Shown here: piece after piece, positions 1 through 64,000 of the stretch
Numbering within the stretch: position 1 is the stretch's first letter
Layout of the letters: each line of letters opens with the position of its first letter
Source of the DNA: an uncultured bacterium
Lineage (GTDB): Bacteria; Fermentibacterota; Fermentibacteria; Fermentibacterales; Fermentibacteraceae
Direction of reading: 5' to 3'
DNA length: 64,000 nt
NCBI GenBank assembly: GCA_964564435.1
Contig: CAZMAT010000003.1
Location: forward strand, 96,451-160,450
Made by a program: the position numbers and the translations under genes
Notes under the pieces: model-generated
Told to the model about the DNA's origin: nothing
Databases searched by the model: none
Seen by the model: the letters and a program-made list of their open reading frames with translations, nothing else

Positions 1-887
1 CTCATGGGATCGGGCTCCCACGCGATCATTTCCGGAGGCGTGCCTGAGGCGGCCATCCTCTCCTCCACGAAGGCCTTCTCGTCGGCGATCTCCTCCTCCG
101 TCTTGGGCACCGGCTCGTAGGGTTCGCTGATGGAAAGGAAGACGGTCCCGTCGGGTTCGTAGCACTCGACCAGATACTCGTCCGGCGACATCGGGGCCCT
201 GAACACCCTGCCGTCAGGCGTTGTGGCGAACGAGAATATCGACGACATGCTCGAGGCTAGGTCCGTCGGGTCGAAGGGCGCCATCTCGCTGTGGTAGACG
301 ACCGCCGGCTCGGCCGACGAGCCCTCCCATCGCGCCAGGGTGAAGCCCATGAACATGCCCTGGTCGTTCTGCTCGAAATCGGGCTTGAGGCCGACTATGG
401 CGGTCGAGTCGAGCGCCGAGATCTGGACAGGCACTGTCGGGAAGAAGCCCGATATCTCGCCCGACGGGGCGCCGGTCGAATCGAATACGATTATCTTGGC
501 GGCCATGGCGTCGGCCACGGCCATGCTCCCGTCGATCTGCCTGAAGGCGAAGGCCGAAGGCGTGAGGAACTCTCCCGGGCCGCTGCCCTGGCGGCCGACG
601 GACCTCAGATAGGTCCCGTCCCGGTCGTAGAACAGGATCGAGCACTTCTTGAGGTCGAGCACTGCTATCTCACCCGCCGGTGACCACGCGACCCCGGCGA
701 TCTGGCCGAAGACGTAGGCGCTGTCGCCGAGTTCGATGCCGATGCTGTCGACGACTGCGAGCGTCCTCTGCGGGGCTCCCTCGGCCCAGTCCGGGACGGT
801 GTCGACCGGCTTCTCCCCGCATCCGGCGGCCAGGGCGAGCGCCAGCGCCAGTGCGGCTGCGGATACGGAGGCTGTTCTCGATGTCAC
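1..887 (-). CDS. NHL-repeat (beta-propeller) lipoprotein, C-terminal part outside window
   Basis: Reverse-strand translation from GTG at 887 gives VTSRTASVSAAALALALALAAGCGEKP..., a signal peptide plus lipobox LAAGC, followed by GRQGSGPGEF-type NHL-like repeats. AGGAGG lies 6 nt upstream and overlaps the glnA stop. Absent from the ORF track because no stop falls within the window. Confidence 0.6.
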   Translation of the reverse strand, partial: MTSRTASVSAAALALALALAAGCGEKPVDTVPDWAEGAPQRTLAVVDSIGIELGDSAYVFGQIAGVAWSPAGEIAVLDLKKCSILFYDRDGTYLRSVGRQGSGPGEFLTPSAFAFRQIDGSMAVADAMAAKIIVFDSTGAPSGEISGFFPTVPVQISALDSTAIVGLKPDFEQNDQGMFMGFTLARWEGSSAEPAVVYHSEMAPFDPTDLASSMSSIFSFATTPDGRVFRAPMSPDEYLVECYEPDGTVFLSISEPYEPVPKTEEEIADEKAFVEERMAASGTPPEMIAWEPDPM

Positions 888-897
888 GCCGATCCTC

Positions 898-2325
898 CTA
901 GATGTTGAAATAAAGGAAATGCTCGAGCGGATGGGGATTGCCGCGGAGCAGCAATGTCTCTTCGCGTTTGGCGTCGATGTATGCATCGATGAGGTCGGGC
1001 TCGAACACCCCGCCCTCCTCCAGGAAGGACCTGTCCGTCTCGAGGCTGTCGAGGGCCTCGTCGAGGCTCTCGGGCAGGACTTCGAGCCCCGAGGTGTCGT
1101 ATCCCGGGGCGAAGACGTTCGCGTCGATGGGGCCGAAGCCCATCTCCTCGGGGACCATGTCCTTCCTTATGCCGTCGAGCGCCGCCATGAGGATCGAAGC
1201 CATGCACAGATACGGATTCCCCGAGCCGTCGGGCACCCTGTACTCGAACCTCATCGACTCGGGTGTCCTCGCGTAAGCCGGAACGCGCACGGCCGCGCTC
1301 CTGTTCGCGCCCGAGAAGAACCTGTAGACGGGAGCCTCCTGGTTGGGCACCAGCCGGTGGTAGCTGTTGATGGAGGGGTTGGTGAAGGCGCAGAGAGCCC
1401 GCGCGTGGTGCAGGATGCCGGCGATGGCGCTGCGGGCGGTCTCGCTCAGGTGGCAGTAGCCCTCCTCGCAGAAGAACACCCTCTCCTCGCCGTTGAGGAA
1501 GTAGAGGTGGAAATGCATGCCGTTGCCCGGCTCGCCCTTCATGGGCTTTGGCATGAACGTGGCAGCCAGGTTGTGCCTGAGCGCGACGTTCCTGACGATG
1601 TGCTTGGTGATCATCACGTTGTCGGCCGAGCTGAGGAACGGCGCGAACGCCACCTCGATCTCCACCTGCCCCATCCTGCCGACCTCGTGGTGGTGGTACT
1701 TCACCTGGATGCCCGCCGCCTGGAGCAGCGAGACCATTTCGGCCCTCGCGTCGTGGAGGCTGTCGACCGGGAACATCCTGTGGTAGGCGCTCTCGGTCTG
1801 GTGGAAGAGCCCCAGCGACTCGGGCGAGGCCGAATTCCTATGGTTCTCGAGGCTCGCGAACTCGTATCCGACCCTGCACGGCTCGTTCCAGATGCAGGCC
1901 TTGTCGAACAGGTAGAACTCGAACTCGGGAGCCCAGAAGCTCTCGGTAGCGAACCCGGACTCCCGCAGGAGGTCCTGCGCCTTCCTGGCCACGCCCCTGG
2001 GGTCGCGGGAGAACGGCTGCCCCGTGTCGGGATGGAGGATGTCGGCTATCAGGCACAGTGTGGACTGCTTCGTGAAAGGATCGTCGAAGACCCTCCTGGG
2101 ATCGGGCACCAGAGCCAGATCGCCGGCCTCCGTGGGGGTCATGGCCGAGAGGGTGGATCCGTCGAAGCCCACGCCCTTCGTGAAGAGCTCGGGCTTGATG
2201 CTCCTGGCCGGTAGGGTTACGTGCCGCCAGCAGCCCAGCACGTCGGAGAACCTGATGTCCACCTCTTCGTACTCGCTCTCGGCGAGCTTCCTGAGGAGTG
2301 CCTGCACTACGCCCGATGCTGTCAA
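898..2325 (-). CDS. glnA: glutamine synthetase type I
   Basis: 475 aa with GSI hallmarks (EVDIRFSDVLG..., FMPKPMKGEPGNGMHFHLYF, NPYLCMASILMAALDGI). TTG start overlaps the ispG stop (TTGA). Confidence 0.9.
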   Translation of the reverse strand: MTASGVVQALLRKLAESEYEEVDIRFSDVLGCWRHVTLPARSIKPELFTKGVGFDGSTLSAMTPTEAGDLALVPDPRRVFDDPFTKQSTLCLIADILHPDTGQPFSRDPRGVARKAQDLLRESGFATESFWAPEFEFYLFDKACIWNEPCRVGYEFASLENHRNSASPESLGLFHQTESAYHRMFPVDSLHDARAEMVSLLQAAGIQVKYHHHEVGRMGQVEIEVAFAPFLSSADNVMITKHIVRNVALRHNLAATFMPKPMKGEPGNGMHFHLYFLNGEERVFFCEEGYCHLSETARSAIAGILHHARALCAFTNPSINSYHRLVPNQEAPVYRFFSGANRSAAVRVPAYARTPESMRFEYRVPDGSGNPYLCMASILMAALDGIRKDMVPEEMGFGPIDANVFAPGYDTSGLEVLPESLDEALDSLETDRSFLEEGGVFEPDLIDAYIDAKREETLLLRGNPHPLEHFLYFNI

Positions 2326-3404
2326 CTCAACGGACCTCCGTGTTGTCTGGCGAGCCTTTCGAGCTCCTCCGATATCCTGGCGCGGACCTCGCCAGGGCTC
2401 ACCGTCCCGGGGAGCCTCCGGCCCCCCTCGAACAGGATCACTCCGGCGGGGCTCCCTATTACGGCGAAGTCTGCGTCCCGGGCCTCACCGGGGCCGTTGA
2501 CCTCGCATCCCATCACAGCTACCGTGAACGAACCGCGCATCCCCCTGAGCATCCCGGAAACCTCCTCCGCCAGCCCCGCCACGTCTATCCGCGTTCTGGC
2601 GCAGGTGGGGCAGCTCACCAGCCTCGGGTGGATGCTCCCCAGCCCGAGCGAGGAGAGGATCTCCCAGGCCACGAAGGGCTCGTCCTCGGGAGGGCCGGAC
2701 AGAGAGACCCGGATCGTGTCGCCTATTCCCCTTGCCAGCAGCAGCGCCATGGCCACCGAGCTCCTGACCGCCCCCCCGAGGGAGGGTCCGGCTTCGGTGA
2801 CACCGAGATGGAGCGGCCTGTCGCACTCCCTGGCCGCCCGCAGGTTGGCCTCCACCGTCGTCATCGGGTCGCTCGCCTTGAGCGAGATGACCGTGTCGGT
2901 GAAGCCTGTTTCGTCGAGCATCCGGAGATGGCGCTCGGCAGCGGCCCAGAGCGCGTCCGACCCGGTGCCGAACCTCTCCCTGATATCTCCCGGGATGCTG
3001 CCGGAATTGATGCCGATCCTTATCGGGATGCCTTTCGAGGCAGCCTTCTCGGCCACGGCCCGGACATCCGCGGGCCTGCGGATGTTGCCCGGGTTGATGC
3101 GCAGCTTGGAGATCCCGGCATCGACCGCCGCGATCGCCAGATCGTGCCGGAAGTGGATGTCCGCCACCAGCGGGACGCAGCTCTCGGCGGCTATCGAATG
3201 GAGGGTGGAGGCGGATGCCTCGTCGGGGACCGAGACCCTGACTATCTGGGCTCCGGCCCTCGCCAGCGACCCTATCTGTGCGATGGTGGCACGGGCGTCT
3301 GAAGTGGGCGTGTTCGTCATGGACTGGACGGAAACCGGGGCGCCGCCGCCGATCGCCACTCCACCGACCGATACCGCCTGCGACCTTCTCCTGCGGATCC
3401 TCAT
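2322..3404 (-). CDS. ispG: 4-hydroxy-3-methylbut-2-enyl diphosphate synthase (IspG/GcpE)
   Basis: The Arg-rich first 79 codons of the 439-aa ORF look like over-extension. Conserved IspG begins at [32 protein letters not shown] (ATG at 3404, forming ATGA with the prmC stop). CPTCART Fe-S motif present. Confidence 0.88.
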   Translation of the reverse strand: MRIRRRRSQAVSVGGVAIGGGAPVSVQSMTNTPTSDARATIAQIGSLARAGAQIVRVSVPDEASASTLHSIAAESCVPLVADIHFRHDLAIAAVDAGISKLRINPGNIRRPADVRAVAEKAASKGIPIRIGINSGSIPGDIRERFGTGSDALWAAAERHLRMLDETGFTDTVISLKASDPMTTVEANLRAARECDRPLHLGVTEAGPSLGGAVRSSVAMALLLARGIGDTIRVSLSGPPEDEPFVAWEILSSLGLGSIHPRLVSCPTCARTRIDVAGLAEEVSGMLRGMRGSFTVAVMGCEVNGPGEARDADFAVIGSPAGVILFEGGRRLPGTVSPGEVRARISEELERLARQHGGPLS

Positions 3405-4240
3405 GTCCTCCTCGCGGCAACCCAGCGCGGCCTGCCGGAAAGGTCGGGCCCGTGCCTGACGTCGCTCCATCCCCCCGCTGACTCCAGCACCGCAGCCAGG
3501 ATCGAAGGCTGAGGTCCCGACGCCTCCATCACCAGGGCCCCTCCGGGCCTCAGCAGCCTGACGGCCTCCCCGGAGAATCTCCGTATCAGGGCCATGCCGT
3601 CGGGGCCCCCGTCGAGGGAGGAGGCCGGGTCGTGGATGCACACCTCGGGCTCGAGGGTCGGAATCACTCCGGATGGTATGTATGGGAGATTGGCAGCGAT
3701 GCCGTCAAATCCCCTCCCGAGCGCACCGCCCAGGTCGCACCTCACGAGGGCGGTGTTCCATGCGCCGTGCAGGGCGCGGTTGCGAGCGGCAAGGCCGAGG
3801 GCGGCGGGGGATATGTCGCTCCCGACCACGAGGCATCCCGGGAACTCGAGCGCCAGCGTGACTGCGATAACGCCCGAGCCCGTGCCTGCGTCGAGGAGCC
3901 TGGATGGTTCCGGGTCGAGCATGCCGAGCAGGGCTTCGAGGGTAGACTCTGTTTCCTGCCTCGGCACGAGCGCCTCCGGCCCCGACAGGAATCTGCGTCC
4001 CATGAACCAGGCTTCCCCGGTCAGGTGCTGCAGAGGGATCCTGCCGGCCCTGGCCTCCACCAGGGCGAAGTATTCCCCCTCGCTGCCGGGATCCAGAGAC
4101 ATCCGGGACGACATGTGGAGGGCGTGCCTGGGAAGGCCGAGCACGTGCATGAGGAGGAGCTCAGCATCGATCCCGGGATCGGGGCATCCGGAAGACCCCA
4201 GGGCCCTGGAGGCGGCCGCAAGGGCTTCCCTGACCGTCAC
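3401..4240 (-). CDS. prmC: release factor glutamine N5-methyltransferase PrmC/HemK
   Basis: 279 aa with [14 protein letters not shown] motif and NLPYIP (NPPY-type) motif. Overlaps the prfA stop. Confidence 0.85.
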
Positions 4241-5319
4241 CCTCCCTGCGATCCGCCGGTGGTGCGTTCCGAGAGGAGCCGGTCCTGCTCGGCCGATACC
4301 AGGGCGTCCACGATCCCGTCGAGGTCGCCCGTCATGACCTGCTCGAGGCTGTGCACCGTCAGGTGTATCCTGTGATCGGTGACCCTGGACTGGGGGAAGT
4401 TGTAGGTGCGGATCTTGGCGCTCCTGTCGCCGGAGCCCACCATGGAGCGCCTTGCCGAGGCCCGCTCCGATTCCGCCGCCTCCTGTTTCAGCGCGAGGAG
4501 CCGGGAGGAGAGGACCTTCATGGCCTTGGCCTTGTTCTTGTGCTGGCTCTTCTCGTCCTGGCAGGTGACTACGAGCCCCGTCGGGAGGTGGGTGATCCTC
4601 ACAGCCGAATCCGTCGTGTTCACGCTCTGGCCGCCCGGTCCGGTGGACCTGTAGACATCGATCTTCAGGTCGTCGGGCCTGATGTCGAGCTCGACCTCCT
4701 CGGCCTCCGGGAGGACCGCGACCGTGCAGGCGGAGGTGTGGATCCTGCCCTGGGCCTCCGTTTCGGGCACCCTCTGGACCCTGTGGACGCCGGCTTCGTA
4801 CTTCATTCGGGAATACACGCCCTCGCCCGACACCGAGAAGGAGATCTCCTTGAAGCCGCCCTTCTCGGAGGGCCTGCTGCCGAGGACCTCGATCCTCCAG
4901 CCCCTGCGCGCGGCATAGCCGGAGTACATCCTGAACACGTCGGCGGCGAAGAGGGCAGCCTCCTCGCCTCCCGTGCCTCCGCGTATCTCCACGATGACGT
5001 TCCTGCCCTCGTTCTCGTCCCTCGGGAGGAGCATCCTCTTCAGGGAGTCCTCGAGCGCGGCCCGCTGCTCCCTGACTCCGGGCAGCTCGTCCCTCGCCAT
5101 CTCGACCAGCTCGGGATCGTCGCCGGAAAGGGCCTCCTCCAGCTCCTCCACCAGCTTACCGACCGAGGCGAGCGCCTCCAGCGCGTCCCTTATCCTCGAC
5201 AGGGCTGCACGCTCGGAGGATAGTGCGCGAATGGACGATGAGCTGCGCTGCGTCTCCGGAAGGCACAGGAGGTCGTCTATCTCCGCGATCCTCGCGATGA
5301 TGCCCGGGAGCTCGTTCAT
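4237..5319 (-). CDS. prfA: peptide chain release factor 1
   Basis: 360 aa with the GGQ motif ([25 protein letters not shown]) and typical RF1 domains. Confidence 0.92.
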
Positions 5320-6290
5320 TCCGGCGTCACCAGCCGGACCGAGGGGCCGGGGTCCTCGCCGACGGCCAGCTTCAGGGCCGCCACCGCCACCTCGACCTCG
5401 GCCGGGCCCGCCTTGCGGGTCGTGAACCTCTGCAGCAGGAGGCCGGGCCAGGCGAGCGCCCGCGCGAGCGATGACCTCTCGAGGTTCCTGTCGACCAGCC
5501 GCAGTATCTCGTAGGAGATCCCCATCACCAGGGGCAGGAGCGGGAGATGATAGAGAAGCCTCCAGTGGGCTGCGGGACTGCTGCCGGTGGCCAGCGCCAC
5601 CGTGAAGTCGACGACGGAGTAGAAGGCCACGGCCAGGAGCATGACGAGGAAGATGAAGCTCGTGCCGCAGCGCTGGTGCCTGGGATCGGCGAGCCCTGCG
5701 GCCCCGGCGAGGTCTTCCGCCCCGCCCTCCCAGGCATGGATGGTCTGGTGCTCCGCTCCGTGGAAGACGAACACGCGCCTGATCTCGGGGATCAGGGAGA
5801 TCGCGGCCACGTAGGCGAAGAAGCCGGCTATGCGGAAGAGCCCCGCAAGCAGGTTGATCCAGAGATGGTTGTCACCGCTGATGAGCATGCCGAGGCGTAT
5901 CGGGAGCCAGCCGAAGAGGGCGGCCGCCAGGAGGAGGCCCAGCGCGAACGACAGGAACGACCCGTCCCCGCCGCCCTTGCCCTTCTCCTTCGCCGGTTCC
6001 GCCATCTCGGCAGACCAGCTCAGGGCGGCCATGCCCATGCGCAGCGAGTCGAACAGGGAGGCGGCGCCTCTGAGCACGGGCTTCCGCCAGACCGGGTTCC
6101 GCGAGGCGAGGGGCCCGGCGTCCAGGATCCTGCCGGCTATGGAGCCGTCGGGAGTGCGCACGGCCACCGCCGCCCGCGTGGAGGAGCGCATCATCACGCC
6201 CTCGATCACGGCCTGCCCGCCGGCCTTCTCGAGCCGGCAGGACCCCGCCTGCGCCCCGGAGTCGGTCGGCTTGTCCACGCTGTCGGTCAT
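5316..6290 (-). CDS. DUF1385 (COG3872) family putative metal-dependent enzyme
   Basis: 324 aa with [12 protein letters not shown] and GAEHQ motifs typical of DUF1385, which is commonly linked to prfA/prmC. Confidence 0.7.
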
Positions 6291-6331
6291 CTATACCCGG
6301 ATCCTGCCGGACTCGCGAGGGAGCCAGCGGC

Positions 6332-6547
6332 CTATTTGCCTTCGGAGTCCTTGCGGCCGTACTTCCGGTTGTACTTGTCCACCATCCCGGCGGAGTCGAT
6401 GAGCTTCTGCCTGCCGGTGTAGAACGGGTGGCAGCTCGAGCAGATGTCGAACTTGACGTCGCCGGACGTGGAGCGCGTGCGGATGGTGTTCCCGCAGGCG
6501 CAGGAGAAAGTGGCCTCTTCGTACTTCGGATGGATGTCCTTCTTCAC
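6332..6547 (-). CDS. rpmE: 50S ribosomal protein L31
   Basis: [27 protein letters not shown]...[16 protein letters not shown] at 6547 preceded by AAGGAG with an 8-nt spacer. The track ORF is extended 24 codons upstream. Confidence 0.85.
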
Positions 6548-6590
6548 CTCTGCCGCTCCTTGGAAATTCCGGCTCTCCGGACGCGGGGCA

Positions 6591-7871
6591 TCATTGGGAC
6601 ATGCTCGCCATCGCGTCAAGGAACCTCTTGTTGGACTTGTGCTGGGAGATCTGCTTCTTGAGGAGTTCCATGGCCTCCACGGGATTGAGGTCGACCAGGA
6701 TCTTCCTCATTATCCAGACCTTGCTCAGGGTCTCCTCGTCGAGGAGCAGCTCCTCGCGCCTGGTGCCCGACTTCGTGATGTCGATGGCGGGGAAGACCCT
6801 GCGGTCGGCGAGCCTCCTGTCGAGGACTATCTCGCTGTTGCCGGTTCCCTTGAACTCCTCGAAGATGACCTCGTCCATCCTGCTGCCGGTGTCCACGAGG
6901 GCCGTCCCGACTATCGTCAGGCTACCGCCCTCCTCGGCCTTCCTGGCCGCGCCGAAGAACCTCTTGGGGCGCTGCAGGGCGTTGGAGTCGACACCGCCGG
7001 AGAGGATCTTGCCGGAATGGGGGATCACGGTGTTGTTGGCCCGGGCGAGGCGCGTGATGGAGTCGAGCAGGATCACGACGTCGTGGCCGCTCTCGACCAT
7101 CCTCTTGGCCTTCTCGAGCACTATGTCGGCCACCTGGACGTGGCGCTTGGGGGCTTCGTCGAACGTGGAGCTGATCACCTCGCCCCTGACGTTGCGCTTC
7201 ATGTCCGTGACCTCTTCGGGCCTCTCGTCGATCAGGAGGACGATGAGCACCACCTCGGGGTGGTTTATGGCTATGCTGTTCGCTATGTGCTGGAGGAGTA
7301 TGGTCTTGCCCGCCCGCGGCGGGGAGACTATCAGGGCGCGCTGCCCCTTCCCCAGCGGGGTCAGGAGATCCATGATGCGGCCGCTGAACTCCTCCGAGTC
7401 GTGCTCCAGGATGAAGCGCTCCTTGGGGTAGTAGGGGGTCAGCTCGTCGAAGTTGCGCCGTGTCCTGGCGAGATCGGGGCTCTTCTGGTTGACCGTCTCG
7501 ACCCTGAGGAGGGCGAGGTACTTCTCGCCTTCCTTGGGCTGCCTGACCTGGCCAGATATCGTGTCGCCCGTCAGGAGTCCGAACCGCTTTATCTGAGACG
7601 GGGAGACGTAGATGTCGTTGGTCCCTGGCAGGTAGTTGGATTCGACGGCCCTGAGGAAGCCGTACCCCTCGGGCAGGGTCTCCAGCACTCCCGTCGCGAA
7701 CTCGAGCCCGTTCTTCTCGGTCTGGCTCTCGAGCATCATCTGGATGAGATCTCGCTTCCTGCAACCGGCGATACCCTTGATCTCCATGCTCTTGGCTATG
7801 GCCTGGAGCTCCACCAGCGTCATGCTCTCGAGATCGGAAAGGGAATGACCGTCGAGCGGCTTTTCTACCAT
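6591..7871 (-). CDS. rho: transcription termination factor Rho
   Basis: Full Rho architecture (N-terminal RNA-binding domain, Walker A PPRAGKT, RecA-like core). Start re-picked at [23 protein letters not shown] (ATG at 7871, 426 aa); the track ORF is 51 codons longer. Confidence 0.92.
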
Positions 7872-8029
7872 TGAGTCCCTCAATCGGTTCGGGTTAACGA
7901 GAGATATGGGGGGCGAATGCGCCTGCCCAGCGGCCGTATCCGGGAACCGCGTAATGGAACATCCGTATCTGTCAAGCAGTTTCGGATCGACGGATCGGAA
8001 AGCACTAATAAATTGTTTCAACAAAGAGG

Positions 8030-8610
8030 AGAGTCAAGCCCCTTGCTCCGCGTCCGCGGAGCAAGGGGCTGGGAGCGGCAGCACGCTCATCTCCGCGTCC
8101 GCGGAGATGAGCAGGCCCGGCAGTGGCTTGCCAACCCTCCGATTCTCCGGTTCGGCAAGCCGCGAGAGGGCCGGGGTGTATAGTCCAGTCTCGCCTCTGC
8201 GAGACTGGCACGCGCACTCGCAGTTTCCTGCTTGGAAACTGCTGTAGCGCTACCCGTCGATTTCGGCAGGCTGGAAACTGATTTTCATGTCAGCCGAAAT
8301 CGATGATGCGGGAGCGATCCAGCCTGCTGCTCGATATCCTTGCGTCTGACCCGCCGTGAACGCAGGCCGGGCGCCGGGTTCTCTCGCGGTTCGCCCATCT
8401 AGTCGTGCTGGATGCTGGCGAACCACTGTCGAACCTGCTCATTCCCGCCGACGCGGGAAAGAGCGCCCTGCGCAGGATCCAGCCCTTTCCGCGGGCTGTC
8501 TGAAGATCAAGCCCTTCCTTGCGAGGCTTGCACGCATACCCGCGGTTTCCTGCTGGGAAACCGCTGAAATGCTACCCGCCGATTTCGGCGAAGCCGAAAT
8601 CGGAGTATAC
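8030..8610. repeat. hairpin-rich intergenic repeat array upstream of rho, at least two copies of the ~140-bp structured element family
   Basis: At least 8 perfect or near-perfect stem-loops, including 8039-8068 and 8085-8112 (both with loop cgcgtccgcgg), gcagtttcc-tgcttg-ggaaactgc, and cgatttcggc...gccgaaatcg. Shares the agcggcagcacg, ggcacgcgYactcgcagttt and gctacc motifs with the repeats at 53.9-54.4 kb and 57.1-57.4 kb. Confidence 0.7.
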
Positions 8611-8617
8611 TCCCCCG

Positions 8618-10195
8618 GTGAACAGGCGCAGGTTCTCCCGGATCGCCGTGCTGTCGGCCGCCCTGGCGGCGGCCGCCGCATCCTCCCTGGCTTCCCTGCG
8701 GTACGAACCGGGCCCGTGGTCCTGGGCGGCCTCCGCCGTCTGCGCCGCATCGGCGGCGCTCCTTGCCTCTCGCGGCCACCGGGACGGAAACGGCGCGTCG
8801 ACCCACCGGCAGGCATCCGCCGCCGCCCTCGTCCTCTCCTCCGTGAGGCTGACCGGAGGCTTCGGCGGGCCCCTGACTCCGCTCTACTTCCTGCTCCTCG
8901 CCTGGATGGCGGGGCGTCCCGTCCAGGGGCCCGCACTCGAGGCCGGGATCGCCCTGGGACTCGTCGAGGGGCTGCTCACCGCATCCAGGGGCGGCCTGAT
9001 CACCCCCGGTCTCCTGGGCAGGCTTTCGGCGGCTGCCCTGCCTCTCGTCGCACTTCCGGTGTCGTCGCTCGCGCTGGAATGGATGGCATCGGGAGGCGGG
9101 CGCGCGAAAGGTCCGGGGAGCAGATCCGGGCGGACTGGTCCATGCGGGAATGATCCTGCTCCCGTCTCGCAGGGCTGCCTGGAGCTCGTCAAATCGATCG
9201 CCCAGGCCGGCAGTCTCGGCGGGGCCATACACTCGACCGCAGCCTGGCTGGCAGGCTCCGGGAACGATCTGACCGTCACCGTCGGGCTCCTGTCCGGCGA
9301 CAGCGGCAGCCTCGACGTTTACGAATCGCTGGGCCCCCTGGCGCAGGGACGAGTCGGCATGAACTTCGACCTGGAGGGCTCGGTGGCGGGGTGGACCATC
9401 AGGAGCGGCAACTCGATATCGCGCTGCGGCCTCGGGAGCGGCGGGCGGGCCGTCACCACGCTCTCCCGGTCCGATCCATCGACCGTGCGCTGCGGGAGCT
9501 GCTCGGCAGCACCCGTGGTGATCTCCGGCAAGAGCGTCGGAGTCCTGCTCGTCGAATCCCCCTCGGAGGAGGGCACCGGAACCGGAGTCGAGGGGACGCT
9601 CGACCTGGCGGCCGGGCTGCTCGGCCTGGCGATAGAGAAGATCCTCCTCCGCGAGCAGAAGAAGGATCTCCAGAACAGGGACGGTCTGACGGGGCTTCCG
9701 CATCCCGTGGACTTCATGGATTTCGTGAGGCGGACATCGAGGGACGTCTACCGGTTCGGCAGGAGCGTATCCCTGTTCGTGGTGGAGATCGATTCCCTCG
9801 AGGAGGTGAACGCCGCGCACGGTTTGAGGGGAGGGAACAGGCTCCTGTCCGCCTGCGGCGAGAGCCTCGGAGGGATTGCCGGCTCCGAGGCGGCTATCAC
9901 CAGGCTCTCGGCCTCGAAATTCGCGATCTGCATCCCCGGCATGGACCAGGCCGCGGCGGAGGCGTTCGCCGAGAGCGTCGTGAGGAGCTTCGACGGCATG
10001 AAGGTGAAGCTGGAGTCCGGCGAGATATCGCCGAGAGTCGTCGTGGGGGGGGCGGTGACGAGGAGCGACAGGAGGATCGAGTCGCTATGTGCCGAGGCTT
10101 CGCGGGCCATGGTCTCCGCGAGGGCGGTCTCCTCGAGGTTCCAGGTCGCGCTCCTGCTCGCATCCGGACAGAACCACGGGGCCGTCGATCCTTGA
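8618..10195 (+). CDS. membrane-anchored GAF/GGDEF-domain protein with degenerate GGDEF
   Basis: About 5 N-terminal TM helices, a central GAF-like region, and a C-terminal GGDEF fold (GLTGLPHPVDFMDF...LFVVEIDSLEEV...RLSASKFAICIPG). The GG[DE]EF signature is replaced by SASKF. The 5' end of the track ORF overlaps a repeat element, so the start was moved to GTG 8618; this is uncertain. Confidence 0.65.
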   Translation: MNRRRFSRIAVLSAALAAAAASSLASLRYEPGPWSWAASAVCAASAALLASRGHRDGNGASTHRQASAAALVLSSVRLTGGFGGPLTPLYFLLLAWMAGRPVQGPALEAGIALGLVEGLLTASRGGLITPGLLGRLSAAALPLVALPVSSLALEWMASGGGRAKGPGSRSGRTGPCGNDPAPVSQGCLELVKSIAQAGSLGGAIHSTAAWLAGSGNDLTVTVGLLSGDSGSLDVYESLGPLAQGRVGMNFDLEGSVAGWTIRSGNSISRCGLGSGGRAVTTLSRSDPSTVRCGSCSAAPVVISGKSVGVLLVESPSEEGTGTGVEGTLDLAAGLLGLAIEKILLREQKKDLQNRDGLTGLPHPVDFMDFVRRTSRDVYRFGRSVSLFVVEIDSLEEVNAAHGLRGGNRLLSACGESLGGIAGSEAAITRLSASKFAICIPGMDQAAAEAFAESVVRSFDGMKVKLESGEISPRVVVGGAVTRSDRRIESLCAEASRAMVSARAVSSRFQVALLLASGQNHGAVDP

Positions 10196-10209
10196 GGGTC
10201 GCGGCAAGG

Positions 10210-10590
10210 GTGCTCCTGTTCGCTCTGGCAGCGGTGATCTGGATCCTGAGCTCGGATCCCGCCCCGGATTACATCCCGCCCCTCTTCCCATATCAGGACA
10301 AGCTCATGCATTTCGTGGAGTTCGCCTCGCTGGGATTCGCCATCTCGCTGAACCGCGACCTGTTCCGGAGATCGGACGGCGCCGCCCTCGCCTCCGGCGT
10401 TCTGTGGGCGGGACTCGACGAGATCCACCAGGCCTACGTCCCGGGAAGGGACTGCTCGACCGGCGATTTCCTGGCCGACTGCGCCGGGCTGGCCGCGGGT
10501 TTCGCGGCCGGGGCTCTGAGGTCGGCCAGGGCTGGCCGCAGGCGCAGGCTTGGCCTTATGTTCCGCGAACGGAGTGAAAGCGGCTCTTGA
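10210..10590 (+). CDS. VanZ-like family membrane protein
   Basis: LFPYQDKLMHFVEFA...GLDEIHQAYVPGRDCSTGDFLADCAG matches the VanZ family. It is the 3' part of track ORF 9391..10590, whose 5' portion is antisense to the GGDEF gene. Start uncertain (GTG 10210 or TTG 10192). Confidence 0.6.
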   Translation: MLLFALAAVIWILSSDPAPDYIPPLFPYQDKLMHFVEFASLGFAISLNRDLFRRSDGAALASGVLWAGLDEIHQAYVPGRDCSTGDFLADCAGLAAGFAAGALRSARAGRRRRLGLMFRERSESGS

Positions 10591-10698
10591 CACCGCTTCA
10601 CCGGCAGGATACGATCTTCAGTCGGACAGGGGTCGGTCCTCAAGTTGTTCCCAGGGGTCCATTCAGCCATTCTGACCAGTCGAGAGGAGGTCCCGCGT

Positions 10699-10965
10699 AT
10701 GCCTAGAGCCAGGATGATCTGGTTCTGCCTGGCAGTTCTCAGCGCCGCCCTGCTTCTCTCCGCCTGCGGTCCCAGCGAGGCACAGATCCGTGCCAGGGAC
10801 GAGGCCAGGAGTGCGGCTCTTGCGGCCGAAGCCAGGGCAGCCAGCCTTCAGGCCGAGTATGCAGATCTGACCGAGTCCATCCCCCAGAAGGAGGCTCAGG
10901 TCCAGTCACTTCAGCAGGAGCTCGCCGAGCTCCAGGCCGAGTATCAGGCACTCGGCGGCCGCTAG
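10699..10965 (+). CDS. small coiled-coil lipoprotein
   Basis: MPRARMIWFCLAVLSAALLLSACG signal and lipobox, then heptad-like AQIRARDEARSAALAAEARAASLQAEYADL... GAGAGGAGG RBS precedes ATG 10699. Confidence 0.5.
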   Translation: MPRARMIWFCLAVLSAALLLSACGPSEAQIRARDEARSAALAAEARAASLQAEYADLTESIPQKEAQVQSLQQELAELQAEYQALGGR

Positions 10966-10980
10966 GAGGGGGGGAACGCA

Positions 10981-11658
10981 ATGAATCGCAACTTCGCAAT
11001 GATCCTTGCAGCGACTCTGTTCCTCGCATCCGGCGCCGTTGCGGGAACCTGGTCCGCTGAAGAGCTGTCCCAGTACACGCACGATGAGATCGACGCCATG
11101 GGCAACGACAACCTCCCTCTCCAGATCGCCTACTGGGAGTGGGTCAAGGCCGAGGCCGACGATGTGATAGCCGAGTGGGAGCCCCAGGTTCTCCCTCTGC
11201 GCGCCCAGGCTCAGGATCTGGACAACCAGATCGCCAGCCTCCAGAACCAGATCAACCAGCTCAGGGCCGACATCGAGAGGCTCCGCAACTCCGGCGTGAC
11301 CCACAACATCGTCGAGGGCGAGTGCCTCTGGACCATCGCGTCCTACCACTACTACTTCAACGACGGCACCAAGTGGCCGCAGATCTACGAGCGCAACCGC
11401 GAGACGATAAGCGACCCCGACCTGATCTACGCCGGTCACACGCTCATCGTCCCCGTGCCCATGGTCAGCAGCTACACGGTCGTCGATGGTGACTACCTCG
11501 GCAAGATCGCCGGCTACGGCGTCGTCTACGGCGACAGGGGCATGTGGCCCCAGCTCTATGAAGCAAACCGCGGTGTGATCAGCGATCCCAACCTGATCTA
11601 TCCCGGCCAGGTTCTCACCGTCCCCAGGACCGGCTCGAGGCCTGGTACCACCCGTTAG
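10981..11658 (+). CDS. secreted LysM-domain protein (two LysM repeats)
   Basis: Signal peptide, a coiled-coil stretch, then two LysM-like modules (HNIVEGECLWTIAS...DLIYAGHTLIVP and YTVVDGDYLGKIAG...NLIYPGQVLTVP). GGAGGGGGG RBS. Confidence 0.8.
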   Translation: MNRNFAMILAATLFLASGAVAGTWSAEELSQYTHDEIDAMGNDNLPLQIAYWEWVKAEADDVIAEWEPQVLPLRAQAQDLDNQIASLQNQINQLRADIERLRNSGVTHNIVEGECLWTIASYHYYFNDGTKWPQIYERNRETISDPDLIYAGHTLIVPVPMVSSYTVVDGDYLGKIAGYGVVYGDRGMWPQLYEANRGVISDPNLIYPGQVLTVPRTGSRPGTTR

Positions 11659-11672
11659 AAAACTGTCGAGCG

Positions 11673-11710
11673 GGGAAGCTCCTCCGGTCCCGGGGGAGCT
11701 TCCCTTTTCT
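11673..11710 (+). terminator. Rho-independent terminator after the LysM gene
   Basis: gggaagctcc-tccggtcccgg-ggagcttccc is a perfect 10-bp GC-rich stem followed by ttttct. Confidence 0.6.
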
Positions 11711-11731
11711 CGGGAGACGGATCCATCCGGC

Positions 11732-12688
11732 ATGTTAGAAAGCGTCAGGGTCCAGAGGGAGCTTCCGCTCGAGCTCGCGGGCGAGGTCCTCGGACCCGGC
11801 GATTCCTTTCTGCGGCTGATATGCAGCAGGCTGGGAGTCACCGCGGTCTACAGGGACGGAGTCGTGGTGTTCACCGGGCCGGTGGAAGCCGCAGAGAAGG
11901 CCGGCAGCGTCCTCGACCGTCTCAGGGAGGACATCGGGACCACCGGGTCGGTCCGTGACATCTCGCTCTACACCGCACTGGACTTCCCATCCCCCGGCGA
12001 TCCCGGCCTGGATCTCCCCGTTCCCGGCAAGGCGGGGCGCGTCTCCCCCCGGACCCCCGGCCAGGAGGAGTACATCTCCGCCATGCGGGGCAGCGAGATC
12101 GTATTCAGCATCGGACCGGCAGGCACGGGCAAGACCTTCCTCGCAGTGGCCGCCGCGGTCGCCTCGCTCCGGGACGGCCTCGTAGAGAGGATCGTGATCA
12201 CCAGGCCTGCAGTCGAGGCAGGCGAGAATCTCGGCTTCCTGCCGGGCGACCTGCTGCAGAAGATCGACCCTTATCTCAGACCCATCTATGACGCGCTCAA
12301 CGACACGCTCTCGCCGGCGCGCCTCCGGCGAAGCATGGACAACGGCGTCATCGAGGTCGCCCCTCTCGCCTACATGCGCGGGAGGACGCTCAACAACGCC
12401 TTCGTGATCCTCGACGAAGCCCAGAACACCACCCTCACCCAGCTCAAGATGTTCCTCACCAGGCTCGGGTTCAGATCGAGGGCGGTCATCACGGGCGACA
12501 TCACGCAGATCGACCTCGAGCCCGCGTCGTCCTCCGGCCTGGTGCGCATCCGTCCGATCCTCGAAGGTGTCGAGGGGATCAGGTTCGTCCTGCTCGGCGA
12601 GAGGGACGTCGTGAGGCATCCCCTCGTGCAGAAGATCATCACCGCCTTCGCCCGGTACGAGCAGAGCCCGGGGGTGGAACAGAAATGA
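11732..12688 (+). CDS. phoH: PhoH-like ATPase
   Basis: 318 aa with Walker A GPAGTGKTFLAV and the PhoH C-terminal region. ATGA overlap with the next gene. Confidence 0.9.
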   Translation: MLESVRVQRELPLELAGEVLGPGDSFLRLICSRLGVTAVYRDGVVVFTGPVEAAEKAGSVLDRLREDIGTTGSVRDISLYTALDFPSPGDPGLDLPVPGKAGRVSPRTPGQEEYISAMRGSEIVFSIGPAGTGKTFLAVAAAVASLRDGLVERIVITRPAVEAGENLGFLPGDLLQKIDPYLRPIYDALNDTLSPARLRRSMDNGVIEVAPLAYMRGRTLNNAFVILDEAQNTTLTQLKMFLTRLGFRSRAVITGDITQIDLEPASSSGLVRIRPILEGVEGIRFVLLGERDVVRHPLVQKIITAFARYEQSPGVEQK

Positions 12689-14730
12689 CCGGCGGCAGGG
12701 CCGCCATGCTCCTGGTGCTGGCAGGTGCCGCCGCCGTGGCGGGCGCCTACCTCTTCATCGTCGCGCCCTCGTTCGCCCTCAACGATTTCGAGATCAGGGA
12801 GGGTGAGATAGTTCCCGACGGCATCGAAGCCCCGTTCTCCTTCGAGGTCCTGCTCCCCGCTGACGAGATGTCGGGGCTCAGTCAGGAGGTCGAGGCGACG
12901 GTCCCCCTGTATCTGTCCTATTCCGACGACGTCTGGCCCGAGGTCCGCGAAGGGCTCTCCAACCGCCTGGACGAGCTCTCGGTGGACAGCCTGGTGATCC
13001 AGGGGGCCCTGCGCGAACTCGGGATCATGTACGAGAAGGGCGTGATGGACCTGGACGGCCTGACCGGGGAATCCAGGGGAGGGCTGGCGATCGTCACCAG
13101 GAACGGGATGGACGGCACACCCGCTCCTCTCGGCAACGTCAACATCCACGGGCTGTCCGAGGTGGAGGCGGCGTTCGCGTCGACCCTGCGCGGAGGGGGG
13201 CTTCCCGAAGGGCAGGCCGATTCGCTCTCGGCACTCCTCTCCCCCAATGTCCTCGTGGATGGCGCGCGCAGGCAGGCCAGCATCGAAGAGGCCCTCTCGA
13301 GCTATTCCATGGTGGACACCCTGATAAGCGCGGGCGACATGATCGTGCCGGCCGGAGGTGTCGTGACCGAGCAGTCGGCCAGATACCTCGAGGCACTGAG
13401 GTCGTCACAGGCCGAGGGGATGAGCGGCAGGCGCGCTAGGAACGCTGCCGGCAGGCTGCTGCTGCTGGCCGGGATCTTCTCGGTGGCGGTCGTCTACGTG
13501 AGGGATTCCATGAAGCCCGCCTGGATCGACCGCGAACGGGTCATGCTGCTGTGCACGAGCTGGACCGCGGCGCTGTTCGTCACAGGCATCCTCTCGGTGC
13601 TGTCGGGGCGGTTCTACGGGGGGTCCTACGCCTCCCTCGTCACCTTCGGAGCCCTGCACACGAGCGTTTTCACGAACAGGAGGCACGGCGCGGTATTCTC
13701 CATCCTGTTCGCCGCGCTGACCGCGGTCGGGCATCCCCATCCCTTCAGCAGCCTCATGGTCGCAACGGCCTCGGGATCGCTCGCATCATATACGGGGTGG
13801 GACCTCCGCAAACGCAACACGATACCGCTATGCATGGTCTACGCCTCGCTCGCGGGAACGGCGGCGTTCCTCACCTGCCGCCTCCTCGACATAGGGGTCA
13901 ACACCACCCCGATGTGGATCGGGATCCTCGAGACCCTGCTCTCCCCGGTCGCCGGCGTGGGGGCGGCATATGCCCTTCTCCCGCTGTTCGAGAAGTTCGG
14001 GGTCAGCACCGTCAGGTCCATCGAGGAGGTCAAGAAGAGGGACCACCCGCTCCTGCTCGATCTCAGCCGGTGGGCGATGGGGACCTGGCAGCATTCTCAG
14101 CATGTCTCCGATCTCGCCTCCGAGGCCTCCCGCGCGATCGGGGCCGACCATGTCCTCGCCGAGGCCGGCGGGCTCTTCCACGACATCGGCAAGGTCATGG
14201 ATCCCAGGCACTTCATCGAGAACCTGCCCCCGGAGACCCCCAACCCCCATGACCTGCTGCATCCCAGGGAGAGCGCCGCGAGGCTCAGGGCACACGTCAC
14301 CGAAGGGGTGAGGCTCGCAAGGAAGTTCAGGGTCCCCGGGCCGGTCATGGACATAATCGCCCAGCATCACGGGATGACGGTCATGAGAGCCTTCTACGAG
14401 AAGGCCAGGCGCGAGTGGGAGCAGGGGGTGGAAGGAGCCTCGGAGCCCCGGGAGGCGGATTTCCGCTACGCAGGCCCCAAGCCCGCCACCAGGGAGGCCG
14501 CCATCGTGATGCTGGCCGACGCCGTCGAGTCGGCCACGAAGAACATGTCGGGCGAGCCGCCCGAGGTCATCGAGGAGCTGGTGAGGGATGTCATCGAAGA
14601 GAGGGACGTCGACGGCCAGCTCGACGATTGCCAGCTCACGCGCGGCAACCTGACCGTGATCCTCGCGACATTCCTGCAGGTCCTCCAGGGCCGTTTCCAC
14701 GAGAGAGTGAAGGACTATCCCCATGGCTGA
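12685..14730 (+). CDS. 7TM-HD phosphohydrolase (PgpH/YqfF-like, putative c-di-AMP phosphodiesterase)
   Basis: 681 aa with a 7-TM domain and a C-terminal HD domain (GGLFHDIGKVMDP...IIAQHHG). Gene position between phoH and ybeY matches B. subtilis yqfF. Confidence 0.8.
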   Translation: MTGGRAAMLLVLAGAAAVAGAYLFIVAPSFALNDFEIREGEIVPDGIEAPFSFEVLLPADEMSGLSQEVEATVPLYLSYSDDVWPEVREGLSNRLDELSVDSLVIQGALRELGIMYEKGVMDLDGLTGESRGGLAIVTRNGMDGTPAPLGNVNIHGLSEVEAAFASTLRGGGLPEGQADSLSALLSPNVLVDGARRQASIEEALSSYSMVDTLISAGDMIVPAGGVVTEQSARYLEALRSSQAEGMSGRRARNAAGRLLLLAGIFSVAVVYVRDSMKPAWIDRERVMLLCTSWTAALFVTGILSVLSGRFYGGSYASLVTFGALHTSVFTNRRHGAVFSILFAALTAVGHPHPFSSLMVATASGSLASYTGWDLRKRNTIPLCMVYASLAGTAAFLTCRLLDIGVNTTPMWIGILETLLSPVAGVGAAYALLPLFEKFGVSTVRSIEEVKKRDHPLLLDLSRWAMGTWQHSQHVSDLASEASRAIGADHVLAEAGGLFHDIGKVMDPRHFIENLPPETPNPHDLLHPRESAARLRAHVTEGVRLARKFRVPGPVMDIIAQHHGMTVMRAFYEKARREWEQGVEGASEPREADFRYAGPKPATREAAIVMLADAVESATKNMSGEPPEVIEELVRDVIEERDVDGQLDDCQLTRGNLTVILATFLQVLQGRFHERVKDYPHG

Positions 14731-15112
14731 CGGACCAGTCGTCGAGACCCCGGTCGGCGATCCCGGCTTCGACCCGGAGGATCTCCTGCGGATGGTCTCC
14801 CCCCCGGTGGAGGGTGACGTCGAGATCGTCCTGGTCGATCCGGGATACATGCGGGTGATGAACCGCAGGTACAGGCACATCGACCGCTATACCGACGTGC
14901 TCACGTTCGACCTGTCCGAGGGCGGAGCCGGCCCCGAGGGGGTCATCTACGCCGACATGCGCCTCGCCCCGCCCATGGAGGAGCTCCTCGAGAGGATATT
15001 CCACGGCTATCTCCACCTCCTGGGTCGCACCCACGACACGGAGGCCGACTCCGCATCCATGGCGGCCGACGTGGCCTCGATGGTCGCCGGGGCTTTGGAG
15101 GGAACACGGTGA
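14723..15112 (+). CDS. ybeY: rRNA maturation endoribonuclease YbeY
   Basis: 129 aa with the HGYLHLLGRTHD zinc-binding motif. Confidence 0.9.
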   Translation: MADGPVVETPVGDPGFDPEDLLRMVSPPVEGDVEIVLVDPGYMRVMNRRYRHIDRYTDVLTFDLSEGGAGPEGVIYADMRLAPPMEELLERIFHGYLHLLGRTHDTEADSASMAADVASMVAGALEGTR

Positions 15113-16329
15113 CGACCCCTGTGATCCTTCTGTCTTCAGGAGCGCTTCTGACCGCCGTGGCCAACGCCCTCAGGGCGGCGCTCCCAGGCATCCTGCCCGG
15201 GAGGAGGGACGCCGCGGAACGCAGGGAGACGGCCATCTCGCACCTCAGGGTGCTCTGGCTGGCGAGGTTCTGCGGCCTGATCACGGCAGGGATGGGCATC
15301 GCCCTCGTAGCGCTCGAGATGGGCATTTCCCCCGGATTCCCGCCCCCGGCCTCGGCTGTTGCGCTTTCGATCCTCCTCTTCCTCCTGGCGGAACTGGCGC
15401 CATCCAGGCTCGGCCACACGAGGCCCGACCTGATCAGGCGCTCGCTCGGCATCCCCCTGTTCCTTCTCCGGGTGGTCTTCCACCTGCCGGCGCGGGCGAT
15501 ACTCGGCCCGGCGTCCGGGGACGACGGGGAGACCGGGGAGTGGGTCTTCACGCCCCCCGACTTCATGTGGCTGGAACAGCGCACGGAAAGGAGCGAGCAG
15601 CACAGCTTCCTGCAGGAGAGGGAGCTGATGGAGGGCATAGTGGATTTCGCGGACAAGATCGTCCGCGAGGTCATGGTGCCCCGCATCGACATGGTTTCCA
15701 TGGCCGCGGGCGACGATCTCGACCGCGTGCTGCGGGAGGCCCTGGCCGCCAGCCATTCCCGGATCCCGGTGTATCGCGAGAAGATCGACGACATCATCGG
15801 TGTGCTCTACGTGAAGGACCTGCTGAAAGCCCTCTCCAAGCCGCCTTCGGAACCGTTCCGGATGGAGAAGATCCTCAGACAGCCGTATTTCGTGCCCGAA
15901 TACAAGAGGGTCGACAGCCTGTTCAGGGAGTTCCAGTCCCACAGGATACACATGGCCGTCGTGGTTGACGAGTACGGCGGGACCGCCGGACTCGTGACCA
16001 TGGAGGACCTGGTCGAGGAGGTCTTCGGCGAGATCCTCGACGAGTTCGAGGACTCCGAGGCCCCCATGATCCAGTCACTCGGCCTCGACACCTTCAGGGT
16101 CGACGCCATGCTTCCCATCGACGACCTGAACGATCTGCTGGAGTCGTCCTTCGGGTCCGACGACTTCGACACCGTGGGCGGTCTCGTCTACAGCAGCATC
16201 GGGAAGATCCCCAGGCCAGGCGAGAGCGTGCTGCTCGACGGGTACAGGTTCACCGTGGAGAGGGTGCGGGCGCAGAGGATACTGCTCGTCAGGGTGTCTC
16301 CCGAGCGGCAGCAGGAAACTCCCCCCTGA
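15109..16329 (+). CDS. HlyC/CorC-family transporter (DUF21 + CBS pair + CorC_HlyC)
   Basis: 406 aa with an N-terminal TM region, a CBS pair (MVPRIDMVSMA..., IHMAVVVDEYGGTAGLVTMEDLVEE) and a C-terminal transporter-associated domain. GTGA overlap with ybeY. Confidence 0.8.
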   Translation: MTTPVILLSSGALLTAVANALRAALPGILPGRRDAAERRETAISHLRVLWLARFCGLITAGMGIALVALEMGISPGFPPPASAVALSILLFLLAELAPSRLGHTRPDLIRRSLGIPLFLLRVVFHLPARAILGPASGDDGETGEWVFTPPDFMWLEQRTERSEQHSFLQERELMEGIVDFADKIVREVMVPRIDMVSMAAGDDLDRVLREALAASHSRIPVYREKIDDIIGVLYVKDLLKALSKPPSEPFRMEKILRQPYFVPEYKRVDSLFREFQSHRIHMAVVVDEYGGTAGLVTMEDLVEEVFGEILDEFEDSEAPMIQSLGLDTFRVDAMLPIDDLNDLLESSFGSDDFDTVGGLVYSSIGKIPRPGESVLLDGYRFTVERVRAQRILLVRVSPERQQETPP

Positions 16330-16330
16330 G

Positions 16331-17086
16331 GTGAGAGAGACAACTCCGGCCTGGGTCCTGCGGAGAGTCAGGTGGAGCGAATCCTCGCTGATCCTCACCC
16401 TGTATTCGATGGATCAGGGCAGGATCTCGGTGATGGCGAAGGGCGCCCTCAAGCCGGGCGGGAGGTTCCACGGGATGCTCGAACTCCTGGCCGGCGTCGA
16501 GGTGACCGTCTCCAGACGCGAGGGCCGGGAGATGTCCACCCTCACCGACGCTTCGCTGATCGAACCCTGCACCGGGCTCAGGGCGGACCCCGAGGCTTTC
16601 GCGCACGCCTGCCTGCTCTCGGAATGGGTGCAGGGTCTCTTCTTGGGAGGGGAGTCGGCCGGTGCGGTCTACGGGCTTCTCGGGACCGCCTTCTCGACCC
16701 TGCCGGAGAGCCGGGCGAAGTGGGCCGTCACCTGCGCCTCGGTGGAGACCATGCTCAGGCTTGCCGGACACGGCATGGAGATAGATGATTGCGTGCGCTG
16801 CGGCCTGCCCCCGGAGGGCTCGGAGACATGGAGCCACCGCGAAGGCGGGATCGTCTGCGCGAGGTGTTCGATGCCCGGAGAGACCGCCGTTTCGAAGGGC
16901 ATCCTCGAATTCATAAGGACCTGCCGGAAATCCGGCTTCGAGACCGCCTCCCGCACCAGGCTCTGGAAGGGCGGCTTCCGGGCGTGCCACGATTTCATGC
17001 GGGACTTCGCACAGGCCCACAACCAGTCGGGTTTGAGGCTTCGCTCGCTCGGCGTACTGGAGGATCTGGAACATGGCGCCGTCTGA
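16331..17086 (+). CDS. recO: DNA repair protein RecO
   Basis: 251 aa with N-terminal OB-fold residues (ESSLILTLYSMDQGRISVMAKGALKPG) and a C-terminal Cys4 zinc motif (CVRCG...CARCS). Confidence 0.8.
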   Translation: MRETTPAWVLRRVRWSESSLILTLYSMDQGRISVMAKGALKPGGRFHGMLELLAGVEVTVSRREGREMSTLTDASLIEPCTGLRADPEAFAHACLLSEWVQGLFLGGESAGAVYGLLGTAFSTLPESRAKWAVTCASVETMLRLAGHGMEIDDCVRCGLPPEGSETWSHREGGIVCARCSMPGETAVSKGILEFIRTCRKSGFETASRTRLWKGGFRACHDFMRDFAQAHNQSGLRLRSLGVLEDLEHGAV

Positions 17087-18440
17087 CGACTCTATGAAGA
17101 AGATGGTTTCCCTCTGCAAGAGACTCGGTTTCGTGTTCCAGTCCGGCGAGATCTACGGCGGGCTCCAGTCGGCCTGGGACTACGGCCCGCTGGGCGTAGA
17201 GCTCAAGAAGAACATCGAGTCGAGCTGGTGGGACTTCATGGTCAGGCGCCGCGCCGACGTGGTCGGAGTCGACACAGCCATCATCACGCATCCCGACGTC
17301 TGGAGGGCCTCCGGCCACGTCGAGAACTTCCACGATCCCCTCGTGGACTGCAAAAAGTGCAGGGCGAGGTTCAGGGCCGACCAGATCGAGGGCACGAAGT
17401 GCCCGGAGTGCGGCGGCGAGCTCACCGAGCCCAGGGATTTCGGCCTGATGTTCCGCACGATGATGGGCGCGGTCGAGGATGAGGCCGCCGAGGTCTATCT
17501 GCGCCCGGAGACCTGCCAGTCGATCTTCGTGAACTTCAGGAACATCGTCACGGCGTCGAGGCAGAGCCTGCCGTTCGGCATAGCCCAGATCGGCAAGGCC
17601 TTCAGGAACGAGATCACAGCCAGGAACTTCGTATTCAGGTCCCGCGAGTTCGAGCAGATGGAGATGGAGTACTTCTGCAGGCCCGCTGACGCCGACAGGT
17701 TCTTCGAGTACTGGAAGGGCGAGAGGATGGCGTGGTACCTGTCCCTCGGCCTCTCGAGGGACAGCCTCCGGTTCCGCGACCACGCGAAGGAGGAGCTGGC
17801 CCACTATGCCAGGGCCTGCACCGACATCGAGTTCGCATTCCCGTTCGCCCCCGGGGGGTTCGGAGAGCTCGAGGGCATCGCCAACAGGTCCGACTACGAC
17901 CTCTCGGCCCACATGAAGGCCAGCGGGCAGGATCTCTGGTTCATCGACCAGGTCGCGAACGAGAAGGTGGTCCCCTGGGTCGTGGAGACCTCCGGAGGCG
18001 TGGGGCGCACCATCCTCGCCGTGCTGCTGGACGCCTACCACGAGGATGTGGTGGACGGCCGCGAGCGCGTGACGCTCAGGCTGTCGCCGGCTCTCGCGCC
18101 GGTGAAGACGGCGGTGCTGCCGCTCTCCCGCGCCCTCGAGGGGAAGGCGGCCGGGGTGGCGGACATGCTGCGCCCTCATCTGCCAGTGAGCTTCGACGTG
18201 ACGGGATCGATAGGCAAGCGCTACCGCCGCATGGACGAGATAGGCACGCCCTTCTGCGTCACATACGATTTCGAATCCGAGAACGACGGGGCAGTGACGA
18301 TCCGCGAGCGGGACACGCTCGAGCAGGTCAGGGTCGGGGTGGACAACCTCGCCGACCTCCTCCTCGACTGCCTCAGGAAGGGCTGGGGGCCGGCCATCGA
18401 AAAGGCCGGGCTCTCGGCCGCCGGGAGGGCCTCGGAGTGA
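17073..18440 (+). CDS. glyQS: glycine--tRNA ligase (alpha2 type)
   Basis: 455 aa with class-II GlyRS motifs (FQSGEIYGGLQSAWDYGPLG, Cys-rich insertion CKKCRARF...CPECGG, C-terminal anticodon-binding domain). Confidence 0.9.
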   Translation: MAPSDDSMKKMVSLCKRLGFVFQSGEIYGGLQSAWDYGPLGVELKKNIESSWWDFMVRRRADVVGVDTAIITHPDVWRASGHVENFHDPLVDCKKCRARFRADQIEGTKCPECGGELTEPRDFGLMFRTMMGAVEDEAAEVYLRPETCQSIFVNFRNIVTASRQSLPFGIAQIGKAFRNEITARNFVFRSREFEQMEMEYFCRPADADRFFEYWKGERMAWYLSLGLSRDSLRFRDHAKEELAHYARACTDIEFAFPFAPGGFGELEGIANRSDYDLSAHMKASGQDLWFIDQVANEKVVPWVVETSGGVGRTILAVLLDAYHEDVVDGRERVTLRLSPALAPVKTAVLPLSRALEGKAAGVADMLRPHLPVSFDVTGSIGKRYRRMDEIGTPFCVTYDFESENDGAVTIRERDTLEQVRVGVDNLADLLLDCLRKGWGPAIEKAGLSAAGRASE

Positions 18441-18442
18441 GC

Positions 18443-20857
18443 ATGGAACTGTCCAAGCGCTACGTCGCGTCCGAGGCCGAGCCCCGCTGGCAGAGGCAGT
18501 GGCGCGAATCCGGCATCTACAGGTTCGATCCCGACTCGGGGAAGCCCCTGTTCACGATCGACACGCCGCCTCCGACGGTCTCGGGCATGATCCACATGGG
18601 GCACGTCTTCAGCTACGTGCAGGCCGAGGTCATAGCCAGGTACAGGAGGATGGCGGGGGACGGGGTCTTCTACCCGTTCTGCTTCGACGACAACGGGCTG
18701 CCCAGCGAGAGGTTCACCGAGAAGACGAAGAAGGTCCGCGCGCACGAGATGCCCAGGAGCGAGTTCGTGAAGCTGTGCCTCGAGGTGACGTCCGGCGCCG
18801 AGGATGGCTTCCGCGAGCTCTGGACGAGGCTCGGCTTCTCGTGCGACTGGGACGAGATGTACACCACCATCAGCCCCTGGGTCAGGGGCCTGAGCCAGAG
18901 GTCGTTCCTCGACCTGCACTCTAAGGGCAGGATCTACCGGAAGAGCATGCCGACGCTCTGGTGCCCCGAGTGCAGGACCGCCGTAGCCCAGGCCGAGACC
19001 GAGGACCGCGAGCTCGACTCCGTCTTCCACGACCTGGTGTTCGGGCTGGCCGGCGGGGGGACCATCCCCATAGCGACTACGAGACCCGAACTCCTGCCCG
19101 CCTGCTCTGCGGTGTTCCGCAACCCGGATGACGGGCGCTGGAGCCATCTTGAGGGCAGATCCGCCGTCGTCCCGCTGTACGGGCGCGAGGTCCCCGTCCT
19201 CGCGGACGGCAGGGTGTCCATCGAGAAGGGCAGCGGCCTCGTGATGTGCTGCACCTTCGGAGACACGACCGACATCGCCTGGTGGGAGGAATACGGGCTC
19301 GAGCTGCGCATCGCCCTCGAGCGGAACGGCCGTATGAACGAGCTCGCCGGGCCGTATCGGGGCCTGAGCGTGAAGGAGGCCCGCGCCAGGATCGTCGAGG
19401 ACCTCTCCGCGGGCGGGCTCCTGACCGGCTCGAAGCCCCTGGTCCACGCGGTCAACGTCCACGAGAGATGCGGCACCGCCCTGGAGTACCTCGTCACCCC
19501 GCAGTGGTTCATCCGCATCCTGGACATCAGGGACGAGCTGCTCGAGCGCGGCAGGCAGGTGAAGTGGCACCCGGAGATGTTCCGGGTCAGGTACGACCAC
19601 TGGGTCGAGAACCTCAGGTGGGACTGGTGCATAAGCCGCCAGCGCTACTACGGGGTCCCGTTCCCGCTCTGGTACTGCGGCTCCTGCGGGGAGCCGGTGT
19701 TCGCCCGGGCGGAGGACCTCCCGGTGGACCCGCTCGAGGATTCGCCCTCCGGCCCCTGCCCGCACTGCGGATCTGCGGAGTTCACCCCCGAGAACGACGT
19801 GATGGACACCTGGGCCACCAGCTCGCTCACGCCCCTCATCAATGCCAGGTGGGGGGAGCCCGGCGACAGGTCGGGCATGATACCGATGAGCCTGAGGCCC
19901 CAGGCGCACGACATCATAAGGACCTGGGCATTCTACTCGATCGTGAAGGCGCATCTCCACATGGACACGATCCCGTGGCGGCACGTGATGATCAGCGGCC
20001 ACGCCCTCAACCCGAACCGCGAGAAGATGTCCAAGAGCAAGGGCAACGTCGCGGGCGACCCTTTGGCCGCCCTCGAGAAGTACTCGGCCGACGAGCTGCG
20101 TTACTGGGCCTGCTCGAGCCGGCTGGGCACCGACGTGATGTTCAGCGAGGAGGTCCTCGGCCTGGGGCGGAAGCTCGTGACGAAGCTCTGGAACGCGGCC
20201 CGGTTCACCGCCGGGCATCTCGAGGGATTCGACCCCTCCACCCTCGTCGAGCTGCGCCCCTTCGACAGATGGATCCTCTCCCGCGCATCGAAGGCGGTCG
20301 CCGATGCCACCTCGGGCATGGAGGAGTTCGAATACTCTGTCTGCATGAGGGAGGCCGAGTCGTTCTTCTGGAACGCCTTCTGCGACAACTACCTCGAGAT
20401 AGTGAAGGGGCGCCTGTTCGGCTCCGATCCGCAAGCCGCCGGCGCCGCAAGGAAGGCGCTCTACGACTGCCTCTACACCGTCCTCCGCCTCTTCGCGCCC
20501 ATCCTGGTCCACATAACCGAGGAGCTCTACCAGGGGATCTTCAGGGAGCACGAGGGGCATGCCAGCATCCACACCGCCCCATGGCCCGTTGATGGGGAGA
20601 TCGACTCCGATGCCCTGCGGGCCGGCGACCTCTGCCTCGGGGTGATCGAGGCCGCCAGGAGGTACAAGAGCGAGAAGAACCTGAGCATGGCCGCCCCCCT
20701 GGGCAGGCTCTCGGTCACCTCCTCCGGGGAGGACATCGCGCTGATGCGGGGCTTCGGGGAGGATCTCGGGAACGTCACCAGGGCGTCGTCGATCGTCTGG
20801 GTCGAAGGCGTATCCGGCATCTCGGTGGACATCGAGGAAGCGGGGGAGGGTTCGTGA
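18443..20857 (+). CDS. valS: class-I aminoacyl-tRNA synthetase with editing domain, most likely valine--tRNA ligase
   Basis: 804 aa with TIDTPPPTVSGMIHMGHV (HIGH-type) and KMSKSKGNV motifs plus a CP1 editing insertion. The length fits ValRS better than IleRS or LeuRS. ATG 18443 has a GGAG RBS; the track ORF is over-extended from 17732. Confidence 0.7.
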   Translation: MELSKRYVASEAEPRWQRQWRESGIYRFDPDSGKPLFTIDTPPPTVSGMIHMGHVFSYVQAEVIARYRRMAGDGVFYPFCFDDNGLPSERFTEKTKKVRAHEMPRSEFVKLCLEVTSGAEDGFRELWTRLGFSCDWDEMYTTISPWVRGLSQRSFLDLHSKGRIYRKSMPTLWCPECRTAVAQAETEDRELDSVFHDLVFGLAGGGTIPIATTRPELLPACSAVFRNPDDGRWSHLEGRSAVVPLYGREVPVLADGRVSIEKGSGLVMCCTFGDTTDIAWWEEYGLELRIALERNGRMNELAGPYRGLSVKEARARIVEDLSAGGLLTGSKPLVHAVNVHERCGTALEYLVTPQWFIRILDIRDELLERGRQVKWHPEMFRVRYDHWVENLRWDWCISRQRYYGVPFPLWYCGSCGEPVFARAEDLPVDPLEDSPSGPCPHCGSAEFTPENDVMDTWATSSLTPLINARWGEPGDRSGMIPMSLRPQAHDIIRTWAFYSIVKAHLHMDTIPWRHVMISGHALNPNREKMSKSKGNVAGDPLAALEKYSADELRYWACSSRLGTDVMFSEEVLGLGRKLVTKLWNAARFTAGHLEGFDPSTLVELRPFDRWILSRASKAVADATSGMEEFEYSVCMREAESFFWNAFCDNYLEIVKGRLFGSDPQAAGAARKALYDCLYTVLRLFAPILVHITEELYQGIFREHEGHASIHTAPWPVDGEIDSDALRAGDLCLGVIEAARRYKSEKNLSMAAPLGRLSVTSSGEDIALMRGFGEDLGNVTRASSIVWVEGVSGISVDIEEAGEGS

Positions 20858-21375
20858 GGCCGTCCTGGGACGAGTATTTCCTCAAGCTCGCCATGCTCGC
20901 GTCCGAGAGGGCGACATGCCCGAGGATGCACTGCGGCTGCGTGCTCGTGAAGGACCGCTACGTCCTCTCGACGGGCTACAACGGCTCCCTGCCCGGCTCT
21001 CCCCACTGCGAGGACGAGGGCTGCCTGGTCGTGGACAATCACTGCGTCAGGACGAACCACGCCGAGATGAACGCCATCTGCCAGGCAGCGAGGCACGGAG
21101 TGTCGCTCGAAGGCGCCTCGGCCTACGTAACCAACATGCCCTGCACGACCTGCGCCAAGGCCCTGACAGCCGCGGGGATCCGCAGGGTCGTGGTCTTCTC
21201 GGGATTCCACGACACGCTGGCGGGGAAGTTCTTCGCCGAATCGGGCGTCGTCCTGGAGAAGCGCGCAATGCCCTGCCGGGAGATCATGTACGACCTGGAG
21301 TCGTATTCCTCGGCGAGGAGCCTCGATGCACAGGGCGGCTGCCCCGATGGAGACCACGGGACAGGCGGGAGCTAG
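20854..21375 (+). CDS. dCMP deaminase (ComEB-like)
   Basis: 173 aa with the CMP/dCMP deaminase zinc motif HAEMNAI...PCTTCAKAL. GTGA overlap with valS. Confidence 0.85.
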   Translation: MRPSWDEYFLKLAMLASERATCPRMHCGCVLVKDRYVLSTGYNGSLPGSPHCEDEGCLVVDNHCVRTNHAEMNAICQAARHGVSLEGASAYVTNMPCTTCAKALTAAGIRRVVVFSGFHDTLAGKFFAESGVVLEKRAMPCREIMYDLESYSSARSLDAQGGCPDGDHGTGGS

Positions 21376-22169
21376 AGCTTCCCTGCCCCTCCGGTGCCCC
21401 AGCGCGACTGCACCGCCCTCTCCAGGGCGCGGAAGAACAGCCTGTCCGTGAGGAGCCCGATGGCGACTATCACCACCATGACGGCCACGACTTGTGCAAT
21501 GTCGTTGAGCTCCCTGCCCAGCGCCAGCATGCTGCCGAGGCCCGGCACCGAGTAGAGCAGCTCGCCCGCCATGAGGGACCTCCAGGCGAAGGTCCACCCC
21601 AGCTTCATGCCCGTGACGATCGAAGGCAGGGATGCCGGAAGGACCACCCTCGCGTACAGCGAGGGGCCCGCGGCGCCCAGGTTCCTCGCCGCCTGCAGGT
21701 AGACCCCGGGCGTGTTGCGGATGCCGTCCTGCGTGGCGAGGGATATCGAGAGGAAGGCGCCCATGATCACCACGAAGAGGATCGCCTGCTCCGACAGCCC
21801 GAACCACAGGATCGCCGGAGGGAGCCAGCAGATGCTCGGAAGGGCCTGAAGCCCGAGCACCACCTGCCCGACCGTGTCCCGTGCGAGCCGTGAGCTCCCC
21901 AGCAGGATTCCCAGCAGGGTCCCGGAGGCCAGGGCGATCCCGTAGCCTATGAAGAGCCTCTTCATGCTCCCGAGGATGGATATCCAGAGCACCCCCGTGC
22001 CGCCGGTCCTCGCCAGGGATTCGAGAACGCCCGGGAGTGTGGGGAAGAGGTAGGAGGGCCATATCCCGGCCTCCCCGAGCACTATCCAGACGGCGACCAG
22101 CAGGGCTCCGAAACCGAGCTGTACCGCCCTTCTCGAGAGAGCCGTCCCGGCCCTAGCGCGGTTCTCCAT
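21372..22169 (-). CDS. ABC transporter permease (NitT/TauT, SsuC/TauC-like)
   Basis: 265 aa with 6 TM helices and the ABC-permease EAA-like loop (ARNLGAAGPSLYARVVLP). Confidence 0.8.
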   Translation of the reverse strand: MENRARAGTALSRRAVQLGFGALLVAVWIVLGEAGIWPSYLFPTLPGVLESLARTGGTGVLWISILGSMKRLFIGYGIALASGTLLGILLGSSRLARDTVGQVVLGLQALPSICWLPPAILWFGLSEQAILFVVIMGAFLSISLATQDGIRNTPGVYLQAARNLGAAGPSLYARVVLPASLPSIVTGMKLGWTFAWRSLMAGELLYSVPGLGSMLALGRELNDIAQVVAVMVVIVAIGLLTDRLFFRALERAVQSRWGTGGAGKL

Positions 22170-22974
22170 CGCCCACCGCCCTTCCTGCCGGCCTGAGGTC
22201 CGCCAGGACCTTCGCAGCGAGGGGCATCAGCCCCGGGTCCTCCATGTGCCTGGGCCTCGGCAGGTCGACGGCATGTTCGGCCACGACCCTTCCCGGAGCG
22301 CCCGACATGACCAGTATCCGGTCGGCCAGGACCGCAGCCTCCCTGACGTTGTGCGTGACGAAGACCATCGTCTTGGAAGACTCCATCCACAGATCCTGGA
22401 GCTCGGTGTGCAGCGAGTCGCGGGTGAGCGCGTCCAGGGCGCCGAAGGGCTCGTCGAGCAGGAGCACGCGAGGGTCGACAGCGAGTGCCCGGGCGAGGGC
22501 CGTCCTCTGGCGCATCCCTCCTGAGAGTTCGTGGATCCACGACTGGCCGAAGCGCTCGAGGTGGACCATGCGGAGGAGACGGTCGGCGACCGCATCCCTT
22601 TCGGTCCTGGGCACCCCCCTGGCCCTGAGCCCGAACTCCACGTTGGCCCGCGCGTTCATCCAGGGGAACAGGGCCGCGTCCTGGAAGATCAGCACGCGGG
22701 AGGAGTCCGGTCCCTCCACCCTCCTGCCGTCCGCCAGCACCTCGCCGGAAGTGGGCCTGTCGAGGCCTGCGAGCAGGTGGAGCACGGTGGTCTTGCCGCA
22801 TCCCGAGGGGCCCACGATGCACACGAACTCGCCCGGGCGAACCTTCATGTCGAGGCCCTCCAGGGCTGCGACCGAACGGCCCGGCCGGCTGAAGCTCCGC
22901 GAGACGCCCCTCAGCTCGAGTTCCAGGGCTATCTCCCCGCTTCCGTGATCCCGCCGAGGATGGTCAGGTCGCAA
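22153..22974 (-). CDS. ABC transporter ATP-binding protein (SsuB/TauB-like)
   Basis: Walker A GPSGCGKTT, ABC signature LSGGMRQR, Walker B LLLDEPFGALD. Start uncertain: TTG 22974 or ATG 23046, both overlapping the 3' end of the SBP gene. Confidence 0.85.
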   Translation of the reverse strand: MRPDHPRRDHGSGEIALELELRGVSRSFSRPGRSVAALEGLDMKVRPGEFVCIVGPSGCGKTTVLHLLAGLDRPTSGEVLADGRRVEGPDSSRVLIFQDAALFPWMNARANVEFGLRARGVPRTERDAVADRLLRMVHLERFGQSWIHELSGGMRQRTALARALAVDPRVLLLDEPFGALDALTRDSLHTELQDLWMESSKTMVFVTHNVREAAVLADRILVMSGAPGRVVAEHAVDLPRPRHMEDPGLMPLAAKVLADLRPAGRAVGDGEPR

Positions 22975-23927
22975 AGGCCAGCGAGATCCGGCTCCTCGTC
23001 GAGGTAGCCGATCCTGAAAGCCGCTTCCGCGCTCTGGATGATGCATTCAGGGAGCGGATCCCAGGTCGGGGTCATCCTCGACCAGGCCATGGCGATGACT
23101 GAATCCGGAAGGGCCTTTCCGGTCATCCTGCCGATCTCCGAATTGACCAGGGCCATGGCCGAATCGGGATTCGCCAGCTCCCACTGCGTGATCTCGACGT
23201 GCGCCCTCAGCCACGCCCCGACCAGCTCCGGGTTCTCCTCGAGTATCCGGGTGGAGGCTATGACGCATGCCGTAGGGAACCTGCCCCCCTCCCAGAGATC
23301 CCTCTCGTCGACCAGGACGGTCCCGCCGCCCTCCACGACGAGCCTGCTGGCCCAGGGCTCGGGCACCCAGGCGCCGTCGATCTGTCCCTGGACGAAGAGG
23401 TCGAAGATGTCCGGGTTCTGCACCGCGACGACCTCCACGGTCCCACCCTGCTCCAGGGTCGAGAGGCCGTTGTCCATGAGCCAGCACCGCAGCGCCACGT
23501 CCTGGGTGTTCCCGAGCTGCGGCGATGCGAGCTTCCTGCCGTCGAGATCGGCCGGAGTCGATATCCCCGCATCGGAACGGACAACGAGGCAAGCTCCGGC
23601 GCTGGTGGCTCCCGCCACCACCCTCAGAGCGGCGCCATCGGAACGGATGTAGCCGTTCACCGCGGGATTGGGGCCTATGTAGGCCAGATCGATCTCGCCC
23701 GCGAAGAGGGCCTCTATCACGGAAGGTCCTGCGTTGAAGACGATGGGTTCGATCACGATCCCGGGGCCCGTCTCCCGTGCGAAGTCGCCTCTCGCCAGGC
23801 CTATGATGGCCTGGGAGTGCGTGATGTTGGGGAAGTAGCCGACCCTGAGAGTGCCCTCGGGCCGCTCCCTGCCGCATCCGGCGCAGAGCGCCGCGAGCGC
23901 GAGGGTGATCATCCTGCGGTTCGTCAT
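22929..23927 (-). CDS. ABC transporter substrate-binding lipoprotein (SsuA/TauA/NrtA-like)
   Basis: MTNRRMITLALAALCAGCG lipoprotein signal, then an NMT1/SsuA-like fold (LRVGYFPNITHSQAII...). Start re-picked at ATG 23927. Confidence 0.8.
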   Translation of the reverse strand: MTNRRMITLALAALCAGCGRERPEGTLRVGYFPNITHSQAIIGLARGDFARETGPGIVIEPIVFNAGPSVIEALFAGEIDLAYIGPNPAVNGYIRSDGAALRVVAGATSAGACLVVRSDAGISTPADLDGRKLASPQLGNTQDVALRCWLMDNGLSTLEQGGTVEVVAVQNPDIFDLFVQGQIDGAWVPEPWASRLVVEGGGTVLVDERDLWEGGRFPTACVIASTRILEENPELVGAWLRAHVEITQWELANPDSAMALVNSEIGRMTGKALPDSVIAMAWSRMTPTWDPLPECIIQSAEAAFRIGYLDEEPDLAGLCDLTILGGITEAGR

Positions 23928-24124
23928 CAGTGCCTTTCTTCGGGACGCCTGACCTTCGTCACCAGCACGGTCCCGTCCGTCAGCAGAACCCATCTCAGCC
24001 TGTCCTCGGGCGTCAGGCCCAGCCTGTCGACTATCTCCTTCGGGACCGTGGTCCTTCGCCTGCTCTCGCGGATCGTGAGCGCAGTCTCGGTCACGAAGTC
24101 CACCTGTTCGAGGTCTACATGCAT
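23927..24124 (-). CDS. AbrB/MazE/SpoVT-family DNA-binding protein
   Basis: MHVDLEQVDFVTETALTIRESRRRTTVPKEIVDRLGLTPEDRLRWVLLTDGTVLVTKV has the swapped-hairpin AbrB fold signature. GGAGGT RBS sits 5 nt upstream of ATG 24124; the track ORF is over-extended. Confidence 0.6.
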   Translation of the reverse strand: MHVDLEQVDFVTETALTIRESRRRTTVPKEIVDRLGLTPEDRLRWVLLTDGTVLVTKVRRPEERH

Positions 24125-24242
24125 TCCGTACCTCCGGGCGCCAATTTTACACCAAATCATATTGGTGTCAAGCCAAATGCTCGTGGCGAACCGCGCGTGG
24201 GATGAGGCTCGGCGCATGCCCGGCAGCCGCTGCGTGCGTGTC

Positions 24243-25712
24243 CTAGCGGATCGAGGCCTGGAACTGGATGGTGGCGTCGAGCCGGGAAGACCCTTCGGTT
24301 TCTTCCGAGCCTTCCCCGATCGATTCCACGGAGTCCTTCCGAAGGTACGACAACCTGCCGGCTATTTCGGAGCCTTCGGAGAGAGGCAGCCCGAGCGCGG
24401 CCTGGAGCAGGAATCCCCTGCCGTGCTGCTGGATGGACGCGAAGTCTCCCGGCAGGGAGAGCTCGCCGAAGTAGACCCTGGAATCGTAGTCGTCGGTGGA
24501 GAAGCCCGCGGCGGCGAGCCTGAGGATCGCGTCGCCGAGCGAGAGCTTCAGCCTCGTCTCGGCACCGGTTCCGCCTGGGGAGCCGTCGGGGCCGTCGTGA
24601 CCGGTGCGCTGGACGGCGGCGGAGAGGATCGTGCCTCCCGCAGGCCTCCAGGAGGAGGATGCGACGATGCGGTACGACCCGGCGCCCTCTTCGGAGGAGC
24701 CCCTCGCACGCAGGCCAAGGTCGAAGTCGGGGGTCATCCTCCGCGAGATCTCCAGATCGGCTCTAGAGCCTGAGTCGTCCCCCTCCAGGAGGCACATCGC
24801 CGTGAGGCGGGCCGACCATCCGTCCCCTGGCCGGAGCCCGGCTGAGGCGCCGGCCCCTATGTCGCAGGCCCCTCCCAGGGGCATGGAGGATCTGTCCCCG
24901 GGGAAGTCGCCCGGGCAGCGGAAGACACCGGCGTTGAACCGCAGGGCGGATGTCTCCTCGTGGATGCAGGCCCAGAAGGCTTCTGACGCCCTGTCGCCCG
25001 AGAGCCCGGCCGCAGCCTCGCAGGTTATCCCGACGGCCCCTGCCGATCCGTCGAAATCCATCCCGGCACGCCCGTAGAGGCCGTCACCCCGGTCACCGAG
25101 GACCGCTCCGAACCCGAACGGGCCGCGGGCGATCCTTGCAGCAGCGAGATCCTCCCGGACCGAACTCTCGGCTGCGAGCTCCGACGCAGTCCGGTGGAGG
25201 CCCTCTCCGGAAGGGTCGATGCGGGATGAGGCACCGAGGAGCGTGCACGACACCCCGCCTAGGGAGAATCCGCCGCCTGCTCCCAGCAGTGGCTCGGCGT
25301 CCGAGCATCCCGGGCTGGCCGCGGGTTCGAGCCTCGTTTCGAGGGAAGGCGGCTTCTCCTCGATGCCGGCGCCGCTCGACCAGCCTCCGGGATGAGACAG
25401 GACGAGCCCCGACCCCAGACCGGCCCTCAGCCAGCCCCCGACCGCGCTGAAGGCCGAACCGGGATCCCGGTACGAAGCCCCCGCCGTGACCAGATCGCAC
25501 CAGTCCTCCCCGGGGTCCTTCTCCGCCACTGCGGTCAGGGCGAACCCGCCGCGCGAGAGGCGCACCCTGTGGAGGAACGAGTACGGGTCACCCGCCCATG
25601 TGCCGTCGACGGAACCGCTGGCGTCGGGGAACAGCCTTCCCAGCCTGAAGAGGACGTCGCCTCCACCGGGAGATGTCACCAGCGCAAGGGAGAGGATGAT
25701 CCCGGGGATCAC
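24243..25712 (-). CDS. secreted Gly/Ser/Ala-rich protein, possible outer-membrane beta-barrel
   Basis: Starts at a GTG overlapping the TGA of the ComEA-like gene (GTGA). MIPGIILSLALVTSPGGG signal-like N-terminus and alternating amphipathic segments. The track ORF 24243..26723 is over-extended through the upstream gene in another frame. Confidence 0.45.
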   Translation of the reverse strand: MIPGIILSLALVTSPGGGDVLFRLGRLFPDASGSVDGTWAGDPYSFLHRVRLSRGGFALTAVAEKDPGEDWCDLVTAGASYRDPGSAFSAVGGWLRAGLGSGLVLSHPGGWSSGAGIEEKPPSLETRLEPAASPGCSDAEPLLGAGGGFSLGGVSCTLLGASSRIDPSGEGLHRTASELAAESSVREDLAAARIARGPFGFGAVLGDRGDGLYGRAGMDFDGSAGAVGITCEAAAGLSGDRASEAFWACIHEETSALRFNAGVFRCPGDFPGDRSSMPLGGACDIGAGASAGLRPGDGWSARLTAMCLLEGDDSGSRADLEISRRMTPDFDLGLRARGSSEEGAGSYRIVASSSWRPAGGTILSAAVQRTGHDGPDGSPGGTGAETRLKLSLGDAILRLAAAGFSTDDYDSRVYFGELSLPGDFASIQQHGRGFLLQAALGLPLSEGSEIAGRLSYLRKDSVESIGEGSEETEGSSRLDATIQFQASIR

Positions 25713-26779
25713 TCCACTGCCAGCCTGGATCTCATCCCCTCGAACAGCGACTGACCTATCCCCGGGACGTCCATGATCTGTTCGACCGAAGTGAAGGGGC
25801 CGTGCTCGAGCCGGTACGCCACTATGGCCTCGGCCCTGGCGGGCCCTATGCCCGGGAGCGAGCAGAGATCGTCGACCCCGGCGGTGTTGATGTCTATCAC
25901 ACGGTCGGCCGCCTGTGCGGGAGGCGGGGCGGGGATTTCGCGCACGAGGGGGACTGGGACGTGAGCCGCCCGGCCGAGAGCCACCCCGGCGGAATGGGTC
26001 TCGCCGAGGTCGGGGTGGAACCCGAGGCCGTAGAGGAACTCGACGGGGCCGGCGCCGAACGTGAGGGAGAGTGCGAACCTCGACGGATCCGAGGACAGGC
26101 CGAGCCGGATGACCAGAGATCCGGTCGGGGAGTATCCCGCCGTGAACGAAGGCTCCGGATCGAGCCCCTCTGTGAATGTCAGACCCGCCGACAGGCCCAG
26201 CCGTTCGACCGGGGCGACCCCTGCAGAGAACGACGCGCTCCTGGGGACCGCGGGGTCGCCCGAATCGCCCAGGCGGCTCCTCGCGAGGCCCCTCACCGCG
26301 AGCGCCGTCAGCACGCCGTCCATCGGGCGGGCGACGAGGCCTGCGTCGGAGGAGAATGCGGTGCAGGAGCCGTATCCCGAGATGGAGAGCCTGTGAGCCG
26401 ACACCGAAACCCCGCAGGCGAGGCCCGTTATGATCCTCCTGGAGGCGCCCGCGGTGAATGTGAGTTCGGAATAGCCCTCGTCGCCCGAGGCGAGTGCTCC
26501 GGCCGAGAAGCATGTCGCGCCCGAGGGCAGCGAGCCGGCCACGGAGGCCCTGTCGAGCCTCCGCAGGCCGAACGGCCTCGAAGCCGACGCGGATACGGAC
26601 CATCCCTCGAGGAGGGCGGTTCCGGCGGGGTTCTCGAACATGACGGCGGCGCACTGGGGGAAGAGGGCCGATGAAGAACCGGCTGCAATCCACGGAGCCT
26701 GCTGGACCGGTTCGAATGCGCACTCCGCGGCACCCGGCGACAGAACGGCGATCACTACGGCTGTTCGATGCCAGTTCAC
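25709..26779 (-). CDS. ComEA-like helix-hairpin-helix DNA-binding protein with beta-rich N-terminal domain
   Basis: C-terminal DINTAGVDDLCSLPGIGPARAEAIVAYRLEHGPFTSVEQIMDVPGIGQSLFEGM matches the ComEA HhH tandem. N-terminal ~280 aa are signal-peptide-led and Gly/Ser-rich with beta-strand periodicity. Confidence 0.6.
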   Translation of the reverse strand: MNWHRTAVVIAVLSPGAAECAFEPVQQAPWIAAGSSSALFPQCAAVMFENPAGTALLEGWSVSASASRPFGLRRLDRASVAGSLPSGATCFSAGALASGDEGYSELTFTAGASRRIITGLACGVSVSAHRLSISGYGSCTAFSSDAGLVARPMDGVLTALAVRGLARSRLGDSGDPAVPRSASFSAGVAPVERLGLSAGLTFTEGLDPEPSFTAGYSPTGSLVIRLGLSSDPSRFALSLTFGAGPVEFLYGLGFHPDLGETHSAGVALGRAAHVPVPLVREIPAPPPAQAADRVIDINTAGVDDLCSLPGIGPARAEAIVAYRLEHGPFTSVEQIMDVPGIGQSLFEGMRSRLAVE

Positions 26780-26875
26780 GTTTCCAGTCTACTCCATGAC
26801 GGGTTCCGCTGCAAGTGGTGTTGACATTGCCTCCCCGGCAGACAAAACTCTGTCCATGAAGCGGAGGAGGGGCGT

Positions 26876-28366
26876 TTGGGTGTCTGTCGCATCGAAAGCG
26901 GCGGACGGGGACAGGGAGGGGAGGGGGCGGCGCTAGACGGGCTCCTGACGGACACGGCTCTAGAGGTGCTCAGGAAGCGCTTCCCGAACTCACCGGACCC
27001 CGCAGCCGAATGGAAACCCGGCAGACCGGCCTGGCGGTCGCTGCTGCCGGAGCTCGAGGTTCTCGACGAGGAACTGGCGTCGCTGCGCAGGCGCGGCGGC
27101 AAGGTCGTGCTATACGGGCACGACGACGCAGACGGCATCACCGGCATCTATGCCGGCAGGGTCATGCTCGCCCGGCTGGGTTTCAGGGTGGTGCCGATCA
27201 TCCCGGACAGGGCTTCAGAGGACTACGGCCTGCTGCCGTCGCGGATGGACGGCCTTCTCGAGGCCGGCGACCTCCTGCTCACGGTGGACTCGGGCTGCTC
27301 GGCAGTCGAGGGGGTCGAGTGGGCCCTCGCGAGAGGGGCAAGGGTCGTCATCACCGACCACCATACCCTGAACCCTCCCCTGCCCCGGGCGCACGGCCTC
27401 ATAGACCCCCAGGCCATCGGCTTCCCCGGCACCGTCCTCGCGGGATGCGGAGTCCTGTATGCCGCTCTCGCCGAGCTCTTCCCCTCCATTGCAGACTGCC
27501 CACGGCTCTACACGGCGGTCGCCCTCGGCACCGTGTCGGACAGGGTCCCTCTGCTGGCAGCGAACAGATACCTCCTCGAGCGCTTCCGGAACGTCGAGAC
27601 CGGCGATCTCCCCGCGGGGATGCGGGTCATCGTCGACGCCTGGCCCAACAGGAAGGGCGCCTGGTGTGCCTGCAACGTGAGGCAGCAGATCACGTCGGTC
27701 ATCGGAAAGGGCCTGAACTCCGGCATCGGGCGGCTGCTCGAGATGCTCGAGAGCGACGACGCGGCATGGTGCGCCTCGGCCTGGCGGGAGATGGTCGCCG
27801 CCAGCGATTCGAGGTCCCAGCAGATGTCCGACATGCTTTCCCGCGCCATGAACGAGAAGGATCCCGAGGCCGATGCCTTCGGGATGGTCATCGTGCACCT
27901 GCCCGGCATACCGCCCGGGATGGGCGGCACCCTGGCCAGCAAGCTGTCGCGCATCTTCAGGCGGGGGACCATCGTCGTCACGACCCGCGGCAACGGTTCG
28001 ATCGTCGGGGAGGCCAGGTCCCTCGGCGACTGGGACATGGCATCGTTCCTCACCGGCATGAAGAACGTGTTCAGCAGCGCCGGAGGCCACTCCAGGGCGG
28101 CCGGTTTCAACACCGACAGGATGGGCTGGCCCGAACTCCGCAGGAACCTCATCTCCAGGCTCTCCACGGTACGTTCGAAGCCGGTGCCCGAACCGCACGT
28201 CGATCTCGAGCCCGCCTCCCTGCCGCAGGCGCAGGAGCTCTCCTGCCTCGCCCCGTTCGGCCCCGACTTCCCTCCTCCCGCCGTGAAGGTGGGAGGGATG
28301 CGCTACCTGATGCAGCTCGGTCCGAACGGGCCGTGCTGGTGCATCACGGAGGACAGCGGGGAGTAG
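26876..28366 (+). CDS. DHH/DHHA1 phosphoesterase (RecJ-like/NrnA-like)
   Basis: VVLYGHDDADGITG, VVITDHH and the GGHSRAAGF DHHA1 motif. Start uncertain. Confidence 0.7.
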   Translation: MGVCRIESGGRGQGGEGAALDGLLTDTALEVLRKRFPNSPDPAAEWKPGRPAWRSLLPELEVLDEELASLRRRGGKVVLYGHDDADGITGIYAGRVMLARLGFRVVPIIPDRASEDYGLLPSRMDGLLEAGDLLLTVDSGCSAVEGVEWALARGARVVITDHHTLNPPLPRAHGLIDPQAIGFPGTVLAGCGVLYAALAELFPSIADCPRLYTAVALGTVSDRVPLLAANRYLLERFRNVETGDLPAGMRVIVDAWPNRKGAWCACNVRQQITSVIGKGLNSGIGRLLEMLESDDAAWCASAWREMVAASDSRSQQMSDMLSRAMNEKDPEADAFGMVIVHLPGIPPGMGGTLASKLSRIFRRGTIVVTTRGNGSIVGEARSLGDWDMASFLTGMKNVFSSAGGHSRAAGFNTDRMGWPELRRNLISRLSTVRSKPVPEPHVDLEPASLPQAQELSCLAPFGPDFPPPAVKVGGMRYLMQLGPNGPCWCITEDSGE

Positions 28367-28490
28367 GCGCCGTGGAAGCGCCCCGAACGCGGCGCACACT
28401 CTCCCGAAATGGAAACCCGGCGCATCCCTCCTTGGAGGGACACGCCGGGAAACCGGACGCAGCCGGGCGGCCTACCGCCCCTGAGCCGCC

Positions 28491-30110
28491 CTAGATGTCG
28501 AAGTCCGCATCGTCCCGCGGCTCCACCTTGAAGTCCTCGAAGGAGAACCAGCACACCCCGACGATGCTCTGGATCGCTCCTCCCACTGTCGGTTCGTAGG
28601 TGTAGTCGCCCATGTCGTCCATCATGCAGGCACCCGACCCGTCGGTGACGGACCACTGGCCGTAACCGAGGCTGTCGCTCACCACCGTGAGATTCTGGAT
28701 CCTGACGAGAACGCTCTCCCACTCCTCGGGCGCGGAGGAAGTCATCATCTCGCCCGTGGTGGCATCGTGGGGGGCGGGCAGCGGGTGTCCGGAGGAGACG
28801 ATCTCGGCGTCGGTGATGTATGACAGTTCGGTGAAACCGTAGTATTCCTGGACGGTCCCGGTCACCACGACGCTGTCCCCCCGGGCGAAGCCCGCGATGT
28901 CGTTGTCGTAGAGGGCGAGCCCGCTCCATTCGCCGCCGCCCTCGTCCTGGATGACCGCATAGTCCTGGGACGAGGAGTAGAACTCGTCACCTCCCACGGT
29001 GACTATTCCAGTGACGCTCACTATCTGTCCGAGATACGGCGACTCGGCCGCCTGCCCCTGCACCTCGTAGCAGGAGAGCACCTCGCCGGGGCCCGTTCCG
29101 CCACCGACGTCGAGGTCGCCGTCGTCCCTGGGTTCGAGCTTCCATTCGCTGTAGCTGTACCAGAGCACGCCGGCCGCGCTGAAGAGCGTGTCTCCCACGG
29201 AAGGAACGTAGGAGTAGTCGCCCATGTCGTCTACGATGCACTCGCCGGACCCGTCATCCACATCGAACTGGCCGTAGGAGCCCACCGAGATCACTACCGC
29301 GTCGGAGATCTCTACGAGGACGGCCTCCCATTCCTCGGCTCCGCCGGCCTCGGTCAGATCGTCGGTGGCGACGGCGGACGGCGCGGGGAGATCGGCATCC
29401 GAGCCGAGGATCTCGATGGATGAAGGGAAGCTCAGCTCTGTCGTCCCGTAGTACTCCTGCACGGTTCCCGTGATCGCGATGCTGTCGCCCCTGACCAGGC
29501 TCTCCACGCTGTCGCCGTAGAGGACAAGGCCGCTCCACGGTCCGCCGGCCGGATCGGAAAGGACGGCGTATATCCCGTCAGAGGAGTAGAGCTCGGTGCC
29601 CCCGGCGGTCACGACGCCCATGACCGTGACGACCTGGCCCTCGTAGGGGGACGAGGTGGCCATGCCCTGAACCTCGGCGCAGGTCAGCCAGTCGCCGGCG
29701 GCTCCGGAGTCGGGCGTGACGGCCGTGACCTCGTTGCTCCAGCTCTCGAGGCCCTCCGTGTCACGGGTTACGAGGGCGTAGTAGTAGGTGTGGCTCCACT
29801 CGAGCCCCGTGTCGGTGAACACAGTGTCGGAGGCCGTGGTGCGGGTGGCCGCTATCACGGCGCCGGTCTGATCCTCCTCGATGCCGGGCTCCTCCGACCT
29901 GTAGAGGCGGTACTCCTCGAAATCCTCGTCGGGGCACATGGTCCAGCTCGCCAGTACCGAGTTCGTGGAACCCGAGGCGTCGGCGTCGAGCACCGAGGCC
30001 TGGGGCTCCTCGCCTGTGCCGGCGGGGCCCTGTTCGTCGTCGCCGCAGGAGGCCGCCAGGGTGACGGCCGCTGCCAGGATGAGCATCCTAGTCCTCGCAG
30101 AAGAAGGCAT
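28491..30110 (-). CDS. lipoprotein with Fn3-like domain and two tandem ~185-aa OB-like repeats
   Basis: MLILAAAVTLAASCG lipobox. Two repeats (CAEVQGMATSSPYEGQVVTVMGVVTAGG...EWKLEPRDDGDLDV and CYEVQGQAAESPYLGQIVSVTGIVTVGG...DFKVEPRDDADFDI), also visible as a ~540-bp DNA duplication. GGAGGT RBS 5 nt before ATG 30110. Confidence 0.55.
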   Translation of the reverse strand: MPSSARTRMLILAAAVTLAASCGDDEQGPAGTGEEPQASVLDADASGSTNSVLASWTMCPDEDFEEYRLYRSEEPGIEEDQTGAVIAATRTTASDTVFTDTGLEWSHTYYYALVTRDTEGLESWSNEVTAVTPDSGAAGDWLTCAEVQGMATSSPYEGQVVTVMGVVTAGGTELYSSDGIYAVLSDPAGGPWSGLVLYGDSVESLVRGDSIAITGTVQEYYGTTELSFPSSIEILGSDADLPAPSAVATDDLTEAGGAEEWEAVLVEISDAVVISVGSYGQFDVDDGSGECIVDDMGDYSYVPSVGDTLFSAAGVLWYSYSEWKLEPRDDGDLDVGGGTGPGEVLSCYEVQGQAAESPYLGQIVSVTGIVTVGGDEFYSSSQDYAVIQDEGGGEWSGLALYDNDIAGFARGDSVVVTGTVQEYYGFTELSYITDAEIVSSGHPLPAPHDATTGEMMTSSAPEEWESVLVRIQNLTVVSDSLGYGQWSVTDGSGACMMDDMGDYTYEPTVGGAIQSIVGVCWFSFEDFKVEPRDDADFDI

Positions 30111-30182
30111 CTCCGACCTCCGGTTGAGTGAATCCCTCGTCGTGCTTTCCTGACCGAATATCGCCCGGCGGGGTGTCGGCGG

Positions 30183-31067
30183 CTAGAAGGAGGCGGAGAG
30201 CCCGGCCAGCACGGGCCAGCCGAACTCGTCGCGGGATAACGAGATATCCAGCCGGTAGGAACCGGAGGATTCGTAGGCGTAGCCCGCCCCGAAGAAGGGG
30301 CCGGAAGCTTCGGATTCGCCGGGGACCAGCTCCCAGCCTCCGGATACGGCTACCGGGCCGGCGGGGATCTCGGCGGCTGCCGAGAGCCTCGAGGCGGTGA
30401 AGAACCCGAGGGACCCCCCGCCCACCAGTCGGAGGATGGCCGCTGGCCTCCACGAAGCTCCGAGCGTGAGCACGGTGGGCATGTTCTTCCTTACGCCGTT
30501 CCACTCTGGCGCGCTGCCCAGGTTGTCGACGGAAAGACCAAGTTCCAGGCCGGGGAGAGCGTCGCTGTAGAGGCCGATTGTTGACGTGAGGCCCGTCGCC
30601 CCTTCTGCGTCGGCGCTCTCCCATACCGGGCCGAGCGAGGCTCCGGCCCTGAGCCCGGGCAGGATGGCGGTGGAGAAGGAAGCCGACAGGCAACCCGTCG
30701 ACCAGGAATACTCTCCCGTAGGCATCCCCGCCTCGTCCCTGCCCTGGATGCCTCCGTGGCCGAGCCACTGGATCGCCAGGCCGGCAGTGGAGCCTCCCCC
30801 GGCGGAGAAGGCTGCCGCTGCGCCGGCGGTGGATGACTCGAGCCGGGCGGTCCCGCCGGATGCGGTTATCCCGGGGATGAGGGCAGCGGGATTCGTCGTC
30901 CCTGCAGAAGCCCCGGCCGTGACGGCGCCCGCCGCGATGCCGAGCCTCGCGGTGGCGGCGAAGGGATCGGCGCAGAGCACCAGGGCGTCGGCTGTGCCCG
31001 TCGAGGCGGAGGAGACGCCCGATGCGAGCAGGGCGGTCAGCGCACTATTGAGAAGTACTCTACCCAT
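30183..31067 (-). CDS. outer-membrane beta-barrel protein (PorV/PorQ-like), C-terminal Phe
   Basis: MGRVLLNSALTALLASGVSSAST signal, Gly/Ala/Ser-rich alternating strands, ends ...LAGLSASF. Start re-picked at ATG 31067 with a GGAGG RBS. Confidence 0.5.
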   Translation of the reverse strand: MGRVLLNSALTALLASGVSSASTGTADALVLCADPFAATARLGIAAGAVTAGASAGTTNPAALIPGITASGGTARLESSTAGAAAAFSAGGGSTAGLAIQWLGHGGIQGRDEAGMPTGEYSWSTGCLSASFSTAILPGLRAGASLGPVWESADAEGATGLTSTIGLYSDALPGLELGLSVDNLGSAPEWNGVRKNMPTVLTLGASWRPAAILRLVGGGSLGFFTASRLSAAAEIPAGPVAVSGGWELVPGESEASGPFFGAGYAYESSGSYRLDISLSRDEFGWPVLAGLSASF

Positions 31068-32188
31068 CTCCCACCGCCTCCGTCCTCGAGGACGGCTGCA
31101 TAGAGCCCGGGAGAGGCGAGGGAGCCTCCGTCCAGAGAGAGGTCCCACTCGACCGAAAGGGTTCCGGTCTCACGGTTCATCACGGTTTCCCCCGACAGGT
31201 TCACGACTCTGAGGGTGTATGCCTGAGAGCCTCCGGACTCGGGCCATCGGAACGTGACATGGTCGGAGCATGGGCTGGGATAGGCGACGAAGCCGGAAGG
31301 ATCCCCGGGGGCCCCGCCTCCGGGCAGGGACTGGAAGTAGAGGCTGTCGCCGTCGGTCGAGATGAAGAACGTGCCCAGCAGGTCGGTCCTGAAGATGTCG
31401 ATGTCGCGCCCCAGCAGCCTGGCGATAACCTCGCCGTGGGGATGCCCGAAGGGATTGCCTGCGCCCACTTCGATCGCAGCCCAGTCGGGTGAGACCGCCG
31501 CGAGCCACTGCGTCGAGGTGGACGTGTAGGAGCCGTGGTGGCCCACCTTCAGGACGTCCGAGGCGATGCTGTCGATCAGGCCGAGAGCCAGCGCATCGAG
31601 TACGACCTCCTCGCCGCCCTCCGTCTCGAGGTCGCCTGTGAAGAGGAAGCTCACATCCAGGTACGAAAGCCTGAGCACGATGCTTGCGTTGTTGATGTTG
31701 CCGGGGTCGAGCGGATCCACCGGGTGCAGCACCTGCACCGAGAGATCCGGACCCCAGTCGAGGGAATCGCCCCTCCGGAGGATGCGGAGGCCCGACCCGC
31801 AGGCCTCGACGGCGTCCATGAACTCGCCGTATACGAACGAGCCGGAGTCGAAGCCGCTGTCCCAGACGGAGTCGACCGTGACGGTCTCGAGGACGGAGAT
31901 CAGCCCTCCGATGTGATCCGAATGCGGGTGGGTCGCGACGATGCCGTCGAGATGCGTGATGCCCAGGCTGTCGAGGAGCGGGAGGACCCTGGATTCCCCG
32001 CAGTCCCAGAACGGGTCGGACCCGTGGTCACCCCCGTCGATGAGATAGCTCCCGCCAGACGGGGTCCTCACGAGCATCGCATCACCGGAGTAATCGGAGT
32101 AGCCGGGATCGATGAAGAATACCGTCAGCGGATCGGATGCAGCCGCCGCCGCCAGGGCCAGCGCCAGGAGCAGGGATCTACTGGACAA
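31037..32188 (-). CDS. secreted MBL-fold hydrolase (ComEC/Rec2 C-terminal-like nuclease domain) with C-terminal Ig/T9SS-like domain
   Basis: Signal peptide, then HPHSDHIGG metallo-beta-lactamase motif and a later HHGS motif. C-terminal ~90 aa are beta-rich (YTLRVVNLSGETV...GLYAAVLEDGGG). Confidence 0.7.
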   Translation of the reverse strand: MSSRSLLLALALAAAAASDPLTVFFIDPGYSDYSGDAMLVRTPSGGSYLIDGGDHGSDPFWDCGESRVLPLLDSLGITHLDGIVATHPHSDHIGGLISVLETVTVDSVWDSGFDSGSFVYGEFMDAVEACGSGLRILRRGDSLDWGPDLSVQVLHPVDPLDPGNINNASIVLRLSYLDVSFLFTGDLETEGGEEVVLDALALGLIDSIASDVLKVGHHGSYTSTSTQWLAAVSPDWAAIEVGAGNPFGHPHGEVIARLLGRDIDIFRTDLLGTFFISTDGDSLYFQSLPGGGAPGDPSGFVAYPSPCSDHVTFRWPESGGSQAYTLRVVNLSGETVMNRETGTLSVEWDLSLDGGSLASPGLYAAVLEDGGGGRWVEYFSIVR

Positions 32189-32771
32189 ATGCCTTGATGA
32201 ATGCCCAGGTATTGGACGCGAAGGAATTCTCGTAGACGCTGTTCTTTTCTCCAGGCGAGCCCTTGTCGCCGTCGCCGAACGAGAACAGGGCCGCCGCCCA
32301 GCTGGATGAGAGCCCGATGGTCCAGTTAGGGTTGATCCTCTCGCAGGAGCATCCCGGCTCGACAGGCCAGGACGCGTCGTAGGCCAGTGTCTCGACGGTC
32401 TGCCCTCCGGGCTCGATCAGCATGAGCGAGCCGGCGGCCGATATGCTGAAGCCCGAGTAGACCTGGTCGGGAGAGTAGCCGCCGTTGCGCCCGGGGTCAC
32501 CCGAGGAGCCGAGGACGACATATCCGTCGGGGGGCACGAGATAGGTGCCGCAGATGATCTGGATGCCGCTCTGGTTGCGGATCCGCCACCCCGAGAGGTT
32601 CACGTAGTCGTCGGATCTGTTGTAGATCTCTATCCACTCCCCCTCAGCCTCAGTTGCGGAAGAGAGCGGGGCCGCCATGAACTCGTTGAAAACCAGAGCC
32701 GACGAGGACAGGTCCTCGGGCAGGCACGGCTGATTGCCGGCAATGATCGACGCAACCATCAGCACAGTCAT
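32178..32771 (-). CDS. lamin-tail-domain (LTD) secreted protein
   Basis: LVFNEFMAAP...EWIEIYNRSDDYVNLSGWRIRNQSG matches the LTD signature. Overlaps the MBL gene by 11 nt. Confidence 0.7.
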   Translation of the reverse strand: MTVLMVASIIAGNQPCLPEDLSSSALVFNEFMAAPLSSATEAEGEWIEIYNRSDDYVNLSGWRIRNQSGIQIICGTYLVPPDGYVVLGSSGDPGRNGGYSPDQVYSGFSISAAGSLMLIEPGGQTVETLAYDASWPVEPGCSCERINPNWTIGLSSSWAAALFSFGDGDKGSPGEKNSVYENSFASNTWAFIKAFVQ

Positions 32772-32825
32772 CTCATTCCCTCTGTCCCCGGGGCCGGCGG
32801 CAGCAGCGATACGGGCATCCGCCCG

Positions 32826-33749
32826 TCATTCCGCGTCTCCGGACCCGCCCTCCATAGCCCTGAGCAGCTCCTCTATCTCCTGGAGGGCCTGTCGCCTCTC
32901 CTCCTCGAGCTGCCTCAGAGCCTCCTCGTCCTGTGTCCTGCGCAGGCGCTCCGTGGGCTCGAGCGTCGTCCTGTTGAAGAACGGCCCGAGCTCGAACTCG
33001 GCGGCGAGCGTGAACTTGGAGTTCTGCATCACGTCGGTCTGATCCCTGTCGTCGCCCCTGAGCGACTGCTCGAACTCGGACAGGCAGGCCGCTACGGACA
33101 CCTTCCTGTTGATGGCGTAGCGGGCGCCGAAGTTGGCATCCCGGCCGTCCCATTCCACCGCGAGCGAGAAGACGTTCGAGGGATGGACCTCCACGGCCAT
33201 GAAGAGGCCGGGTAAGGGATTGGCGAAACCGTCGGAGTCCTCTTCCTGGATGAAACGCCCGGAGCCCCATCCGAGGTTCAGGCAGACCGGAACATGGGCG
33301 AGGTAGTCCAGGCTCTTGGTGACCACGATGTATGCGGAGAGGTTCTGGCTCTGCGGGTACTCGTACAGCGCAGAGTCGTCCTCGAAGAACTCGTAGTTCT
33401 TCTCGCCTATCAGGTTCTCGACTCCGACCGCGATGCCGGGCCGGGTGATGGACTCCCGGAGGGCCAGGACCCTGGCCTGCCCCGAGAAGCCGCCTGCGCC
33501 CAGATACGTTGCGCCGAGCTGGATCCGGTCGATCAGGCCCACCTCTACATAGCCGCCCAGGGCGAAGTCCGATTCGTTCGAGCCGTTGGGGTTCTCGAAG
33601 CCGTAGGCGGTGAATCCGAGCCCCACGGCCACCTGGGTATGCTCGAGGACGCCGGCCACGGGGGCGTCGAGCATACCGTACCTGGCGAAGGGCAGCGAAC
33701 CCGCCAGCACGCTCGAAGCGGCGCACGCCAGAACTGCGAAGTATCTCAT
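32826..33749 (-). CDS. hypothetical secreted beta-rich protein with C-terminal coiled coil
   Basis: Signal peptide MRYFAVLACAASSVLAGS, beta-strand periodicity, C-terminal EALRQLEEERRQALQEIEELLRAMEG. Confidence 0.45.
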   Translation of the reverse strand: MRYFAVLACAASSVLAGSLPFARYGMLDAPVAGVLEHTQVAVGLGFTAYGFENPNGSNESDFALGGYVEVGLIDRIQLGATYLGAGGFSGQARVLALRESITRPGIAVGVENLIGEKNYEFFEDDSALYEYPQSQNLSAYIVVTKSLDYLAHVPVCLNLGWGSGRFIQEEDSDGFANPLPGLFMAVEVHPSNVFSLAVEWDGRDANFGARYAINRKVSVAACLSEFEQSLRGDDRDQTDVMQNSKFTLAAEFELGPFFNRTTLEPTERLRRTQDEEALRQLEEERRQALQEIEELLRAMEGGSGDAE

Positions 33750-33767
33750 CGGACCTCCCTGGTCGGC

Positions 33768-35039
33768 CTAAGATAACCCGCCCCGGCCGCTGGGCAAAGC
33801 CCCGTCACTCCCGCGGGCGATGGCCAGTGCCTCCATGACCGCTCCGGCGAAATCCCGCCTGTTCCTCCTGTACTCCAGCAGTGCCTCCCCGGTACGGTCG
33901 GACATGGCCTGCAGCGCGCTCCTGTCCCGGAGCAGCCCGGCTACGTGTTCCGCGCTGGTGGAGGGATCGTCGAAGTCGAGGCATGCCAGGGGTCCTCCGG
34001 CTCCTATCCCCGAGAGGGACTGGGGGACGGCGGCGACTGGCATGAGGTAGGACATGGCGTCGAGGATCTTCATCTTGATCCCCGAGCCCAGCCTGATTGG
34101 ACACAGGTAGAGGTCGTGCGAGCAGTGCAGTCCGGGAAGGGCTTCCTCGTTCACGAAACCGAGATACTCGATCCCCTCGCAGGTGATCCCGAGTTCCCGG
34201 GCCTCGTCCTCCGACAGGCCGCAGACCGAGAGTACGGCGGCGGGATCGATCCTCCTGAGAGCGGGCATGAACCTCCCGGCCAGCCATCTCAGGGCGTCCA
34301 GGTTCGGGAAGTACCGGTGCGAGCCGATGAAGAGCAGCTTCCTGCCGGATTCCGAGCCTTTCCACCGCTGTTCCCTGACGGGGATCGGCTCGTCGGTCAG
34401 CACCACCCTCGTTCCGGGGTAGGTCCGCGAGTACCATCCGGCATCGCTCCCGGATATCGAGATCACTGCGCTTACGCGCTTCATCAGGTGCCTCTCGTAG
34501 AACACCGTCTTCAGGTACTCGCCCAGGAAGAACAGGCGCAGCGGGCTCAGGATTCCCTGGAACCTGAACTGGTCCAGGGCCACGCGCCTCTCGACGTTGT
34601 GCGTGACGCAGATGACGGGGACGCTCCTGAACGCCTCGCGGGGGATCATCTCCAGCCCGGAGATGTGTTCGCAGACGATCGCATCCAGGCCCCGGCCGAG
34701 CAGCTCCCCGACGTGGCGTATGGCCGCGTCGCTCTTCCTGACCCTGCATATCCTCGGCTTCGGGGAGGAGAGGAACGAAGCGAGCGCCCGGACCCCTGCG
34801 GCGAACCCTTCGGCGACGTGCGGCAGGCTTCTGGGGAAGACCTCGGTTTCGAGCCCGATCTCCCTGAAATGGCCGGCCTGATCGGCGCGGTCCCCGTCGG
34901 CATCCAGCAGAACCAGGCTGACCGATACGCCCGGCGCCCGGGAGAGCTCCATGATGTGGTTGAGGAAGGAGACCTTCCCGCCCTTGTCGGGGGGCCAGGG
35001 GACCTCGACGACTATGTGCGCGATCCTGAGTCCGTCCAA
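33768..35039 (-). CDS. glycosyltransferase family 4 (GT1-type)
   Basis: 423 aa with an N-terminal Glyco_trans_4-like region and a C-terminal GT1 domain (EGFGLP-type region CEGIEYLGFV...LCPIRLGSGIKMKILDAMSY). Confidence 0.8.
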   Translation of the reverse strand: MDGLRIAHIVVEVPWPPDKGGKVSFLNHIMELSRAPGVSVSLVLLDADGDRADQAGHFREIGLETEVFPRSLPHVAEGFAAGVRALASFLSSPKPRICRVRKSDAAIRHVGELLGRGLDAIVCEHISGLEMIPREAFRSVPVICVTHNVERRVALDQFRFQGILSPLRLFFLGEYLKTVFYERHLMKRVSAVISISGSDAGWYSRTYPGTRVVLTDEPIPVREQRWKGSESGRKLLFIGSHRYFPNLDALRWLAGRFMPALRRIDPAAVLSVCGLSEDEARELGITCEGIEYLGFVNEEALPGLHCSHDLYLCPIRLGSGIKMKILDAMSYLMPVAAVPQSLSGIGAGGPLACLDFDDPSTSAEHVAGLLRDRSALQAMSDRTGEALLEYRRNRRDFAGAVMEALAIARGSDGALPSGRGGLS

Positions 35040-35240
35040 GCGGGGACCTTCCTGCCGCGGGCCTGCCGCGGAGCGGTTTGTGCGCGCATCCTAACCGGGT
35101 CGGGCCTTTTCGTCAAAGGCCCGCGCCCTGCCGGCGTCCGGCGGCCAGTCTTGCCGTCCCGGGCGATGCGGGGCATACTCCGGCCGGTATCCACGGAACC
35201 GCCGCCCCGGGCGGCGCTGCAACCGACGACGGGAGGCGAG

Positions 35241-35702
35241 ATGCCGGAGGACAGGACCCCGCCGCATGCATGCCCCAACCACAGCCTCTACGATGCCAAC
35301 GACCCGCTCATAAGGAAGCTGCACTGGGTCATCAGGGCGGCCGTGAGGGTGCTGGCCGTTCTCATGGTCTTCGTGATCGTGTGGGGGATAGGCGACGTCG
35401 TGTACGGACTCTACAGGCAGCTCGTCGCCCCGCCCTTCATGCTGCTGAGCATGAACGAGGTGCTGGGGACGTTCGGCGGATTCCTCGCCGTCCTCATAGC
35501 CATCGAGATCTTCACGAACATCACGCTCTACCTCAAGTCCGAGGTCATCCCCGTGCAGCTCGTGATTGCCACGGCCCTCATGGCGATAGCCAGAAAGGTG
35601 ATCATCTTCGACTTCTCGAGCATGTCGCCGGTCTTCGTCTTCGGCACGGCGTCGGTGATCCTGGCCCTGGGCCTGACCTACTGGCTCCTGACCCGGAAAT
35701 AG
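35241..35702 (+). CDS. small 4-TM membrane protein, PsiE-like
   Basis: 153 aa with four predicted TM helices. GGGAGG RBS 4 nt upstream of ATG 35241; the track ORF is over-extended from 33945. Confidence 0.5.
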   Translation: MPEDRTPPHACPNHSLYDANDPLIRKLHWVIRAAVRVLAVLMVFVIVWGIGDVVYGLYRQLVAPPFMLLSMNEVLGTFGGFLAVLIAIEIFTNITLYLKSEVIPVQLVIATALMAIARKVIIFDFSSMSPVFVFGTASVILALGLTYWLLTRK

Positions 35703-35728
35703 CAGGGCGGGCGATTCCCTCCCTGCCG

Positions 35729-35940
35729 TCAGAAGCCGTTGGTGCTCGACTTCTCGGGCGGTTCGACCTCGATCCTCTCGCGCCCCGGTTCGACCGTCTC
35801 CTCGAACGTCCATCCCGGCGGCAGGCCGAAGCCCGCGAGGGGCATCACCCTGTAGACGGTCACGCCCCTCTTCTGCGAGAACTTCGAGACCGCGCAGAAG
35901 GCAGCCCCCCTCGCGCGGGCGAGTCTGGCCGCCTCCGCCA
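35729..35940 (-). CDS. small conserved hypothetical protein (paralog of 62196..62423)
   Basis: MAEAARLARARGAAFCAVSKFSQKRGVTVYRVMPLAGFGLPPGWTFEETVEPGRERIEVEPPEKSSTNGF shares GFGLPxGW...EVEPPE with the 75-aa protein at 62196. It is the 3' tail of track ORF 35729..37048, the rest of which is antisense to gap. Confidence 0.45.
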
Positions 35941-36012
35941 TTGCTTCGCCGCGATCCGTGAAGAGTGCCGGCCTGGGCCTTGCCTGTCCCATCCGCCAGT
36001 ATCCCCTGCCCG

Positions 36013-37233
36013 CTAGAGGGTCGAGGCGATGTAGGAGGTCAGCTCCCCGAGCCGGTGGGTGTAGCTGCCCATCTCGTTGTCGTACCAGCCGAAGATCTTC
36101 ACGTGTGTCACCGGGATGCTCTCGGTCCGCTCCCCGTCGACCGCGGGCAGGACCACGTCCACGAAGCCCGTGCGGGTGTGCGTCTCGACGGCCTCGATGA
36201 CGACGGCCGCATCCTCGCCCTGCACGTCGGACGATACGTTCTGCTCCTCGCTGTACCTCACGAGGCCCGCCGCCTCGCCCAGGGATGCGTCGCGATAGAT
36301 GGCGTTGATGGCGTCGCGGTCGATGAGCGGCCTGCCCTCGCCGTCCATCCCGGACTGGAACGTGATGTTGAGGATGATGAGGCTGACCGTGGATGTGGGG
36401 ATCCTCACCGAATCCGCCATGAAGCCTATCCTCGAGATCTCGGGCAGCACCTGCTCCAGGGCCTTGGCCGCCCCGGTCGAAGTGAGGACGATGTTGGACA
36501 GGCCGGCCCGGGCCTTCCTCATGTCCTTCGCCCCGGAGTCCGGGACGGCGTCGAGGACGGGCTGGCTGGGGGTGATGGAGTGTACTGTGCTCATCCCCGC
36601 CGTGATCATGCGGCGGGTCAGGTCCCTTTCCAGCAGGGGCCGCATCATGTGTGCAAGGGCTGTCGTGGTGCACGATCCGCCGGAGACGACGGTGTGCCGG
36701 CCCGGCTCGAACCTGTGGTGGTTGATGCCGTAGATCATCATTATGGCGTCGTCGGGATCGGGGGCGTTCTTCTGCCTGCTCTTGAAGGGCGCGCTCTGGA
36801 TCACTGCCCTGGCCCCGGCCGCCAGATGACCTCTCAGCGCTCCTCCCGGAGTGTCCGCCTCGGCGTGCTGGTCCACGAACCTGCCGGTGCAGTCCACCAC
36901 GAGGGACACCCCGTTGTCCCGCCAGGGGATGTCCTTCGGGTTGCGCGCCTCCCTGAGGATCCGCACCTCCCGCCCCTGGATCGAGAGGATGCCCCTGCCC
37001 TCGTCGACGACCCTGCAGTCCCTGGTGGCATTGAGTCCGCCCAGCCACCTGTGCAGCAGCCCGTAGGTGCTGTCCTTGACGATGTACTGGATCACCGAAT
37101 CGAGCGACGTCCCGACCTCGCGCCCTGTGTTCACGACGAAACGGTCGAAGTCATCGCGTCCCAGGTGGTGCCACAGGGTCAGCTTCCCGATCCTGCCGAG
37201 CCCGTTGATCCCGAGTACACGCTGTCCGCTCAT
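36013..37233 (-). CDS. gap: glyceraldehyde-3-phosphate dehydrogenase family protein
   Basis: VLGINGLGRIGKLTLWHHL (NAD-binding), SGGSCTTTALAHMMRPL (catalytic Cys). 406 aa, longer than canonical GAPDH. GGGAGG RBS. Confidence 0.85.
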   Translation of the reverse strand: MSGQRVLGINGLGRIGKLTLWHHLGRDDFDRFVVNTGREVGTSLDSVIQYIVKDSTYGLLHRWLGGLNATRDCRVVDEGRGILSIQGREVRILREARNPKDIPWRDNGVSLVVDCTGRFVDQHAEADTPGGALRGHLAAGARAVIQSAPFKSRQKNAPDPDDAIMMIYGINHHRFEPGRHTVVSGGSCTTTALAHMMRPLLERDLTRRMITAGMSTVHSITPSQPVLDAVPDSGAKDMRKARAGLSNIVLTSTGAAKALEQVLPEISRIGFMADSVRIPTSTVSLIILNITFQSGMDGEGRPLIDRDAINAIYRDASLGEAAGLVRYSEEQNVSSDVQGEDAAVVIEAVETHTRTGFVDVVLPAVDGERTESIPVTHVKIFGWYDNEMGSYTHRLGELTSYIASTL

Positions 37234-37273
37234 GGTGTCGCCTCCCTGGTATTCGATCGAGCTGGTTCCGTCA

Positions 37274-40200
37274 TCAGATCGGCCGGGCGGTGACCGGAAG
37301 CCTCCCGGGGAAGATGTGACCGGTGCGCCCGTCGATGCTGAGCCAGTCCCCGGGCTTCATCTCGAGTCCGGCGAGCCTGGCCGAGCCCTTCTGTTCGTCC
37401 ACTTCGAGCCTGTGGCAGTCCACCACAGCCGTCTTCCCGAGCCTTTTCGCCGTCACCGCCGCGTGGGACGTGGCTCCTCCCCTCGCGGTAAGTATCCCCT
37501 GGACCTTCACGATCATCTCGATGTCCTCGGGGACCGTGTCCGGCCGCAGCAGCAGGATGCTCTCACCCGGACTCCCGGCGAGCAGAATCTCGATCTGCTC
37601 CCTGTTGACCGCGACCCTGCCGGAGTAGGCTCCGCCGGACACCCCCATCCCCAGGGCGACGGGCTCTGCCGGAGATCCCGCGTCGGAGACGAAGTATGGC
37701 GCATCGGAAGCCGGCTCCGAAACCATGGGCCTCTTCTGTAGGAAGTACAAGTCCCTGCCCGAGGGTGACTCGAACGTGAACTCGATCTCCTGGGGATCGT
37801 ACTCCCGGAGCGAGACGATGTCGCGGGAGGCATCCAGCAGGGTCCGGTAGACGTCGGGGAAATCCTTTTCGAGCGAGTTCTCCACCCCGTCGTAGAGGCT
37901 GCTCCCGAGGCGCTGGGCCTCGGAGATCGGCATGGGGGAGACCAGGCCCCCGACCAGGTCCTCCCCCTGGCTGCATGTCGTGAAGTCGCCGAAGAGCCTC
38001 ACCTGTCGGGTGTACCGGTCGTGGGGGTTCCTGGTGAAGGTCACGCCGGAGCCCGAAAGCCTGTTCCTGTTTCCGAAGACCATCCTCTGGAGGATGACCG
38101 CGGTCCCCCAGTCGTCCGCTATGCCCGTGCAGGACCGGTAGAACTTCGCGTGCGGCGAATCCCACGATTCGAGCACCTTGTGGATGCAGGCCACGACCTG
38201 TTCGAAGGGATCGTCCACGAAGGCGACTCCCAGGCCCTCCGCCCTCGTGCGGTAGGCGGCCGCCATCTCCCGCATGTGCTCCGGGGCGAAGTCCATCTTG
38301 AGCTGTACGCCGTAGCGCTTCTTGAAGTCGATCATGATCTCGTCGAAGATCTCCCGGTCGTGCCCGAAGCTCATGGCCCATGTCTGGACGAAGCGCCTGT
38401 AGGAGTCCCAGGCGGCCCAGGCATATCCCTCCCTCTGCGACAGGGCCTCGGTCAGATCAGGATTGAGCCCCACGTCCACGAAGGTCGTCATGAAGCCGGG
38501 CATCGAGATCGCAGACCCGGAGCGGATCGAGAGGATCAGGGGGCGGTCCCTGTCGCCCAGGCGGAGGCCGGTCTTCTCCTCCATGTCGTCCAGGGCGCGG
38601 CGGATCCGTCCTATCGTATCCCTGTACATCGGGCCGTAGGACATCGCGGGAAGCGCAGAGAACAGCTCGGCCGTGATCACGAAGCACTCGGGCACGTTGA
38701 GGCCGTAGGCGGCCAGGTGCTTCAACCCCAGCCCCTTGTAGCCCAGCGTCATCTGGTCGTCCGCCGCGGGCCGGCTCTCGTGGAGGGGCGAGATGAGGCA
38801 GTCCGGATCGTAGTTCATCATGCGGGTGAGCGCATCGGGGCTCAGGCTGCCGGCGAGGTCGGATATCTGGCGGTACTTGTCGCCGACATACCTGTCCAGC
38901 GCCTGGATCCCCTGGGCCGAGACGAGCACCTCGCGCAGGACGATCTCGGACACGGCGTCGACTGTCATCCCCCGGGCCTCGCACTGCCTCGGATCGTTCG
39001 AGAGCACTATGCGGAGGATCTGGTCGTGGCTCAGGATGGAGGCCCTGGAGAGCGAGCTGACGCTCTGCACGAGGAAGAGGAAGATGTTCCTGTACTGGTG
39101 GAAGGTGATGTTGTGCCAGGAGAAGCTCGCCTCGAGGAGCCCGATGCTGGCCGTGAACGTGCGGGTGTTCACGCCGTCCAGCGCGAGCACCCTGTCGAAC
39201 CGCCTGAGGTCCTTGGCCATCTTCCTGAGAGAGGCCCTGTTGACGAAGGGGATCTCCGGCTGGGAGACAAGGTCGTCCAGCAGCCTCGCGAGGAGCGTCT
39301 CGAGCCTGAAGGTCAGGCCGAGCGCCTCGAACTTGGGCTCCGAGTAGGAGCCGTACATCGAGGGGATCCCTGCGGCGATGTGCCTCTTGTGATAGATGTT
39401 CTCGACCGCCGCGGAGGGTGCGGGGTCGAGGATGATCTCCTTGAGCTGCTCCATGATGTCGAGCATGGCGTCCATGAGGGCATCCCTCTGCTCTCCGCGC
39501 GGATCCTGGCGCCAAGCCCGGAGGGAGTCCGAGAATGCCCTGCGCGCCTCCGTGTCCAGCCCGGTGTGGTCGATGACCGTCTTCTCGAGGGAGTCGGTGG
39601 AGAACGAGTACTTGCTGCGGAGGAGCTGGTAGAGGCGTATCATGAGCGCGACCCTTGTCCTGTCGGCCTCCGGGAGATGGCCCGCCTCCTCCATCCTTTC
39701 GGCAAGGGACTGCGGGGACAGGGTGGCCAGCCCCTCTATCAGCTCTCCCACGGGATCTCCGCTGTCGAGGTCGCCGCAGGGCCCTCCCCAGTGCTCATGG
39801 AGCCTCGCCAGCACCTCTCCCGGGCCCTTCGCATGCTCGTGCTCCCTGCTCACGGCCTCGAACACGCTCCCGGACAGGTACCTGCGCAGGGGGGACGCGT
39901 CCGAGGTGGCCCAGTAGCGGAGCACCGACCGGCTGAAGTCGACCAGCCTGCTGGACGACTCGGCGTGGGTCTGCTTCCTGAGGAAGTGGATCAGGGAGTC
40001 CCTCCTGCCGCAGATCTCGTCGATTCTCGTGGAAACGGACCTGAGCTCGCCCTCGGCCCCGAGGTCGCTGAAGTAGGACGGGAACGTCCTGAGGAGCTGC
40101 TTGGCCACGAAGTAGACGGGCCCGATGTCGGCGTTCAGGAATCGGGTGATGTCCCTCTGGAACAGGTCCGTGTCGGATATGAACACCCCTCCGAGCCGGA

Positions 40201-41434
40201 GCTGCACGTTCAGCGCCGCTGCGAGCTGCTCGTAGAGCGCGGGGTTGGATTCCACTATCCTCATCCAGCAGCGGATCTTGGGCAGGTGGTAGGGGTTGAC
40301 GACAGTCTCCCAATCGTCCGTCGCCTCGCCCACCTCGGGGTACTGGAACTTCCAGTAGAGTATGTCCTCGATGATGTGATCGGCGGCCTTGGTGTTCCCC
40401 GCCCTGCCGATGGCGGTGCCGATCGCCTCGTAGCACTGGAACCTCCGGATGAGGAAGCTGTCCTCCCTCCGGCCGAAGAACCCCTTGAGCCTGCTCAGGA
40501 TCCTGTGGACGTCGGCATGCCTGTCGGGCTCCATCAGGTCCTTGACCACGAGGAGGAGCGTGTTCAGGACTTCCTGCTGCCTGTACCCCAGGCTGTCGTC
40601 CTTCAGGTAGTAGAGGCAGACCAGGAACCTGTCGCCCGGGTCGTCTATCTCGAAGATGCCCGCGACCGCCCTGTCCACCAGGTCCGAGAAGGAGGGGAGG
40701 GCCCCCGAGAGGAGGTCCCGGGGCTGCGCCCCGGAGAGCGCCGATTCCAGGGCCGAGAGCTCGCCTGCCGACAGGAAGGAGAAGGAGGAGACTATGAGGT
40801 CGGGCCCCGCGAGCCCCGTATCCTCGCTCCGGCTCCAGCTCGCCACGTCCAGGTGGTCGCGCGCGTACCGGTACCCGAGCCCCAGTACAGACCTGTAGAG
40901 GCTCTCGAGCGGATCTGCGAGCCCCGGGAATTCGTGCCCTTTCCTGTAGAGCTCCCTGAGCAGCGAGTCGCGTTCCAGGAAGGCCCCGGGAGACTTCGAG
41001 AGCAGAGAGGACAGGTCTGCGCAGAGATCGGGCACCAGCTCCGAGTATTCCTCCCCGTGGCGCCCCGCGACGGCCGTGGATGTCCACAGCAGGACGATGC
41101 GGAGCAGGGCGGAGGTCTGCCTCTCCTCCAGGGGGCTCCTGATCAGGCCGGAGAGGAGTTCCGCAAGGAGCCGGAAGAGGACGGCCCTGTCCGGAACCTG
41201 CTCGACGTATGCCCAGTCGCGGAGGAGGATCGTCTGGAAACCCTCGATGAGCGTGTCGATGTTCCTGAACTCGTGGAAGTACTCGGTGAGGGTGTCGACC
41301 ATCGTGCCGCGCACGCCGTGGAACTTCTCGACGGCGGACACGAGAGGGGAGAAGCGGTCGGGGATGGCCACCTTCCTCGCAGTATCAGCGATGTTCGCCC
41401 TCAGCGCATCGGAGTCGGGTATCGGATCCCTCAT
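37274..41434 (-). CDS. large PPDK-like phosphotransferase: ~850-aa helical N-terminal region + PEP/pyruvate-binding ATP-grasp domain + PEP-utilising mobile His domain, no TIM-barrel domain
   Basis: C-terminal GGATSHAAVTAKRLGKTAVVDC (phosphohistidine mobile domain) and upstream PPDK_N-like region (NVPECFVITAELF...). Start set at MRDPIPDSD (ATG 41434, AGGGA RBS). Confidence 0.7.
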   Translation of the reverse strand: MRDPIPDSDALRANIADTARKVAIPDRFSPLVSAVEKFHGVRGTMVDTLTEYFHEFRNIDTLIEGFQTILLRDWAYVEQVPDRAVLFRLLAELLSGLIRSPLEERQTSALLRIVLLWTSTAVAGRHGEEYSELVPDLCADLSSLLSKSPGAFLERDSLLRELYRKGHEFPGLADPLESLYRSVLGLGYRYARDHLDVASWSRSEDTGLAGPDLIVSSFSFLSAGELSALESALSGAQPRDLLSGALPSFSDLVDRAVAGIFEIDDPGDRFLVCLYYLKDDSLGYRQQEVLNTLLLVVKDLMEPDRHADVHRILSRLKGFFGRREDSFLIRRFQCYEAIGTAIGRAGNTKAADHIIEDILYWKFQYPEVGEATDDWETVVNPYHLPKIRCWMRIVESNPALYEQLAAALNVQLRLGGVFISDTDLFQRDITRFLNADIGPVYFVAKQLLRTFPSYFSDLGAEGELRSVSTRIDEICGRRDSLIHFLRKQTHAESSSRLVDFSRSVLRYWATSDASPLRRYLSGSVFEAVSREHEHAKGPGEVLARLHEHWGGPCGDLDSGDPVGELIEGLATLSPQSLAERMEEAGHLPEADRTRVALMIRLYQLLRSKYSFSTDSLEKTVIDHTGLDTEARRAFSDSLRAWRQDPRGEQRDALMDAMLDIMEQLKEIILDPAPSAAVENIYHKRHIAAGIPSMYGSYSEPKFEALGLTFRLETLLARLLDDLVSQPEIPFVNRASLRKMAKDLRRFDRVLALDGVNTRTFTASIGLLEASFSWHNITFHQYRNIFLFLVQSVSSLSRASILSHDQILRIVLSNDPRQCEARGMTVDAVSEIVLREVLVSAQGIQALDRYVGDKYRQISDLAGSLSPDALTRMMNYDPDCLISPLHESRPAADDQMTLGYKGLGLKHLAAYGLNVPECFVITAELFSALPAMSYGPMYRDTIGRIRRALDDMEEKTGLRLGDRDRPLILSIRSGSAISMPGFMTTFVDVGLNPDLTEALSQREGYAWAAWDSYRRFVQTWAMSFGHDREIFDEIMIDFKKRYGVQLKMDFAPEHMREMAAAYRTRAEGLGVAFVDDPFEQVVACIHKVLESWDSPHAKFYRSCTGIADDWGTAVILQRMVFGNRNRLSGSGVTFTRNPHDRYTRQVRLFGDFTTCSQGEDLVGGLVSPMPISEAQRLGSSLYDGVENSLEKDFPDVYRTLLDASRDIVSLREYDPQEIEFTFESPSGRDLYFLQKRPMVSEPASDAPYFVSDAGSPAEPVALGMGVSGGAYSGRVAVNREQIEILLAGSPGESILLLRPDTVPEDIEMIVKVQGILTARGGATSHAAVTAKRLGKTAVVDCHRLEVDEQKGSARLAGLEMKPGDWLSIDGRTGHIFPGRLPVTARPI

Positions 41435-41513
41435 GGCGTTCCCTGCGAATCCCCGGGCACTCTCCCCCGGACCTGCCGGCGTCCGGGGCCTCCGGCCGGC
41501 GGGTCGTGCGAGG

Positions 41514-43211
41514 CTATAGCCCGCCGTCCTCCACCGAGTCAAGCCATGCCGCGACCGGGCCGATCGTCGCTCCCACCGCTCCGTCCGCGAACGGGTTCCG
41601 CAGCCCCGTGGCGGACAGGAGCTCCGTGAACGAGCGGCTGCCGCCCAGGTCGCAGAGCCCGGTGTAGGCTCCCATGGCTGTGTCGCGTCCGGCCCGCGCC
41701 CTTCCCCAGAACTCGAACGCGCACACCTGGGCGAGCGTGTAGTCGATGTAGTAGAAGGGATCCTCGAAGATGTGGCCCTGCCTGAACCAGAAGCCCCCGT
41801 TCTCGAGGAAGCTGTCGCCGTCGTAGTCGCGCCAGGGCAGGTACCTGCGCTCGATCCCCCTCCAGGCCGCCCGCCTCTCCGACGGCGAGGCCGACGGATT
41901 GCCGTAAACCCGGTGCTGGTACTCGTCGACGGCGGCGCCGTAGGGGATGAACAGGACCGCGCCAGAGAGATGCGCGAACCTGTACTTGTCGGCGTCCCCC
42001 CCGAAGAACCGGTCCATCCAGGGCCAGGCCAGGAACTCCATGCTCATGGAGTGTATCTCGCATGCCTCGAGGGTGGGCGAGAGGTACTCGGGCACCTCGA
42101 AGCCCCTCGAACGATATGCCTGGAAGGCGTGCCCGGCTTCGTGCGTCAGAACGTCGACGTCGCCGCTCGTCCCGTTGAAGTTGGAGAAGATGAAGGGCGC
42201 CCCCTCGGTTGCGATGTACGAGCAGTAGCCGCCTCCGGCCTTGCCGCTCCTTGTCTCGAGGTCCATCAGCTCCCTCTCGACCATGAAGTCGAAGAACTCC
42301 TTCGTGGCGGGGGACATCTCGGAGAACAGGTCCCTGCCGCGGTCGAGTATCCATGACGGACCGCCACCGGGCACGGGATTGCCCGACGGGAACTCGAAGC
42401 TCTCGTCGAAGAACTTGAGGGACGTCAGGCCGATGCGAGCGGCCTGCCTCTTCCTCAGGGCCGCCGCCAGAGGCACGATCGTGCCGAGCACCTGTCCCCT
42501 GTAGCCGGCCACCATCGCGGCGTCGTAGTCGGACCTTCCAAGCCGCGCGTACGCAAGGGGGACGAAGCCGGGGAAGCCGAGCCTCCTGGCGATGCCGTCC
42601 CGGAGGTGCACCAGCTTGTCGTAGATGCCGTCGAACTCCTCGATGTGGGTCGAATAGAAGGAGCTGACCGCCTCGGTGGCGTCCCGCCTCACACCGCGAT
42701 CCTTGGATTCGATGAAGGGAACCATCTGGGGCAGGTTGCGCACCTCGCCCATGAAGTCGATCCGGGCGCCCGCCTTGAGCTTGACATACTCGCTGGCGAG
42801 CCTGTTCTCGGCCTGGAGGTCGCCCAGCACCTCGGGGCTGAAGGTCGAAAGCTGGAGCTCGGCGAGACGGAAGAGCTGAGGACCCCGTCTGCGTTCCAGG
42901 TCGGGCCTGAACCTCGACGAGACGAGCGCGGCATAGAACCGGCTCTTGATGCCTTCGTATACGGGCATGAGTTCGTCGGCCGCGTCGTTCTCCGCGTCGT
43001 AGAAGGCATCGGCGGTGTCGATGGTGTGCCTGATCCGCCCGATGGCGACCATCGACTCGAACCCGTTGCGCTCCAGGTCGATCTCGGCCATGAGCCCGTC
43101 CTGGACTCCCGCCGAGGATGCACTCGCGAACCGGGTCACCAGATCGTCCATCCTGGCTTCGAAGGCATCCCTGTCGGGTCTCCTGTACTCGAAGTCGACG
43201 AACCGCTTCAT
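41514..43211 (-). CDS. pepF: oligoendopeptidase F (M3B family)
   Basis: 565 aa with the HEAGHA zinc motif and PepF-type N-terminus (FEYRRPDRDAFE). GGAGG RBS. Confidence 0.85.
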   Translation of the reverse strand: MKRFVDFEYRRPDRDAFEARMDDLVTRFASASSAGVQDGLMAEIDLERNGFESMVAIGRIRHTIDTADAFYDAENDAADELMPVYEGIKSRFYAALVSSRFRPDLERRRGPQLFRLAELQLSTFSPEVLGDLQAENRLASEYVKLKAGARIDFMGEVRNLPQMVPFIESKDRGVRRDATEAVSSFYSTHIEEFDGIYDKLVHLRDGIARRLGFPGFVPLAYARLGRSDYDAAMVAGYRGQVLGTIVPLAAALRKRQAARIGLTSLKFFDESFEFPSGNPVPGGGPSWILDRGRDLFSEMSPATKEFFDFMVERELMDLETRSGKAGGGYCSYIATEGAPFIFSNFNGTSGDVDVLTHEAGHAFQAYRSRGFEVPEYLSPTLEACEIHSMSMEFLAWPWMDRFFGGDADKYRFAHLSGAVLFIPYGAAVDEYQHRVYGNPSASPSERRAAWRGIERRYLPWRDYDGDSFLENGGFWFRQGHIFEDPFYYIDYTLAQVCAFEFWGRARAGRDTAMGAYTGLCDLGGSRSFTELLSATGLRNPFADGAVGATIGPVAAWLDSVEDGGL

Positions 43212-43350
43212 GACAATCCTCCGTCTCCATTTCCGCCATGCCCGGCGGCAATGGATGATACTCGAAGCGCGGAAGCGGTCAACGATATGCTGGCAGGCCG
43301 CCTCCCCGGAATCGTATCTTCCCGCTTACGCTCTGGAGCAGGGAGGTCTC

Positions 43351-45528
43351 ATGCCCGCACTCACGCTCTCCCTGGTCTGCGCGGCGGCTCTCGGAACTCC
43401 CGAGCTCCGCGCGACGAGGGTCGAAGAAGCCCCCTCAGTGGACGGCCGCCTGGACGAAGCCGTCTGGGCCCTGGCCGGGCCGGTGCCCTGCCTCTTCACA
43501 CAGTACGATCCCGAGAACGGCGCTCCCATGTCCGTGGAGACCGTGATCTCCATCCTTTACGACGACGAGGCTGTCTACTTCGGCTTCGAGCTGTCGGATC
43601 CCGATCCCGCGGGGATGATGGAGGCCCTCTGCCCGAGGGACGACTACGCCACGGGCGAGTGGATCGCCGTGCTCCTGGACACCTGGGGCGACGGCCGGGA
43701 GGCGTCGAGCTTCGAGGTCAGCCTGGCCAACTCGCAGCTCGATTCGAGGATAAGCCCGTTCGGCAACTGGGACTACAGCTGGGATGCGGTATGGAAGAGC
43801 GGCACCTGCCGCACTGACAGCGGCTGGTCGGCCGAGATCGCAATTCCCTTCAGCTGCCTGCGCTTCTCAGGGTCGGAAGGGGAGCAGCCCTGGACCGTCA
43901 ATTTCCAGAGGATCAGAGGCGCGACCAGGGAGAACGGCTGGTTCGTGCTGTCCGATACACAGCAGATGGCCCGGCTGGAGACATTCGCCCCCATCCGCGG
44001 CATGTCGGGGGTCGACCGCTCGCTGGGCATCGAGTTCCGTCCGTACGGGTCGGCGAGGCTGCTGAGGACTGCCGAGGCGGACTCGTGGAACTCCGATCCG
44101 GATGCCGGACTGGACGTCAAGATAGGGATCTCCAGCGGAGTAGCGCTGGATCTCACCGTACTCCCCGACTTCGGACAGGTCGAGGCCGACGAGGCGGAGA
44201 TGAATCTCTCGCACTTCGAGCTCTTCCTCGACGAGCGCAGGCCGTTCTTCATGGAGTCGGAGGACATCTTCGAGATGCCGTTCCACATGTTCTACTCCAG
44301 GCGGATAGGCGCCGCCGCCCCCAACGGCGAGGTCACCCCTATAGCCGGCGGGTTCAAGCTTTCCGGCAACCTCGGCGGCGGGTACAGGTTCGGCCTCCTC
44401 GACGCGGTCACCTCGTCGGTCTCGGAGGACTCCGTCACCATCGAGCCTGCGGCCAACTACTCGATCCTCAGGGCGATGCGTGAATCAGGCTCCTACGACT
44501 ACGTCGGCGTCGCGGCGGTCGACCGCTATTCGTGGGCCCAGGACGGCATCCCCGCGGCCGAGAGTCGCGCGTTCGCCGTGGACGGCAGCATCCTGATCCC
44601 CGGCAACCATCTCCTGCACGGGGAGGTCGCGGGCTCCTCGGGCACCGGCCTCGAGAGCGACGGAGCTTACGAGATCTCGATGAGCAGGGTGAGGAGCACG
44701 TTCACGTATGACGGCGGCTTCTCGTACGTCGGGGAGGACTTCGACGTCAACGCCACGGGCTTCACGACCCAGACCGGCTACTGGGACGGATGGGCCAGCG
44801 CCTACCGCTCGCTCGCACCGGGAGGTTTCATAAGCAGGGCCGGCTACGGCCTCTCGGCCTACTACGCGGAGCTGGACAGCGGTGAGATCACAAGCAGGAA
44901 CATCTCCGCAGACGCCGACGCAAGCCTGCCGAGCGGAGCGAACTTCGGAGGAGGCGCCGGACTCGACGGGCGCACGTTCGACCGGTACGAGGGCCCTTCG
45001 GGGCGCTGGTACGACGGCACTGCATCCGTGTACGCCTATGCCGGCACGGGCAGGTTCCATGGCATGAGCCTCTCAGCCGATGCGGGCACCGGAGGGTACT
45101 GCAACGGCGGCAGCTACGTCGACTGCGGCCTGCATTACTCGATCAGGCCATCCGAGCCGCTCGTCCTCTCGCTCGAGGGCGACTGGTACAGGACCGAAGG
45201 CGCGGACAGGTACAACTGGGAGGCCGAAGAGTGGGACGTCAGGGACACGGACTGGCGGTCGCTGGTCTTCAGGGCCGGGTACATGTTCGGCCCCGACATG
45301 GACGTCAGGCTGTTCTCCCAGCTCTCGGAGTTCGAGTCGGACTTCGCGCTGACGGGGGAGACGGAGAGCGGGGAGCTCGCCGCCAACATGCTCTTCTCCT
45401 GGCGCTACAGGCCCGGCAGCATGCTGTACCTGCTCGGGGAGAACCGGTTCGAGAAGGAGGCCGACGGCGGGTTCGGCTCCCCGGACCTGGGCCTCTATGC
45501 GAAGCTGACCTGGTTCCTCCCCGTCTAG
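43351..45528 (+). CDS. secreted DUF5916-like protein with N-terminal CBM9-like domain
   Basis: Signal peptide MPALTLSLVCAAALG. VDGRLDEAVWA...FTQYDPENGAPMSVETVISILYDDEAVYFGFELSDPDP resembles the carbohydrate-binding family-9-like fold. GGGAGG RBS before ATG 43351; the track ORF is extended from 43015. Confidence 0.55.
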   Translation: MPALTLSLVCAAALGTPELRATRVEEAPSVDGRLDEAVWALAGPVPCLFTQYDPENGAPMSVETVISILYDDEAVYFGFELSDPDPAGMMEALCPRDDYATGEWIAVLLDTWGDGREASSFEVSLANSQLDSRISPFGNWDYSWDAVWKSGTCRTDSGWSAEIAIPFSCLRFSGSEGEQPWTVNFQRIRGATRENGWFVLSDTQQMARLETFAPIRGMSGVDRSLGIEFRPYGSARLLRTAEADSWNSDPDAGLDVKIGISSGVALDLTVLPDFGQVEADEAEMNLSHFELFLDERRPFFMESEDIFEMPFHMFYSRRIGAAAPNGEVTPIAGGFKLSGNLGGGYRFGLLDAVTSSVSEDSVTIEPAANYSILRAMRESGSYDYVGVAAVDRYSWAQDGIPAAESRAFAVDGSILIPGNHLLHGEVAGSSGTGLESDGAYEISMSRVRSTFTYDGGFSYVGEDFDVNATGFTTQTGYWDGWASAYRSLAPGGFISRAGYGLSAYYAELDSGEITSRNISADADASLPSGANFGGGAGLDGRTFDRYEGPSGRWYDGTASVYAYAGTGRFHGMSLSADAGTGGYCNGGSYVDCGLHYSIRPSEPLVLSLEGDWYRTEGADRYNWEAEEWDVRDTDWRSLVFRAGYMFGPDMDVRLFSQLSEFESDFALTGETESGELAANMLFSWRYRPGSMLYLLGENRFEKEADGGFGSPDLGLYAKLTWFLPV

Positions 45529-45550
45529 TCCGGTGAGTCGGGTGAGTCCG

Positions 45551-45744
45551 GTGTCAGAGGAAAAAATGTAAAGTAATCAGGCTTTTGGAATAGAAGACCG
45601 AAATGTCTTGAGAAATAACGTATTAAAGCACTATATGATCGATGCAACCCATTGCCTGTCTTTTGTTTTCAGGATTCTTGGATTGCATCTTCTTGAGGGT
45701 CCGATTACACGATTCTGATTACTTTACATTTTTTCCTCTGACAC
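45551..45744. mobile_element. MITE-like element: perfect 30-bp terminal inverted repeats flanking a 134-bp AT-rich core
   Basis: gtgtcagaggaaaaaatgtaaagtaatcag (45551-45580) is the exact reverse complement of 45715-45744. The core is ~38% GC against a ~68% GC background, has no ORF, and lies 9 nt from the 3' end of tRNA-Ser. Confidence 0.55.
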
Positions 45745-45753
45745 CGACCGATG

Positions 45754-45844
45754 TGGCGGAGGGGGTGGGATTCGAACCCACGGACCCCACTAGGGAGTCA
45801 ACGGTTTTCGAGACCGCCCCGATCGACCTCTCCGGCACCCCTCC
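45754..45844 (-). tRNA. tRNA-Ser (anticodon CGA)
   Basis: 91-nt reverse-strand cloverleaf: acceptor GGAGGGG/CCCCTCC, anticodon loop CTCGAAA, long variable arm, T-loop TTCGAAT, encoded CCA. Closely resembles E. coli tRNA-Ser. Confidence 0.85.
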
Positions 45845-46019
45845 GCACGGCCCCGAATATCCGCTTTCGGGCCCCCTCGTGCAAATCCGGTCTTGCCCTG
45901 CCGGATGACTCGGTCTATTTTCACCCTGCTGTGACCAGATGCCGGAACTTCACCCTGCATCGCGGGTTGTTGATGGCAGGTACGTCAGTGAGACTCAACT
46001 CGGCTCTGCTGGAGGAACG

Positions 46020-46826
46020 ATGCACCGCATGATACTGGTCGCCTCCGTGATCCTCGCCGCGGCCTGCGCCTGCCTCAGTGCCGGCGACGGAAGCGGGCCC
46101 GCTCCGAACTTCACTTCGACCCTCCTGGTGGACACCGGCTACACGCCCTATTCCGGCATCTCCTGGAACAGGGGCGAGTATCCCGTCTTCGTCCTGCACT
46201 GGACCCCGTCGGAAGAGGCCGATCACTACGAAGTCCGCGTCTCGACGGACCGCATCGACGAATCGAACTGGGACGTCGCCGTGCCGGTGGACACCGTGTC
46301 GGGCGGCCAGGATTCCTGCTGGGTCTCCCTCGATCCCGTCGTCTTCGAGAACACCTGCATCGGCTGCGGCCTCTGCGTCGATGCCTGCCCCCAGAACGCG
46401 ATGACCCTGGTCGGCGGACGCGCGGTGATAAACCCCGATTCGTGCACGTCCTGCGGCCAGTGCGTGCTGGTCTGCCCGGTGAATGCGATCACCGATACGA
46501 AGTACGACACCTGGTATTACTTCGCTATCCGCGCCTACTCGGCTTCGGGCGCCCCGTCCGAGGATGTCGTCTGCACCGCAGACGCCTACAGGATACGGTA
46601 CTTCGACGACATCTCGCGCTGCCAGCACTGCAACAGCGAAGGAACGTCCACCTGCTATGCCGTCATCAACACCCCGCCCTGCCCCGTGGACGCGATCTAC
46701 TGGGACGAGGACTTCTACATCTACATCGACACCACGAAGTGCATCAGCTGTGGCATCTGCTTCGAGCACTGCCGGACCGACGGCCTCTACTCCATAAGCA
46801 ACTACGTGGAGTCGTCCGCACCGTAG
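46020..46826 (+). CDS. lipoprotein with two 2[4Fe-4S] ferredoxin-type domains
   Basis: MHRMILVASVILAAACACLSAG signal and lipobox. Four CxxCxxCxxxCP clusters (CIGCGLCVDACP, CTSCGQCVLVCP, CQHCNSEGTSTC, CISCGICFEHC). GGAGGA RBS. Confidence 0.65.
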   Translation: MHRMILVASVILAAACACLSAGDGSGPAPNFTSTLLVDTGYTPYSGISWNRGEYPVFVLHWTPSEEADHYEVRVSTDRIDESNWDVAVPVDTVSGGQDSCWVSLDPVVFENTCIGCGLCVDACPQNAMTLVGGRAVINPDSCTSCGQCVLVCPVNAITDTKYDTWYYFAIRAYSASGAPSEDVVCTADAYRIRYFDDISRCQHCNSEGTSTCYAVINTPPCPVDAIYWDEDFYIYIDTTKCISCGICFEHCRTDGLYSISNYVESSAP

Positions 46827-46914
46827 ACGATGCATCCGGGATGCGGTTCCGCGGCCCGATCCCCGCGATCGGCCGCACCGGGCCGCCCGGGATGGGAAGG
46901 AACCGAAGGGAGAG

Positions 46915-47409
46915 ATGCTTGTGAGGTTCATCCCGATTACCGCCCTCGTCCTTGCCGCTGCAGCCTCCGGCGCAGGCATGGCCTTCTCGACCGATTCGGG
47001 CAAGCCGGTCGTCTCCTGGGATGCGGTCGACCCTTCATGGGATCATCTCGAGATCAGGATCTCCGCAACGCCCTTCGACGAAGCGGCTCCCGCGAAGGGC
47101 GCCGTAGTCTCCCTGATCGCCGTCGACAGCCTTTCAGGCGCGTTCCCGCTGGAAGCCGAACTCGCGGGCAGCTTCGCCGTCGAACCTGAGATCTGCATCG
47201 GCTGCGGCCTCTGCGTGTCGGCATGCCCCGTCGATGCCATCACGCTGGTCGAAGGCAAAGCCCTCGTCGACCCGGCGACCTGCATAGCCTGCGGGCTCTG
47301 CGCCTCCTCGTGCCCGGTCTCGGCCATCCTCGCCCCGTCGGCATCCGCGCATTTCGCCCTGCTCGGAGTCGACGCCGGGGGTGCCGCCACCATGCTGGGG
47401 TCGATCTAG
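46915..47409 (+). CDS. signal-peptide-bearing 2[4Fe-4S] ferredoxin-domain protein
   Basis: MLVRFIPITALVLAAAASGAGMA N-terminus. CIGCGLCVSACP and CIACGLCASSCP motifs. Confidence 0.65.
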   Translation: MLVRFIPITALVLAAAASGAGMAFSTDSGKPVVSWDAVDPSWDHLEIRISATPFDEAAPAKGAVVSLIAVDSLSGAFPLEAELAGSFAVEPEICIGCGLCVSACPVDAITLVEGKALVDPATCIACGLCASSCPVSAILAPSASAHFALLGVDAGGAATMLGSI

Positions 47410-47643
47410 GTGCCGCTGCGCAGGTATCTACTGCCTGTGCTTGTGCTTGCGATCGCGGCGCTAGCCCTCGCCGGGACGAAGTACAGGATAGACCGTACGC
47501 GCTGCACGGGTTGCGGCGACTGCGACAGGATCTGCCCCGTGGATGCCGTCGAGATCGTGGACGGCTACTCGACCATCGACCCCGATGCCTGCATAGGCTG
47601 CGGCATGTGCCTGGGGGTGTGCAGCCATGACGCGGTACGCTAG
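47410..47643 (+). CDS. small signal-peptide-bearing 2[4Fe-4S] ferredoxin
   Basis: GTG start. MPLRRYLLPVLVLAIAALALAG (RR-containing n-region), then CTGCGDCDRICP and CIGCGMCLGVC. Confidence 0.6.
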   Translation: MPLRRYLLPVLVLAIAALALAGTKYRIDRTRCTGCGDCDRICPVDAVEIVDGYSTIDPDACIGCGMCLGVCSHDAVR

Positions 47644-47869
47644 CCTCGCGGGCCTGCTGATGCTGCTTCTCGCCGCTGCCTGCAGCGGTCCGTCGGACAC
47701 GACGCAGCTCGTGGTGGATCCGGACCTCTGCATCGGCTGCGGTGAATGCGAGGAAGTCTGCCCCTACGGTGCCGTTGAGGTCGTCGACGGCCATGCCGTG
47801 ATCGACCCCGCCCTCTGCCACTTCTGCCTGAGGTGCGTCGAGGAGTGTCCGAAGGGGGCGATCTACTGA
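47627..47869 (+). CDS. small lipoprotein-type 2[4Fe-4S] ferredoxin
   Basis: MTRYASLAGLLMLLLAAACSG lipobox, then CIGCGECEEVCP and CHFCLRCVEECP. Confidence 0.6.
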   Translation: MTRYASLAGLLMLLLAAACSGPSDTTQLVVDPDLCIGCGECEEVCPYGAVEVVDGHAVIDPALCHFCLRCVEECPKGAIY

Positions 47870-49074
47870 TGAAGAAGCTCTCTCTGATCCTGCTCGTGCT
47901 TTCCGCCGCCGCCTGGTCGGCTGCGCTGGAGCAGTTCGTATCCCTGTCGGTCGAATCCGACAGCCTCGGGGTCTCCCCCGGCCGCAGGCAGGCCCTGTGG
48001 AACGGCATGATCTCCGAGGATTCCTGGGGCGTCAGGGTCACCGACAGATATCTCGATGCCGACAGCGGCGGGCTCGTCCCCCGGCGCTTCCTGGGCAGGA
48101 ACGACCTGCTGGTGGATGGTGACGCCAGATTCGGCGCCCTCACCGTCAGCCCCGGCTTCAGATGGAACACCGCCGCGGGCGACGGCCTCGACTTCATCCT
48201 GCCCGACCAGCAGGGCACGGTGCTCGACCGCTCCTACACCAGGCCCGGGCTCGGCCTCGGTGTCTCGCTGCCCCACGGGTTCGGCGCGTTCGTCGAGGGC
48301 AGCCTCGTGGAGCGCAGCCTCGAGTACCCCGACGGTTCCTCCCTCGGCTGGTCCGGCCAGGGCGCCGAGGGCTACGTCGAGTGGGACGCCCCGGGCCTCT
48401 TCTGGGCCAGGGCCGGAGGCTCCTTCCGCAAGCACTCGAGCGACGACATCGGGTTCGATACCGACTGGTCCGAAGTCGGCGCAGCCGTGGGCATCCGAAC
48501 CACCGTGCTGCCCGCAAGGGTCCAGCTCGTCGGCCAGGCCGAGTTCGGCTCCCTTTCGGGGGAGGACTACCTGGGGGGCGACCTGGGCGAGAGGGCTTCG
48601 CTCCGGCTGCGCGCCGTCAGGTCCTTCACTCCCGGGATGGCGCTGGACATGACAGTGTTCTCGTCTCTAGACCATCGCGACGGGGCCTGGTACAGGGCTG
48701 CCTCATCGGGTGCCGCGAGGCTTGTCCTGACGCGCGGGAGGCCCGGGGAGATCCCCAGCCAGCTCGTGCTGGGGGGGCAGGTGACGTCCTCGTCGTTCAC
48801 GACCGCGCGCTTCGAGGCCTCCGGCAGGCTCCACCTGGTCGAGGGGCTGTCCACGCTGCTCTCGGCCACGGCCCGCAGGATCCCGACAACCGTCGCGGGC
48901 GCCGGGCCCGGACGCGACTGGGTGACCCTCGGCGCCGGACTCGAATACAGGATATCCACCCTCGCCGTCGTCTGGGCGAAGGTGCAGCAGGAACTGACGA
49001 TACTGAACGACACCGAGGACTGGACGAGGCTGGACGCCGGGATCCAGTTCTGGCCGCCTTCCATCAGTATCTGA
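47869..49074 (+). CDS. outer-membrane beta-barrel protein (putative porin)
   Basis: MKKLSLILLVLSAAAWSA signal and ~16 amphipathic beta-strand segments. ATG overlaps the TGA of the preceding ferredoxin gene. Confidence 0.5.
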   Translation: MKKLSLILLVLSAAAWSAALEQFVSLSVESDSLGVSPGRRQALWNGMISEDSWGVRVTDRYLDADSGGLVPRRFLGRNDLLVDGDARFGALTVSPGFRWNTAAGDGLDFILPDQQGTVLDRSYTRPGLGLGVSLPHGFGAFVEGSLVERSLEYPDGSSLGWSGQGAEGYVEWDAPGLFWARAGGSFRKHSSDDIGFDTDWSEVGAAVGIRTTVLPARVQLVGQAEFGSLSGEDYLGGDLGERASLRLRAVRSFTPGMALDMTVFSSLDHRDGAWYRAASSGAARLVLTRGRPGEIPSQLVLGGQVTSSSFTTARFEASGRLHLVEGLSTLLSATARRIPTTVAGAGPGRDWVTLGAGLEYRISTLAVVWAKVQQELTILNDTEDWTRLDAGIQFWPPSISI

Positions 49075-49126
49075 ATCACCTCTCCAGGGGTCCCGGCACC
49101 GGCCGGGGCCCCGTGGGAAGCCGCCG

Positions 49127-50257
49127 ATGACACTCGACCCCCTGATCCGCGGAGCCGCCCTCGGCCTCGCCACCGGAACGGCCTGCCTGGCCTCCTGCGG
49201 CCCGGTCTACGGGGCCTACCTGCTCTCCGAGAAGAGGTCGGGTCTCGAGTCGCTGCGCGTGCTCCTCGAGCTCAACCTGGGAAGGTTCCTTTCCTACGCC
49301 GCCTTCGGAGCCCTTTTCGGCCTGCTGGGAGGGTCGCTCCCAGTCTCGATAAGGGGGCCCCTGGCGGCGGCTGGATACATCCTCTTCTCCGTCTATCTCC
49401 TTCTCTCGGTCGTCCGTGCCAGGAAGTCGTGCGGCGGCGGATGCTCAACTTCCAAGCTAACCCGCTTCACCCGGAGTCCGCTGCTGCTGGGCGTGCTCAC
49501 CGGCCTCTCGGTGTGCCCCTCGTTCCTGATCGCGGTAACAGGCGCGTTCGAATCCAGCGGTCCACTGAGCGGAGCTCTCCTCTTCTCGGGATTCTTCGCG
49601 GGGACGACCGTATACATGCTTCCTTTCGCAGTCCTGGGACTTTTCACCAGGAAGGCCTGGTTCACCACGATCGCGAGGGTTCTTGCAGTCATCGTCTCGG
49701 TCTACTTCCTGGCCGTCGGGGTGCGCATGGCCCTGGCTCTGATCAATCCCGGCGTATCGCAGACCACCGGCACCGCGGGCGCTCCCTCCGACGGTGAAGG
49801 GCCGGCATACGCGGCGCTCGAGGAGGATACGCTCTATTTCGTGGGCATACCGGGCGACCCGGCGGATCACGCACAGGATCTCGCCGCGTTCTTCGGCTCG
49901 CAGGAAGGCCCCGGAGCCGTCTTCGTCGCCGTCGCCCCCGCCGATCCGACTTCGTTCGCCGGGCGCATCCCCGAGCTTTCCTCGGTCATCGTGCCCTGGT
50001 GGGTCGACCCGAGGAGCGGGATCGCCCTCGAGCCATGGCAGGCCGAGTTCGCATGGGTCGTGGAAGCTCGCAGATACAGGGCCTTCGCGGTCGAGTACGA
50101 GCCGTGGTGCGAGGACAGGGCCGAGACGATCCGGTCGTTCCTCGACAGATACAGCTTCAGTGTGGAGCCCGATTCCGGATTCACTTTCCTGATGCAGAAC
50201 ACCCTCGAGTGTCCGCCGGATTCCTGCGCGACGTGCCCCCTCGGGGCGTTCGAGTAG
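49127..50257 (+). CDS. polytopic membrane protein with Cys motifs and a C-terminal soluble domain ending CPLGAFE
   Basis: About 6 TM helices with TACLASCGP and SCGGGCS motifs. C-terminal ...ECPPDSCATCPLGAFE shares the CPLGAF motif with the NapH-like protein encoded at 51529-52968. Confidence 0.45.
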   Translation: MTLDPLIRGAALGLATGTACLASCGPVYGAYLLSEKRSGLESLRVLLELNLGRFLSYAAFGALFGLLGGSLPVSIRGPLAAAGYILFSVYLLLSVVRARKSCGGGCSTSKLTRFTRSPLLLGVLTGLSVCPSFLIAVTGAFESSGPLSGALLFSGFFAGTTVYMLPFAVLGLFTRKAWFTTIARVLAVIVSVYFLAVGVRMALALINPGVSQTTGTAGAPSDGEGPAYAALEEDTLYFVGIPGDPADHAQDLAAFFGSQEGPGAVFVAVAPADPTSFAGRIPELSSVIVPWWVDPRSGIALEPWQAEFAWVVEARRYRAFAVEYEPWCEDRAETIRSFLDRYSFSVEPDSGFTFLMQNTLECPPDSCATCPLGAFE

Positions 50258-50304
50258 CCTGACCCGCGCCTGACGCGGGGCTCGGCAGTTTCATGGAGGA
50301 AGAG

Positions 50305-51507
50305 ATGCCCACGGATTTCAGTGCTGGATATGCCGGACCCAGGGTCAAATCCGACTGCCTGGTCACCTTCGCGCCCGGAGAGGGCGCCCTGGAAGTCTCG
50401 ATCACTGGAGAGGCGGATCACGCCCCCCTCGAAGCGGCCATCAGGGCCGTCGCCGACAGGCTGGGTGTCGGCGGCAGGGTGACCGTGAAGGATTCCGGGG
50501 CCCTTCCCTTCGTGGCGGCAGCCCGTTTCGAGGCTGCGGCGAGGAGGGCGCTCGGCGGCAGCCTGACCCCCCTTCCACCTGCGGTGGTCTTCCAGCCGTC
50601 GCCCAGGGTACGCCCCCGCAGATCGAGGCTGTACCTTCCCGGCAACCGCCCGGAGTTCCTGCCCAAGGCCGTCTCGTCGGGCGCGGACGGCGTGATACTG
50701 GACCTCGAGGACAGCGTCTCCCCCGACAGGAAGTTCGAGGCCAGGATACTGGTGGCCCACGCCCTCGCATCCATGGACTTCGGCGGGGTGGAGATCATGG
50801 TGCGCATCAACCAGGGGGCCGAGGGCGACGAGGACCTCGCCTGGATCATCCCGCAGAGGGTTCAGCACGTGCTTGTGCCCAAGGTCGAGACCCCCTCGAG
50901 GATCTCGGACGTCCGCGCACTTTCGGAGAAGATCGCGAAGCGGTGCCACAGGCCTGGGCTGCCGTGGTTCATGCCCATCATCGAGAGCCCCCTCGGGATC
51001 CTCTCTGCGCTGGACATCGCCCGCGCAGTGCCCGAAACCGCCGCCCTCACCCTGGGCCTGCAGGACCTGACCGCCGAGCTTGGCGTGAGGCCCACGCCGG
51101 GCGGACGAGAGAGCTTCTTCTCGCGCAGCATGATCGTGCTCGCCGCCAGGGCGGCCGGGCTCCAGCCGATCGATACCGTCTACGCCGACGTGAAGAACGA
51201 GGAGGGGCTCAGGGCATCCATCTCAGAGGCCCGCGAACTGGGATTCATCGGCAAGGGATGCGTCCATCCCGGGCAGGTCGCTGCCATCAACCAGGGTTTC
51301 ATGCCCGACGCCGAGTCGATCGAGTACGCGAAGAAGGTCGTGCTCGCCATGGAGGAGGCGCAGAGCCGCGGGCTGGGCGCGGTGGCCCTGGGCAGCAAGA
51401 TGATCGACCCCGCCGTCGCGAGGCAGGCCGAGGCCACCGTAGCGGAAGCCGTCATGTTCGGGATCATCCCCGAAGGCTGGAGGGATGCCGCGGGGGCGGG
51501 TGAATAG
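50305..51507 (+). CDS. citrate lyase acyl-carrier (CitD-like) fused to citrate lyase beta / citryl-CoA lyase (CitE, HpcH/HpaI family)
   Basis: N-terminal ~90 aa are CitD-like (GYAGPRVKSDCLVTFAPGEGALEVSITG...). The remainder is CitE-like (ILDLEDSV, MVRINQG, FIGKGCVHPGQV). GGAGGA RBS before ATG 50305. Confidence 0.7.
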   Translation: MPTDFSAGYAGPRVKSDCLVTFAPGEGALEVSITGEADHAPLEAAIRAVADRLGVGGRVTVKDSGALPFVAAARFEAAARRALGGSLTPLPPAVVFQPSPRVRPRRSRLYLPGNRPEFLPKAVSSGADGVILDLEDSVSPDRKFEARILVAHALASMDFGGVEIMVRINQGAEGDEDLAWIIPQRVQHVLVPKVETPSRISDVRALSEKIAKRCHRPGLPWFMPIIESPLGILSALDIARAVPETAALTLGLQDLTAELGVRPTPGGRESFFSRSMIVLAARAAGLQPIDTVYADVKNEEGLRASISEARELGFIGKGCVHPGQVAAINQGFMPDAESIEYAKKVVLAMEEAQSRGLGAVALGSKMIDPAVARQAEATVAEAVMFGIIPEGWRDAAGAGE

Positions 51508-51528
51508 AACCGGGCGGCCGGGGCCGCC

Positions 51529-52968
51529 CTAGCCCTCCTTCGTGCCGATCTCGCAGCTCCCGGAGGAAGGCTCGCCGGGCATCCCGCAGGACTGCCCCCT
51601 GCGCCCGGTGAGGCGGCACAGTTTCGTCCACAGGCCGGCCCGGCAGGCCAGCCCCAGCACGAACCCGTAGAAGCACAGGTACCGGCAGAAGAACCTGCCC
51701 CAGAGGATCGAAAGGACTGCCGCGGCCAGGCCGAGCACCAGGTTTCCCGCGAGGAACAGGGTGAACACAGCCCTGAACGGATCCACCTCGCAGAACAGGG
51801 CGGCCCAGGGCACGTCGAGGATGCCTCTCCAGGCCAGGACGACAGCCGCGCAGAAGAGCACGAACAGCACCGTCCTCGCTCCGAGCAGGATCCGGTCGAG
51901 CTTCCGGCCGGGCTGGGGGAGGCGCAGGATGTCTAGCTTCCAGAGGATCTCCTGGAAGGCCCCCATCGGGCAGACCCATCCGCAGTAGACCCTTCCGAAG
52001 AAGAGCGCGTGGACGACCGGCAGAGCCAGCAGGAGGATGCCGGCGAGCCCGAGGAAGGATATCGCCGTGCCGCCGAGGGCGTACTGGAACGCGCCCAGGG
52101 GGCAGAAGCATCCCTGGACCACGAAACCCAGAAGCAGGAGGCTCAGGGACAGCACGACGAGCCGTGTAGCCCGTGCCTTCCTCCTAGTCTTCCTCCCGCC
52201 CCGCAGCTTCCTCGATGCGATGGTCGCGAAGGCGAGGAGCACCGCCGTGATGCAGAGGATGACCAACGTCCTCGTGCGACCGGTCGAGGGGTTGCCGCAG
52301 GTGTCGTCCGTCCATCTCCCCGCCCAGTGAGGGCAGAGCTGCCTCTCGTACGGGCAGGCCGCCGCAGGCGGGAGGCCGCGAGGGCAGCCCAGCGAGACGA
52401 AGGCGGGCGGAGCGCCGGCGGAATCCTGCAGCGCCGACGCGGTGGTATCGGCCGTCAGCGGCCCCGGGTTGTCGCAGCGGCCGTCGGCGCCTTCATCCCT
52501 GTAGAGGGCGCATGACGGCGCTTCCGCGTAGCAGGCCTGCTCGGGGGTGTAGCCGAGGGGGCAGGAGACCACGACGCAGTCGGAGTCGTCGGTGGTCTGG
52601 CCCTGACTGGCGCTGTCGGGAGCCGTGACGCCGATGGAATCGGACTGTACTTCCTGCTGGACAACCGGATCGGGCGGGGTCGAATCCGGGCCCGTGTCAG
52701 GCCCCGTATCCGGATCGACCAGGGTTGTGTCAGCCGTGGAGACGATAGTGTCGGCCGGAGTGACATCGGGCTCGACCGCTTCCGTATCGGGCTCCGCCAC
52801 CGACGGCTGGGGGCCCGGATTGTCGCACAGGCCGTCTCCGTCGGAGTCGGTGAACAGCCCGCAGGTGGGGGCCGATTCGGGGCAGGCGTTCCCGGGCGGG
52901 AAGCCCAGCGGGCATGTCGCCAGAGCCGCCGATGTCAGGATGAATGCAAACCAGAACGAGGTTCTCAT
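51529..52968 (-). CDS. NapH/MauN-family membrane polyferredoxin-like protein with periplasmic Cys-rich Asp-rich repeats
   Basis: Signal peptide, then three repeats (CPLGxxPxxACxxxxPxC...DxDGDGxCDNPGP). TM domain carries CFCPLGAFQY and CGWVCPMGAFQE motifs diagnostic of the NapH/NosR/MauN Fe-S membrane family. Confidence 0.65.
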   Translation of the reverse strand: MRTSFWFAFILTSAALATCPLGFPPGNACPESAPTCGLFTDSDGDGLCDNPGPQPSVAEPDTEAVEPDVTPADTIVSTADTTLVDPDTGPDTGPDSTPPDPVVQQEVQSDSIGVTAPDSASQGQTTDDSDCVVVSCPLGYTPEQACYAEAPSCALYRDEGADGRCDNPGPLTADTTASALQDSAGAPPAFVSLGCPRGLPPAAACPYERQLCPHWAGRWTDDTCGNPSTGRTRTLVILCITAVLLAFATIASRKLRGGRKTRRKARATRLVVLSLSLLLLGFVVQGCFCPLGAFQYALGGTAISFLGLAGILLLALPVVHALFFGRVYCGWVCPMGAFQEILWKLDILRLPQPGRKLDRILLGARTVLFVLFCAAVVLAWRGILDVPWAALFCEVDPFRAVFTLFLAGNLVLGLAAAVLSILWGRFFCRYLCFYGFVLGLACRAGLWTKLCRLTGRRGQSCGMPGEPSSGSCEIGTKEG

Positions 52969-53034
52969 CCGCCGGTCAGTGTCTCCCCGAATGGAGCGCG
53001 GGGCGCCATGGAAGCGCCCCGCTGCTGGATGATC

Positions 53035-53658
53035 CTATTCGAAAATGTACTTGATGGAGGCAAAGGTCTCGTTCTCGAGATCGTTCGTCCCTGCGAGTAT
53101 CCAGTGGGGGACAGTCGACTCGAGCCCGCCGGTCGGCTGGCCGTCCGGGCTGCAGAAGACCGCGCGTCCGTCGGCACCGTTCCAGTTGTACACATAGACC
53201 GACTGACTGTCCGGGGTCGCGGTCCACTCTATGTCTATCAGCAGATTGTTGCTCCCGTTGTAGAAGAAGGGGGTGTCCAGGTCAGTGCTGAACCACTGGT
53301 CCGGGCCGAGACCCGACAGCGTGTACGTAGACCTGCTGAACACAAGCGTCTTCGACGACGGGACGTAGTTGTTCTCGAAGTTCGTGCCAAGAGCATCGAG
53401 GGTCGTGTAGCCCATGTAGATCTTGAAGTTGTTGTAGGAGCCGTGGTCTTCGCCGAACGGCGCACGCTTCCACATGAGATCCTGGATCGTGATCGCCGTG
53501 CCTATCTCGCTGTCGAGCACTACCACCTGGTAGCGCATTCCGGCAGGATATCAACCACCGCAGAAAGGCGTACTGCCGAGCCCTACGTCGCTGCCTATCT
53601 CGACGTCGGCCATCGCAGCCGTCGAAAGCAGCAGTGCCGCTGATATCAGTCTGTTCAT
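53035..53658 (-). CDS. secreted protein interrupted by in-frame TGA (signal peptide-CGG-TGA-mature domain): candidate selenoprotein or pseudogene
   Basis: ATG 53658 has a strong GGAAGGAGGAAGG RBS. Reads MNRLISAALLLSTAAMADVEIGSDVGLGSTPFCGG, then TGA at 53551-53553, then the same frame continues YPAGMRYQVVVLDSEIG... to the stop at 53035. An 8-bp stem with AGGU loop lies 14 nt downstream of the UGA. Local GC (~57%) is lower than background. Confidence 0.4.
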
Positions 53659-53720
53659 CCTTCCTCCTTCCCTGTCTGGAACCCAAATATACCTCCGCGG
53701 CGTCCCCGGGCAAAAGCGGC

Positions 53721-53750
53721 TTGACGCTGCGTGCCGCCCGCCCATATAAA
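53721..53750 (+). promoter_or_regulatory. putative sigma70-type promoter of tRNA-Asp
   Basis: TTGACG (53721-53726), 18-nt spacer, TATAAA (53745-53750), 17 nt upstream of the tRNA 5' end. Confidence 0.4.
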
Positions 53751-53767
53751 TCCCGCCTGCAAACGGT

Positions 53768-53845
53768 GGTCCGGTAGTTCAATTTGGTTAGAGCACCGCC
53801 CTGTCACGGCGGAAGTTGCGGGTTCGAGTCCCGTCCGGACCGCCA
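53768..53845 (+). tRNA. tRNA-Asp (anticodon GTC)
   Basis: 78 nt: acceptor GGTCCGG/CCGGACC, anticodon stem CCGCC/GGCGG with loop CTGTCAC, T-arm GCGGG-TTCGAGT-CCCGT, discriminator G, encoded CCA. Confidence 0.9.
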
Positions 53846-53862
53846 CTTCCCGCGCCCGCGGG

Positions 53863-54420
53863 AAGTGGCAGCGTCGCCAGCACTGTTTGCGAAGCAAACG
53901 TGCGAGAGACCATCAATCCAGCCTGTCACTCCTGTTCGATTTCGTGTGTCTGACTACTGCTTGCGCCGCAGCATTGCTCGCACTTCTTTCGAGGCTCTTC
54001 AGCTCGCACTGCGGGTCCTTCCGGGGGGCGTTGCCTCCCGTCCCCCTCATTTCGCGAAGCGAAATGAGAAACAAGCGGCAGCACGGTTCGCGAAGCGAAC
54101 CTGCGAGAGCGATCCAGCTGATCTGGTGGCACGCGTACTCGCAGTTTTCTGCGAAAACTGCTGTTACGCTACCTATCGATTCCGCCCTGCGAAATCGATG
54201 AAATTAGAAGGAAGCGGCAGCACGGTTCGCGAAGCGAACCTGCGAGAGCGATCCAGCTGATCTGGTGGCACGCGTACTCGCAGTTTGCTGCGAAAACTGC
54301 TGTTACGCTACCTATCGATTCCGCCCCGCGAAATCGATGAAATAAGAAGGAAGCGGCAGCACGGTTCGCGAAGCGAACCTGCGAAAGCGATCAAGCCTGT
54401 CCTCGAGCCCATGCGGTTCT
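53863..54420. repeat. 139-bp tandem repeat (about 2.3 near-identical copies plus one degenerate copy), each unit carrying three small hairpins
   Basis: Units begin at 54073, 54212 and 54351 (period 139) with only 3-4 mismatches. Internal hairpins are ggttcgc-gaa-gcgaacc, gcagtttt-ctgcg-aaaactgc and tcgatt...aatcga. A degenerate copy at 53863-54072 directly follows tRNA-Asp. Confidence 0.8.
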
Positions 54421-54429
54421 TCACCGTTA

Positions 54430-57120
54430 AGTGGGGCACAGGTCCTGTTCAGCAGCACCGTGCTCTCACCCTGAGTCTGTAGTTCTCGAAGCCCTTGAAG
54501 CCGTTGATGCTCCTGGAGATCTGATTTATCAGCTTGTTTCTGCTTCCGCAAAACAAGCTGGCTGCTATCGGCTCATCACTCTGTGTATCCACGCTGGGTA
54601 AGCTGATAATGTACGTCTACAGAAAATCTGCCCGCTTGTAGTCAACTACACTGTGAAGTCTTGATTGTCGACCCATCAGAGAATCCATTGCGCTTCTACA
54701 AGCAACAGGTTCAAGATCATTTCTCTGTAAGCAACGACGAGTTCTCCATCGATCCTGTGTTTCGAATCTGACGGACGCGGAAGCGTAAAAGGGCTCTAAG
54801 TCAATGTAGCAATCGACATTGGGCAACTACTTATATGCGGTATGATGCCGTGCTGGTCAGTATTCGACAGGCCATACCCATGCGGCTTCTTCGGACATTT
54901 GGTTGACATGGTTGCTCCCGCATACTAGTCATCGATCACTACTCACACTGAGTAACAACAGTTGCGGCATCTTCAGGGGGGTTGACGATGGGCATCGCCT
55001 TGGTTGCGCTTATCGTTACCGGAACACTGAACCTCACCAGTTATAACGTATGGAAACCGGCTTCGTGGAACAGGGCAGACGCTCGGGATCTGGTGATATC
55101 ATCTGTAACGGGTAATCCGGTTGTTGCAGGAGGCAGATGAAACATAGTCGGAGGCTCCGGTGGAGCCGATGAAGGAGAGTTCCGGGTCTGGGAATTTGAT
55201 CTTGCATCGCTTGGAACAACACCTCCTGCTGGTAGTGAGCCCTATCTATGGACATACGCGTATGCTGGAAGCACTGACTACTCTTCTCAGAAAGCACATG
55301 CACTTACTGCGTACGGATCCACGGAAGAAAACGAGAGCTACCTCGTAGCCGGCCATGACCACTACTGGCTCGGTCCGGTGCCGCACCTGCTCATATCGGA
55401 CTTGTATGTAGCAGGTGGATCTTCTCCCATTGGATCAGACCATCAATTCGAACGACCTGGTTCTGTCATGCCCGAGGCGAATGACATAGTCTACATTGAT
55501 GACATCAGTTCATTCGTCACCGGCTCTACCGGTGCAGGAATGGCTACCTGCGGAACCTATCGCCCAGGCGAAGGGTATCCCAAGCAGCCTTTCCTTCAGA
55601 TATCGGACATCGATGACTATTCGACGGTCTTCCCTGGTCTTTCGTCATCATCCTGGGGAAGAAGCCTCGGAGCAGTAGTATACGACTCGGAAAACAGCAT
55701 CATCGTTGCAGCCGGCATGTCTACGGGTTCGCCTTCAACGAATAGAATAGATAGAATAGTGATCTGCGGCTATAACCGATTCATAGGAGCCGTCGAGAAC
55801 TCCTTCTCGCTTGGCAGCTGCTTCTTAAGTGAAAACGAAGTCGAAGCATACAGACCGCCTCTTGTGGATCTCGGCGGAGGATTCTATCTGTATTTGACCA
55901 GCATACAAGGGCCGGTGGACATCTCGGGTTACTCATGGCACGGAGTTATCGCTACATTGTGGAAGTACAGCAATAATGGCGGAGTCGCGTCGATCAACTG
56001 CGTATCAAGTGACATCTGCAGGATACAGAACATCGCCGGCTACAGCAAGTTCTCCGACTTCATACCATTTTCGATAGGGCTTACCGAGAGCTTTGGAAGT
56101 TCCGGCGGTGACGCTGTCGTGCTGATTAACTCTAGATACACAGATGCACGGGAAGAGATCGACCAGTCCCGCCTTGTTGTTGGTACCGTGAATGTTGTTA
56201 TGGGATCTTCGCCAACAGTTGATATTGCAGACGGAGTCAATGATTTCCAAACGATACGGATACTACCAGAGCAGGAGTTCCAATCGGGTTGCGCGTACCA
56301 GGCCATGCTGGGGAACGAATTTGTCTTTACCGATTGCAGCAGCAGTGAGGCTTTTTCTGGAACCGGAGTAGGTGTTTTCTACAAGAGCCTGACATGTCAT
56401 GATTACAAGAAGATCTGGCTCTTCCAGATATCGCCGTCGAACGCAGAGGCGTCGATTGTACCGATGACGGAGCGAGAAGACCAGACCTATCCAGCGTCAG
56501 AAGTGAGCTTCCATCTGACCTCTAATCCGGTAGTGGATGGCGTTGTCGAAATTGCCACGAATGGGACGATTTCGACAGGTACAGAGGCTTTGTTGTTTGA
56601 TGTTTCGGGGAGGATGATCGGTCGAACCAGCCCCGATGTCTCTGGCACTTTCAGAATCGCAAGCGTTCATGGATGCCCTCTGCCAACTGGTGTCTATACT
56701 GCCGTGGTTACCCAGAACGGGGAGGCGTGCTTCGTTAGTACATGCGCTGTCATTGACTAAATGACATAGTGCTGCGACCAGCTTTGTGGGCTGCGCCTGC
56801 GCAGCCCACAACCTTATTGCTAACTAGTGTGGACGACGCATTACAAAGAGACAAGGTTCAATATAAGCTAGATTGTGATATTCAACCGCTTCATAGTACA
56901 ATGGGTGAGTTTCCGGTGTTGGAGTCATTTTCTCGACAGCAGAGTTCTTCCCTTATGCCTTATCTCAGTCCAGATGCTCTAGCACTCAACCTTTGCTATC
57001 CCAGCTGCCAGCGGCCTTATCGATTCTCCTAACTAGAACGCTTTGATGCTCCAAGCCTGACCGTGCTGAACCATTTACAGAAACCCCAGCAGACTAACAT
57101 TCCAACAGGTGATCCATATC
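54430..57120. mobile_element. low-GC (~50%) islet adjacent to tRNA-Asp, bracketed by copies of the hairpin-repeat family, no recognisable mobility genes
   Basis: Sharp compositional drop against the ~68% GC background. Located 3' of a tRNA gene, with repeat copies on both borders (53863-54420 and 57125-57370). A single large ORF lies inside. Confidence 0.6.
54988..56760 (+). CDS. islet-encoded Ser/Gly-rich secreted protein with T9SS-type C-terminal sorting domain, containing an in-frame TGA at 55138
   Basis: ATG 54988 has an AGGGGGG RBS. Reads MGIALVALIVTGTLNL... (hydrophobic N-terminus) for 50 codons, TGA, then the same frame continues 540 codons. The C-terminus (NPVVDGVVEIATNG...ALLFDVSGRMIG...GVYTAVVTQNGEACFV) matches the Por/T9SS CTD pattern. 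A stem-loop with GGU-containing loop lies 12 nt after the UGA. The track reports only the 55378..56760 part. Confidence 0.5.
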
Positions 57121-57124
57121 AAGT

Positions 57125-57370
57125 GTGATCCTTGCATCAACGACCCTTCACTCACGCATACGTGGATTGATGATGTGGCCTGCACGGTTCTCACGCGGAG
57201 AACGTGCGAAAGCGAACAGGTTGCCCAGATACTCAAGCCGGAATACCCGTGCACTCGTGCCTGACGGAAACCTTGATCCGCCCGAGGTGGATCAAGGCAC
57301 GCCCTGTCGCGGTTTCCCTTCGGGAAACCACTGTCGGGCTACCCATCGATTCCGCTTCGCGAAATCGATG
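57125..57370. repeat. right-border copy of the hairpin-repeat family
   Basis: cgcggtttccc-ttcg-ggaaaccac tgtcgggctacccatcgattccgcttcgcgaaatcgatg parallels the 139-bp unit (gcagttttctgcgaaaactgctgttacgctacctatcgattccgccctgcgaaatcgatg). The upstream part has gcacggttc...gcgaaagcgaac similarity. Confidence 0.55.
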
Positions 57371-57381
57371 TGACGATCCGG

Positions 57382-57648
57382 CTACTCCAGCATGACCAGC
57401 CGGTGGGCCGAAGCTCCTGACTGCGTCGATATCCTCACGAGATAGACCCCCGGAGCGAAGCCGCCGATCCCGGTCTCGTTGACCCCGGCCGCCGCCGGGA
57501 TCGCAGGTGCTTCCTGCACGATCCTCCCCGAGACGTCGAAGACCGACACGTCCACGGCCGCCGCGGAACCGAGGACGAATCTCACGGTAGCCAGGCCCGC
57601 CGCCGGATTGGGGAAGACGCACGACAAGGATATGATCCCGTGGTGCAT
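57382..57648 (-). CDS. orphan 88-aa ORF consisting only of a T9SS-type C-terminal sorting domain (likely gene remnant)
   Basis: MHHGIISLSCVFPNPAAGLATVRFVLGSAAAVDVSVFDVSGRIVQEAP...GVYLVRISTQSGASAHRLVMLE shows the CTD pattern with no catalytic or cargo domain. It abuts the islet border repeat. Confidence 0.45.
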   Translation of the reverse strand: MHHGIISLSCVFPNPAAGLATVRFVLGSAAAVDVSVFDVSGRIVQEAPAIPAAAGVNETGIGGFAPGVYLVRISTQSGASAHRLVMLE

Positions 57649-57760
57649 CCAATATCCAACCGCCGTACGCCCCGGTCAATCGCATGAGGCCTGCACGGCC
57701 TGGATACTCTTCCGGAGGCTTTGGAACGTCGTATCTTCGGTGATCCGGAGGAGGTCGGCC

Positions 57761-58408
57761 TTGAAGAGACTCCCTGCCCTGGTCGCGATGCTCGCCCTCG
57801 TCCCCGCCGTGTGTCCCGCCGCCGCCGGGGACGGTCCGGTACCCCCGCTCTCCCCGCCAGTCCAGTCGGGATCGGGGGCCGGAGCTCCCGCTACGGTCGA
57901 GCAGTTCACGGAGGAGTCCGGAGACTGGTCCATCATGGGCGGGGGGAGCGTGACGGCGGACCGGCTCGTCTCGTTCCTCCTCGAGAACAACCCCGGTGCC
58001 GACAGCGGGAGGGTGGCGCTGCTCGCCTCGCTCTACGTCGAGGAGGCGGCGTTCGAGGGGGTCGACTCCGACGTGGCCTTCGTGCAGATGTGCCACGAGA
58101 CCGGCTTCCTGCGGTTCGGGGGGCTCGTGACGGAGGAGATGAACAACTTCTGCGGGCTCGGATCGACGGGGCCCGGGAATCCCGGGCTTTGGTTCCCCGA
58201 CGAACGCACCGGCGTGCGCGCCCACATACAGCACCTGAAGGCCTACGGATCCACCGAATCGCTGAACCTCGAGCAGGTCGACCCGCGCTTCGGGATGGTC
58301 AGCCCCCGGGGGAAGTCCCCCGATGTCTTCGGCCTCTCGGGGACATGGGCCTCCGACAGGCACTACGGGGAGAGCCTGGCGGAACTGCTCCTGCGGCTGC
58401 GGGGCTGA
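57761..58408 (+). CDS. secreted peptidoglycan hydrolase with glucosaminidase (FlgJ-like) domain
   Basis: TTG 57761 is preceded by GGAGGAGG. Signal peptide MKRLPALVAMLALVPAVC. Glucosaminidase-like core (FVQMCHETGFLRFGG...NNFCGLG). The track ORF is over-extended from 57479. Confidence 0.65.
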   Translation: MKRLPALVAMLALVPAVCPAAAGDGPVPPLSPPVQSGSGAGAPATVEQFTEESGDWSIMGGGSVTADRLVSFLLENNPGADSGRVALLASLYVEEAAFEGVDSDVAFVQMCHETGFLRFGGLVTEEMNNFCGLGSTGPGNPGLWFPDERTGVRAHIQHLKAYGSTESLNLEQVDPRFGMVSPRGKSPDVFGLSGTWASDRHYGESLAELLLRLRG

Positions 58409-58466
58409 CTCCCCGCAACCACCTCCGCCTGCCGACCCGGCCCGCTCCGATCCGGGGATCGCCCCT

Positions 58467-58955
58467 TCAGGCCCCCATGGTCCAGGCGCTGATGGCTTCG
58501 AAGCCCGACCTGGGGATCTGGAGCCTGAACGACTGCCTTCCGTCCGCAGGCTCCACCAGCATGACGACGGCCTCCTCCATGGATCCGGTCGGCCCCGCCA
58601 GGGTCTTCATCTCCGCCTTCCGGTCGGTGAGGGAGACCGAGACGCCGCTCTTCTCGAAACCGATGGGCGGGTATCCGCCCTCGTTGTGGCCGAAGACCAG
58701 GCGCCCCCGGTCCGTTGTGGCAGCCATGACGTTGATGCCGCGCTTGCGCACGCCGAGGACCTCGCCGACCTTGTCACCGATGGTCCTGTCGATGTCGTAG
58801 AAGCATACCCACATCGCGCTGACCTGCTCGCCCTCGGCCAGGCCGAACAGCTTGACATAGTACCCCCGGCCGCCGTCTCTACCGATCTTGAACCACCAGT
58901 ATCCGCCGACCGCGGCTATCGCGACGACCAGGACGACGATCTGGACGACTCCCAT
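58467..58955 (-). CDS. hypothetical N-terminally membrane-anchored protein
   Basis: MGVVQIVVLVVAIAAVGGYWWF TM anchor. GGGAGGG RBS 4 nt before ATG 58955; the track ORF is over-extended to 59078. Confidence 0.45.
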   Translation of the reverse strand: MGVVQIVVLVVAIAAVGGYWWFKIGRDGGRGYYVKLFGLAEGEQVSAMWVCFYDIDRTIGDKVGEVLGVRKRGINVMAATTDRGRLVFGHNEGGYPPIGFEKSGVSVSLTDRKAEMKTLAGPTGSMEEAVVMLVEPADGRQSFRLQIPRSGFEAISAWTMGA

Positions 58956-59152
58956 TCCACCCTCCCCCGGCCGGGCGCCCCTGCCCGGCTTTATCAGGCT
59001 CCCCTGGGAAGCCCGAAGCCCATGCATGTATCCCGAAGGATTTGTCCGGTCCGGCACCCGGTCAAGCCTCCCTGCCATGCATGCGGTACTGATCCACGAT
59101 CCGGCGGCTCATACGGATGTATCGATCGCCCGGCCCCGGGCCGGTGCGCGGG

Positions 59153-59196
59153 TTGACATCGCGGGCACGCCCCGCGATAAACGCGAATGATTCGCG
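59153..59196 (+). promoter_or_regulatory. putative promoter (TTGACA-17-GATAAA) plus 7-1-7 palindromic operator CGCGAATgATTCGCG overlapping the zur start codon (candidate Zur/Fur box)
   Basis: TTGACA 59153-59158, GATAAA 59176-59181, palindrome 59182-59196 spanning ATG 59187. An 8-bp inverted repeat atcgcggg/cccgcgat also lies in the spacer. Confidence 0.45.
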
Positions 59197-59645
59197 ATAT
59201 GGACGGAACCCTCGATTGCGACGGCGCCGGGATCACGCCCGAAGCCGTCCTGCACGGCCACGGCCTGCGCGTCACCTCGCTCAGGAGGTCGGTCATGTCT
59301 GCCTTTCTTGCTGCAGGGGGAGCTCTCTCGGCGGATGACCTGATGGCGAGGGTCGGCTTCGGGAGCCTTTCGAGCATCTACAGGGCGCTCGAGGCCATGG
59401 AGGCCGCGGGTGTGCTCGCGAGGTGCCCCGTCTCCGGCGGCGTGAGGCAGTTCTGCCTCGCACCGGGCAGGAGCTCGGGCCACAACCACTTCGAGTGCCT
59501 CGGCTGCGGCAGGGTGACCCACTTCGAGATGGACCTGCCCGAGGGATGCATGGACCGCGCACTGGGAAAGGGCTTCAGGGTGGAGAGCGCCTCTATCCAC
59601 CTTTCCGGCACCTGCCGCGACTGCGCTCGGAGGGCGAAGGGATGA
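59187..59645 (+). CDS. zur: Fur-family metalloregulator, likely Zur
   Basis: 152 aa with HNHFEC...CGRVTHFE and C-terminal CRDCAR metal-binding Cys/His motifs. Immediately upstream of znuACB with overlapping stop and start. Confidence 0.8.
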   Translation: MIRDMDGTLDCDGAGITPEAVLHGHGLRVTSLRRSVMSAFLAAGGALSADDLMARVGFGSLSSIYRALEAMEAAGVLARCPVSGGVRQFCLAPGRSSGHNHFECLGCGRVTHFEMDLPEGCMDRALGKGFRVESASIHLSGTCRDCARRAKG

Positions 59646-60469
59646 GGCGTTCCCTCGTTCCCATTCTCCTGACGCTGTCCGCCTGCAGGAACGCCCCGGC
59701 CCCCGTGGATGGTCTCGAGGTGGCGGTCAGCATCGCGCCGGAGGCCTATCTGGTGGAGGGCATCGCCGGCGATGCCGCCCGGGTGACCATAGTCGTCCCG
59801 CCAGGTGCGGATCCGCACTCGTACGAACCGACACCAGCGACGATGGAGGCTGTCGCGGACGCCGGCCTGTACCTCGCGATCGGCATGCCCTTCGAGGACC
59901 AGTGGCTCCCGAGGCTCCGGGGTTCGTCCCCGGGGCTAGAGGTGGTCCGGATCGACTCCGGGATCGACCGGACGGCCAATCCCGATCCCCACTTATGGAT
60001 GTCCCCCTCCCTGATGAGGATCCTCGCATCCAACACGTGCATGGCGCTCACGGCTGCTTCACCTGGCGACTCGGCACTGTTCGCCGGTGGCCTCGCCCGT
60101 CTGACGGCCGAGATAGACTCTGTGGACGCCGAGGCGGGCAGGATGCTCGAGGGGATGCGGGGGGCCTCGTTCACCGCCCTTCATCCCGCCTATTCCCATT
60201 TCGCCCGCGACTACGGCCTGGTGCAGATCGCCCTCGAGGTGGAGGGCTCCGAGCCCTCGCCGGCCGAGCTTGCCTCGATCGTACAGGCGGTGCGGGCTTC
60301 CGGCTCCAGGGTGGTGATCGTATCGCCCGGCTTCTCCACCGGAGCTGCGGGTGCGCTCGAGATGGAGCTCGGGATTCCCGCCGCGCCGCACGACCAGCTC
60401 TCGCGCGACTGGCCGGGATCGATGCTCGATCTCGCCAGGATCATCTCCGGAGGAGGTGGCTCGCAGTGA
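59642..60469 (+). CDS. znuA: zinc ABC transporter substrate-binding lipoprotein (ZnuA/TroA family)
   Basis: MRRSLVPILLTLSAC lipobox. TroA-like fold with the HSYEPTP metal-binding His and a second His (PHLWMSP). The track ORF is over-extended from 59423. Confidence 0.85.
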   Translation: MRRSLVPILLTLSACRNAPAPVDGLEVAVSIAPEAYLVEGIAGDAARVTIVVPPGADPHSYEPTPATMEAVADAGLYLAIGMPFEDQWLPRLRGSSPGLEVVRIDSGIDRTANPDPHLWMSPSLMRILASNTCMALTAASPGDSALFAGGLARLTAEIDSVDAEAGRMLEGMRGASFTALHPAYSHFARDYGLVQIALEVEGSEPSPAELASIVQAVRASGSRVVIVSPGFSTGAAGALEMELGIPAAPHDQLSRDWPGSMLDLARIISGGGGSQ

Positions 60470-61233
60470 CCACGGCTCCTCCCGTGGTGTGCCTGCGCAA
60501 GGTCACGTTCGGCTACGGGCCGGGCAGGCCCGCCCTCGACGGGGTCGACTTCGAGGTGGCCGTCGGAGACTACGTGGCGGTCATCGGGCCGAACGGGGGC
60601 GGGAAGACCACGCTCCTGAAGGTGATCCTGGGGCTCAGGACGCCCTGGTCGGGCACGGTCGAGGTGTTCGGAGGCCCGCCCGCGGCGGCGAGGGGCAGGA
60701 TCGGGTACGTGCCGCAGTGGAGCGGCGCCAGCCTCGACTTTCCAGCGACAGCTCTCGACGTGGTGATGATGGGCCTTCCCCCCAGGACCGGCGGACGGGC
60801 CGCGAAAGCGATAGCGCTCGACAGGATGGCGGACATGGGGATAGCCGGTCTCGCCGGGATCCATGCCGGGAGCCTCTCGGGCGGCCAGCGCCAGAAGGTG
60901 TACGTCGCCAGGGCGCTCGCGGGCGACCCGGAGCTGCTGCTTCTCGACGAGCCGGCCGCGAGCGTCGATCCCGCCGGCCAGGGCGGGCTCTACGACCTCC
61001 TTGCCAGGCTCAACGAGAAAGTGACCCTCGTTCTCGTCACCCACGACGTCGGAGCGGTCTCCGGTCAGGTGCGCTCGATCGCCTGCCTGAACTCGGAGAT
61101 GGTCAGCCACGGCGGCACGCTCGACACGGAGGCCCTCTGGAAGGCCTACGGCTGCCCGGTGGACCTCGTCTCCCACGGGACCCCGCACAGGGTTCTCGAA
61201 GCGGGCGCCCACGGAGGCTGCGGACATGCCTGA
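60466..61233 (+). CDS. znuC: zinc ABC transporter ATP-binding protein
   Basis: Walker A GPNGGGKTT, signature LSGGQRQK, Walker B LLLLDEP. GTG overlaps the znuA stop. Confidence 0.9.
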   Translation: MTTAPPVVCLRKVTFGYGPGRPALDGVDFEVAVGDYVAVIGPNGGGKTTLLKVILGLRTPWSGTVEVFGGPPAAARGRIGYVPQWSGASLDFPATALDVVMMGLPPRTGGRAAKAIALDRMADMGIAGLAGIHAGSLSGGQRQKVYVARALAGDPELLLLDEPAASVDPAGQGGLYDLLARLNEKVTLVLVTHDVGAVSGQVRSIACLNSEMVSHGGTLDTEALWKAYGCPVDLVSHGTPHRVLEAGAHGGCGHA

Positions 61234-62089
61234 GGCCCTGCTCAGGTTCGAGTTCCTGCAGCATGCAGTCCTGGCGATCCTGCTGGGATCGGTGGCCTGC
61301 GGCCTGATAGGCGGCCTGCTCTTCGTCAACAGGCTCTCGAGCCTCTCGGGCGGGATATCGCACGCGGTCTTCGGCGGTCTCGGCCTCTCCCTGCTCGCCG
61401 GCATACCCCCCCTGGCCGGCGCAACGGCTGCGAGCATCATAGCGGCTCTGCTGCTGGGCTTCATCTCCGCCAGGGCGAGGAGCCGGTCCGAGGCTGCGAT
61501 AGCAGCGGTCTGGTCGATAGGGATGTCGCTCGGCCTGATATTCGTGTCGCTGGCCCCGGGCTACAGGGGCGACCTGATGGGCTACCTCTTCGGGAGCGTG
61601 CTCGCAGTCCCGGCGGCGGACCTGGTGCTGACGGGCGCTGTCGATGCCGCCGCCCTCGCGTTCGTCCTCCTCTTCTACAGGCGCATCCTGTGCGTGTCCT
61701 TCGACCCCGAGTACGGAGCGACCCGCGGGATCGGCGCCGGCGCCCTCTACACCGCATTCCTCTGCCTCACCGGGCTCTCCGTGGTGGTTCTGATGAGATC
61801 GGTCGGACTTGTCATGGTGATCGCCCTGCTGACCATCCCCGCCGCATCAGCCCGCCTGCTCACCCACAGGCTCCCGGTGATGATGGCGCTCGCCTGCTGC
61901 TTCAGCGCAGTATCCGGGCTGGCCGGCCTGTACGCCTCCTGGGAGCTCGACTTGCCGGCCGGAGCCTGCATCGTGCTCGCAAGCGCAGCGCTGTTCGGCT
62001 GCATCTCCGCCGGCCGGGCCCTGTCCTCGCGCGCCCGGGGGTACGCAGCCGCAGACGCCGGACGGAGGGGCTCCCGAAGCGCCTCCTGA
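61226..62089 (+). CDS. znuB: zinc ABC transporter permease (ABC-3 family)
   Basis: 287 aa with ~8 TM helices typical of ZnuB/TroCD permeases. Confidence 0.85.
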   Translation: MPEALLRFEFLQHAVLAILLGSVACGLIGGLLFVNRLSSLSGGISHAVFGGLGLSLLAGIPPLAGATAASIIAALLLGFISARARSRSEAAIAAVWSIGMSLGLIFVSLAPGYRGDLMGYLFGSVLAVPAADLVLTGAVDAAALAFVLLFYRRILCVSFDPEYGATRGIGAGALYTAFLCLTGLSVVVLMRSVGLVMVIALLTIPAASARLLTHRLPVMMALACCFSAVSGLAGLYASWELDLPAGACIVLASAALFGCISAGRALSSRARGYAAADAGRRGSRSAS

Positions 62090-62195
62090 CGTCCTGTGGC
62101 ATTTTTCCGGAACCCCGTTCATAGTATGTGCCCCGGTCGGGAGGTCCTGTCCGGTTGACCCGTCCGGATACGCTGCTGCCAAGGAGGTCTCTGGG

Positions 62196-62423
62196 ATGAC
62201 TGAACTCGACAGGGCTAGACGTGAGGCCGGACGACTCGCCGATATGAAGGGCGTGAGCTACTGCGTGATCTCGCGGGAGGAATCCGGCAAGAAGGAGTAC
62301 AGGATCGCCTGCATGGAGGGATTCGGCCTCCCCAGGGGCTGGATGCTCGAGGAGGTCATCAACCCGAGGGTGGAGAGGGTGGAGATCGAGCCCCCCGAGA
62401 ACATCGAGGACGACTCATTCTGA
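62196..62423 (+). CDS. small conserved hypothetical protein (paralog of 35729..35940)
   Basis: MTELDRARREAGRLADMKGVSYCVISREESGKKEYRIACMEGFGLPRGWMLEEVINPRVERVEIEPPENIEDDSF. GGAGG RBS 5 nt upstream. Confidence 0.5.
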   Translation: MTELDRARREAGRLADMKGVSYCVISREESGKKEYRIACMEGFGLPRGWMLEEVINPRVERVEIEPPENIEDDSF

Positions 62424-64000
62424 CCCAGGGCTTCCCCTCCGATTCCGAGATAGCCGCCGCGGCCAGCCCACTGCCGATCACCGAAGTCGCCCGAAGGCTC
62501 GGCCTCGCCGGCGAGGATCTCGTCCTCTACGGGGACGACAAGGCCAAGGTCCGCCTCGACGCGGTGCGCAGGAGGTCGAAGGGCCAGGGGCGACTGGTAC
62601 TCGTCTCCGCCATGACCCCGACACCCGCCGGCGAAGGCAAGACCACCACCTCGATCGGCCTGGCGCAGGGGCTGGCCAGGCTCGGCCTGAAGTCCTGCAT
62701 CGCCCTGAGGGAGCCCTCGCTGGGCCCGATATTCGGGATGAAGGGCGGGGCCACCGGAGGAGGCTACTCGCAGCTACTGCCGGCGGAGGACATAAACCTC
62801 CACTTCACCGGCGACCTCCACGCCATCACCTCGGCGCACAACCTGCTCGCGGCGGCCATAGACAACCACATCTACTGGGGCAACCGCTCGGGCCTCGACC
62901 CGCGGACCGTGCGCTTCCACAGGGTTCTCGACATGAACGACAGAGCCCTGCGCAACATCATCATCGGGCTCGGTGGCAGGACCCAGGGTGTCCCCCGGGA
63001 ATCCGGGTTCGACATAACCGCCGCCAGCGAGGTGATGGCGATCCTGGCCCTCACCGAGGGCAGGGAGGACCTGAAGGAGCGCCTGTCGCGCATCTTCGTG
63101 GGGCTGACCTACGACGGCGACCAGGTGACCGCGGGCTCCATGGGGGTGTCGGGAGCGATGGGCGTCCTGCTGAAGCACGCCATCAGGCCCAACCTAGTCC
63201 AGACCCTCGAGGGCGTGCCGGCCTTCGTCCATGCCGGGCCCTTCGCCAACATCGCCCACGGATGCAATTCGATCATCGCCACCAAGATGGCCGTCGGCCT
63301 CTCGGACTGGGCCATCACCGAGGCTGGTTTCGGCTTCGACCTCGGAGCCGAGAAGTTCTTCGACATCAAGTGCAGACACGGCGGGCTCGATCCTTGCATC
63401 GTCGTCCTGGTAGCGACCTGCCGCGCCCTCAAGATGCACGGCGGCAAGAAGAAGGACCTCGACCCTCCCGACCCGGATGCCGTGGCGAGGGGGCTGCCCA
63501 ATCTCGAGAAGCACCTCGAGAACATCGGGAAGTTCAGCCTGCCGGCGGTCGTCTGCGTGAACAGGTTCCCTTCCGATACGCCCGAGGAGCTCGGGGTGGT
63601 CACCCGCAGGTGCGGGCAGCTCGGCGTCCCGGTATCTGTCGGAGAGGGATTCCTGCGCGGGGGGGCTGGCATGGTCGACCTCGCCGAGAAGGTGGTCGCA
63701 TCAGCTACCTCCTCCGATGCGCACTTCAAGCCCCTGTACGACTGGTCATGGCCCGTCGAGAAGAAGGTCCAGACAGTCGCGAAGGAGATCTACGGGGCAG
63801 AGTTCGTGGACTACTCGCCCCAGGCCCGGAAGGACCTGGCGACCATACGGAAGTTCGACTACTGCTCCCTGCCGGTCTGCATCGCCAAGACGCAGAACTC
63901 CCTCTCCGACAACCCCGAGCTCCTCGGGCGCCCCAAGGACTTCGTGGTGACGGTGAGGGAGATACAGATAGCCGCCGGCGCCGGTTTCGTGATCCCCATC
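62414..64000 (+). CDS. fhs: formate--tetrahydrofolate ligase (partial, continues beyond window)
   Basis: Reading frame gives ...TQGFPSDSEIAAAASPLPITEVARRLGL...AMTPTPAGEGKTTTSIGL...VHAGPFANIAHG, classic FTHFS motifs, with no stop before 64000. There is no ATG/GTG/TTG within 35 codons upstream; the start is provisionally placed at CTG 62414, overlapping the small upstream gene. Confidence 0.8.

Follow-up and report, generated by a model that had tools for sequence, protein, structure and literature searches.

A candidate horizontally mobile selenoprotein gene with a conserved in-frame UGA in Candidatus Fermentibacteria

Introduction

Published constraints on bacterial selenocysteine insertion elements (bSECIS) specify 3-9 nt for the apical loop, 4-16 bp for the stem and 16-37 nt for the distance from the UGA, with a G in position 1 or 2 of the loop that is followed by G or U (PMC13188914). 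Cysteine-containing homologues exist for nearly all known selenoproteins (PMC13188914). Outside the selenoprotein genes themselves, the pairing of a selenocysteine (Sec) lyase-like gene with a PF11823 gene has been tied to selenium use; PF11823 proteins occur also in organisms that do not use selenium (PMC5322559). Our literature search yielded no paper that would link Fermentibacteria/Hyd24-12 or the type IX secretion system (T9SS) with selenoproteins.

Here we analyze a gene located in a low-GC islet (hereafter, the islet gene) within a 64-kb stretch of Candidatus Fermentibacteria DNA (hereafter, the window; all positions are those of the window). The first-pass annotation of this gene had noticed an in-frame UGA followed by a hairpin and offered two explanations, Sec recoding or an inactivating nonsense mutation. 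The comparison with a distant homologue, which shares the TGA column, the spacer, the stem and the conservation of coding on both sides, supports the first of these and excludes the second. From the aligned sequences, we consider it probable that the TGA at 55138-55140 is a Sec codon, that the hairpin downstream serves as the SECIS core and that a full-length protein is made. The islet protein is most likely a new, rare, horizontally mobile secreted selenoprotein rather than the product of a broken gene.

Reading frame of the islet gene

The start of the islet gene, on the forward strand, is as previously proposed: direct reading of the sequence gives a Shine-Dalgarno-like AGGGGGG (54975-54981), 6 nt upstream of the ATG at 54988-54990. 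The 50 codons of the first part (54988-55137) encode a hydrophobic N-terminus and then the conserved SYxxWxPxSW...PVVAGGR segment. The TGA follows, and the same frame continues for another 539 codons (55141-56757; the earlier count was 540) up to a TAA at 56758-56760, with a terminator-like 12-bp hairpin immediately 3' of the gene (56784-56811). Between 54949 and 56758, the islet frame contains a single stop, compared with 36-37 stops per 2.5 kb in the other two frames. The coding signal favors the islet frame on both sides of the UGA, as judged by codon scores and by residue conservation; the segment 54988-55137 scores +5 bits in frame versus -20 and -23 bits out of frame.

Gene callers split the locus at the UGA and annotate only a 430-residue fragment that lacks a signal (P0001, 55468-56757). 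Other than the sorting domain at the C-terminus, discussed below, no domain in the islet protein was found in Pfam or NCBIfam, a profile search of the PDB sequences gave no match (best E = 1), and AlphaFold on the full-length islet protein plus its homologue gave a mean pLDDT of 31, that is, an unusable model. By eye, the xVAGG repeats of the protein resemble beta-propeller blades, with no family match. The tryptic Sec peptide predicted from the islet frame is U-NIVGGSGGADEGEFR, which reads UNIVGGSGGADEGEFR, with Sec adding +47.94 Da relative to Cys.

The UGA and the downstream hairpin

The UGA is separated by a 12-nt spacer (55141-55152) from a candidate bSECIS core, GGCUCC-GGU-GGAGCC (55153-55167), which consists of a 6-bp stem and the apical loop GGU (55159-55161). 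The hairpin with a GGU loop described at this distance in the first-pass annotation is indeed the predicted minimum free energy structure. The loop of 3 nt, the stem of 6 bp, the GG and the 18 nt that separate the UGA from the loop all lie within the bSECIS constraints, and the same holds for the homologue. The TGA is not a sequencing error because it recurs, together with the identical hairpin, in 14 independent Logan assemblies.

In the window sequence alone, the islet hairpin is not statistically remarkable, and its significance comes from the conservation in the homologue. Its fold z-score is -0.4 to -1.2, and when bSECIS-like rules are applied loosely, such a hairpin follows 33% of the TGA triplets of the window; strict rules, set post hoc, are satisfied by 0.8% of these triplets. 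A permissive Rfam scan of 54900-55400 retrieved only chance snoRNA-like matches and no SECIS family. The first-pass annotation had also argued that two UGA and GGU-hairpin sites within 2 kb are unlikely to arise by chance; the companion site at 53551 is well supported. The only other in-frame UGA candidate in the window, at 57676-57678 on the reverse strand, was rejected given that its upstream frame is the antisense of a glucosaminidase gene.

A single distant homologue and the features it shares

Among 1.84 billion representative sequences, the islet protein has one distant relative (P0005, ∼33% identity along the entire protein), which is encoded on three metagenome contigs, L011, L024 and L025, from two host species (the L011 and L024 assemblies are ERZ25038444 and ERR14940446). 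The layout of the homologous DNA is the same: a ribosome-binding site (GGAGG, 7 nt 5' of the ATG) and the ATG are followed by 51 codons and by an in-frame TGA after an identical PVVAGGR, then by a 12-nt spacer and GGCUCC-GGC-GGAGCC. The spacer has kept its length but not its sequence (AACAUAGUCGGA in the window versus ACAACGAUUACA in L011), and the stem is identical in the window and L011, the sole change in the hairpin being U to C in the loop. The segments preceding the UGA are 50% identical (25 of the 50 residues). The UGA is at the center of the best-conserved 20-residue block (14 identical residues, versus at most 10 of 20 elsewhere), and the 57 nt at 55111-55167 are the only part of the islet gene that can still be aligned with the homologue as DNA, the rest being similar at the protein level only.

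The probability that the GSGGA codons of the homologue would form the stem by chance is 5e-4 for Watson-Crick pairs and 0.03 if G-U pairs are allowed; with the observed codon identity of 39%, it is about 0.02. The stem is retained through synonymous sites. With only two divergent members in the family, the hairpin is conserved with no compensatory change, and RNAalifold reports a second possible pairing, between CUCC and the GGAG upstream.

The suggestion that homologues should be inspected for Cys or Sec at the aligned position gave a divided answer, with UGA occupying the same column in all three contigs and no Cys form. None of the searched collections contains a Cys-form homologue, a result of low power for a two-member family. 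No further family members were detected in GTDB genomes (searched twice) or in JGI metagenomes with the protein profile, in IMG/VR (searched twice) or PLSDB with tblastn, or among 5.8 billion clusters with a profile of the N-terminal 160 residues. A codon-degenerate VVAGGR-TGN-N12-GSGGA pattern had a single match in JGI metagenomes (L012), which was rejected as a chance match in another frame of a Gfo/Idh/MocA-type gene.

Probable selenocysteine decoding in the hosts

About 1.5 kb from the islet gene, on the reverse strand, lies a native gene (53035-53658) that in five lineages, down to 40% identity, retains C-G-[GS]-UGA after a signal peptide. Its hairpin has 8 bp and an AGGU loop, with two compensatory pairs and none broken. 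Judging from this pattern, the 53551 site belongs to a well-supported selenoprotein gene and, because the C-x-x-UGA motif and the covarying hairpin are kept together in five lineages, the host very probably decodes Sec. None of selA, selB, selC, selD and tRNA-Sec is present within the 64-kb window. In the other hosts, the islet-type cassette directly follows a TIGR01977 NifS/Sec-lyase-like gene (391 bits, cut-off 377) and a PF11823 (DUF3343) Se/S-carrier gene (28.3 bits, cut-off 25).

A mobile single-gene cassette

The description of the surrounding DNA as horizontally acquired is borne out by its foreign composition and by its absence from the syntenic site of a relative. The cassette (54340-57324) is ∼50% GC in a genome of ∼69% GC, is situated downstream of tRNA-Asp (53768-53845) and has on either side, at 54294-54339 and at 57325-57370, a copy of the 3' part of a 139-nt repeat. 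Neither an ORF resembling an integrase nor a flanking repeat derived from the tRNA was found at the cassette. In every host, the islet gene is a one-gene low-GC cassette and is AT-richer than the host, with a gene GC content of 44-52%; no tRNA adjoins the cassette in the other hosts.

The gene is also polymorphic in the populations of the host organism. At 55894-55896 (forward strand), the codon TTG (Leu) is intact in L001-L010, and the substitution T55895A in L020-L023 turns it into TAG, which truncates the islet protein. Because this allele segregates in some populations, the islet gene is dispensable in the host and may be decaying there.

Export features

The proposed T9SS C-terminal domain reaches the threshold in the homologue but not in the window protein. 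A T9SS type-A sorting-domain-like region at residues 512-578 (56521-56721, forward strand) matches TIGR04183 with 16.5-21.2 bits, below the cut-off of 23, whereas the homologue reaches 23.1-27.9 bits; the PF18962 score is 18.1 bits versus a cut-off of 27. Likewise, of the proposed N-terminal export signal, the hydrophobic segment is present but the basic n-region is missing, so this is no textbook signal peptide. In both proteins of the family, a hydrophobic stretch spans ∼12 residues, and L-x-S|Y may serve as a cleavage site. The window also contains a PorQ/PorV-like gene and, close to the islet gene, a remnant ORF that consists only of a T9SS domain.

Alternative explanations of the UGA

The alternative that survives best, although we consider it unlikely, is that the UGA is a conserved programmed stop with a low level of SelB-independent read-through by a near-cognate tRNA aided by the hairpin, such that most ribosomes would yield a 50-residue hydrophobic peptide and only a minority the full-length protein. 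A conserved UGA, spacer and hairpin would suit any recoding signal, not Sec alone, the context is UGA-A in both copies of the gene, and there is neither a Cys homologue nor, as the first-pass annotation had already observed, a Cys partner near the UGA. To our knowledge, however, hairpin-stimulated, SelB-independent read-through of UGA is not an established mechanism in bacteria. Furthermore, the stop falls within the motif that shows the highest conservation in the protein, as expected of a functional residue rather than of a gate, selenium use by the hosts is indicated independently, the loop of the islet hairpin resembles that of the SECIS in the native gene 1.5 kb away (CC-(A)GGU-GG), and the hairpin obeys the bSECIS rules (PMC13188914).

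A second alternative posits two genes, one for a 50-residue membrane peptide ending at the TGA and the other for a protein initiated from GTG 55378 or ATG 55468. Both loci are divided in this manner by gene callers, and the 50-codon ORF has its own ribosome-binding site and ATG, but the region between the UGA and the annotated starts makes this arrangement quite improbable. The first in-frame start after the UGA is, as had been stated, GTG 55378, the 80th codon, and in both genes, 79-80 codons free of in-frame starts follow the UGA, with the residues conserved. The 79-110 codons from the UGA to the annotated starts are free of stops, where ∼3.5 would be expected by chance, and score as coding in the islet frame only. 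This segment contains GSGGA, RVWxFD, TDYSSQKA, ESY and GHDH, and of these, GSGGA, RVWxFD, TDYSSQKA and GHDH are conserved in the homologue, whereas the candidate starts occupy different alignment columns in the two genes. The downstream product would lack an export signal despite carrying a T9SS sorting domain. The first-pass annotation had named, as a refutation, homologues that would begin at the position corresponding to 55378 and bring their own signal peptide; this is not the case, the annotated start of the homologue being a TTG inside the conserved open frame and a gene-caller artifact.

The inactivation of an acquired gene by a nonsense mutation could be suspected from the foreign-looking DNA around it, from the dispensability of the gene with its TAG allele at 55895 and from the nearby remnant ORF, and yet it is highly improbable as an account of the UGA. 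A nonsense mutation was excluded because the UGA is shared with the homologue and lies in the best-conserved block, within the only stretch that is still alignable as DNA. Moreover, a mutation inherited from a common ancestor would entail subsequent decay of the frame, whereas both halves are open and conserved in two genes of only 33% identity (one stop in 591 codons of the window gene and one in 577 of the homologue), and two independent mutations at one codon, combined with the same hairpin, are not credible. The three contigs with the homologue are not chimeric copies either, given that the similarity outside the 57 nt is seen at the protein level only.

The notion that the UGA encodes Gly or Trp as a sense codon brought in from a donor with a reassigned code, for which the AT-richness of the gene and the Gly-rich residues flanking the UGA might be adduced, can be dismissed as negligibly probable: each of the two genes has a single UGA, identical in position, where several scattered ones would be expected, and we know of no UGA-reassigned lineages that fit a gene GC content of 44-52% together with a T9SS domain. 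In the host itself, UGA is not reassigned and TGA is otherwise a normal stop that ends 21 of the 41 native genes in the window; the islet gene and its homologue end in non-UGA stops, TAA and TAG.

Decoding model and implications

Under the Sec reading, translation would start at ATG 54988 and, at codon 51, SelB with Sec-tRNA(Sec) would be recruited by the hairpin at 55153-55167 acting as the bSECIS core, after which the ribosome would continue past the UGA to the TAA at 56758. The predicted product of ∼590 residues would contain a single Sec within PVVAGGR-U-xxxx-GSGGA, where the conservation of the protein is highest, and would probably be exported, with its hydrophobic start and the T9SS-type sorting domain at its end. 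Because there is no nearby Cys, the Sec would more likely be a nucleophile or a metal ligand than one half of a CxxU redox pair. The gene appears to move as a one-gene low-GC cassette between Sec-decoding hosts, which would mean that a SECIS-bearing gene can spread horizontally on its own among Sec-competent organisms.

We consider it an even call whether the islet gene and its homologue found a family of selenoproteins that are exported via T9SS, have no Cys forms, share the PVVAGGR-U motif, which is not of the CxxU type, and spread among FCB-group anaerobes in a one-gene cassette that comes with its own SECIS and, in other hosts, lands beside selenium-handling genes; at the same level of confidence, the islet gene and its CxxU neighbor would provide the first evidence of Sec in (exported proteins of) Candidatus Fermentibacteria. 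If Sec is confirmed, this would be a new selenoprotein family beyond the reach of screens for Cys/Sec pairs, which miss it because no Cys form exists, and Sec use would be extended both to a candidate phylum for which we found no such report and to cell-surface proteins routed through T9SS. As annotated, with the gene cut at the UGA, the real islet protein and its entire family are invisible in protein databases, and for genes in Fermentibacteria MAGs, an in-frame UGA should not by default imply a pseudogene.

Comparison with known systems

In its overall design, the islet gene resembles bacterial selenoprotein genes with a bSECIS, such as E. coli fdhF and those behind the consensus of Zhang and Gladyshev (PMC13188914), in that it has an in-frame UGA and an intragenic G+C-rich stem-loop. 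The likeness extends to a small apical loop that lies 18 nt from the UGA and opens with G-G/U, to the non-UGA stop and to the conservation of the UGA in an orthologue, but the islet gene differs in having neither a Cys homologue nor a redox partner Cys, and its two-member family shows no covariation and matches no Pfam, NCBIfam or PDB entry except for the sorting domain. The bulged U of the E. coli SECIS is missing from the islet element.

A closer comparison is available in the same genome, in the neighboring gene (53035-53658, reverse strand) 1.5 kb away, where a hydrophobic N-terminus is again shortly followed by a UGA and then, 11-14 nt downstream of it, by a hairpin with GGU in the loop, as in the islet gene. 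The neighbor, however, is native (GC3 of 0.85, syntenic in relatives), whereas the islet gene is foreign; the neighbor has a CxxU motif, which the islet gene lacks, and belongs to a far larger family; its signal peptide is canonical, and its hairpin shows compensatory changes across five lineages.

With T9SS cargo (TIGR04183 / PF18962), the islet protein shares a C-terminal region of ∼70-80 residues that matches the sorting-domain model, although the window copy is under the curated cut-off and its N-terminal signal is atypical; the searchable literature yielded no T9SS-sorted selenoprotein. The cassette is similar to tRNA-linked islands in being DNA of foreign composition that adjoins tRNA-Asp at a locus differing from relative to relative, and is distinct from them in carrying a single cargo gene, in lacking both an integrase and a duplication of the tRNA 3' end, and in being flanked by copies of a local 139-nt repeat.

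Architecture of the islet gene

The islet gene, as already read in the first-pass annotation, opens on the plus strand at ATG 54988 behind a Shine-Dalgarno-like AGGGGGG (54975-54981), runs for 50 sense codons up to an in-frame TGA (55138-55140) and continues in the same frame for 539 codons to TAA 56758-56760; 12 nt 3' of the UGA lies the stem-loop GGCUCC-GGU-GGAGCC (55153-55167), the predicted minimum-energy structure. This frame contains a single stop in 54949-56758, whereas the other two frames have 36 and 37 over 2.5 kb. Both flanks of the UGA look coding, with codon scores of +5.0 bits before it and +6.7 bits after it (-20 to -51 bits in the shifted frames), and the 79 codons from the UGA to GTG 55378 are free of stops, with ~3.5 expected by chance. 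As noted in the first pass, this GTG is the earliest in-frame start past the UGA; the public gene calls begin later still, at ATG 55468 (P0001, 430 amino acids). A sequencing error is ruled out as the source of the TGA: 14 independent Logan assemblies carry it together with an identical hairpin.

The export features previously proposed for the protein stand in part. The N-terminus (MGIALVALIVTGTLNLTS...) is hydrophobic but contains no basic residue, an atypical signal, and the type IX secretion system (T9SS) sorting domain (TIGR04183) scores 16.5-21.2 bits in the window protein, below the cut-off of 23. Apart from this sorting tail, no known domain was found in the protein, and structure prediction yielded no usable model (pLDDT 31). 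A terminator-like, G+C-rich hairpin of 12 bp (56784-56811), 24 nt past the stop codon, suggests that the cassette is a transcription unit of its own.

A homologue with the same interruption

When the islet protein was searched against 5.8 billion clusters by word index, only the self-match was returned; among 1.84 billion representatives, a complete HMMER pass detected a single relative, P0005 (31% identical), with the match beginning exactly at the annotated methionine. The coding DNA of P0005, on the ENA metagenome contig L011, shows upstream of that start the architecture of the islet gene, in the order GGAGG, ATG, 51 codons encoding MLHFIVSLLLLETIELASYDIWRPDSW...GEPVVAGGR, an in-frame TGA, a 12-nt spacer and GGCUCC-GGC-GGAGCC, followed by 79 more codons without any start codon. 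This start-less stretch shares GSGGA, YRVWHFD, TDYSSQKAQA, ESY and GGHDH with the window protein. The start common to the two annotated products is thus, judging from the DNA, a gene-caller artefact, and the homologous frame opens at the upstream ATG; the homologue does not start at the equivalent of 55378 with a signal peptide of its own, the outcome named in the first pass as a refutation.

Aligned over the full length, the window protein and the read-through form of P0005 are 33% identical, and identity declines from 50% in residues 1-50, before the UGA (25/50; window numbering), to 35% in residues 52-160, after it (38/109), and 28% in both residues 161-505 (95/345) and 506-590 (24/85). The best-conserved block, G-x-PVVAGGR-U-xxxx-GSGGA, is the 20-residue window centered on the UGA, with 14 identities compared with at most 10 elsewhere; as DNA, the two genes align only over 55111-55167 with L011 9647-9703, a segment that comprises the UGA and the hairpin. 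In the aligned column, where the first-pass annotation had proposed to look for cysteine or selenocysteine (Sec), the DNA of P0005 retains TGA. An inactivating nonsense mutation, the alternative offered at that stage, is excluded: a stop shared in one alignment column by genes whose two halves are open and conserved, at 33% protein identity, cannot be the product of decay.

Conservation of the hairpin

Taken in isolation, the 55153-55167 hairpin is unremarkable. The fold has a z-score of -0.4 to -1.2, and the region matches no Rfam family. Of the 1,406 TGA triplets that the window contains, one third are followed by such a hairpin under loose rules for a bacterial SECIS (bSECIS) and 0.8% under strict rules, which were picked post hoc. 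Between the islet gene and L011, all 12 stem nucleotides are identical and the sole change is U to C at the third loop base. The stem covers four synonymous third positions as well as the choice of Ser codon family. With the codon usage of the homologue as the null, the chance that GSGGA forms a 6-bp Watson-Crick stem is 5e-4, or 0.03 when G-U pairs are counted; a conservative null based on codon identity, which is 39% where the residues are identical, gives ~0.02. The spacer retains its length, and its four codons differ. RNAalifold offers an alternative in which CUCC pairs with an upstream GGAG. With two family members, compensatory change is impossible, so the stem is supported by conservation and not by covariation.

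Origin and spread of the cassette

The islet gene is of foreign origin, in agreement with the horizontal acquisition suggested previously: it lies in a trough of ~50% GC (roughly 54340-57324) in a genome of ~69%, just downstream of tRNA-Asp (53768-53845). In L018, a relative with the same flanking genes, tRNA-Asp is directly followed by a radical-SAM gene and znuABC, and the islet gene is absent; no copy was detected in either scan of the 185,579 GTDB species representatives. The gene was therefore acquired recently and in this lineage specifically. Synteny and the single named homologue, a 'Candidatus Fermentibacter daniensis' hypothetical protein 71% identical to the product of the neighboring gene, assign the organism to Candidatus Fermentibacteria (FCB group).

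On both sides, the trough is flanked by copies of the 3' portion of a 139-nt repeat, which forms a tandem array of 2.4 copies (54061-54396, 91-96% identical) downstream of tRNA-Asp; partial copies lie at 53860-53917, at 57325-57369 and, 46 kb away, at 8206-8265. All public assemblies break at this array, and the DNA after tRNA-Asp is likewise repeat-rich in L013, a Fermentibacter relative. The region downstream of tRNA-Asp is variable: 53846-59186 holds the repeats, the cassette, a sorting-domain-only ORF, a glucosaminidase-like gene, a 203-residue ORF and fur, followed by znuABC, compared with the lone radical-SAM gene in L018 (8432-9754). The sorting-domain-only ORF (57382-57648, minus strand; 88 residues, TIGR04183 at 45.7 bits, no cargo domain) could be a remnant or a small gene in its own right; an in-frame TGA 10 codons upstream (57676-57678) is probably meaningless because the frame beyond is antisense of the glucosaminidase gene.

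In L011, the homologue also occupies a one-gene GC trough (44% versus ~63%). In a second host contig, L024, the cassette (9350-11700 in both) is 99-100% identical and sits between the same two neighbor genes, whereas the flanking genes are only ~77-87% identical, which indicates that the cassette crossed a species boundary very recently, by transfer or in a gene-specific sweep, at the same site. In the population of the window, loss of the islet gene is polymorphic: at least four public assemblies read TAG instead of TTG at 55894-55896 (T55895A), which truncates the protein. Ten others are intact, and all retain UGA 55138. The gene is, accordingly, dispensable in this host.

Probable selenocysteine decoding in the hosts

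No sel genes are present within the 64-kb window, and the evidence that the host decodes Sec is indirect but strong. The neighboring '53551' gene (53035-53658, minus strand; ATG 53658, TGA 53551-53553, hairpin ~53517-53536), 1.5 kb from the islet gene, is native (GC3 0.85) and encodes a signal peptide followed by TPFCGG-UGA-YPAG. All 10 of its database homologues are mis-annotated, being called from just past the UGA. Five lineages, with protein identity as low as 40%, retain in their DNA C-G-[GS]-TGA behind a canonical signal peptide. An AGGU-loop hairpin of 8 bp, which lies 11-14 nt beyond the UGA, is kept across these lineages with two compensatory pairs (G-C to A-U, C-G to U-A) and no broken pair. 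The first-pass case for Sec in this gene is thus borne out, and it is a well-supported candidate for a genuine CxxU selenoprotein.

In L011 and L024, the cassette is immediately preceded by two selenium-linked genes, for a cysteine-desulfurase/Sec-lyase-like protein (TIGR01977, 391 bits, cut-off 377; 305 bits against SclA) and a PF11823 'Se/S carrier' (DUF3343; 28.3 bits, cut-off 25), a pair tied to selenium use by comparative genomics, not exclusively (PMC5322559). The upstream segment (6786-9395 in both contigs) holds two class-V aminotransferase genes, one of them the TIGR01977/SclA-like gene, and the PF11823 gene.

TGA is an ordinary stop codon in the window genome, ending 21 of 41 native window genes (TAG ends the other 20 and TAA none); the only TAA stop seen in the window is that of the islet gene. 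A donor with a reassigned code, in which UGA would be a sense codon, is excluded because each gene has exactly one UGA and because the hosts use TGA normally.

Interpretation

The possible explanations other than Sec increase in credibility from nonsense mutation through a reassigned-code donor and two separate genes to SelB-independent read-through. Division into two genes at UGA 55138 fails because it leaves unexplained the conserved, start-less 79-110 codons past the UGA. The most credible rival, programmed read-through independent of SelB, is less likely than Sec and is without positive support, and the hairpin fits the SECIS rules in a Sec-using setting. From the conserved anatomy, this weighing of rivals and the Sec-type recoding of the neighboring gene, UGA 55138 probably encodes Sec, directed by the 55153-55167 stem-loop, and the Sec-recoding option of the first-pass annotation gains from the retention of TGA, 12-nt spacer and stem in the DNA of P0005. 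SelB would be recruited at this UGA, the protein would be exported through the Sec system and T9SS, and residue 51 might have a catalytic role, if any.

The novelty lies in the protein, with no known Cys-form relatives, no CxxU motif and only the sorting tail as a known domain, as well as in its probable T9SS destination and cassette-like spread. Screens based on Cys/Sec pairs miss such a protein because it lacks Cys-form relatives, and no literature report on selenoproteins was found for Fermentibacteria or for T9SS cargo. The proposed recoding mechanism is the ordinary bacterial one. All testable constraints of the published bacterial SECIS model (PMC13188914) agree with both genes: an apical loop of 3 nt (model, 3-9 nt), an upper stem of 6 bp (4-16 bp), a loop starting with GG (G in position 1-2, then G or U) and 18 nt from the UGA to the apical loop (16-37 nt). 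Within the one genome, the apical regions of the '53551' and islet hairpins are alike, CC-AGGU-GG and CC-GGU-GG, respectively.
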